Assembly: GCA_964388095.1 (NCBI GenBank)
Contig: CAYLYL010000002.1
Location: 1,323 to 34,506, forward strand
DNA length: 33,184 nt
Source: an uncultured Candidatus Saccharibacteria bacterium
GTDB taxonomy: Bacteria > Patescibacteriota > Minisyncoccia > Phycocordibacterales > CSBR16-193
Reading direction: 5' to 3'
This document shows positions 1 to 33,184 of the stretch, one piece after another (within the stretch, counting starts at the first letter, position 1; each line of letters opens with the position of its first letter). The position numbers were made by a program, and so were the translations under genes. The notes below the pieces were generated by a model. That model made no database searches and was not told the DNA's origin. It saw only the letters and a list, made by a program, of their open reading frames with translations.

Positions 1-1226
1 TAGTAGACAACTTCATCGTCGCCGTCGGAAACTCCCCCGCTGTCGTCGCGATAGATAACCGAATCTATAGTTGCGATGAAATGAGCCCGAGCCAGCTTAT
101 CTTCAGTAACATTTTGGAACCGGTAACTGTCTTCCTCGCCTGAAGCATCCCCGGACCAATGACTGAACTCATAACCGCTGTCCGGATCGGCTTCAATAAT
201 ATCGGAATCCTCGCCGTGAGCCACCACTTGCAGGTCCGGAACGACCGAACCTTCCCCTTCTTCCACTTCGACCTGCACCAAGTAATGTTCTTCGTCAACA
301 AAACAACAACAAACACCGGACGGTTTCGGTCGATGCTCGTGTTCCGCCCAGCGGATCTCGGCCCGATCGTTACCAAACACCGGATGTGATTTGGCATCCA
401 TCAGATAACGAACCGTAACCTCGTCCTGTTCGCTTACATCGTAACTTCCCTGCCACTCATTCTCTCCTACGGCGGTATCGCTATGCACTACCTCATCTTC
501 CACTTCCACTCTTACCTCCTGGTTGCCGTGATGACCTTCCTCCAGATAATAAGAGTAAGCAAGATGCATTTCATCCAGTCCCGAGACATTGGCGGTCTGC
601 TCGTAGTAGACAACTTCATCGTCGCCGTCGGAAACTCCCCCGCTGTCGTCGCGATAGACCTCGACCTGCCGGCAATACTCATCACCGCCATCTTCCCAAA
701 TTTCACCATGCTCTTGACATTCCTCCGGTGCTGTCCTACAGGTACCACCCGAATACCCTAACTCGCGGCAATGTACTTCACAGGCGGGTTCCGCCGCCCG
801 ACGCCAATCAGTAAGACGGGACACCAAACTTACAGACGGACGACCTTCATCGGTCGGTTCACACTCAACTTCCACCCGGCGAGAGTTCTCGCCAAGTTCC
901 GCTATATTAACCCGGCGGATAAAACCTTCTTGCTCGACCGGTTCATCGACCAAAACCCACTCGCCGTCCTCGGTCTGCAGACCATATTCACCGGCTTGTA
1001 ATTGATCGAAGTCATCATCACGTATGGCCCGAACCGCCTCCAAACCTTCCTCGGCCGAACTCAAAGCTTGATGATGCTCACCACTACGAAGCACTCCGTC
1101 CAATACAGGATTAATAAGGTCGATCACCACCACCGCCAATAAACTCAAAAGCGTGGTAGCCAATACCGCTTCTACCAAAATTATTCCGGCCGATCTTCTA
1201 TCGTTTGATTGCTTTTTATTCAACAT
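1..1226 (-). CDS. Prepilin-type (pseudopilin-like) protein with a large C-terminal extension; the 3' end runs off the window (more than 408 aa). It is absent from the ORF track because it has no stop in the window.
   Basis: I translated the minus strand by hand from the ATG at 1226-1224 and it stays open to position 1. The N-terminus is MLNKKQSNDRRSAG/IILVEAVLATTLL, a class III signal with Gly then Glu at +5 and a hydrophobic helix. The C-terminal part contains DPDSGYEFSHWSGDASGEEDSYRFQNVTEDKLARAHF, which resembles a divergent InlB B-repeat. The start overlaps the upstream pilin stop by 11 nt (ATGTTGAATAA). Confidence 0.75.
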   Translation of the reverse strand, partial: MLNKKQSNDRRSAGIILVEAVLATTLLSLLAVVVIDLINPVLDGVLRSGEHHQALSSAEEGLEAVRAIRDDDFDQLQAGEYGLQTEDGEWVLVDEPVEQEGFIRRVNIAELGENSRRVEVECEPTDEGRPSVSLVSRLTDWRRAAEPACEVHCRELGYSGGTCRTAPEECQEHGEIWEDGGDEYCRQVEVYRDDSGGVSDGDDEVVYYEQTANVSGLDEMHLAYSYYLEEGHHGNQEVRVEVEDEVVHSDTAVGENEWQGSYDVSEQDEVTVRYLMDAKSHPVFGNDRAEIRWAEHEHRPKPSGVCCCFVDEEHYLVQVEVEEGEGSVVPDLQVVAHGEDSDIIEADPDSGYEFSHWSGDASGEEDSYRFQNVTEDKLARAHFIATIDSVIYRDDSGGVSDGDDEVVY

Positions 1227-1719
1227 AAGAAACACCTTTTTCGTTTACCGTAATAGTACTTTCCCGGTCCCGAGAAAGATCAAGCTGAAAGGTGGTAGCT
1301 TGATCCGGCTCACCGTAAAAATGGCGAAAAACCACTTCCACTTCTTCTTCCACTATATTATCCGGGACCCCTAATAAAGTATCCAGATGTTGTTGCCGCT
1401 CGGCAAAACTTTCCCCCTGAAACAAAACCGATTGTTCCGGCGAAATATACACTCCCCAATCACCTCGCTCCGCTCCGTATAGCGAGCGAGAGCGCGCTTC
1501 CTGTAATGCCGTCATTACCGTATCCTCGGCTCGATTAAAACTAAAACGATAGTACATATTTACCGAAACCGGAACCGTAATACCGACGATCAAAGTAAGA
1601 AGCGCCAAGGTTAAAATTATCTCAACAAAGGTAAAACCTTCCCGGCCAAAAGCGCTCTCGTTTGGTATTGTTCGTTTTGCCAAATAATATCTCGATTTTC
1701 CCTTTTTCGCCCTCATCAT
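1216..1719 (-). CDS. Prepilin-type N-terminal cleavage/methylation domain protein (type IV pilin or pseudopilin)
   Basis: It carries the motif GREG/FTFVEIILTLALLTLIVGI, i.e. G-FTxxE followed by a hydrophobic helix. It sits directly downstream of pilC and pilB. Confidence 0.8.
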   Translation of the reverse strand: MMRAKKGKSRYYLAKRTIPNESAFGREGFTFVEIILTLALLTLIVGITVPVSVNMYYRFSFNRAEDTVMTALQEARSRSLYGAERGDWGVYISPEQSVLFQGESFAERQQHLDTLLGVPDNIVEEEVEVVFRHFYGEPDQATTFQLDLSRDRESTITVNEKGVSYVE

Positions 1720-1758
1720 AACTTTTTATTGGATTCAACTCCTTACCGGCAACCATCA

Positions 1759-2868
1759 TCAACCGATATCATCAACTATCCCGCTAGCTAAGAACTGTGG
1801 TATAGGATCAACACCCACACTCCGGTCCGTCTGCACATCCCCTACCATGTCATAGATAGGTAGAATTATCGCGGCCGCCAAAAAAACCACTATCACCCAA
1901 ACCACTATCAAAAGTATCGGTTCCAGGATCACGCTCAAATTCTTACTCATTATCTCCACCTTTTCCTCATAAGCTTGATGAATATTTTCCAAAGTTTCCG
2001 GCAAACGACCGGAACGCTCGCCGCCGCTTATCAACCCCTGAACAGTGTATGGTATCAAAAAACCGGTCCGAGCATAGTTGGTAAAGACGCGCTGAATAGG
2101 ATCACCTTGCTCCAGTCTGTCAGCCAAATGTCGATAAAATCTTTGATACATTCGGTATGAAGTGGCCTTCTCTAAAGACCGCAACGCTTCTACACTGGAA
2201 ATACCGGCATTCATCAGCGTACTCCACAAATAACCCATCCGAGCCACCTCCACCATCCTTATCAAACTGCGGAATAAAGGCGTGTGCATCATTATCCACT
2301 GCCCGATCACCTTAGTTGGTGAAATAATGAAGATCAGTGCCAACAAGACCGATGCAATTATCAAAAAAGCGGGAACAAACCACCAACCATGACTGCCCAA
2401 AAAATCACCCAAAGCTATAACCCATTGGGTCATCATAGGCAGATCAGCACCTAAACCGGCAAAAGCATTCGACAACTGAGGCAAAATAAACCATGATACG
2501 CCCCCGGCAATGATCAAAGTTATCCCTAAAATAAAAACCGGGTAGATCATTGCCGCCTGGATCTTGGACCGGAAATTGCGCTGCTTTCGTTGTTGTTGCG
2601 AAACAATGCGCAAATTCTCGGGCAATTGACCGGACTCTTCACCCAAACGGATCAATGATACGCTGTAAGTTGGGAACATTTTGGTCTGCTCGATCCCTTC
2701 CCACAACGGCCTTCCTTGGCTAACATATTCCTCTAATTTTTCAACCGCCTCTTTTAAACGCCGGCCGCGCAGATCTTTACCAAGAGTGGATAATGCTTCC
2801 TTTACTCCGGTACCGGCCTCTAAAAGCAAAGTTAGATTTTCTATAAAAGCATCTTTTTCTTTTTCCAT
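1759..2868 (-). CDS. pilC: Type II secretion system F family / type IV pilus platform protein PilC
   Basis: This ~370 aa polytopic protein has a duplicated GspF-like architecture (two soluble segments, each followed by TM helices). It lies 11-20 nt after pilB. The start is the ATG at 2868 or an alternative TTG at 2877. Confidence 0.8.
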   Translation of the reverse strand: MEKEKDAFIENLTLLLEAGTGVKEALSTLGKDLRGRRLKEAVEKLEEYVSQGRPLWEGIEQTKMFPTYSVSLIRLGEESGQLPENLRIVSQQQRKQRNFRSKIQAAMIYPVFILGITLIIAGGVSWFILPQLSNAFAGLGADLPMMTQWVIALGDFLGSHGWWFVPAFLIIASVLLALIFIISPTKVIGQWIMMHTPLFRSLIRMVEVARMGYLWSTLMNAGISSVEALRSLEKATSYRMYQRFYRHLADRLEQGDPIQRVFTNYARTGFLIPYTVQGLISGGERSGRLPETLENIHQAYEEKVEIMSKNLSVILEPILLIVVWVIVVFLAAAIILPIYDMVGDVQTDRSVGVDPIPQFLASGIVDDIG

Positions 2869-2888
2869 AGCTATCAACTTAGTTAAAC

Positions 2889-4574
2889 TCAGGAGACCAA
2901 TACTACCCGATGCACTTCCTCTAAAGTGGTCTCACCGCGTTGAGCTTTGCCTATTCCGTTATCATACATAAATTCAGTATTTTCCGCTCGTGCCAACTCC
3001 AAGATCTCTTCTTTGGACGGCGATTTTATTATCAATCTCCTCATTTCAGGAGTTATCTGGATCATCTCAAAAAGCGCACTTCTACCGCGATATCCGGTGA
3101 ATCCACAGGATTCACATCCCTTGCCCTGATACAAACGTACCGGGTCTTGATTGAAATAATTAACCGCTTCCGGATAAGACCTTCTGATCTCATCAAGTGA
3201 TACATCTATGCTATGACGACAATTACTGCACAAAGTTCTAACTAAGCGCTGAGCTATTATCACCTCCAGAGTAGATGCCAACAGGAACGGTTCCGCCCCC
3301 ATATCGATCAATCGCGGGACACCGGTGGCGGCGTCATTGGCGTGAAAAGTGGAAAGCAACAAATGGCCGGTCAAGGCGGCATTAACCGCTATTTGGTTGG
3401 TCTCCTGATCCCTGATCTCTCCCACTAAAATAATGTCAGGGTCCTGGCGCACAATAGAACGCAAACCCTTAGCGAAAGTGATATCTTTGCTTTCATTTAC
3501 CTGGATCTGATTGATGCCTTTGATGTGATATTCTACCGGATCCTCAATAGTGGTAATGTTAACCAAACTGGTATTCAACAACTTCATTACCGCATAGAGA
3601 GTAGTGGTTTTTCCCGAACCGGTCGGACCGGCCACCAGTATCATTCCGAAGGGCTTGCGTGCCGCTTGATTCAGGATCTTTTCTTGGTTTTCGGTCAAAC
3701 CCAACCCGGCAAAAGTAAGCTCCTTAATATATTGAGCCAAAAGACGCATACATACTTTTTCCCCGCCCAAAGTGGGAGCGATGGAAAGCCGAACATCTAT
3801 CTCCTCCGACCCGCAACTATACCGAAAAGCTCCGTCCTGCATCTTTTGATGGGTATCGATCCTGATATGAGCGTTCACCTTAATACGGTTGACTACCCGA
3901 GGGTAAAGAGTGTCTGGAATTTCGGCCACTTCATTCATTACTCCATCTTTCCGAAAACGCACTCGCACTCCCGCACCCGTCTCTTCAGGCGGTTCAAAAT
4001 GAACATCGGAAACCTTTTGCTCATAGGCCTCTTCCAGGATCTCCTCCAGGATCTCGGAGGCCTCGGGATCCTCCTTGTTCAATATCTCCTTCAGTCGCTC
4101 CGGTAACGGCGCCCGGTAACTACGAAGAGCGTCGGTTACTTCCTCCGGCAGCGAATAACAAACTGTTATCTCTTGGTCAAAATATTTGCTTAGCGCTTTT
4201 TTGATCTTCTTGCGGTTCTTTCTAACAGGAATATCAGTTGTTACCAGCACTTTATCGGACTCCTCCCGACAAAATATAACCCGGTATTTTTGAGCCACCT
4301 CTTGAGGGATCTTGGCGGTATAATCAGACGAAGGAGGGTTGTAGTTTAGATTGATATAGGGAAGTTTAAAAAACTCACCCACCGCCTGACCAAAAATATC
4401 ACGATTTATTAATCCCTGTTCGCTTAAATAAGAAAACAGCGGAACTCCTTGTTCTTCCGATTCTTCTTTGGCCTGCTCAAACTCTTCTTCGGTTAAATAA
4501 CCTTGAGTTACCAGTATCTCTTTGATATCCCTAATGTCCTCCGGTGAAAGGTTCTCTTGAAAAATAGAAGCCAT
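2889..4574 (-). CDS. pilB: Type IV pilus assembly / T2SS ATPase (PilB/GspE family)
   Basis: The 561 aa product has a Walker A motif (GPTGSGKTT), a GspE N-terminal domain-like leader, and a C-terminal tetracysteine motif (CSNCRHS...CESCGFTGYRGR). Confidence 0.92.
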   Translation of the reverse strand: MASIFQENLSPEDIRDIKEILVTQGYLTEEEFEQAKEESEEQGVPLFSYLSEQGLINRDIFGQAVGEFFKLPYINLNYNPPSSDYTAKIPQEVAQKYRVIFCREESDKVLVTTDIPVRKNRKKIKKALSKYFDQEITVCYSLPEEVTDALRSYRAPLPERLKEILNKEDPEASEILEEILEEAYEQKVSDVHFEPPEETGAGVRVRFRKDGVMNEVAEIPDTLYPRVVNRIKVNAHIRIDTHQKMQDGAFRYSCGSEEIDVRLSIAPTLGGEKVCMRLLAQYIKELTFAGLGLTENQEKILNQAARKPFGMILVAGPTGSGKTTTLYAVMKLLNTSLVNITTIEDPVEYHIKGINQIQVNESKDITFAKGLRSIVRQDPDIILVGEIRDQETNQIAVNAALTGHLLLSTFHANDAATGVPRLIDMGAEPFLLASTLEVIIAQRLVRTLCSNCRHSIDVSLDEIRRSYPEAVNYFNQDPVRLYQGKGCESCGFTGYRGRSALFEMIQITPEMRRLIIKSPSKEEILELARAENTEFMYDNGIGKAQRGETTLEEVHRVVLVS

Positions 4575-4578
4575 AGAC

Positions 4579-4962
4579 TCAAGTAACTGAATTGATGTAT
4601 TCGATCACTTCATTAATGGAAATATCCGATTTTACCAGGAATTTTTCAGCCCCCAATTCCCGAGCTTTGCGGCGATCTTCTTCCTGGCTGAGATTGGAAA
4701 GAACAAATATCCTAGCATTGAGGTCCATTTTGTTTAGCTCTTCCAAGAAAGCAAAACCGTCCATATAAGGCATCATTACATCCAAAAGTATCACATCAAA
4801 CGGCGATTGCTTTACTTTTTCCAACCCTTCGTGACCGTCGTGAGCCATTTCAACTTCATAACCACATTTACGAAGCTTGGTGGTCATAGCACGAGCCATA
4901 GGTTTCTCGTCTTCAACCACCAGTATCCTGGTAGTGCCGGAATTAAATTCCTCGTTATCCAT
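4579..4962 (-). CDS. Stand-alone response regulator receiver (CheY-like) protein
   Basis: The 127 aa product reads ILVVEDE...DVILLDVMMPYMDGF...K, the receiver acidic pocket with phospho-Asp context. It ends 4 nt upstream of pilB. Confidence 0.85.
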   Translation of the reverse strand: MDNEEFNSGTTRILVVEDEKPMARAMTTKLRKCGYEVEMAHDGHEGLEKVKQSPFDVILLDVMMPYMDGFAFLEELNKMDLNARIFVLSNLSQEEDRRKARELGAEKFLVKSDISINEVIEYINSVT

Positions 4963-5056
4963 AGTCAGTTAATTATATCATAACCGACAGTTGAAACAAT
5001 ACACAAAATAAACTGAAATACCCGATACAGCAGATCCTCCGGCTTCTCCCCTCCCT

Positions 5057-5108
5057 CAGAGGCCTGGCCTCTGGGTTTCTAGTTTTTTACAGAGGCCTGG
5101 CCTCTGGG
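5057..5108. repeat. Two direct copies of a 19-nt palindromic unit CAGAGGCCTGGCCTCTGGG (REP-like hairpins or tandem terminators)
   Basis: The copies lie at 5057-5075 and 5090-5108. Each folds as CAGAGGCC / GGCCTCTG. The first is followed by a T-run on the plus strand (GTTTCTAGTTTTTT). Confidence 0.7.
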
Positions 5109-5133
5109 ATTTACGATACTTTGAGGAAATAGA

Positions 5134-5415
5134 TCATTTGACGATCTCGGTTTCAAACTCCGGGAAGTAATGATTAACATCTTCCACGTCAAAACTGCGC
5201 ATTATGGAATCACGCGACTCTCTGGCAAGCAGAAACTGAAATACCCGATACAGCAGATCCTCCGGCATCTCCTCCTCGCCGGCCAGCCGACCATAAGTAT
5301 CGCGGGTTAAAGAAACCGAGTGTAATGTACTCTGATTGCCGTCCGTTACCTCCACCCTTAACACCCAACCGTCACGATCTTCGGCGGAAATATCTATTTT
5401 TACCTGTTCCTTCAT
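5134..5415 (-). CDS. Hypothetical small cytoplasmic protein (93 aa)
   Basis: A clean ATG ORF with non-repetitive composition. I recognise no motif in it. Confidence 0.55.
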   Translation of the reverse strand: MKEQVKIDISAEDRDGWVLRVEVTDGNQSTLHSVSLTRDTYGRLAGEEEMPEDLLYRVFQFLLARESRDSIMRSFDVEDVNHYFPEFETEIVK

Positions 5416-5451
5416 AGTAAAATAAATTTACTGATAATAAATGAAGTTCTG

Positions 5452-5703
5452 TTAAAGCAGTTTGCTTGCTATAACTTCACGATATTTAGCGTACAAGAAT
5501 GATATCATTAAAGCCAAAATTCCCAAACCAATACTGGAAATAATGCGATATATTTCACTTAATCCCCACAGGTCGAAAAAAACTTTCCCGGCAACGATCA
5601 ACAGCAACACCACTCCCCCGATACGCACAGCTTTATGCTTCAGCCAAAATCCGCCCAATACCAACCCCAAAGCGTAGAAACCCCACCAAATATTGATGGA
5701 CAA
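5452..5703 (-). CDS. Small 3-TM membrane protein resembling the C-terminal end of DUF2339-type membrane proteins; possibly a gene remnant
   Basis: It has a TTG start and an in-frame stop 9 codons upstream. The segment KVFFDLWGLSEIYRIISSIGLGILALMISFLY resembles a DUF2339 C-terminus from memory. Confidence 0.35.
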   Translation of the reverse strand: MSINIWWGFYALGLVLGGFWLKHKAVRIGGVVLLLIVAGKVFFDLWGLSEIYRIISSIGLGILALMISFLYAKYREVIASKLL

Positions 5704-5827
5704 GGAGCAAAAAGCTTTACCAGACAGTATTTACTCGGAATTGTGAGGTAATGAACTACCCCAGACTTTCACCTGATATTTATGCAGAATAAAAAAAATA
5801 TCCGAAACTTTGCACTCGAAGAAACTA

Positions 5828-7090
5828 TCAGGCTATTTTCACCGCTCCGAAATGTTTTTTTCCGCGCCCCAAAAGGACCAGGGTTTGTTTGATAACATCA
5901 CCCGGTCCTACCCGGTATTTTTCGGCACTAACCGGTATATGATCAACGGTAATAGAACCGCTGGAAATGAACTCCCGAGCCTCCCGTTTGGAACCGGCCA
6001 AGCCAACCTCTACCAAAAGATCAACCAGCGGCAGACCTTCTTGCAGTTCGGATTTGCTCTTATTTACGGTCGGTATCTCCTCGGCTATATCCTTTAACTG
6101 CCGAGGACGCAACTCGGACAGTTTACCGTCACCGAACAATGCCGCCGACACTTCGGCTACCGAACGGGTTTTCTCCTCGCCGTGGATCATGGAAGTAACT
6201 TCGGTGGCCAATGTTTTCTGCGCCGGCCGATCCTGAGGAGTTTTTTGCTGCTCCTTTTCCAGCTCGGCGATCCGCTCCAGCGGCAGAAAAGTATAATACT
6301 TGAGATAATCAATTACCCCCCGATCATCGGTGTTGAGCCAGAACTGATAAAACTGATAAGGTGAGGTTTTCTTGGGGTCCAGCCATACCGCCCCTCCTTC
6401 GCTCTTGCCGAATTTTTTCCCGGTTGCTTGATTGATGATCAAAGGCACTGTGAAACCGTAAACCTGCTCTCCGGTCTTGCGGCGAATAAAGTCCACTCCG
6501 GCCGAAACATTACCCCACTGATCAGCGCCCCCGATCTGAAGATCCACTCCATGATTTTGATACAGATGATAAAAGTCATAGGACTGGATCAGAGGATAAC
6601 TGAATTCGGTATAAGAAATACCCTGATCGGACTCCAGGCGATTTTTAATAAATTCTTTTTGAAGCAAAGAATTAACGGTAAAATGCTTGCCTACCTCGCG
6701 CAAATAATCGGTCATTTTTAGCTTTTTGAGCCAATCCCGATTGTTGACCACCGGAAAATCACGCTCATCAAAAAGCGACTTGATCTGCTTTATCAATCGG
6801 CGGGCATTCTGCTTGACCTCCTCTTCCTCCGCCAGCGGTCGTTCTTCGTTTTTTCCGGAGGGGTCGCCAATAACGGCGGTACCGCCGCCCACCAGTACGG
6901 TAACTTTATGTCCATAGCGCATAAAATGCCGAGCCGTTATCAACGGAACTATGTGTCCGATATGTAAAGAATCCCCGGTAGGATCTACACCGACATAAAG
7001 ATGACGTTTACTTTGAGTGATCTCCGACAGATCGGAAACGCTCATCTGTGCCACCAAACCGCGGGCTGTTAATTCTTCTTTTAGATCCAT
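5828..7090 (-). CDS. tyrS: Tyrosine--tRNA ligase
   Basis: It has the HIGH motif (DSLHIGHIVP), a KMSKS-type motif (KFGKS) and a C-terminal S4-like domain. The ATG at 7090 (MDLKEEL) is preferred over the upstream GTG at 7138. Confidence 0.93.
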   Translation of the reverse strand: MDLKEELTARGLVAQMSVSDLSEITQSKRHLYVGVDPTGDSLHIGHIVPLITARHFMRYGHKVTVLVGGGTAVIGDPSGKNEERPLAEEEEVKQNARRLIKQIKSLFDERDFPVVNNRDWLKKLKMTDYLREVGKHFTVNSLLQKEFIKNRLESDQGISYTEFSYPLIQSYDFYHLYQNHGVDLQIGGADQWGNVSAGVDFIRRKTGEQVYGFTVPLIINQATGKKFGKSEGGAVWLDPKKTSPYQFYQFWLNTDDRGVIDYLKYYTFLPLERIAELEKEQQKTPQDRPAQKTLATEVTSMIHGEEKTRSVAEVSAALFGDGKLSELRPRQLKDIAEEIPTVNKSKSELQEGLPLVDLLVEVGLAGSKREAREFISSGSITVDHIPVSAEKYRVGPGDVIKQTLVLLGRGKKHFGAVKIA

Positions 7091-7172
7091 AATGAATTTA
7101 TTACTAACAAATACTGCACCAACTTCCTTTATTAACACCTGTAACTATAGTAAAGTAAAAAACAGTTCCACA

Positions 7173-7577
7173 TCACTCTTCAAACCGCTCAACAAGCGGA
7201 CCTCGGCAATCAACTTCCTCCCCCGCCTCCAATGCCTGTAAGGTAAAAACAAGTTCCTGTCGATAATTAATAGAATTATCCAGCACACATTCCATACTTT
7301 CCCCTTCCCATTCCGGTGTAACAGAAGCTTCTTCGACCAGCAATTCAACCCGGCAATCAGCATCCCCCCATCCACGAACCGTTAGCTGAACTTGATCAAA
7401 ATTAGCCCCCATCTGATCGGTATACCGAGCCGCGGCACATTCAGCAAAATGCTCTTGAAAACATTGCTCATTATCGCAGTTTACCACAGCTCCTTCACCG
7501 TCTTGACCTCGCCCCAACAAAAAATAACCAACCACAGCCAATAACAATATTACAACCACTAAGAAAAAACGCTTCAT
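7173..7577 (-). CDS. Secreted Cys-rich hypothetical protein
   Basis: It has an N-terminal signal or anchor (MKRFFLVVVILLLAVVGYFLL) and 6 Cys in the mature part. Confidence 0.55.
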   Translation of the reverse strand: MKRFFLVVVILLLAVVGYFLLGRGQDGEGAVVNCDNEQCFQEHFAECAAARYTDQMGANFDQVQLTVRGWGDADCRVELLVEEASVTPEWEGESMECVLDNSINYRQELVFTLQALEAGEEVDCRGPLVERFEE

Positions 7578-7658
7578 ATTTTCTATATTTTAAAGTATAA
7601 CAAATTTTCCCTAACAACCAAATCAACCATAATTACATCAACCCGATCCGACATCTAC

Positions 7659-8555
7659 TCAGATACTGTCACTGTAAGAAACAGCCGGGTCACGAACTTG
7701 AGCGCGGAGCCGGGCCACGATAGCTCCCGCAAATAAAATAAAGAATAGAAAATACACCCATAACATCAATACCATGATGGAAGTTAAAGCATCATAGATC
7801 GACAGAGTGACTGAATAGGAAGCATAAACCGATATCAGCATATTAAGTGCCATCAGACACAACCCGGCGCCGGCGGCGCCTTGCAGCATACTGCTGTTAT
7901 CCAGTTTACCCATCGACATAAAGCGGTAAATAAGAAAGAATACTCCGGTAAAAACCACCCACCAAACACCGGCATTGACGATCTCCAAACCAAAACCCGA
8001 TATCAACTCTCTTTCCAATCCGCCTAAAAAACGAACTAAAAAAGATAAAATAAAATTGAAAGCCGCCAACAACAGCACCACCACCCCTACCAGAAAAGTA
8101 TAGATCACGGATAACAAATAACGTTTCAGGGTTCTGGTTATTTTATTACCGGAAAGCTCCAGCCGGAAAATGGTAAAAAAGGTTTGACGGGCCTGATTAA
8201 CCACCCCCACAACCGAAAAAAGCATTACCATCAAGGCAACCAGAGTGGCGAACCAATTACCCAGTAAGTCAAAAGCATTTTCCACGATCCCTGATATCAA
8301 ACCCTCTTCCATTCCGAAATGCTCGCCAAAGTAATCAGCTACCTGATGTTGGAAAGATTGTTGATCAACCACCAAACTACTGATCATTATCACAAAAACC
8401 AAAATGGGTGCCAGGGCCAGTAAGGCATAGAACGCTAAAGCCGCCGAACTTTCTTTGATCCGGCAAGCATTTATCTCGCCCCCAAAGGAGAAAAGAAATT
8501 CAGCGGCTTTATTATTCCGGATGTTGGATAATGTCTTGTTCATCTGAGTTCTCAT
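7659..8555 (-). CDS. YihY/BrkB (virulence factor BrkB) family membrane protein
   Basis: It has the ALAFYALLALAPILVF motif typical of YihY and about 6 TM helices. The start overlaps the upstream gene by 32-44 nt. Confidence 0.6.
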   Translation of the reverse strand: MRTQMNKTLSNIRNNKAAEFLFSFGGEINACRIKESSAALAFYALLALAPILVFVIMISSLVVDQQSFQHQVADYFGEHFGMEEGLISGIVENAFDLLGNWFATLVALMVMLFSVVGVVNQARQTFFTIFRLELSGNKITRTLKRYLLSVIYTFLVGVVVLLLAAFNFILSFLVRFLGGLERELISGFGLEIVNAGVWWVVFTGVFFLIYRFMSMGKLDNSSMLQGAAGAGLCLMALNMLISVYASYSVTLSIYDALTSIMVLMLWVYFLFFILFAGAIVARLRAQVRDPAVSYSDSI

Positions 8556-9510
8556 TCACCAGGGAACGGTCTATCAACTGGCTAATAACTACTGCCAATA
8601 TCACAAATACAGCATAAGCTGTCATTACCGGTTGAATATTGAGATCGAGATCGCGCAAGGTAATGAGCACCATCATAGCAAACCAGGAGACCATTGAAAC
8701 GGCCCCCAAAGCAAAAGCCAATCGTCGGGCGGCGTTGAGATCCTCCGATAAGGTAAAGTGCGGTTCATCAAATGAGATCTTGACAATAGCAGGACCGATC
8801 CAGAAATTCAGACACACCTCGGCCAGCACGTTGATCAGTGCTATTCCCAACAGACCAAGCAATATCGACTCTGCTACCATCGGTTCAGCCGCCGGAGTAT
8901 AAAGAAGAGCTAAGCCGAACATCAACACTGCGACCAATGCAACGGCAGTAACCTGAGCTATGACTTTTAGCACCTCATATTCTTCTTTCGAGATAATAAA
9001 ATCACTCAAGAACTTAAAGAACAGAATATTAGTAAGAGCCGCTCCCCCCACTCCAATAGCAATAGCAAAACCGAGTATTACCACCAAGCTAGCTTCAGCG
9101 GTCAGTAAAAAATCAGCCAGGTCGGCCACCGGCACCGACAGATACACCGCAATTAAAACCAGAAGATTAAGCACCGCCCCGCAAATACTCCAGGCAGCAC
9201 CCGGCTCACGAGTTACCGCTTGCACAAAAGCAAAATACAACGAAAACAAGAAAAAAGCGCCGGTTGTCAAAAGCAGTAAAAAGAATGCTTGGGCGCCGAG
9301 ATACTCCGGCCACCACAACAGGAAAAGACCCAGTACGGTAATCAGAGTATAATAACCCAAACTCCAATCGGAAAGACCGATCCCTAAGAATCGCGGGGTG
9401 CAGATCGAAGCTAAGATCGGAAACCGTTTCCGAAACTGCCAAGCGGCTAACATACCCATCAAGCCCAACAACGCCAGTACGCCAAAATAAATTGTAGGAT
9501 CATACACCAT
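8512..9510 (-). CDS. Polytopic membrane protein, hypothetical
   Basis: 332 aa with about 9-10 hydrophobic helices. I recognise no motif. Confidence 0.55.
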   Translation of the reverse strand: MVYDPTIYFGVLALLGLMGMLAAWQFRKRFPILASICTPRFLGIGLSDWSLGYYTLITVLGLFLLWWPEYLGAQAFFLLLLTTGAFFLFSLYFAFVQAVTREPGAAWSICGAVLNLLVLIAVYLSVPVADLADFLLTAEASLVVILGFAIAIGVGGAALTNILFFKFLSDFIISKEEYEVLKVIAQVTAVALVAVLMFGLALLYTPAAEPMVAESILLGLLGIALINVLAEVCLNFWIGPAIVKISFDEPHFTLSEDLNAARRLAFALGAVSMVSWFAMMVLITLRDLDLNIQPVMTAYAVFVILAVVISQLIDRSLVNENSDEQDIIQHPE

Positions 9511-9600
9511 AATAATAACTTCTATATATCCATGATAAAGACAAATTCCAATAAAGACTACGGGAAATTACAAACGATCGCCCTCCTTACGGTTATTTGA

Positions 9601-10662
9601 TCACACCTCTTGGGTCTCAAAACACCGCCCGTACTCTTTCAAAGCTACCACCAACAAACTCTCCGCCCACCCTAAAGGAATGTTCTCGTTAGGTTGCGGA
9701 CTATTGCTGTAATAAAGCTCCGGCAGCTTGCCTTCCTCGGTCCGACAAGCCAGTGTCTTGTGCAGATAATGTCGGGCTTTTTCCTGTTCGCCTCGCCTGC
9801 TGTAAATTATAGAAAGCCACGGAAATCCCATCACCCATTCCGCCTCCTCGCTGAAACCATCGTCGTTCTTATTATAATAATAATCATTCTTGTACCTAAT
9901 AACCCCCCGATCCCGGTCAAATTGGTAATGAAGGTTATTTAGGATCTCATCAGCCATTTCCGAGCCGGCTTCATTATAAGGATAGATCAAACTCAACAAT
10001 GCCAGATCGCAGAACTTGCTTTCCGACTCCCGCGGCAACAGATCACGCAAAGTATTTTCGCCGTGTTCGATAAGCTCCGGCGGCACTTGGGCCAGAGATT
10101 GCTCGGAAACCTTCTTTAACCCGGCTACCACCGCTCCGACCGAAGAGGCGTGCACCTCTTCATATTCTTCCCAGATGCCGTTGTCAGGATCGTGCCAGTA
10201 TTCAATTGAAGCCACATAATCAACCAATATCTGAACCATTTCATAATCAACCGGATCATTGACCACGCTTTGCCCCAGTTCAGTTAAGTGCCCCAGTTTG
10301 AACAGTATTGCTCCTACTGCATCATTTTGCTTGTTGCCCCACTCCTCCCAGAACTCATCAAAGGTTTCCGGATGATAACGGGCGTGGATATACTGCCAGG
10401 TCTCCAACGGGCGATTTTCCGCCGCCCACTGGATCTTGCCGCGATGTTTTTCAAAGATGTGTAAAATAGCCCGCCAGGCCTGGTGAACAACTTCCCAATC
10501 CCCGGTCTCCTCAAAAGCCATTACGGTATAAAAATTATCCCGGAGCCAGGCCTTATCATAGCCGGTTTCCACCCCCTGCGCCGAAGCCAGAAACAGTCCG
10601 CCGGAACTTTGTAGCTCGCGAATATATTCAAGATGTTGTTTTACCGTTGCTTCTATATCCAT
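9601..10662 (-). CDS. Glycoside hydrolase family 15 (glucoamylase-like), catalytic domain only
   Basis: It contains GYDKAWLRDNFY, GIWEEYEEVHASSVG (the GH15 WEE acid-catalyst context) and LPELY...PLGWAESL, consistent with an alpha/alpha-toroid signature. Confidence 0.6.
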   Translation of the reverse strand: MDIEATVKQHLEYIRELQSSGGLFLASAQGVETGYDKAWLRDNFYTVMAFEETGDWEVVHQAWRAILHIFEKHRGKIQWAAENRPLETWQYIHARYHPETFDEFWEEWGNKQNDAVGAILFKLGHLTELGQSVVNDPVDYEMVQILVDYVASIEYWHDPDNGIWEEYEEVHASSVGAVVAGLKKVSEQSLAQVPPELIEHGENTLRDLLPRESESKFCDLALLSLIYPYNEAGSEMADEILNNLHYQFDRDRGVIRYKNDYYYNKNDDGFSEEAEWVMGFPWLSIIYSRRGEQEKARHYLHKTLACRTEEGKLPELYYSNSPQPNENIPLGWAESLLVVALKEYGRCFETQEV

Positions 10663-10667
10663 ACCTA

Positions 10668-10985
10668 TTATTCATTATCACTATCCGAACCAATTTGAGA
10701 CCATTCCGTTTTTGCTCGCTGCAACAGATCCTCAATATAGGGCTTCTGTCTTTTGATAACATCAAACAACTCCGGAAGGTTCTTTTTGATATCAATAAGC
10801 ACCCGCAGTCGGGCCTCTTCTTTGCATAAAAAATCAACCAGCTTTACAGCGGTTTTTTCTTGGTAATAGGCACCGTCATCGGAGCGGATCTCTTCCAGCA
10901 TCTTTTCGGCCTCCTCCTTTTCCAGCTGATTTTTGGCCAACAGGAACTCCAGCTCATCCTTCACCTGATACTTCTTTTTCTCCAT
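10668..10985 (-). CDS. Hypothetical coiled-coil protein (105 aa)
   Basis: An ATG ORF, charged and helical, tightly packed with its neighbours. Confidence 0.45.
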   Translation of the reverse strand: MEKKKYQVKDELEFLLAKNQLEKEEAEKMLEEIRSDDGAYYQEKTAVKLVDFLCKEEARLRVLIDIKKNLPELFDVIKRQKPYIEDLLQRAKTEWSQIGSDSDNE

Positions 10986-10994
10986 AGATCTGTC

Positions 10995-11204
10995 TTAATT
11001 ATGATGAGTCAACAAACATTTATAACCCTCATCAGCCAGATATTGATTCACTCTTTCTTCCCATTCCTTACTCGTTGAAAGTATCAATTTCTCTCTTATT
11101 CCAGTGTTATTTTCTGCATGCCACTCAGTATTCGGAGTTTGTAGCTGTCCCAGTTCTTGATCGAATTCTTGAGAGGTATTGTTTCCTACATTTACATTTT
11201 CCAT
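10995..11204 (-). CDS. Hypothetical small protein (69 aa)
   Basis: An ATG ORF 9 nt upstream of the next gene. Confidence 0.35.
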   Translation of the reverse strand: MENVNVGNNTSQEFDQELGQLQTPNTEWHAENNTGIREKLILSTSKEWEERVNQYLADEGYKCLLTHHN

Positions 11205-11288
11205 AGTAATTGAAATTATTAATTCTAGTAAATGATCAGTGACTTGGATCTTTGAGCTACAGCCGAATTTCTAAGCATCAGTGAATGA

Positions 11289-11852
11289 TCAGCTGCCGAT
11301 GAACGACCCCCGTTCCAGTGCCTTTCCTTTAGGAGTCTCTCCCGGCAACGGTTCTTCTTCATCATCGTTTTCCTCCTCGGGTTGATCTAAGATCAACTCC
11401 AAAGTTACCGGCTCACCGTCAAAATAGGCCTCGCTACTGAACTCCGCCTCTTCCGAAGCCGGTATCTCCAGCGAGAAATTCCGCGCAGTGGTAACCTCTT
11501 CACACACTCGGTCTCCCACCTCAACCCAGGATTCGAACTCCAGTGTTACTAACTCCGGGTCACTTTCTGCAGTTTGATACAGCTCATCTATATAATGACA
11601 AGGGGTTGGTACATCAATACTACCTTCCACAATATGCATTCCGTCACTAAAGAAATGTTCCGCCTCGATCACCTCCGGCGGCTCCATGGGGTCCGGCTCT
11701 TCGATCTCCTCCTCTTCTTCTTCGTCATTTACTACCATTTCTTCCTCTTCCTCCGGTTCGGTATCTTGGAGCTGTAAATAAACGATCGCTCCTCCACCGA
11801 TCAGCAGAAGAATTATTATCACCACTATGGTTATTACTCCGGCTTTGTTCAT
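11289..11852 (-). CDS. Membrane-anchored, highly acidic extracytoplasmic protein
   Basis: It has an N-terminal TM helix (GVITIVVIIILLLIGGGAIVYL) followed by poly-E/D linkers flanking a folded region. Confidence 0.55.
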   Translation of the reverse strand: MNKAGVITIVVIIILLLIGGGAIVYLQLQDTEPEEEEEMVVNDEEEEEEIEEPDPMEPPEVIEAEHFFSDGMHIVEGSIDVPTPCHYIDELYQTAESDPELVTLEFESWVEVGDRVCEEVTTARNFSLEIPASEEAEFSSEAYFDGEPVTLELILDQPEEENDDEEEPLPGETPKGKALERGSFIGS

Positions 11853-11923
11853 ATTTTAATTAGTTATCTTGTATGTTCTCATTATAACACAGATAATGTT
11901 TTCCACAATTAACACTCTCCCTG

Positions 11924-12589
11924 CTAAACCACTGAACCCGGGCTCAAACTGCCCCAGATCCCCAGAGGTTGAACATCATAAAACAAATGCAATAGATAAG
12001 TGGTTAAATACACCTCAATTACCGCCGCCACCAAAAGCACCAAGGCCAGTATCGCAAATATGACCAACATCTCTTTGGCCGCCTCTTTCCATTTAAAATC
12101 GCTTCTGTTGAACAATAGCCGCCATCCGGCCAATAAACCCACACCGGCACCGATTAAAACGGCCGGCAACTCCAACACTCCATGCGGCAAAACTCCGGTA
12201 AAAAAGAGGCCGGCGTTGCCGTTAGCTACCGCTTCGCCCATCAAAACTCCGATCACCAGCCCGTTTCCCATCAGGATAAATAACGGAATAATACCAAAAA
12301 GCAAACCTCCCCACATTATCAGCGCTAAGGTAATACTGTTATTGACAAAAATAAACGCAGCTATCAACGAAGGAGGTAATTGTTCTATTGTTTCCACAAC
12401 TTCCCCCATTTCCTCATAAACTTCTCCCACTATCTGCGGCTGAACCATTCCAATGTACGCCCCCAACCAAATAAATAGCAAGAACCAAATCGTGGCCGCC
12501 AACACGAACGGTAGCAATATCCGATACTTTTGACGCCATCCGATACTATCCCCCTTTTCCACAGACTTGATTATTGATGAGTTATTCAT
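11924..12589 (-). CDS. Stage II sporulation protein M-like (SpoIIM/DUF95) membrane protein
   Basis: It contains FVNNSITLALIMWGGLLFGIIPLFILMGNGLVIG...LPHGVLELPAVLIGAGVG, which is typical of DUF95. The ATG at 12589 is preferred over the upstream non-ATG start at 12646. Confidence 0.55.
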   Translation of the reverse strand: MNNSSIIKSVEKGDSIGWRQKYRILLPFVLAATIWFLLFIWLGAYIGMVQPQIVGEVYEEMGEVVETIEQLPPSLIAAFIFVNNSITLALIMWGGLLFGIIPLFILMGNGLVIGVLMGEAVANGNAGLFFTGVLPHGVLELPAVLIGAGVGLLAGWRLLFNRSDFKWKEAAKEMLVIFAILALVLLVAAVIEVYLTTYLLHLFYDVQPLGIWGSLSPGSVV

Positions 12590-12673
12590 AAAATAAGATC
12601 TCTTGAACACAAAATCGCGAGTCAAACTTAGTATTAAGTTTAACACTTTCTGGTATTTTATACCAGATTTTTT

Positions 12674-12708
12674 AAACCAAAACCCCGGCTTAGCCGGGGT
12701 TTTGGTTT
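12674..12708 (-). terminator. Strong hairpin (16-bp stem), intrinsic terminator
   Basis: AAACCAAAACCCCGGC-tta-GCCGGGGTTTTGGTTT lies 25 nt after the stop of the acidic-protein gene. Confidence 0.7.
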
Positions 12709-12732
12709 ATCTAACACTCAAGCCGTGTCGTT

Positions 12733-13128
12733 TTACTCTTCGTCGCCCTCGCCTTCGTCCTCGTCTTCATCTTCCTCCTCGCCTTCATCTTCTTCCTCTT
12801 CTTCTTCATCATCATCTTCCTCGTCCTCATCTTCTTCGTCATCATTGACCGGCTCTTCTACCGGATCAGGTTCAGGAGCCGGATCATCATTGGGCTGCGG
12901 CTCTTCACCTCCACCGGCGACCAACATCAAAGCGATTGCCGCAATGATGGCCACGATCAAAATGATGAGAATGGTGTTCATAGAACTTTGCTCTTCAGCC
13001 GCCGGTTGATCGGCTTGCTCAGCGGAACTTTCTCCTCCTTCCGGATGACCTTCAGAGGACTCTTGATGTTCTTCTACGCCTTCATGGTTTTCATCATGAT
13101 CGAAGTTATGATTTTCTTCTGGTGCCAT
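12733..13128 (-). CDS. Single-TM protein with acidic/His-rich N-terminus and a poly-Asp/Glu C-terminal tail
   Basis: Starting from the ATG at 13128 the protein reads MAPEENHNFDHDENHEG..., then a TM helix (ILIILIVAIIAAIALMLVAGG), then about 45 residues of almost pure D/E. The upstream extension to 13266 looks non-coding. Confidence 0.5.
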   Translation of the reverse strand: MAPEENHNFDHDENHEGVEEHQESSEGHPEGGESSAEQADQPAAEEQSSMNTILIILIVAIIAAIALMLVAGGGEEPQPNDDPAPEPDPVEEPVNDDEEDEDEEDDDEEEEEEDEGEEEDEDEDEGEGDEE

Positions 13129-13501
13129 ATTATTTATATTATTACTTCTAATATCTTCATTATACAACAAACCTCTGCACGGTTTCAAACTCTGCTTGTG
13201 TATAGTTAACATCACCCCTGCCATATATTTCACGCCACCACACAGATATCCCCCCATAGTTCCCAAAATTAGGCGTTTATATCACTTCATAAGGAAACAT
13301 CTCTTGAAAAGAGAACACAAAAAACAGAGTTCAATTGAAGTTAATATGTTTTGCCAAGCCCCAAAATTTGAATTAAAAAAAGGAAGTATCTGCATTCGGT
13401 GAATAGCAGTGGTGTAATTAATTTCCGGCCGATCACTTGCAGAGTTTCAACGGTTTTACCACCTGCCGGTCTTTAACTTAACTATCCGGAATATGTTCTT
13501 T

Positions 13502-15307
13502 TTATTCATCTGCTAAGTTGTCGTCATAACTATCCGACCCGAACTGAAGTTGGTACAGACGGCGATACTCACCGTCGGGCCGGTTTATTAGATCTTCGTG
13601 ACAACCGCTTTCCACTATCTGTCCATCTTTCAATACCAGTATTTTATCGGCCCAGCGGACAGTGCTAAGTCGGTGAGCGATAATAAAGGTGGTTCGCCCT
13701 TGCATCAATTCCTCTAACGAGGCCTCCAATCTCTTTTCGGTAGCGGCGTCCAGTTCCGAAGTGGGCTCATCCAGGATCAGGATAGCCGGGTCACGCAATA
13801 TAGCTCGCGCAATAGCCACCCGTTGCCGCTGACCTCCCGAGAGCTGAATACCACGTTGTCCTACTCGCTGTTTCCATTTTTTGGGGAAATTCTCTATTTC
13901 CCGCTCCAGTTGAGCCATTTGCGCCGCCTGTTTAATATCTTCCAGTGTGGCCCGACGGTTACCATAAGCAATATTGCGGGTAATAGTGTCATTAAAAAGT
14001 ACGATGTCCTGTGATACCACCGCGATCTGTTGACGAAGAGTTTTAAGATCCCAGCGCCTAACAGTTACCCCGTCCACCGATACTCGTCCGCGGCGCGGAA
14101 AGTAATAGCCGGAGATCATTTCCACCAAAGTAGATTTACCGACTCCGGACTCCCCCACCAACGCCACCGTCTCGCCGGGTGATGCGCTGAAAGAAACCTC
14201 CCGGAGTACCGGCCGATCAGCGGTATAACCGAACGTTACTTTATCAAAAACCACTTCACCGCGAACCGAAGGAAGCGAGCGATCCACCGGCGGCCGGTAA
14301 GGTTCCGGTTTGATAGCCAGTATCCGTTCCGCCTCGCTTACATCAATAATACCGTTCTGAATATGCTGCCATTGCTGCCCCAGTCGCACAAAGGGATTAA
14401 AAGCGAGTGCAATATAAGCATTAACCGCCACCAACTCCCCTACTGTCAACGATCCGTCGGCAACAAAAATAATAGACAGTCCAAAGATACCGGCCTGAGT
14501 TAAAGCAACTATGATCTGCTGGGCAAAAGAAAGATGTGCCCAGCTCTGAAGCATTCGTACCCACAGATTGCGATTGGCATACTGGAACATGCGCGAATAT
14601 CTCTGCCTTTCGTACTCTTCGGCAGTAGCCTGCTTTACCTGCAACGCATTCATCATAGCGTCAAAAGCTCGTCCGAAAGCGGCCGAAAAACTCTTAAAGA
14701 GCTTACGCTGCAAACCGGCCAGCGGACGAGCTTGGCGATACATAACCAGCAAGTAGACCAGAATGCTGACGATCAATATTGCGGCAAATAACGGCTGGAT
14801 CCAAAAAACCAACACCAAAGCCACTATAATACTCATAAACTGCGGTAAGAGATCGAATATGATCTCGCCATAAAAGCGCTCCAGTTTGCTGCCGGCCATA
14901 TCGATCTTGCGCGCCACTGAACCGGACTTTTCTTTTTTATGAAACGACATCGGCAGATAAAGAATGTGACTAAATCCGCGAGTAAAATAATCAAAGAACA
15001 CTCCGGCTCCCACTTCGGCGCTTTTGATCTTAATGAACCAATCAGTGACCGTTACTGCAAGCTGAATCACCAACCAAACAACCAAAATTACCCAGGGTAA
15101 AAGTATGGTATAAGCACCGATAGCTACCGGCTCCGGTTCAATTATGGCGTCGATCAAGGCGCCGGACAGGTAAGGTACGGCGGCATTGGCCAAAGCCGAA
15201 AAGACAGCCAAGCCGGTGATCAACCGGATCAACCGCCGGTAGCGATGGTTATAATGCCGGATCAGTCGAATTAAGTTCTTAAATTTTTTACCGGTTACTC
15301 GAGCCAT
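13502..15307 (-). CDS. ABC transporter, fused permease/ATP-binding protein (MsbA-like type I exporter)
   Basis: It has 6 predicted TM helices, Walker A (GESGVGKST), the ABC signature (LSGGQRQR) and Walker B (ILILDEPTS). Confidence 0.9.
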   Translation of the reverse strand: MARVTGKKFKNLIRLIRHYNHRYRRLIRLITGLAVFSALANAAVPYLSGALIDAIIEPEPVAIGAYTILLPWVILVVWLVIQLAVTVTDWFIKIKSAEVGAGVFFDYFTRGFSHILYLPMSFHKKEKSGSVARKIDMAGSKLERFYGEIIFDLLPQFMSIIVALVLVFWIQPLFAAILIVSILVYLLVMYRQARPLAGLQRKLFKSFSAAFGRAFDAMMNALQVKQATAEEYERQRYSRMFQYANRNLWVRMLQSWAHLSFAQQIIVALTQAGIFGLSIIFVADGSLTVGELVAVNAYIALAFNPFVRLGQQWQHIQNGIIDVSEAERILAIKPEPYRPPVDRSLPSVRGEVVFDKVTFGYTADRPVLREVSFSASPGETVALVGESGVGKSTLVEMISGYYFPRRGRVSVDGVTVRRWDLKTLRQQIAVVSQDIVLFNDTITRNIAYGNRRATLEDIKQAAQMAQLEREIENFPKKWKQRVGQRGIQLSGGQRQRVAIARAILRDPAILILDEPTSELDAATEKRLEASLEELMQGRTTFIIAHRLSTVRWADKILVLKDGQIVESGCHEDLINRPDGEYRRLYQLQFGSDSYDDNLADE

Positions 15308-15412
15308 AATGATCAATTAGCAACAACCGCCTCTCTAAGAAGAAAGCGGTTCGGCACACCAAACAGGTGGCAAGTTGAATTTACGAACTTACCCTCCTTC
15401 TGTTGGCTTATT

Positions 15413-16405
15413 TTAAGTATTAACAGATGCCAGTCCGATCTTCTCCCGCACTTCGGCCATTTTCTCGGCCGCTTCCCGGCGGGCGGATCGCGCCCCTTTA
15501 GCCAGCACCTCCCGTACTAATTCCGGCTGTTCTTCGATCTCCCGCCTTTTCTCTCTCAGGGGTCTGATAACATTTTCTATACTCTCCATTAATCTCTCTT
15601 TAGATTCTTTATAGCTCAAACCGCCTTCCCGGTATCCTTGAGTTATCTCGGCCAGCTGCAGCGGAGGCGTAAAGAAAGTGTGAAGCTTATAGACTATGTC
15701 CTCGGTATAATCCACTTTCGGCTGATGAACCGGCTGTGAATCGGTGGGGATGCTCATCACCGCTTCCCTTATCTCTTCCTTATCGGCATCCATCCGGATG
15801 AAATTGTGATAGCTTTTGCTCATTTTCCGGCCGTCGATCCCGGGTACTTCGCCGGAATCTTCCATGATCAACGGCTCGGGTAACTTGAAGGTGGTTCCAT
15901 AACGAAGATTGAATTTCTCGGCAAAATCCCGTGCATATTCGACATGCTGTTTCTGATCCCGACCCACCGGTACCACGTCAGTATCATAAAGAATAATATC
16001 GGCGGCCATTAGTACGGGGTAATTGAATACGCCGGCATTGACCTCCTCGCCTTTCTGTCGGGCATCCTTATAAGCATGAGCCCGTAACAGATAAGACACC
16101 GGCACCACATTATTCAAGATGGACTGCAGCTCGGTATGCTCCGGAACCTGCGACTGGCGGTAGATACAAACCTTCTCCGGATCCAAACCCAGAGCCAGAT
16201 AATCAATAGCTATCTCCCGCGAAAGTTCCTGCATCCGGTCCGGATCATAGATCGAGTTCAGTGCATGCAGATCGGCTATAAATATCTTAATATCATGACT
16301 CTCTTGCAGATCAACAAACTGCCTCATAGCACCCAAATAAGTACCCAAATGACAACGACCGGTTGGTTTCACCCCGGAAAGCATTTTTTTGTTTGGTTGT
16401 TTCAT
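15413..16405 (-). CDS. trpS: Tryptophan--tRNA ligase
   Basis: The 330 aa product has an N-terminal GVKPTG..HLGTYLGA (HIGH-type) motif and an exact KMSKS motif. Confidence 0.92.
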   Translation of the reverse strand: MKQPNKKMLSGVKPTGRCHLGTYLGAMRQFVDLQESHDIKIFIADLHALNSIYDPDRMQELSREIAIDYLALGLDPEKVCIYRQSQVPEHTELQSILNNVVPVSYLLRAHAYKDARQKGEEVNAGVFNYPVLMAADIILYDTDVVPVGRDQKQHVEYARDFAEKFNLRYGTTFKLPEPLIMEDSGEVPGIDGRKMSKSYHNFIRMDADKEEIREAVMSIPTDSQPVHQPKVDYTEDIVYKLHTFFTPPLQLAEITQGYREGGLSYKESKERLMESIENVIRPLREKRREIEEQPELVREVLAKGARSARREAAEKMAEVREKIGLASVNT

Positions 16406-16740
16406 AATAGCTTTGTTATTTAATGCAGTTCATTTTACCAACCTTTCCCTTTCCGCGCAATTGCAAATACTGTCCTAAAATTAACGGGTTGTATCTAACT
16501 TCCGGCTTCCTGCTACTCAATCTTAAATTTATTTCCAAGCTTTGACTCTCTGGCCCCGGTTTTAGGTAAAAGAAATTTAAGTTTAACTAATTACTATTAC
16601 AATCAATTACTCTGCGGCATAGGCCACAGAATATGTAGGAATAAACAAAAATAACCGCTGAGCAAATTAAAACCGCCTAAAACCACTCGTAAAAATTATT
16701 CCTTTTATATAGATCATTCTATCTCGTCTGCTTACTTTTT

Positions 16741-18117
16741 TTATTCCTCCTGCAACTGCTCACAGGGCGAATTACCTTGTCCCCTTTCTCTATACTCCAA
16801 ACCGCTTAACCCTTCCTCCGGCATGTGGGCCGGGCGGGCCTTGCTGAGGTTACCATCGCCGACTATTTCTAATGCTTGACCAAAATGATCAACACACCAC
16901 ATTTTATCAGGTTCATCTAATTCAGCTACCGCCACCCAACCCATTTCTTCGCCATAACAGAGGTCTTCATTATCTTCATTCTTTACGCCAAAACGCGACC
17001 ACGTAGACTCATGTAATTTTTGAAATTCTTGAGCACTTTTATCCGACTGAAGCTTGCAAATACTAATACCGTCTATGACAAAACTTTCATGCTCTGAGTA
17101 AAAAAAATAATTAGCCATATCACGCATATAGGCCATCTCTGACTGTATTCCAGATACATGATATCTATGAACACTGCTCCGAGTTCCCGGATAACTATGA
17201 TCAAAACCCCAAACAAAAACTGCAAATGAGCCGAAAAACAAAGCAAAAACTATAATAATGGACAGCATTTTATAAACAAATGACCTTACTGTTTTATACT
17301 CTTGAGTTAGTAGTTGGAAAAAGGAGACAAGATAAAGCAGAGTGAAAATTCCACCTAAACTGATAAGAGCGGTTTTTGCAACGATCCTGCCGCCGGAAAA
17401 ACAATAGTTCAAATAGGTCGCTAACGAAATTGCGCTCCCTACCAATACAACATAAAAAATGACCGATGAAATTTTTGTTAGCTTGGTTTTAAGTTGTTCT
17501 GAGAGCCTTTTACCTAAATTAATGAAACCAACACCCGCAACGACAGCCAACATCCACCAAACTAAAAAATAAAATAAAATCAAAATATAAGCAGTCACAT
17601 CAACAACCTGATAAGGGGGACCCAAAGAAGGGGACGCTGAACGCACCATATTATCTAATAACAAAACTCCATTGTATATTAATATCAGTAATAAAATATA
17701 AATAACTGTTGTTACTAAGGAGATAACTATCAAGCTCCACCTGTTCTCCTCTCTCCTTCTTAGATCAATATCATAGAGAGGATGAGTTAAGACCCAAGAT
17801 ATGAACCACAACACCAACACAATGACTGCGATAATTGGAACAGATAGAGAAAGTATTCCATATGAGAAACCTCCTACCCACAGCCATAACCAAACGATCA
17901 AAATAACCACTCCGGCAATCAACGGAATGATCAAACCAAAAATATCCCGAATAATTTTTCTTTTCTCGGGATAAGCAAAAGCAAAGCAATAAACCGCTCC
18001 CAAATACGGTATCAGGATCAATCCTCCAAAGGGAAAAAGGAAGAGTGATAAAAATAATAAAATAAATAAAACTGACGATATCAATAAACTTATTATCCCG
18101 AGGGTTTTATAACTCAT
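16741..18117 (-). CDS. Polytopic membrane protein with a ~150 aa soluble C-terminal domain, hypothetical
   Basis: 458 aa with about 9-10 TM helices, followed by a hydrophilic Cys-containing domain. Confidence 0.6.
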   Translation of the reverse strand: MSYKTLGIISLLISSVLFILLFLSLFLFPFGGLILIPYLGAVYCFAFAYPEKRKIIRDIFGLIIPLIAGVVILIVWLWLWVGGFSYGILSLSVPIIAVIVLVLWFISWVLTHPLYDIDLRRREENRWSLIVISLVTTVIYILLLILIYNGVLLLDNMVRSASPSLGPPYQVVDVTAYILILFYFLVWWMLAVVAGVGFINLGKRLSEQLKTKLTKISSVIFYVVLVGSAISLATYLNYCFSGGRIVAKTALISLGGIFTLLYLVSFFQLLTQEYKTVRSFVYKMLSIIIVFALFFGSFAVFVWGFDHSYPGTRSSVHRYHVSGIQSEMAYMRDMANYFFYSEHESFVIDGISICKLQSDKSAQEFQKLHESTWSRFGVKNEDNEDLCYGEEMGWVAVAELDEPDKMWCVDHFGQALEIVGDGNLSKARPAHMPEEGLSGLEYRERGQGNSPCEQLQEE

Positions 18118-18206
18118 AACAGATACTTATTTATAAATTGTCCCTATTGTATTACATAGCAATATCCTTTTTAAGTGTACAACGGGTATTTTTCACTACG
18201 AACCTT

Positions 18207-18836
18207 TTATATCTCAAAGCCGCTTAACCACTCGACCAAAGGAGCTACTACCTCTTCGGTAATATCTTGAGGCGATAATGCACAGTAACACATTACCTGC
18301 TCCTCTATTTCCCCGGCCAAGCGGATAAACTCCTCCGTCCGCGCATTATTCATGCTGCTGCCGGGTTTATTTCGATACCTCGTTTGCGCCTCTTGAAGTC
18401 TGGATTCCAAGGATACTACCCCATCCGGCGCCACCCGTTGATCCGCGTAAGCGCCAATCTTTCGGGCATAGTCATTGCTTTGAGCAGTTTCGGGGTTCTT
18501 GACAAATACCTTGCCTTCCATTAGAGAAAGTTCTCCGTCTGAAAGCCCTAACCCTCGGGCTATGGCCAGCGAAACGACGTGGTCATCATTGCCGTATTGT
18601 GCCTGATACTCAGCACGCACCCGAGCGGTGAGTGAGCTTTCACTCGGATCGGAAGGCATTTTTACCAAATTGCCGATATCGTGAAGCAGCAGCACCCGAA
18701 TAATAGGATTACGGTCCACCGGCGGACCGGACCAATTTTGCAGTATCAATTCCGCCACCCCGGCTACGCGAAGCATATGAAACTGCAGCTGAAGCAGCAC
18801 TCCGTGATGTTGATAAATTTGAGAAACAGTAGCCAT
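18207..18836 (-). CDS. HD-domain phosphohydrolase family protein
   Basis: It has the H...LLHDIGN motif. It is 209 aa. Confidence 0.65.
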   Translation of the reverse strand: MATVSQIYQHHGVLLQLQFHMLRVAGVAELILQNWSGPPVDRNPIIRVLLLHDIGNLVKMPSDPSESSLTARVRAEYQAQYGNDDHVVSLAIARGLGLSDGELSLMEGKVFVKNPETAQSNDYARKIGAYADQRVAPDGVVSLESRLQEAQTRYRNKPGSSMNNARTEEFIRLAGEIEEQVMCYCALSPQDITEEVVAPLVEWLSGFEI

Positions 18837-18855
18837 TATTCAAATTCGGCTCTTT

Positions 18856-19341
18856 CTAGTGATCAGCTTCGAAATCGTTGAGCAGTTTGAGGAACTTTTC
18901 TTGGATCTCTTGCCCGACCATGGTGACGGGAAGTTTTTGTTTTTCTATTATTTCGGGATTATCTATCAGATCGGTGCATCTTGCTAAATAGAAACCTTCA
19001 GGAGTAGCCAAGAAATACCAAACTTTCTTCCATCCTTTTTCCTTGATCTCCCGGGCTTCTTTTTGAATCGTTTGGTAAATTTTCTTACTTTTATATCGGA
19101 CCTCAACAATATAGCCCACTTCCTCCTTCTCTCTGTCCACCAGAACATAGTCAGGCATACTGGTAATATTGGAGAACGCTTCCCGGTCTTTGTTTATCTG
19201 AGTGAGAATATTCACCGTTTTCTCGTATCCAAAAGGGATGACCAGATAACCCCCGGCCTCGGCAAACATACGCTCAAAGACCATTTCCGCGATCCCGCCC
19301 TTGATCAATTTTTTGGAAAAATCATCACTATGGTGATACAT
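18856..19341 (-). CDS. Hypothetical protein with a PD-(D/E)xK nuclease-like motif pattern
   Basis: The order is a helix with Glu (GIAEMVFERMF), a beta strand (YLVIPFG), MPDYVLVD, then YIVEVRYK. This is consistent with a restriction-endonuclease-like fold but not proven. Confidence 0.4.
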   Translation of the reverse strand: MYHHSDDFSKKLIKGGIAEMVFERMFAEAGGYLVIPFGYEKTVNILTQINKDREAFSNITSMPDYVLVDREKEEVGYIVEVRYKSKKIYQTIQKEAREIKEKGWKKVWYFLATPEGFYLARCTDLIDNPEIIEKQKLPVTMVGQEIQEKFLKLLNDFEADH

Positions 19342-19395
19342 AATTATATTTTACACCAGAAACTTCAAAAACAGCCAGTGTATAAATTTGAAACA

Positions 19396-19434
19396 ATGTT
19401 AACATTCAATGCGACCGCATTAGAATGTTAACAT
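19396..19434. promoter_or_regulatory. Long inverted repeat made of two ATGTTAACAT palindromes (an operator or second terminator)
   Basis: The sequence is ATGTTAACATTCAATGCG-AC-CGCATTAGAATGTTAACAT with a 1-nt bulge, and TTTTT follows on the plus strand. It lies 55-93 nt upstream of the 18856-19341 gene. Confidence 0.5.
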
Positions 19435-19521
19435 TTTTGAGCAACCACATTTTTTCCAAGTAGGTTGAACTTAGGTGCTGTTAACAACAGTAGCGGACAA
19501 CTTAAGTAAGATAAATAAACT

Positions 19522-19544
19522 ACCCCGGGCTTATGCCACGGGGT
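19522..19544 (-). terminator. Intrinsic terminator downstream of the 19606-20151 gene
   Basis: An ACCCCGGGC-ttat-GCC(a)CGGGGT hairpin is followed on the minus strand by AGTTTATTTATCTT. Confidence 0.6.
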
Positions 19545-19605
19545 GTTTATACAAAAAAACTTACCAGATAAATTTGAATTGAGTTCGGTTTTTACTTAAC
19601 CTCCC

Positions 19606-20151
19606 CTATTCTAAACAACAGTTAACCGCCCGCTTGACCAGATCACCCATTTTGGCCATCAAGCCGTTCGGTTGAGGATCCTCTTTGCTCACCGCCTGTT
19701 CATCAATACGTGTCACCTCGCCGCTGTTTACCACGCCCCAATTAAGACCCCAGAAAAGAGAATAGATCTCGAAGGCCTTTTGGAAAAGCTCCCGGGCTTC
19801 CTCGGTCCGCCCCCTCCCTTGCTCTTTGGTGCCCACCTCCATTATCCGCATTGAAGCGGCCAGCAGATGTTTGGAGATGCACCATTCCTCGCCTTTGGGG
19901 TCCCGCACCAGCTTAGCCAAGAGATATTTCCTTTTCTCCCGCACTTCTTGCAACAGATCGTAATACTCCGATTGCCCGGTCTTGGCTCCGGTAAAGAAGA
20001 AATGCTCTTCAATGCTAAGTAGGTTCATAACCGCTACACTGAGATCTTCATCAGAAGAGAGGTCCATTTCGTTGTGCTCGCCGGCTTTGATCCTCTCTGC
20101 CAGATCTTCGGCGTTTTGTATGGATTTTTGTTTGTTAAAATTATCACTCAT
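19606..20151 (-). CDS. Hypothetical cytoplasmic protein (181 aa)
   Basis: A clean ATG ORF, helical and charged. I recognise no motif. Confidence 0.55.
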   Translation of the reverse strand: MSDNFNKQKSIQNAEDLAERIKAGEHNEMDLSSDEDLSVAVMNLLSIEEHFFFTGAKTGQSEYYDLLQEVREKRKYLLAKLVRDPKGEEWCISKHLLAASMRIMEVGTKEQGRGRTEEARELFQKAFEIYSLFWGLNWGVVNSGEVTRIDEQAVSKEDPQPNGLMAKMGDLVKRAVNCCLE

Positions 20152-20239
20152 AAGTCACCTAAGAAATTAATTTTATGATCATTTGAGCTTACCTCCTCAA
20201 GGGCAAACCGAGCTATTTTTGATAAGAAGACAACCGCCA

Positions 20240-20476
20240 TCACTCTTTGTTTATCCGTTTGATCAGCCAGATTATTAACAAAACACCTACTACCAGCCAG
20301 ACCAACCAGGTTACAATGCCTAACAAACCCAGAAAGCCGGCACCCGGAGCACCCCAGCCGAACCAATCCATCATATGATGCCCTCCTTCCATATGTCCAT
20401 CTGTGGTATGAGCCAAGGTTACAACCGGCAAGCTCCAGATCGTTATACCCGCTAAAATGTTTTTTAAAATTTTCAT
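20240..20476 (-). CDS. Small exported His/Met-rich membrane protein (putative metal-binding)
   Basis: From the ATG at 20476 it reads MKILKNILAGITIWSLPVVTLA (signal), then HTTDGHMEGGHHMMDWFGWG, then a C-terminal TM helix. It ends the metal island. Confidence 0.5.
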   Translation of the reverse strand: MKILKNILAGITIWSLPVVTLAHTTDGHMEGGHHMMDWFGWGAPGAGFLGLLGIVTWLVWLVVGVLLIIWLIKRINKE

Positions 20477-20623
20477 AATTTTCTTTTTTAGTAATTTATA
20501 ATAATGATCTGTTACCTGAAACCTTAGGTCACCCTTCACGGTCGTGAAGTATGTACATACTATTTTATCCTATTCAGCTCCTCTGCCTTCTCGGTCTTCT
20601 CGCCTTTTTGAAACTCAATCGAA

Positions 20624-21364
20624 CTAACAATCACCGATCATTCCGCCTCCGCCTCCGGCAGCTCCTTCTTCTAGTCCGCGATTGGTATTACTGGTCAAGC
20701 TTACGTAATCTATATCTAACCCGTACTCTTGCATCACTGCCGCCTTTTGAGCATGGATATCGGGAAAGAACAACACTTTCCATTTACCGATCTCGGCTAA
20801 AATTTCCTCGTCCGATAGATCTTGTCCGTGCTCGGTTATCAGGTACTTGGTGAGCCCCCGCATAGCAAAACTATGCTCACATCCACAAGCCGGCTCACCG
20901 TTCTCAAAGATGATCGATCGCGCCCCGCAACAGAACTCGCATGACATACCGTCATGTTGATGATAAAGAATATTAATATAACGCTCCAGTTCCGGATCTT
21001 TTAACTCCAACTCGTGATCCAGCTGCGATAATTCCTCAATGGTTTGATTGGTCGACTCCGGATCAGCGGCGGTCACATTATCATACTCGACATTCAGCTC
21101 AGCGCCGTAAACCGCCGGAGTACCGGTAGGCAAGATCTCGGCTAGCATTTCTTGAGGACTGACCTGCTCAGCTGTCGTCTCAGATCCGACCTCTACTTCA
21201 TTTTCACCGCCATTCTGCCGGACCCCTAACTCATACCCCAAACCCAGAATTACCACTCCTACCAGAAGGACAGCTAATATACCTGACACCATCTGCCAAA
21301 TACGAACCCCGGAGGACGAATAATTATTTTGCTTTTCTGATGATTCGTTAATAGAATTGAACAT
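20624..21364 (-). CDS. Membrane-anchored Cys-rich protein (CxxCC...CGC motif), putative metal-binding
   Basis: It has an N-terminal TM helix, an acidic linker, and then MSCEFCCGARSIIFENGEPACGCEHSF. This loosely recalls PCYCGC-motif proteins. It lies next to the P-type ATPase. Confidence 0.5.
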   Translation of the reverse strand: MFNSINESSEKQNNYSSSGVRIWQMVSGILAVLLVGVVILGLGYELGVRQNGGENEVEVGSETTAEQVSPQEMLAEILPTGTPAVYGAELNVEYDNVTAADPESTNQTIEELSQLDHELELKDPELERYINILYHQHDGMSCEFCCGARSIIFENGEPACGCEHSFAMRGLTKYLITEHGQDLSDEEILAEIGKWKVLFFPDIHAQKAAVMQEYGLDIDYVSLTSNTNRGLEEGAAGGGGGMIGDC

Positions 21365-21399
21365 AAGAGTAAGTAATTTATCCTGATAATTTTTTATCT

Positions 21400-23580
21400 T
21401 TATAACTTCACCCGTTTCAAAAACAGCGCGTTAAAGGCCACGATCACAGTGGAAGCCGACATAAAGATCGCTCCAATAGCCGGGTCAATGGCCGGTACCC
21501 CCCAGGCCACCAACGCCCCGGCCGCCAATGGCATAGCCACCACGTTATAACCGGTAGCCCAAAACAGGTTCTGGATCATTTTGTTATAGGTCAGCCGCGA
21601 CAGCCGAGTGATCTTGGGGATATCCAGCGGATCATTCTTGGCCAGAATAATACCGGCTGACTCGATCGCTACGTTGGTGCCCGCGCCGATAGCGATCCCA
21701 ACATCGGCCTGAGTCAGAGCCGGCGCGTCGTTGACCCCGTCACCGACCATGGCCACCCGCAGACCGCGCTCCTGAAGCTGTTTGACCTTCTCTACTTTCT
21801 GCTCCGGCAGTACTCGGGCAAAATACTCATCTATTCCGAGCTCCCGAGCTACCCAAGCCGCCACTTCCTCCGAATCGCCGGTGATCATCGCCACCTGACG
21901 GCCCTGATCGTGAAGTGCTTTGATCGCCTCCCGTGACTCGACTCTAATGATATCGGCCAGCGCAATAGCTCCAATTAGTTCCTTCTCCCGAATAACATAG
22001 ACTACCGTCTTGCCTTGAGCTTCCAAAGTGTTGATCTGCTCTGCCAGGTCACTCCCGATATCCAGTTCAAGATCTTGGACCAACACTTCGCTGCCGACAT
22101 AAACCCAGCTGCCGTCAACCCGGCCCCTGGCCCCTTTGCCGGCGATCCGCTCGAACTCGGTCACTTCACTGATCTTAAACTCACGCTCTTTGACCTCTTT
22201 AACAATAGCTCGACCGATCGAGTGTTCGGATCCGCTGTTAACCGAGGCCGCCAGCGCCAATACCTCGCTCTCCTTGGTACCGGAAACCGGAAGGACTGAC
22301 TCCACTCCGAACTCGCCTTTGGTCAGAGTACCGGTTTTGTCAAACAACACCACATCAATATTGCGAGCCGCTTCCAAAGCCAGCCGGCGCTTGATAATAA
22401 AACCATTCTGAGCCGCCAGATTGGTGGAGATCGAAGCGGTCAACGGCACCGCCAGCCCCAAAGCATGCGGACAGGCAATGACCAAAACCGCCACCAGCCG
22501 AGCCACCGCAAAAGCCACATCATCACCTGCTATCAGCCAAGCCAACAAAGTGACAGAACCGGCACCAACCGCGATGAAGGTCAGAACCAGAGCCGCCTTG
22601 TCGGAGAGCACCTGCAATCGAGACTTCGAGGCCTCGGCCTCGGCCACTAACTGCATCACATTGGCCAAAAAGGTCTGGTCACCGACTTTGTTAACCTCTA
22701 CTTTCAAACCACCGTCGCTGTTTAAAGTACCGGCGATCACTTCATCTCCGGCCTGCTTGGCTACCGGCCTGGACTCACCGGTAACTATCGACTCATCAAC
22801 CTCGCTTACCCCTTCCTTGATCAGACCATCGGCCGGGATCTTCTCGCCCGGTTTAACCACGGCCACATCTCCTTGTTCGATCTCATCAACCTCCACCAAC
22901 ATCTCCTGACCGTTCCGGATCACAGTGGCCTGTTTCGGCAATAATGCCGCCAACTCTTTCAACGCCCCGCGAGCTCCCTTGACCGAACGCATCTCGATCC
23001 AGTGACCCAAAAGCATAATGGCCACCAAAGTCCCGAGCTCCCAGAACAAGGTCATCTCATCGACAAAAGTAGCATAAACACTCCAAAAATAAGCCGCTGT
23101 AATGGCAATAGCGATCAGGGTCATCATCCCCGGCAACTTGGCCCGGATCTCCCTATAAGCGCTAGCTAGAAACACCCAGCCGGCATAGAAAAAGACGATA
23201 CTACCCAGAAGCAACATTAAATGATCCTGGCCGGGCAGTGCCGGCATTTGCCAACCGAAGAACATATCCGGCAGCTCCGAATATGCCACCAGCGGCACAC
23301 TAAGAATCAAAGCCACCCAGAACTTCTTGAGGAAAGCATCGGTCGAATGGCCGGCATGTTTATCATGACCCTCTGAGCTGCCCTCCTTTTCATCCTGACT
23401 TTTTGATGTTGGGACCAAGCTCATACCGCACTCCGGACACATACCGGGGGTCGAACGCCGGATCTCGGGATGCATCGGGCAGGTGTAAACAACCTGCGAG
23501 CTATCGGCTGTCGGCTTTTTAGAATGGTAATTTTCTGACGAATGATGATGGTCTTTATGATCTTCGCAACATTGACTCAT
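21400..23580 (-). CDS. copB: Heavy-metal (copper) translocating P1B-type ATPase, CPH / His-rich N-terminus (CopB-like) subtype
   Basis: It has DKTGTLT, GDGVNDAP and TGES motifs, the TM6 motif CPH (VIACPHALGLA), a His-rich N-terminus (CCEDHKDHHHSSENYH), and the CPMHPE...CPECGM metal-binding ribbon. The ATG is at 23580, with an alternative TTG at 23586. Confidence 0.9.
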   Translation of the reverse strand: MSQCCEDHKDHHHSSENYHSKKPTADSSQVVYTCPMHPEIRRSTPGMCPECGMSLVPTSKSQDEKEGSSEGHDKHAGHSTDAFLKKFWVALILSVPLVAYSELPDMFFGWQMPALPGQDHLMLLLGSIVFFYAGWVFLASAYREIRAKLPGMMTLIAIAITAAYFWSVYATFVDEMTLFWELGTLVAIMLLGHWIEMRSVKGARGALKELAALLPKQATVIRNGQEMLVEVDEIEQGDVAVVKPGEKIPADGLIKEGVSEVDESIVTGESRPVAKQAGDEVIAGTLNSDGGLKVEVNKVGDQTFLANVMQLVAEAEASKSRLQVLSDKAALVLTFIAVGAGSVTLLAWLIAGDDVAFAVARLVAVLVIACPHALGLAVPLTASISTNLAAQNGFIIKRRLALEAARNIDVVLFDKTGTLTKGEFGVESVLPVSGTKESEVLALAASVNSGSEHSIGRAIVKEVKEREFKISEVTEFERIAGKGARGRVDGSWVYVGSEVLVQDLELDIGSDLAEQINTLEAQGKTVVYVIREKELIGAIALADIIRVESREAIKALHDQGRQVAMITGDSEEVAAWVARELGIDEYFARVLPEQKVEKVKQLQERGLRVAMVGDGVNDAPALTQADVGIAIGAGTNVAIESAGIILAKNDPLDIPKITRLSRLTYNKMIQNLFWATGYNVVAMPLAAGALVAWGVPAIDPAIGAIFMSASTVIVAFNALFLKRVKL

Positions 23581-23603
23581 ATACAATATATAAATTTAAA
23601 CTG

Positions 23604-24512
23604 TTAATTTAACTGCCATTGAAACTCTCGCCGCTCCACCCCGCCGACATCGTACACATAGATCGACACAACAGAAGGTTGTGGAGTAATTGGTTCAAAC
23701 TCCAGTGTTCCGCTCCGATGGTGTCCCCCGGGCGGATCACCATCCCATCGCAAAGGCAAATACTCACCGCCGAACTCGTCTTGTAATACCACACTGTTAT
23801 CGAGATAATCATCCAACTCCACAGCATGAGTATCCAGAGACACTTCAAACACCCAGATCTCATCGGTCAACCTCTCCGGCGTCACCTGAACTGTTACTTC
23901 TCCGTCGGTATTTACCTGTTCCTCTAAGTTAAATTCGGGAACTTGAGAAGTATCAGCATCATCATCCACCTGTTCCGGTCCGGCCAATATCAGTCGAACA
24001 CCTGATACAGCTAAAACTAACATCACCAAAAAGACCGTTGCCATATATCTGCGCTTGATCTTTATCTGCCTGGCCTCAGGTGTATGTGAAGCCCGCACCG
24101 AAATGATCTGCCAAGAAATATAAGCAATGCCGAGAGCGTTAAACAGCAATCCTACCCAGAACAGATGAAATTGATATTGACTCACCAAAGTCACCAACCC
24201 GGCTACACCCAAAAACGGTACCAGGTTAACTACATAATGTGCGCAACAAGACAGCATGGCTGAGGTTGAAGCCGTACCCGAGACTGCCAAAACCTTGCCG
24301 GAGGACTGTCCGGAGCGAATGTAATCCCGTAAATAAAAGAACAGTCCGACCTGAAGACCGAACCCGGCCGCCAGAGCGATAATAAAATACCAAAAGCTAA
24401 CAAATTCGCCCCAGGCGTAAGGCAGACCGGACAACAAACCCAGAACCAAAAAATACACGGTCAGTATTACCGCCGCCGCCACTATTCCTTTGATCGTTGC
24501 TCTTAATATCAT
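23604..24512 (-). CDS. Membrane protein with an intramembrane CC motif and a C-terminal extracytoplasmic beta-rich domain (GGHHRSG), putative metal handling
   Basis: It has about 5 TM helices including MLSCCAHYVVNLVPFLG, and a C-terminal domain reading VTVQVTPE...FEVSLDTHAVEL...WDGDPPGGHHRSGTLEF. It ends 17 nt upstream of the ATPase. Confidence 0.55.
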   Translation of the reverse strand: MILRATIKGIVAAAVILTVYFLVLGLLSGLPYAWGEFVSFWYFIIALAAGFGLQVGLFFYLRDYIRSGQSSGKVLAVSGTASTSAMLSCCAHYVVNLVPFLGVAGLVTLVSQYQFHLFWVGLLFNALGIAYISWQIISVRASHTPEARQIKIKRRYMATVFLVMLVLAVSGVRLILAGPEQVDDDADTSQVPEFNLEEQVNTDGEVTVQVTPERLTDEIWVFEVSLDTHAVELDDYLDNSVVLQDEFGGEYLPLRWDGDPPGGHHRSGTLEFEPITPQPSVVSIYVYDVGGVERREFQWQLN

Positions 24513-24660
24513 ATAGGTTTAAAATTGATTTTGAAATAAATACCGAGATGCTCCCTGATACCCGCTACGCTAATTAATTTTTTAACTCTCTCAATATCAA
24601 AACTATCGGCATATAAGTCAATTTTTTGACACGGTGATACAAAATTAATTTAGTGCAGTA

Positions 24661-25089
24661 TTAGTGTAACGATCGAGAATGCCGATTCACTGTAGCCAAC
24701 CCGTCTTCATTAGTTATCTCCACCGTCAATATCTCGTTCGGTACCAAGCACGGCTCAGTGGCCATATCATGAGTGTACTCGAAATTCAACACATCATACT
24801 CTTCGGTCAAAATACCGGCATCACACTGAGTTAGTCCATCGTCTACCGGAACACAGGACCGATCATACACTCCAATACCCCGAATAGTGCCGGGCGAGAC
24901 TTCTTTATCGGTGATCTGCCCCTGAAAAACATCAGCGGCCTCCTGTTCGAACAACTCATCATCTTGGAGTCGATCCAGTGCTGTTTGCGAACCACTTTCA
25001 GACTCGGTATTAACCATTAAACTCATTAGGAACAACCCCCCGAAAATTAAACCTGTAATACTTAAGTAAGTCAGTGTCTTTTTAGTCAT
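24661..25089 (-). CDS. Secreted or anchored hypothetical protein with 4 Cys
   Basis: It has an N-terminal anchor (LSITGLIFGGLFLMSLMV) and lies inside the metal island. Confidence 0.5.
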   Translation of the reverse strand: MTKKTLTYLSITGLIFGGLFLMSLMVNTESESGSQTALDRLQDDELFEQEAADVFQGQITDKEVSPGTIRGIGVYDRSCVPVDDGLTQCDAGILTEEYDVLNFEYTHDMATEPCLVPNEILTVEITNEDGLATVNRHSRSLH

Positions 25090-25166
25090 AAAATATTTTT
25101 ACCTGATAAATTATAAAATTTAATAAGTTTCTCACGCCCACTTTTTAGCGCCCTTTTCTAAAATTG

Positions 25167-25439
25167 TTATTTATTCCGATTGGCTAATTTATAAACCTTG
25201 AGCATTTCCTCCACCACCAGTTCAACATTCTCTTGTTTTATCTGATCTTTAACGTGAGTGGATAAATGATTCTCCAGCATTAAGGCCTCCACTGACGCCA
25301 GAGCTTCCCGAATGGCCGAAGATTGGCTGATAATATCAACGCAGTATTTTTCCTCATCAACCATTTTCTGCAAACCGCGCACCTGGCCTTCAATGATGGA
25401 CAAACGATGCTGAACTCGCTTCTTGATCTCGGGTTTCAT
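25167..25439 (-). CDS. CsoR/RcnR-family (DUF156) metal-sensing transcriptional repressor
   Basis: The 90 aa product reads RLSIIEGQVRGLQKMVDEEKYCVDI...LENHLSTHV, the typical family core. The ligand positions are C33, H58 and H62. Confidence 0.85.
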   Translation of the reverse strand: MKPEIKKRVQHRLSIIEGQVRGLQKMVDEEKYCVDIISQSSAIREALASVEALMLENHLSTHVKDQIKQENVELVVEEMLKVYKLANRNK

Positions 25440-25479
25440 AAAATTTATCTTTAAAGTTATTTATCAATTATTTTCATGC

Positions 25480-26064
25480 TTATGATCCCAATTGGACCAC
25501 TAAAGCTGAAACGGCGATCACCACCAGGGTTACAATAGTGGTTTGAAAAGGGAATGATCGGCCTCGTTTTTGCTTGATAAATTTACTGAGCCGGGGAGCT
25601 ATTAAAGCGGCTAATCCTCCAATAACTGAACCCAACAAAAACAGGTTTATAGTATAGGTATTATGCAGCAGACTTCCGTATTCTCCCGCTATACTGATAT
25701 CCAACGGAGCATAAGCGCGTATCAACGGCATCACCGGTACCACGGTAGCCAAGAAGATCCCTAAAGTAACTACCTGCTCTTGCGCCGGAAGATATTGGGT
25801 CTTGATCATTTTAGAAAACCACATTCCCAATACCACCCCAAAAGCCCCTATTACTACCCCCACTACCGCATACTCCACTCCCCAATAAGCTGCGGCCACC
25901 GCCAAAGCTCCCGCACCGGCGGTACACAGCGGACAGTGAGCTGCCGTATAATTGGGAACCAGCCACCAAGTTAAAACTCCGACACTCAATAATCCGGACG
26001 ACAATACTCCCGGTCTGTCCTTGTTAAAAAGAGCGGGTATTATAGCGATTACTTTTTTGGTCAT
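25480..26064 (-). CDS. Polytopic membrane protein with a CPLC motif, hypothetical (metal island)
   Basis: 194 aa with 5-6 TM helices and AAHCPLCTAGAG at a helix start. Confidence 0.5.
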   Translation of the reverse strand: MTKKVIAIIPALFNKDRPGVLSSGLLSVGVLTWWLVPNYTAAHCPLCTAGAGALAVAAAYWGVEYAVVGVVIGAFGVVLGMWFSKMIKTQYLPAQEQVVTLGIFLATVVPVMPLIRAYAPLDISIAGEYGSLLHNTYTINLFLLGSVIGGLAALIAPRLSKFIKQKRGRSFPFQTTIVTLVVIAVSALVVQLGS

Positions 26065-26083
26065 AATTTAGTAATTTTTCAGC

Positions 26084-26575
26084 TTAAAAGGTAGTAAATA
26101 CTTCGGTCGCGCCGTGCTCGTCGAAGGAATAGATGGTGAACGGCTCCGCTTTTCTGCCGGGCATCCCGGGTGAACCGGTCGGCATTCCCGGCAATGTTAT
26201 ACCCTCAATATCGGGTTTTTCCTGAAGCAGTTTTTCTATAACTTCATGAGGCATATGCCCTTCCACTACATAATCTCCCACAACAGTAGTATGGCAGCTG
26301 CCTTTGTCGGCCGGAATGCCATACTCTTCAGCGATCCTCATCCTTTCTTCATTGGAAATAACTTTACTCTCCACCTCCATTCCCCGACGTGAGAGATAAT
26401 CCTCGTGTACCCGACAACAGGAACAGGCCGGACTGCGATAAACAGTTGCCTCTTCTCCGGCCAAGACCTCGGAAGGCGAACCGGCAAGCGGTATAACAGT
26501 AGTCGCTATTACCAAAAGCACCACTGCTGCGCTTATAGTGATAAACCAAAATTTTTTAGATCTAAGTACCGTCAT
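26084..26575 (-). CDS. DUF411 (CopG-like) periplasmic metal-binding protein
   Basis: It has a signal anchor, CSCC, SCHTTVVGDYVVEGHMP and PGMPTGSPGMPG motifs, which are characteristic of DUF411. Confidence 0.8.
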   Translation of the reverse strand: MTVLRSKKFWFITISAAVVLLVIATTVIPLAGSPSEVLAGEEATVYRSPACSCCRVHEDYLSRRGMEVESKVISNEERMRIAEEYGIPADKGSCHTTVVGDYVVEGHMPHEVIEKLLQEKPDIEGITLPGMPTGSPGMPGRKAEPFTIYSFDEHGATEVFTTF

Positions 26576-26604
26576 AACTATAATACCTTATTTTTAATAA
26601 CCCC

Positions 26605-26632
26605 ATTATATACCCCCAGGGGGTATTGTCAA
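26605..26632 (-). promoter_or_regulatory. Consensus sigma70-type promoter whose spacer is a perfect CsoR-type operator palindrome
   Basis: The minus strand reads TTGACA (26632-26627), then ATACCCCCTGGGGGTA, then TATAAT (26610-26605). The 17-bp palindrome ATACCCCC-N-GGGGGTAT spans 26610-26626. The start codon of the first island gene is at 26575. Confidence 0.8.
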
Positions 26633-26953
26633 GCAAGCAGTACTATTCCCTTAGTTAAATAGTTCTTACTCGCCCCAATGAACAAAAAAGACAACAAAGT
26701 TGCTCTGTTGCCAATAGTAGTTCTCAAAACCTCATTACTGTTTGTTCCTTTTCAGTAAGAACAAAATGATCAGCCGGATCCGGTTGAGTACTTCAAGATA
26801 TATAATATAAATGTTATTTTCTCCATACTGATTCGCAAATGTTAAATTTGTAGCAACCTGTAAATTTTCATTGCCGCTGTAAAAAATTTTAAGAAAACCG
26901 TTAAAAGAAGTATTTATAGTAATCTGAACTCTTTTAAGTTAAAATATAAGGTG

Positions 26954-28471
26954 ATGAGCAAGGAAAGCACCGAGATACCTATTAATCGAACAAAAGCCGC
27001 TCCGCGACGCCGGGTGCGGAAGCTGACTTTTTGGGAAAAAAATGTAGCGGCAGTGACCTTTATGGGAGTTGTGATAGGAATTCTTGTCGGTGCGTATGGA
27101 CTGTATCTGGTTTGGGAAGTGGAACCGAATTATCAGGTCATAATTTCCCCGCCTGATCAGGAGCAACAAGAGTATGTTCTAACTTATGGCTCTTATCCGG
27201 AAATGACCCAGCCGGACTTTTTCGACAATACCCTGAAACAGTTCAAAGAGCAGAGGAGCTCTTTTTTGGAAGCTGATCTGGTAAATAAAGAAATACGAGT
27301 CTTTAAAGACGGAAAGGTGGAGTTTGAAGCCCCGATCGCGGCCAAAGGACGAGCCGGTTCCTGGTGGGAAACACCGGCCGGACTTTATGAGGTTCAAACC
27401 AAGAGCCCCAATCATTTTTCCCGATTGGCCAGTGTACATATGCCCTGGAGCATTCAATTCCACGGCAACTTCTTCATTCACGGCTGGCCTTACCACCCCG
27501 ACGGTAGACCTCTTTCCTCACAATTCACCGGCGGATGTATCCGACTGAACAACGATGACGCTCAACAATTATATCAGCTAGCTAAACCGGGAATGCCGGT
27601 CCTGGTTCATAATCGTCCCCCGGAAGACGGCCTCACTTACTCCACCGAACCACAGGTAAGCGCCGACAGTTTCCTGGTGGCCGATCTAAAAAATGATTTT
27701 GTATTCTTTGAAGAGGGTCAAAACCAAACCTTTCCTATGTCTTCTTTTGTCCATTCCTTGACCGCTTTAGTGGGAGTGGAACATATCAATCTGGGCGACA
27801 GTTATGTTCACATTAATGACGATATGTTAACCGAAACTCCCCGCGAAAGATTACAAGCCGGAGAACGACTGTCATTCTACCAACTGCTTTTCCCTTTACT
27901 GATGGAATCATCCAACGAAGCCGCGCGAGCTGCCGTCTCCACCCGAGGAGAAAAATTATTCGTAAACTGGCTAAACAGCAAAGCTCGTGCTTTGGGAATG
28001 GAGCAAACCGAGATAAACGGAATAACCTCCGACAGCGATAACCTGACCTCTTTATACGATCTGTATCGCTTCACCCACCATGTTTACCACAACCGTCGTT
28101 TTGTTTTGGAGATCAGCGCCTTACAAGACGGTGCAGCCGACTGGAAAAGTGTTTACGGCAGTCCGGCCTGGGATGATCTGGAAAACCTCCACCCTCTGTC
28201 CCGAACCGACAATTTCCGGGGCGGCGCGCGCAAGACCGCCGACCCGAGATCTGAAGAACCCGACTCTTACACCTTGTCGGCGGTTTATCAGGTAAAGATC
28301 AACGGACATGACAGACCGCTGATCTTTCTGTTGCGCGGATCCGAAGACCCCGAGCAAGATATTGAAAAAATGAAAAACTCCATCATAAGTACCTACTCAT
28401 TAAAGGAAAAAACCGAGGACGATATCCCGAAAGAAAAAGAAGGGTGGCAAGACGAGTATCAAGAACAGTAA
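26954..28471 (+). CDS. L,D-transpeptidase (YkuD) fused to a degenerate D-Ala-D-Ala carboxypeptidase (S11)-like domain
   Basis: It has an N-terminal TM helix. The YkuD motif is HG...SQFTGGCIRL, with the Cys codon at 27536-27538. The C-terminal half carries S11-like blocks: PMSSFVHSLTALV, LLMESSNEAARA and RKTA. Confidence 0.75.
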   Translation: MSKESTEIPINRTKAAPRRRVRKLTFWEKNVAAVTFMGVVIGILVGAYGLYLVWEVEPNYQVIISPPDQEQQEYVLTYGSYPEMTQPDFFDNTLKQFKEQRSSFLEADLVNKEIRVFKDGKVEFEAPIAAKGRAGSWWETPAGLYEVQTKSPNHFSRLASVHMPWSIQFHGNFFIHGWPYHPDGRPLSSQFTGGCIRLNNDDAQQLYQLAKPGMPVLVHNRPPEDGLTYSTEPQVSADSFLVADLKNDFVFFEEGQNQTFPMSSFVHSLTALVGVEHINLGDSYVHINDDMLTETPRERLQAGERLSFYQLLFPLLMESSNEAARAAVSTRGEKLFVNWLNSKARALGMEQTEINGITSDSDNLTSLYDLYRFTHHVYHNRRFVLEISALQDGAADWKSVYGSPAWDDLENLHPLSRTDNFRGGARKTADPRSEEPDSYTLSAVYQVKINGHDRPLIFLLRGSEDPEQDIEKMKNSIISTYSLKEKTEDDIPKEKEGWQDEYQEQ

Positions 28472-28556
28472 AATTAAAATGGTTTGCTAAATAGCTATTT
28501 ATAGTTTAATCTTTAAATATCGTACTATTCCATCATACAAAGAAAGAGAGGACGAT

Positions 28557-28649
28557 ATGAATAGAATCGACTATTTTTTTGGGTTTGGACTTCTCCCTGA
28601 AGAAGCCCAGGAAAAAGACCCAGAACCGGAACAAAAAAAGAGGAACTAG
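28557..28649 (+). CDS. Candidate 30-aa small protein (MNRIDYFFGFGLLPEEAQEKDPEPEQKKRN)
   Basis: The purine-rich tract AGAGAGGA ends 5 nt upstream of the ATG. Two hairpins follow, including a terminator at 28692-28722. Confidence 0.3.
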   Translation: MNRIDYFFGFGLLPEEAQEKDPEPEQKKRN

Positions 28650-28691
28650 AAAGCGAGGAAGAATACCTCGCGTCTCTTTCTGGGAAATAAT

Positions 28692-28722
28692 AACCGGCGC
28701 CCCGCGCCGGTTCCGCTTTTTT
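28692..28722 (+). terminator. Intrinsic terminator
   Basis: AACCGGCGC-ccc-GCGCCGGTT is followed by CCGCTTTTTT. Confidence 0.7.
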
Positions 28723-28761
28723 AAATACTTACCCCATACCGGGGTGAATATGAACCGTTCG

Positions 28762-29036
28762 ATCACTCAAAACCAAAACAAAACCCCCTCTTCGGGGGTT
28801 TTGTTTTTGAGGGATCTTGTCTGATCTTAAGTGACCTTAAGGTCAGGCGTTTAGCTCGAACCTACTCGGAGTGCTGCTTTCGGTGGCAAGGGCTTTCCCC
28901 GTGGGTACTAACCTTCGTCCCCGGCGCGCTTCGGGGATATATTGCCCCTACTAACAGCCCGCTTTCCCTTCCTTTTTTTTGGTTGGTACTAACTCTCCTT
29001 TCGTGTTGGCTTTCGCGCTTCTGCTGATCCCTTCTG
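28762..29036 (-). ncRNA. Unclassified structured sRNA candidate, copy 1 (~270 nt including terminator)
   Basis: The promoter is TTGACA (29070-29065), a 16-nt spacer, then TGATAAATT with -10 at 29048-29043. The terminal helix pairs AGGGATC (29026-29032) with GATCCCT (28810-28816). A 51-nt core at 28901-28951 is 46/51 identical to copy 2. There is a palindromic hairpin at 28832-28845, and a terminator hairpin at 28775-28807 followed by a U-rich tail. Confidence 0.65.
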
Positions 29037-29170
29037 ACTATAAATTTATCATATTCTGATTGGCTGTCAAAGTGTAGTTATCCACAACCCAAACCCACCT
29101 TTGAGCAAAGTACTTTTCTTTCAATTAACTTTACAAGCTCACTGGTTACCAACCGACAATATCAGCTCCT

Positions 29171-29428
29171 TTTTTAATTTTAATAACAAACACCCCCGTT
29201 AAACGGGGGTGTTTGTTATGTTTTTGAAGAGGTGTTTTTTGATCTTTTAGATCTAAAATATTATTTAGTCGCCGTTTTCTTGGTCAACGGCTTTCCTTGT
29301 GGGTACTAACCTTGATCCCCGGCGCGCTTCAGGGATATATTGACCATACTCGCGGCATTATCGGTTTTCCCCTCTTCGGGTACTCATCCTTTTAGGTCCA
29401 TTTTTTAGGGCCGTTTCCACCTCTTCTA
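29171..29428 (-). ncRNA. Unclassified structured sRNA candidate, copy 2 (~255 nt including terminator)
   Basis: The promoter is TTGAAT (29463-29458), a 17-nt spacer, then TGTTAACAT with -10 at 29440-29435. The 9-bp terminal helix pairs GAAGAGGTG with CACCTCTTC (29418-29426 with 29226-29234). The core lies at 29299-29349, a palindromic hairpin at 29245-29258, and a 16-bp terminator hairpin at 29183-29219. Confidence 0.65.
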
Positions 29429-29572
29429 TTAAGAATGTTAACACGCAAAATTTAACAATTCAATCACGGTTTTCCACAACTTGTTTCTTGGTATTTGATG
29501 AAAATAACAACAGTAAAAAAACAACCTTGGGCACATTAAGATACCCGAATGCCGGATCGATCTGTACTATTA

Positions 29573-30685
29573 CTACTCTCTTTCTTCCGGCCGTTCCAGT
29601 TGAACACTTTCCAGACCGGCCGACTCGCCGGTGATGCGGACAACATCTTTATCGACCTTAAGCAGCTCCCGTCCGGCCGAGTTGTAATGATTAACGGTAG
29701 TTTTAAGTGAGTTCCCTACCTTTTGAAACAGTTCATCGTAGCGCTTTAAATGACGAGAAAGGTCTCCCACGTTCTTTTGGATCTGTTCAGCATTTTTTTC
29801 TATCTTGAAAGCATTGAACCCGTAAAGCACCGATTGCAGATAAGCATAGAAAGTGGTCGGCGAGACAATTATCACCTTCTTGTCGTTCATAGCATAATCT
29901 ATCAAGTTACGGGCATTAACGTTCCCACTCCCCACCCGATTGATAAGCAGGTCATAATAGATACCTTCGGCCGGGATGAACATAAAAGCAAACGGCAAAG
30001 TACCCTCCCGCGGTTTGATATATCTGGCCGTTTCATCGATCCGTTTTTTGAGATCTTCTTTGAACTGTTTTTCATAGCGTTCGCGCCGCTCTTCATCCTG
30101 TTCACCGGTCATCAGATTATAATTCTCTAATGAGAATTTGGCATCCACCGGTATCATACCGTCGCGGGCATGGATCACAGCATCCACTGCCATGCCGTCG
30201 GAAAAGCGATACTGAGTTTGATAAACATCAGGCGGTAAAATATTGGAAAGAATAAGCTCTAAACTGGCCTCACCGAAATTGCCGCGTTCTTTCTGACTTT
30301 TGAGAGTTCGCTGCAGATCCTGAAGCTGTTCGGCAATAGAAAAGATCTGGTTGCTTTTTTCTTTCATCTCGGTCTGACTTTGACTGACCTGCTGCAGCTG
30401 TTTATTGACCCGCTCATTGATATTTTCCACCAGCCGTTGAGATTCCCGGAATTGATCCCGCATTGCCTCCCCTACCTGTTTATTGGTTTCGCCCAGCTTA
30501 TTATCCACTGTCTGAGCCAGATCATTCATCTGCTGCAACAACAATGCCATTGAACGGTCGTCCCCTTGATCGCTTTCTTCCTTATGATGACCGCGGTAAA
30601 GGCGAAGTAAAACAAAAACATTGCCGGCCAGAAGAGCCGCCATAATTATCAAGAAAATAACTATCAGCCAAGTATCCATAGCCAT
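29573..30685 (-). CDS. rmuC: DNA recombination protein RmuC
   Basis: It has an N-terminal TM helix, a long coiled coil, and the RmuC C-terminal blocks (IPVDAKFSLENY, FAFMFIPAEGIYYD). Confidence 0.85.
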   Translation of the reverse strand: MAMDTWLIVIFLIIMAALLAGNVFVLLRLYRGHHKEESDQGDDRSMALLLQQMNDLAQTVDNKLGETNKQVGEAMRDQFRESQRLVENINERVNKQLQQVSQSQTEMKEKSNQIFSIAEQLQDLQRTLKSQKERGNFGEASLELILSNILPPDVYQTQYRFSDGMAVDAVIHARDGMIPVDAKFSLENYNLMTGEQDEERRERYEKQFKEDLKKRIDETARYIKPREGTLPFAFMFIPAEGIYYDLLINRVGSGNVNARNLIDYAMNDKKVIIVSPTTFYAYLQSVLYGFNAFKIEKNAEQIQKNVGDLSRHLKRYDELFQKVGNSLKTTVNHYNSAGRELLKVDKDVVRITGESAGLESVQLERPEERE

Positions 30686-30700
30686 AATATATCATCTTCC

Positions 30701-30730
30701 TTGCTTTTTTTACACCCTGCGAACTATAAT
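30701..30730 (+). promoter_or_regulatory. Putative promoter for the yqeY-like gene
   Basis: TTGCTT, an 18-nt spacer, then TATAAT (30725-30730), 31 nt upstream of the ATG at 30762. Confidence 0.45.
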
Positions 30731-30761
30731 GTCAGAGTAAATTATCGGTTAACAAGATCCT

Positions 30762-31217
30762 ATGTCCTTACATCAATCTATAAGAGAAGAGGTAAAAGAA
30801 GTAATGAAGCAACAAGATAAACCGCGCTTGCGGGCCATCAGAGCAATATTGGCCGAGCTGACCAACGAACTGGTTCGGCATAATAAAAAACCCCAAGAAC
30901 AACTGCCGGACCAAGAAGTGCTAACCGCCATAAATCGATTGGTCAAACAGCGCCGAGACTCCATTACACAGTACCAACAGGCCGAACGAGGCGAGCTGGT
31001 AAAAGAGGAAGAAGAAGAACTGCAAATACTGCTCGGCTATCTGCCTCGTCAGTTGAGTTATCAGGAGATCCTTCAAGCGGCGGAAGAAAAGCAACAAGAG
31101 CTGGGCCTGAGTCAACCGCAGGAGAAAGGTAAACTTATCGGCGCCTTAATGAAGGACCTGCAAGGTCAAGCGGACGGTGCCGAGGTCAAAAAAGCGGTGG
31201 AAGAATTGTTAGGTTGA
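30762..31217 (+). CDS. yqeY: GatB/YqeY domain-containing protein
   Basis: The 151 aa product reads MSLHQSIREEVKEVMKQQDKPRLRAIRAILAEL..., a typical YqeY N-terminus. Confidence 0.8.
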   Translation: MSLHQSIREEVKEVMKQQDKPRLRAIRAILAELTNELVRHNKKPQEQLPDQEVLTAINRLVKQRRDSITQYQQAERGELVKEEEEELQILLGYLPRQLSYQEILQAAEEKQQELGLSQPQEKGKLIGALMKDLQGQADGAEVKKAVEELLG

Positions 31218-31228
31218 ACAATGTTATT

Positions 31229-31750
31229 TTACCGATCTTCTCCGATGAAACGGTAGAGCTTATCGGCCCAGGCTCCGGCGTAGGAAACTCCGACCCGCGG
31301 TCCTTTGCGAATCCGCTTGGGCGGTCGCTCTTTTTCTTCTATCCATACTCCGCTTTTTTGGGTGACGGGCCGGCCGTTCAGTTCACCGCCGAGTTGCAGA
31401 TCGCGAGTTAGCCGCCCGGGACCGCTGACCTCCCGAGCACCCCGAATAAGAACCGCTTCCGGACGATCCCGAACCGCGGTAACCACATTCAGCATATAGT
31501 ACATTCCGTAGATTAGATAAACATAGAACACTCCACCCTCTTGATACATCACTTCAGTGCGTTTAGTTCGTCCGCGGGAAGCATGACAGGCCAGGTCCTC
31601 TTCACCAACATAGGCCTCGGTTTCACTGATGGTCAATCGCTTGATCTTTCCGGAACTATCGCGCACCGCCAGCCGGCAATACAAAAGATCCGGCGCCACC
31701 TGCAGAGCAGAACACCGATAGAAACTCGGTGGTAATTGTCGGGTTTTCAT
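31229..31750 (-). CDS. mpg: DNA-3-methyladenine glycosylase (MPG/AAG family)
   Basis: It contains ISETEAYVGEEDLACHASRGRTKRTEVMYQEGGVFYVYLIYGMYYMLNVV, the MPG family signature. It converges with yqeY. Confidence 0.85.
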   Translation of the reverse strand: MKTRQLPPSFYRCSALQVAPDLLYCRLAVRDSSGKIKRLTISETEAYVGEEDLACHASRGRTKRTEVMYQEGGVFYVYLIYGMYYMLNVVTAVRDRPEAVLIRGAREVSGPGRLTRDLQLGGELNGRPVTQKSGVWIEEKERPPKRIRKGPRVGVSYAGAWADKLYRFIGEDR

Positions 31751-31843
31751 AACCGGATATTAACAAGAGTTGACGGTTTAAGCTATTATTCGGTCATTAT
31801 CATTAGTTGGTCTAATGCTTAACAACATCCTTTGACTTTGAGA

Positions 31844-31861
31844 TAGCTATCCGGATAGCTA
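31844..31861. promoter_or_regulatory. Perfect 18-bp palindrome TAGCTATCCGGATAGCTA, candidate operator
   Basis: It lies in the divergent mpg / prenyltransferase-like intergenic region, 11 nt upstream of the -35 element at 31873. Confidence 0.45.
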
Positions 31862-31872
31862 AACCAACTCTC

Positions 31873-31902
31873 TTGACAGAATAAATAGTATTAATGTATA
31901 AA
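31873..31902 (+). promoter_or_regulatory. Putative promoter for the 31990-32853 gene
   Basis: TTGACA (31873-31878), an 18-nt spacer, then TATAAA (31897-31902). Confidence 0.5.
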
Positions 31903-31989
31903 AAAACAGGCAAGTTCAGTAACGGTTATATCCATTTCTATCAGGTTATTTAGTCCAGGTTGTTTAGTCAACTTAGAAAGGAATTTGGA

Positions 31990-32853
31990 ATGAACACTAA
32001 AAGCTTACATGAAGCGACCTCCAGAAGCGTGGAGTACCTGCTAAACTTCGAGCCTGGCTCATATCGAGATTTCGGTGATCAACTCAGCCACGGAGCCAGT
32101 CTGGCTTGGACCATTGCCTGTGTGGCATCTACTCTTAAAGAGTTAGGTGCCACTTGGAGACTCAAGAAAATGACAGATTTTCTCTTGTCCCTCCAGGGAT
32201 CGGAGGGAGAGTGGTCCTACAACACGATCGTACCCGGAGATGCGGATAGCACACTTCGGGCCATCCAATGCTTATTAAAAGCCGGGTACTCTTACGACAG
32301 CACTCCGGTAGCAAAAGGAGTCTGGTTCGTAGTGAAGCACCAACAAGCCGACGGAGGAATAGCCACTTTCCTGCCAGAGGCGGTTGCCTCTTTGGGGTAT
32401 AACAACTATGAGGGGTGGACTGCTTCTCATTCCTGTGTAACTGCTCTGGCCAGTCGGATACTTCCCCGTTCTCCGGCTCAAAAAAGGGCAAGAGAATTTG
32501 TTCTTTCCCGTCTTCGGAAAGGTCAAGCCGGTGCCTACTGGTGGTTATCTCCGTGGTACGTCAGATATGAAGCCGGCGTGAGGAACGGTGAACCGATCAG
32601 CAATGATCCGGTAGATTTGGGGTTGTATTTACTGCTCCAGTCCAAACTGAAAATAGCTGACCCATACAACCTCCATCGACTTTGGAGTCTGCAACTGGAG
32701 GACGGCGGTTTCCCGGTCAGTCATCAATTCCGGATACCACGTCCTGATCAGCTGTCTCCCACCCCCGAAGATGAGGTGGTTCCGGATAGAAGCCGAATTC
32801 TTGCCACTTCAGCGGCCGGGGTCGCTCTAGAAAGACAGCGGAAACTCCACTAG
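31990..32853 (+). CDS. Prenyltransferase / squalene-oxidase repeat (terpene-cyclase-like alpha/alpha toroid) protein
   Basis: It has repeated motifs LQGSEGEWSYN, QQADGGIATF and LQLEDGGFPV. AAGGAA lies 7 nt upstream of the ATG at 31990, and the TTG at 31960 is less likely to be the start. Confidence 0.65.
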   Translation: MNTKSLHEATSRSVEYLLNFEPGSYRDFGDQLSHGASLAWTIACVASTLKELGATWRLKKMTDFLLSLQGSEGEWSYNTIVPGDADSTLRAIQCLLKAGYSYDSTPVAKGVWFVVKHQQADGGIATFLPEAVASLGYNNYEGWTASHSCVTALASRILPRSPAQKRAREFVLSRLRKGQAGAYWWLSPWYVRYEAGVRNGEPISNDPVDLGLYLLLQSKLKIADPYNLHRLWSLQLEDGGFPVSHQFRIPRPDQLSPTPEDEVVPDRSRILATSAAGVALERQRKLH

Positions 32854-32886
32854 GATCGTGGCCTTGGCCCCCAACTCTTTTGAGAT

Positions 32887-32926
32887 CCGGTCTTCTTGGC
32901 AAGAGGACCGGTCTCTTATTATTATT
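32887..32926 (+). terminator. Intrinsic terminator
   Basis: An 11-bp stem (CCGGTCTTCTT-ggc-AAGAGGACCGG, including one G-U pair) is followed by TCTCTTATTATTATT. Confidence 0.7.
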
Positions 32927-33130
32927 CGCTATCAACATCTTAAGACGCTTAATAAAAAGCTATAAAAAAATAGAACAAAACTCCATTAAAGAACCACTTG
33001 GCTTTTTCCGGTTTACAAACAAGTTAGTAAAAATCTTTAAAAAACTTTAGGACCATTGCCCCTTAGTCATGATCGTCGGATCACCGGACTCGATTTAAAA
33101 TTTACCTCTGTTGTCAAAAAGGAGCTGACC

Positions 33131-33158
33131 TTGTCAGCAAGCGGTAAATGTGTATAAT
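33131..33158 (+). promoter_or_regulatory. Near-consensus extended -10 promoter firing out of the window
   Basis: TTGTCA (33131-33136), a 16-nt spacer ending in TG-T, then TATAAT (33153-33158). Only about 26 nt of transcript are visible. Confidence 0.5.
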
Positions 33159-33184
33159 GAGGGCGCATTAGGAGCGTAAGTGCC

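Follow-up and report, generated by a model that had tools for sequence, protein, structure and literature searches.

The intergenic gap at positions 28,472 to 29,572 of the window, which is the whole stretch of 33,184 nt analyzed here, contains a highly structured noncoding RNA (ncRNA) gene, not described before, in two diverged copies. The initial annotation had proposed that the minus strand encodes two structured RNA genes that are paralogues, and this proposal was upheld by conservation in relatives and by compensatory base changes. The RNA family itself is well supported, and its function is what we infer. The reading that we favor, and hold to be reasonably probable, is that of an uncatalogued, stand-alone family of structured ncRNAs of Candidatus Paceibacterota (CPR), which acts in trans, scaffolds protein and/or dimerizes, and is tuned by DnaA.

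A large part of bacterial diversity belongs to the CPR, or Patescibacteria, whose genomes are tiny and of which nearly all members are uncultivated. A lineage-specific structured RNA for this group was not found in the literature searched. Because the RNA was retained, and here duplicated, despite a strongly reduced genome, it is likely to have an important role. The modules that make up the family (S-turn hairpins, UNCG caps and a palindromic loop) are known ones and its mechanism is proposed rather than demonstrated, so that "new" applies to the RNA class and not to a mechanism.

Two RNA genes and their homologues

The features of the two genes are collected in Table 1. Upon folding, both copies were more stable than shuffled sequence (z = -4.7 and -7.3). 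The terminal helices described for the two copies were recovered: AGGGATC of copy 1 (29032-29026) pairs with GATCCCT (28816-28810) with a probability of 0.95, and GAAGAGGTG of copy 2 (29426-29418) pairs with CACCTCTTC (29234-29226) with a probability of 1.00. The 51-nt core is identical at 46 of 51 positions (28944-28894 versus 29342-29292), as reported, and its sole stem difference is C-G versus U.G. Both copies also carry the 3' hairpin, the long terminator (28807-28775 and 29219-29183) and three AGUA elements. A separate terminator ends each unit and the neighboring genes are convergent or divergent, so that each is a stand-alone gene. The terminator-like hairpin past rmuC would insulate copy 2 from read-through.

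Table 1. Positions in the window of the two RNA genes, their parts and their predicted signals.
Feature	Positions	Strand	Description	Evidence
RNA copy 1	28808..29035	minus	228 nt; helices P1, P3, P4 (extended), P5, S-turn module, P6, P7, P8, P9	folding, model R1, alignment
RNA copy 2	29225..29428	minus	204 nt, terminal helix to terminal helix; helices P1, P2, P3, P4, P5, S-turn module, P6, P7, P8, P9	folding, model R1, alignment
Copy 1 12-mer GTTGTGGATAAC	29077..29088	minus	contains a perfect match to the DnaA box, TTATCCACA, at 29078-29086 on the plus strand, 7 nt upstream of the -35	consensus match
Copy 1 predicted promoter	29043..29070	minus	TTGACA, 16-nt spacer, TG-a-TAAATT	promoter scan 10/12, TG present
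Copy 1 P4, S-turn hairpin	28960..28994	minus	GUU-AGUA-CC ... GG-GAA-AGC; CC/GG extension inserted, A8 loop	
Copy 1 core domain	28873..28958	minus	P5 GCUG/CAGC, then third S-turn (UUAGUAGG opposite ACCGAAAG), then P6 GGCAA/UUGCC as the closing helix of the three-way junction P6/P7/P8	
Copy 1 P7 hairpin	28916..28939	minus	apical loop AAGCGCGC at 28931-28924	
Copy 1 P8, S-turn hairpin	28891..28913	minus	GGUU-AGUA-CC-CACG-GG-GAA-AGCC; near-invariant in the family	
Copy 1 predicted intrinsic terminator	28775..28807	minus	14-bp stem, then T-rich tail	
Copy 2 12-mer GTTGTGGAAAAC	29469..29480	minus	contains a DnaA-box variant, TTTTCCACA, at 29470-29478 on the plus strand, 6 nt upstream of the -35	consensus match
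Copy 2 promoter-like site	29435..29463	minus	-35 TTGAAT 29463-29458, 17-nt spacer, TG 29443-29442, -10 TAACAT 29440-29435	
Copy 2 P4, S-turn hairpin	29363..29389	minus	GGAUG-AGUA-CCC-GAAGA-GGG-GAA-AACC	
Copy 2 core domain	29271..29356	minus	P5 GCCG/CGGC, third S-turn (CGAGUAUG opposite CAAGAAAA), P6 GUCAA/UUGAC, three-way junction	
Copy 2 P7 hairpin	29314..29337	minus	loop AAGCGCGC at 29329-29322	
Copy 2 P8, S-turn hairpin	29289..29311	minus	GGUUAGUACCCACAAGGAAAGCC	
Copy 2 predicted intrinsic terminator	29183..29219	minus	17-bp stem, then T-rich tail	
Terminator-like hairpin	29529..29546	minus	directly past the rmuC stop codon	

Exact-pattern and synteny searches recovered seven further homologues from Paceibacterota MAGs and metagenomes (L005, L014, L017, L019, L020, L022 and L023), the placement in Paceibacterota being taken from the names on the RmuC and ScpA homologues. 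A genome scan with the P8 hairpin pattern returned one true homologue (L005) and one DGR (L006), and a metagenome scan with the loop-plus-hairpin pattern returned three true homologues (L008, L012 and L014) together with six chance matches in coding regions. The distribution of the family is underestimated in these scans, because exact patterns miss most variants. The window, L008, L012 and L014 come from sediments of soda lakes (Kulunda or others). The members are approximately 205-265 nt long. They fall into two clades: in the seven loci of one (the scpA clade), the RNA is a single gene that is divergent from scpA-scpB and always lies next to scpA, and the other is that of the window copies.

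The covariance model R1 was built solely from the seven homologues, with the window copies left out. R1 matched copy 1 with 65.2 bits (E = 3.8e-17, 28999-28870) and copy 2 with 39.7 bits (E = 6.3e-10, 29344-29278), and its matches in the window were confined to the minus strand. The search of relatives suggested by the initial annotation yielded homologues whose model recovers both window copies. The peripheries of the window copies were not alignable to the scpA clade by R1.

Consensus fold and comparison with known RNA families

Comparative analysis of nine distinct sequences from the two clades supported approximately 10 helices. In the alignment made with MAFFT only (A3), 86.9% of the cells were paired and 21 pairs had changed on both sides; none of 500 shuffles was as good, and sliding the partners lowered the paired share to 32-56%. 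In the structural alignment of the nine RNAs, which was fitted by hand to the structure, 86.8% of the cells were paired and 47 of the 75 pairs had changed on both sides, and again 0 of 500 shuffles was as good. These double changes speak for compensatory change in relatives, the absence of which would have counted against the initial proposal. The minus strand was likewise borne out as the functional strand: G.U cells outnumbered A.C cells by 56 to 14, and in the strain variant L008 both substitutions are C-to-U, each giving a G.U pair on the minus strand.

The fold is a stack of long-range helices (P1, P10, P3, P5 and P6) with the side hairpins P2, P4 and P9, and the stack ends in the three-way junction P6/P7/P8. 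The terminal helix P1 links the 5' and 3' ends and is directly followed by a strong predicted intrinsic terminator. Single-sequence pairing probabilities recovered P1, P2, P10, P3, P9 and mostly P5-P7. Helix P8 was never predicted by thermodynamic folding, as is expected because it is an S-turn, a motif that such folding does not model, and is drawn from comparative evidence only. P4 and the third S-turn were likewise missing from the thermodynamic predictions.

We compared these RNAs with the known families, and the earlier statement that no known family matches was confirmed: at the gathering score, Rfam 15 gave zero matches in the whole window. The same run covered L004, L005 and L006; no match was found in L005, and L006, as the positive control, matched RT-18 with 75.9 bits. 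When matches with E up to 10 were accepted in the gap region, only terminator-like matches appeared, with neither a 6S nor an RT-18 model among them, and the tRNA/tmRNA scan revealed nothing. The best sub-threshold match (L014, searched with E up to 1) was to RT-18, at 23.4 bits (E = 0.074) against a cut-off of 41.3.

An abundant RNA-polymerase-binding regulator that sequesters RNA polymerase or a sigma factor, as a functional analogue of 6S RNA or of mycobacterial Ms1, would agree with a stand-alone RNA of approximately 200-260 nt with a strong predicted promoter and terminator, paired ends and a long quasi-continuous stack, and no 6S family match was seen in the window or in the fetched loci, so that this role is not visibly filled there. 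However, only approximately 33 kb of the genome was seen and a normal 6S gene may sit elsewhere. The consensus is multi-branched with a three-way junction and has no large central bubble between long closing and terminal stems, the feature by which the long 6S rod mimics an open promoter; additionally, the 6S models were unmatched even at E up to 10. Membership in the 6S class was rejected for these reasons, and the functional analogy appears improbable to us.

The family resembles the large orphan bacterial ncRNAs raiA, OLE, ROOL and GOLLD, which are also stand-alone, multi-helix RNAs with covariation and with their own promoter and terminator, and whose function, as here, is not deducible from gene context. 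In contrast to these, the present RNAs are smaller (205-265 nt), have no sequence or model similarity to them, were found here in Paceibacterota sequences only and have a DnaA box in the promoter.

Conserved hairpins and the palindromic loop

Three elements are kept as sequence and not merely as pairing: the AGUA/GAA hairpins P4 and P8, which are nearly identical to each other and have UACG as their usual cap, and the P7 loop AAGCGCGC. The bulged-G motif, also called loop E, sarcin-ricin or S-turn motif, occurs in the sarcin-ricin loop of 23S rRNA and in loop E of eukaryotic 5S rRNA. In three dimensions, it is marked by a G-U-A triple, a sheared A.G pair and an S-shaped turn of the backbone. 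The suggestion that the AGUA elements are such modules is supported by their contexts, which are typical of S-turn (loop E) motifs: 5'-AGUA-3' stands opposite 5'-GAA-3' between Watson-Crick pairs in P4 and P8 of the nine RNAs, and in the P5-P6 module of the window copies too, that is, twice per member and three times in the window copies. Some differences from the sarcin-ricin loop were present. The caps are UACG or CACG rather than GAGA, and the bulged G varies (AUUA and ACUA in L019, AAUA in L020), which is unusual for canonical bulged-G motifs; the S-turn is here a motif recognized from sequence. No convincing further copy of the hairpin, such as an autoregulatory site, was found outside the RNA genes in the 175 kb of DNA examined.

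The same hairpin core is found in RF03021, the RT-18 RNA, a DGR/RT-associated motif (Weinberg et al. 2017, PMC5737381). RT-18 and P4 and P8 of all members share a UAGUA ... GAAA S-turn core in a Watson-Crick hairpin, but the hairpin alone is common to them; the family RNA is three times longer, has nine further helices and lies near neither an RT gene nor a template or variable repeat. RT-18 is characterized by a site directly ahead of an RT gene. P8 of L005 is identical at 23 of 23 positions to the TR-RT spacer hairpin of the phage DGR L003, and the hairpin of L004 is one base off. A similar hairpin forms the RT-18 core in L006, and R1 matched these hairpins with 24 and 20.5 bits. As P1 also forms a terminal inverted repeat superficially like the a1/a2 repeats of retrons, the family could be a retroelement RNA or a derivative of one, serving as template or recognition RNA for an RT encoded elsewhere. 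We regard this as quite unlikely. No RT was found among the 30 Pfam-scanned window ORFs or among the called genes beside any homologue, a template or variable repeat is missing, and the likeness to RT-18 (23.4 bits, with 41.3 required) is limited to the hairpin. The DGR RT, as seen in L004, resembles RTs of gut-Firmicutes phages and not those of CPR, and we therefore take the identical hairpin for a generic module that both have in common rather than for a sign of common descent. Convergence can yield an identical short hairpin, given the fixed AGUA/GAA core and the common UACG cap, and the hairpin search itself demanded 18 of 23 matching bases. A retron msr-msd RNA was also rejected, since the terminal helix is present but no locus has an adjacent RT. 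Because DGRs use the same hairpin beside RT genes, the partner of the RNA could nevertheless be an RT-like or Avd-like RNA-binding protein, or the RNA could be a domesticated retroelement RNA.

The P7 loop with its palindrome GCGCGC is invariant in the nine RNAs, whereas the P7 stem covaries. The window copies have a loop of 8 nt, and in the other clade its length is 9-15 nt; the palindrome is in the apical loop and is preceded by two purines (AA). Palindromic loops of this kind drive dimerization in the HIV-1 DIS (PMC7357161) and, according to recent cryo-EM, in OLE RNA (PMC12286853). In the HIV-1 DIS, the palindrome is a GC-rich hexamer flanked by conserved purines (PMC7357161), and OLE loop L9.3 and loops in ROOL and GOLLD provide further precedents (PMC12286853). 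Like the DIS and L9.3, the family has a self-complementary, GC-rich hexamer in an apical loop with purines before it. In contrast to these RNAs and to ROOL and GOLLD, the family loop shows no palindrome switching, and the dimer is a prediction. As GCGCGC never varies, intermolecular loop pairing would give no covariation signal, and the invariant loop could equally be a contact for a protein or a ligand instead of a dimer contact. With this invariant palindromic loop, RNA quaternary structure could be put to a direct test in an RNA of small size.

We propose a folded RNA particle that acts in trans. Its twin S-turn hairpins would either be recognized by a protein partner or serve as modules for tertiary docking, and the exposed palindrome may pair with the same loop of a second molecule, so that a homodimer forms; in this organism, the two paralogues could also combine into a heterodimer. 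A trans-acting RNA or RNP component, as initially suggested, is still the best reading.

The same elements were weighed for an RNA that works without protein, namely a ribozyme, a ligand-binding RNA or a structural particle in which the S-turns and A-rich loops serve intramolecular packing. Many covarying helices surround a small invariant core (J6/7 UA, J7/8 AA and the P7 loop), and the grooves of the S-turns could receive the A-rich loops (CAAAAA in L2 and, in the scpA clade, the 5' half of L7); there is precedent for large bacterial RNAs whose assembly needs no protein (PMC12286853). However, we recognized no catalytic or ligand-binding signature, and two nearly identical hairpins resemble repeated recognition sites more than unique tertiary contacts. 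In L019 the bulged G is gone from both hairpins, a joint loss suggestive of co-evolution with a partner that they share. A protein-free RNA is therefore an unlikely alternative, yet one to be taken seriously.

Promoters, DnaA boxes and gene neighborhood

The two promoters described in the initial annotation were found again. For copy 1, TTGACA-16-TAAATT with TG before the -10 was a scan match at 29070-29043 (10/12); for copy 2, TTGAAT-17-TG-T-TAACAT (29463-29435) was read in the sequence and scores 8/12, which is under the scan threshold. By analogy with the nine other promoters, the copy 2 site is probably a promoter as well. A sigma70-type promoter is predicted at each RNA gene, and its -10 is usually TG-extended.

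The conserved upstream 12-mers GTTGTGGATAAC (29088-29077) and GTTGTGGAAAAC (29480-29469) lie at the reported positions, and their match to the consensus identifies the element as a putative DnaA box, which had not been recognized. Of the 10 promoters, 9 carry the perfect 9-mer TTATCCACA, which reads TGTGGATAA on the RNA strand, at a distance of 5-7 nt upstream of the -35, and copy 2 has one mismatch. There is one perfect box per locus in nine loci, 37-43 nt upstream of the RNA 5' end, and the copy 1 box is the sole one in the whole window. In 73 kb, 9 perfect boxes were observed versus 0.56 expected.

An oriC has several clustered DnaA boxes and an AT-rich unwinding element and is usually near dnaA or dnaN. 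We rejected this reading, as each promoter has one box and no cluster of DnaA boxes was found within 600 nt. A DnaA or DnaN domain was absent from the Pfam-scanned window ORFs and the called genes of the homologue loci. In E. coli and B. subtilis, DnaA also regulates transcription; as far as we know, its known regulons consist of protein-coding genes, and we know of no structured ncRNA that is a conserved DnaA-box target. The ten promoters resemble DnaA-box-regulated promoters in having a single consensus 9-mer in a fixed place beside the -35, and differ in that the putative target is a structured ncRNA rather than a protein-coding gene. The box would be, to our knowledge, the first conserved link between the replication initiator DnaA and a structured ncRNA. 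DnaA probably tunes transcription of the RNA, and the amount of RNA would thereby be tied to replication status.

A more specific form of the proposal is a DnaA-controlled RNA particle of the CPR lineage that self-associates via GCGCGC and offers a multivalent S-turn platform to a protein of DNA metabolism or chromosome handling. Each monomer would then present two to three identical S-turn hairpins, and RNA abundance would report replication status. This form is speculative, and the chances are well against it.

The neighborhood of rmuC, which had been taken as a clue to function, turned out to be incidental. In L026 and L027, whose RmuC proteins are close relatives (78% and 69% identity), the order MPG-yqeY-rmuC is maintained; 64 nt follow rmuC, and the model had no match in either. 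Upstream of scpA, the RNA was absent in L024 and L025, which are beyond approximately 57% ScpA identity. The homologues are flanked by scpA, scpB, Peptidase_S11, an aminoacyl-tRNA synthetase and Na_Ca_ex genes, and the synteny comparison, which was also suggested initially as a route to a conserved partner, revealed no gene that co-occurs with the RNA in both clades.

These contexts also bear on a cis-acting element, that is, a leader or riboswitch of a downstream gene or a regulator of either scpA, which is divergent, or rmuC, which is adjacent. With a terminator after its structured domain, the unit recalls a riboswitch whose expression platform is a terminator, and in the other clade the RNA is always beside scpA. 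However, no same-strand gene lies downstream in the window or in the seven other loci; the next genes are on the opposite strand and convergent. The terminator is outside the closed P1 helix, and no conserved alternative anti-terminator pairing is present. The RNA and scpA do not overlap, the window copies are far from any scpA, and the rmuC relatives lack the RNA. The downstream context and the position of the terminator led us to reject a riboswitch, T-box or leader class, and cis action in general is highly improbable.

Conservation of a small protein-coding gene, or of a repeated or mobile DNA element, is the last explanation to be weighed. The position of the RNA differs by lineage (scpA-linked versus rmuC-linked), and the sequence after copy 2 differs between assemblies. 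In contrast, neither RNA unit in the window contains an ORF of at least 40 aa, and compensatory substitutions are seen throughout the helices; the copy number is one in each of the seven scpA-clade loci and two in the window, and neither terminal repeats nor transposase genes are present. We give this explanation hardly any weight.

The junction between copy 2 and copy 1 was seen in this contig only. Two other assemblies, L001 and L012, match the window up to 29186 and then continue with unrelated sequence; the tandem arrangement may thus be strain-specific or an assembly join. Some of the downstream genes of L012 have the same lengths as ORFs of the window (302 aa and 194 aa) but are unrelated and were not accepted as their equivalents. 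The gap had been called the only large one; among the gaps that separate ORFs of 90 aa or more it is the largest, but further ones measure 260-450 nt. Furthermore, the 1.1 kb had been described as having no credible ORF, which does not hold: a 30-codon ORF with a Shine-Dalgarno sequence was found at 28557-28649 on the plus strand, followed by a terminator at 28692-28712.

Organization of the two RNA units

A real finding of this analysis, in our view, is an RNA family missing from Rfam whose members are conserved, structured and stand-alone. Zero matches at the gathering score were obtained with Rfam 15 over the whole window, permissive settings gave nothing but terminator-like matches, a tRNA/tmRNA scan found none, and a search of the literature turned up no RNA of this kind, in agreement with the initial annotation, which had recognized no family. 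The two members in the window, copy 1 and copy 2, share the same design on the minus strand, as listed below. All five parts originally ascribed to both units (upstream 12-mer, promoter, terminal helix, core and 3' hairpin with terminator) were borne out by the sequence, the promoter and terminator scans, folding and core identity. In particular, the predicted promoter of copy 1 showed 10/12 matches with the TG present, and that of copy 2 showed 8/12 matches, which is under the promoter-scan threshold. Folding against shuffled controls gave z = -4.7 and -7.3 for the two RNAs, with the 5' and 3' ends closed in both, and 46/51 residues of the 51-nt core were identical between the copies. The terminator scan also revealed a hairpin and T-run after rmuC (29546-29529).

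Features of the RNA-bearing gap (window positions) and of the retroelement loci on phage contigs L003 and L004
Feature	Position	Strand	Remark
Gap	29573 to 28471	minus (as read)	rmuC stop codon to end of YkuD/Peptidase_S11 gene; two units, same design
Copy 2 12-mer	29480-29469	minus
Copy 2 -35	29463-29458	minus	TTGAAT
Copy 2 -10	29443-29435	minus	TG-T-TAACAT
Copy 2 RNA	29428-29225	minus
Copy 2 terminator	29219-29183	minus	promoter/terminator scan
Copy 1 12-mer	29088-29077	minus
Copy 1 -35	29070-29065	minus	TTGACA
Copy 1 -10	29051-29043	minus	TG-a-TAAATT
Copy 1 RNA	29035-28808	minus
Copy 1 terminator	28807-28775	minus	promoter/terminator scan
L004 DGR	3726-5535
L004 template repeat	5122-5279
L004 variable repeat	5378-5535
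L004 RT gene	3726-4982
L003 hairpin	2508-2530		between template repeat and RT start codon

The gap had been described as lacking a credible ORF and as the only large non-coding one. We found that a 30-codon ORF, equipped with a Shine-Dalgarno sequence and a separate terminator (28692-28712), occupies 28557-28649 (+), and that other ORFs of 90 aa or more are also separated by gaps of 260-450 nt. This small ORF (MNRIDYFFGFGLLPEEAQEKDPEPEQKKRN, preceded by AGAGAGGA) is convergent to copy 1; hairpins (28653-28671) come after it, and then the terminator, which is G+C-rich and bidirectional; its DNA was also present in the strain contig L008. The neighboring 506-aa protein (26951-28471, +) combines L,D-transpeptidase (YkuD) and D-Ala-D-Ala carboxypeptidase (Peptidase_S11) domains in one chain. 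Farther away, in window 1-26575, the minus strand encodes every long ORF and the GC skew is strongly negative (about -0.1 to -0.3), and from ~27000 on gene strands are mixed and the skew nears zero. This block contains type IV pilus/T2SS E and F genes, TyrRS, a second class Ib tRNA synthetase, a Cu-type P-ATPase and DUF411.

The tandem arrangement of the copies stood in part. Two independent assemblies, the NCBI MAG contig PUOK01000096 (L001, 2400-2518) and a JGI soda-lake metagenome contig (L012, 767-7495), agreed with the window at 99% over rmuC and copy 2 as far as 29186, exactly where the terminator stem of copy 2 ends; past this point, they share one sequence that is unrelated to the window. 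L008 begins at 29012, inside copy 1, and extends toward the Peptidase_S11 side. Since L001 and L012 carry copy 2 and L008 carries copy 1, both RNA genes are present in the population, but their direct adjacency is documented by the window contig only and could reflect either strain-level structural variation or a join made in assembly.

Homologues and their genomic neighborhood

Scanning for exact matches to the hairpin common to both copies (GGTTAGTACC-N5-GGAAAGCC) revealed one full-length homologue, L005, in a Candidatus Paceibacterota MAG, and a second pattern gave three metagenome matches, namely strain variants of copy 1 (L008) and copy 2 (L012) and a distinct homologue (L014). The RNA gene was divergent from scpA in both L005 and L014, and further homologues were sought by walking down ScpA homologues in falling identity. 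This walk yielded L017 (= L018), L019, L020, L022 and L023, in which the RNA lies upstream of scpA-scpB-Peptidase_S11-MraY; additionally, L021 was nearly identical to L005, and L016 contained a 5' fragment of the RNA only. No RNA was found upstream of scpA in L024 and L025 (ScpA identities of 54% and 51%). As Peptidase_S11 follows scpB in this scpA clade, a Peptidase_S11 gene is found no more than a few kb from the RNA in either setting.

A covariance model (R1) was trained on seven scpA-clade RNAs only, with the window copies left out. R1 matched copy 1 with 65.2 bits (E = 3.8e-17, model positions 71-195) and copy 2 with 39.7 bits (E = 6.3e-10, model positions 113-185), both on the minus strand, and gave no other match at E < 1 on the rest of the window. 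The periphery of the window copies was too diverged for R1 to align; judged from these matches, the RNA core is homologous across the scpA clade and the window copies. The conservation in relatives on which the structured-RNA proposal depended was thus found. Going by the names that RmuC homologues carry, the window organism belongs to Paceibacterota too. The rmuC context, which had been taken as a clue, did not hold up: the closest RmuC relatives on long contigs (L026, 78% identity; L027, 69%) keep the MPG-yqeY-rmuC order, but the RNA is absent, with 64 nt after rmuC, and the scpA-clade homologues adjoin scpA instead. The rmuC neighborhood is therefore incidental.

In several scpA-clade loci, a small conserved ORF in convergent orientation comes immediately after the RNA (L019:1812-2030 (+), L021:1318-1557 (+), L005:771-1100 (-) and L017:1798-1896 (+), truncated in the last). 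Its pattern is ..F I E/K K V/I N x G x x N F x x I/V x V/I E G V V D L.., and it is unrelated to the 30-codon ORF of the window.

Consensus fold and S-turn hairpins

Comparative reading gave ten helices: the terminal helix P1; a stack of long-range helices (P10, P3, P5 and P6); the side hairpins P2, P4 and P9; and a three-way junction closed by P6 and bearing P7 and P8. In a sequence-only MAFFT alignment of the seven scpA-clade RNAs, 86.9% of pairs under the consensus structure were standard and 21 pairs changed on both sides (covariation score 0.239). None of 500 column shuffles reached these values, and sliding the 3' partners by 1-3 columns left 32-56% paired with 3-7 pairs changed on both sides. 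A structural alignment of nine distinct RNAs, made by hand with each segment checked against the sequences, leans towards the structure; of its 75 pairs, 47 changed on both sides, and 86.8% of cells were paired (0/500 shuffles as good; slid controls 34-52% paired). Compensatory change above the controls in both alignments upholds the proposal of a structured RNA. As evident from the paired strands (5'/3'), P5 varied as GCUG/CAGC, GCCG/CGGC, ACAU/AUGU, GUAC/GUGC and GGU/ACC; P3 as UUCGGAAA/UUUCCGAA, UCGAAAG/CUUUCGA, CUUGAU/AUCAAG, GGAG/CUCC and CUAAAA/UUUUAG; and P10 as UUCUUUGAAUC/GAUUCAAAGAA versus GGUUGUUUAAAU/AUUUAAGUAACC. The minus strand, previously proposed as functional, was favored by 56 G.U cells versus 14 A.C cells, and the two substitutions between L008 and copy 1, one in P7 and one in P8, were both C-to-U and both created G.U. 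Overall, these comparisons make the RNA family and its fold well supported in a small sample of nine sequences from two clades.

Single-sequence partition-function folding recovered P1, P2, P10, P3 and P9 for the majority of the RNAs and P5-P7 for many of them. P8 was never recovered, as expected, because nearest-neighbor energies score an S-turn as if its internal loop were open. P8 (GG-UU-AGUA-CC-UACG-GG-GAA-AGCC) and P4 (G-UU-AGUA-CC-UACG-GG-GAA-AGC) have nearly the same sequence, and their AGUA/GAA between Watson-Crick pairs is what we take to be the signature of a bulged-G (loop E, sarcin-ricin) S-turn. A third AGUA/GAA module lies between P5 and P6 in the window copies (UUAGUAGG with ACCGAAAG; CGAGUAUG with CAAGAAAA). 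This arrangement is consistent with the loop-E/S-turn modules initially suggested for the AGUA elements. The bulged G was replaced in P8 of L020 (AAUA) and in both hairpins of L019 (AUUA, ACUA; 2270-2285 and 2199-2214), the remaining L019 RNA being intact; the joint change could fit a shared partner with co-evolution, or a relaxed motif.

The hairpin pattern also matched phage contigs L003 and L004, between the template repeat and the reverse transcriptase (RT) gene of a diversity-generating retroelement (DGR), and a Mediterraneibacter DGR (L006, 6816-6890), where it forms the core of a clear member of Rfam RT-18 (75.9 bits); L004 reached no Rfam family at the gathering score. A minor alternative is that the family is retroelement-derived or RT-linked. 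The L003 hairpin is identical to P8 of L005 at 23/23 bases, although 18 of the 23 were already fixed by the search pattern, and beyond the hairpin nothing is common to the family and the DGR RNAs. RT-18 scored 23.4 bits on L014 versus a cut-off of 41.3, no RT gene was found near any family member, and the RT on the phage contig is similar to those encoded by phages of gut Firmicutes. We thus treat the hairpin common to both as a generic S-turn module.

Promoter element, P7 loop and proposed mechanism

The conserved 12-mer noted earlier upstream of the -35 was confirmed in position, but its nature had been missed: GTTGTGGATAAC, when reverse-complemented, contains TTATCCACA, the DnaA-box consensus. 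The box TGTGGATAA was present in the ten promoters examined, except for copy 2, which has TGTGGAAAA instead. Its end is 5-7 nt before the -35, and in nine loci the distance from the box to the downstream RNA 5' end is 37-43 nt; in each of these loci the perfect box is unique (9 in 73 kb versus 0.56 expected); the scpA-clade -10 is TG-TATAAT. The window copies show that the box is part of the promoter of the RNA gene rather than of that of the divergent scpA. An origin of replication was ruled out by the single box per promoter and by the absence of a cluster; no DnaA-box cluster was found in the window either. The natural reading of these sequences would be that DnaA controls RNA transcription.

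The P7 loop contains AAGCGCGC in every family member, while the P7 stem covaries, and the residues at junctions J6/7 (UA) and J7/8 (AA) do not vary either. The GCGCGC of the P7 loop is a self-complementary palindrome, for which the chance in an invariant hexamer is 1 in 64, and it has no conserved complementary partner elsewhere in the RNA. Purine-flanked palindromic apical loops drive dimerization in the HIV-1 DIS (PMC7357161), and such loops make intermolecular kissing contacts in the OLE, ROOL and GOLLD RNAs (PMC12286853). Given the palindrome, the lack of an intramolecular partner and these similar apical loops, we propose dimerization through GCGCGC, which here is a prediction only. Drawing on such features and precedents, the most likely mechanism would be a folded RNA that acts in trans and is transcribed under DnaA control, its twin S-turn hairpins being offered to a protein partner and its GCGCGC loop mediating self-association.

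We also observed a second AAGCGCG (AGAAGCGCGAAAGCC) in the 5' region of copy 1 (29025-29005, -), which is absent from copy 2 and the scpA clade and might form an intramolecular pairing with the P7 loop.
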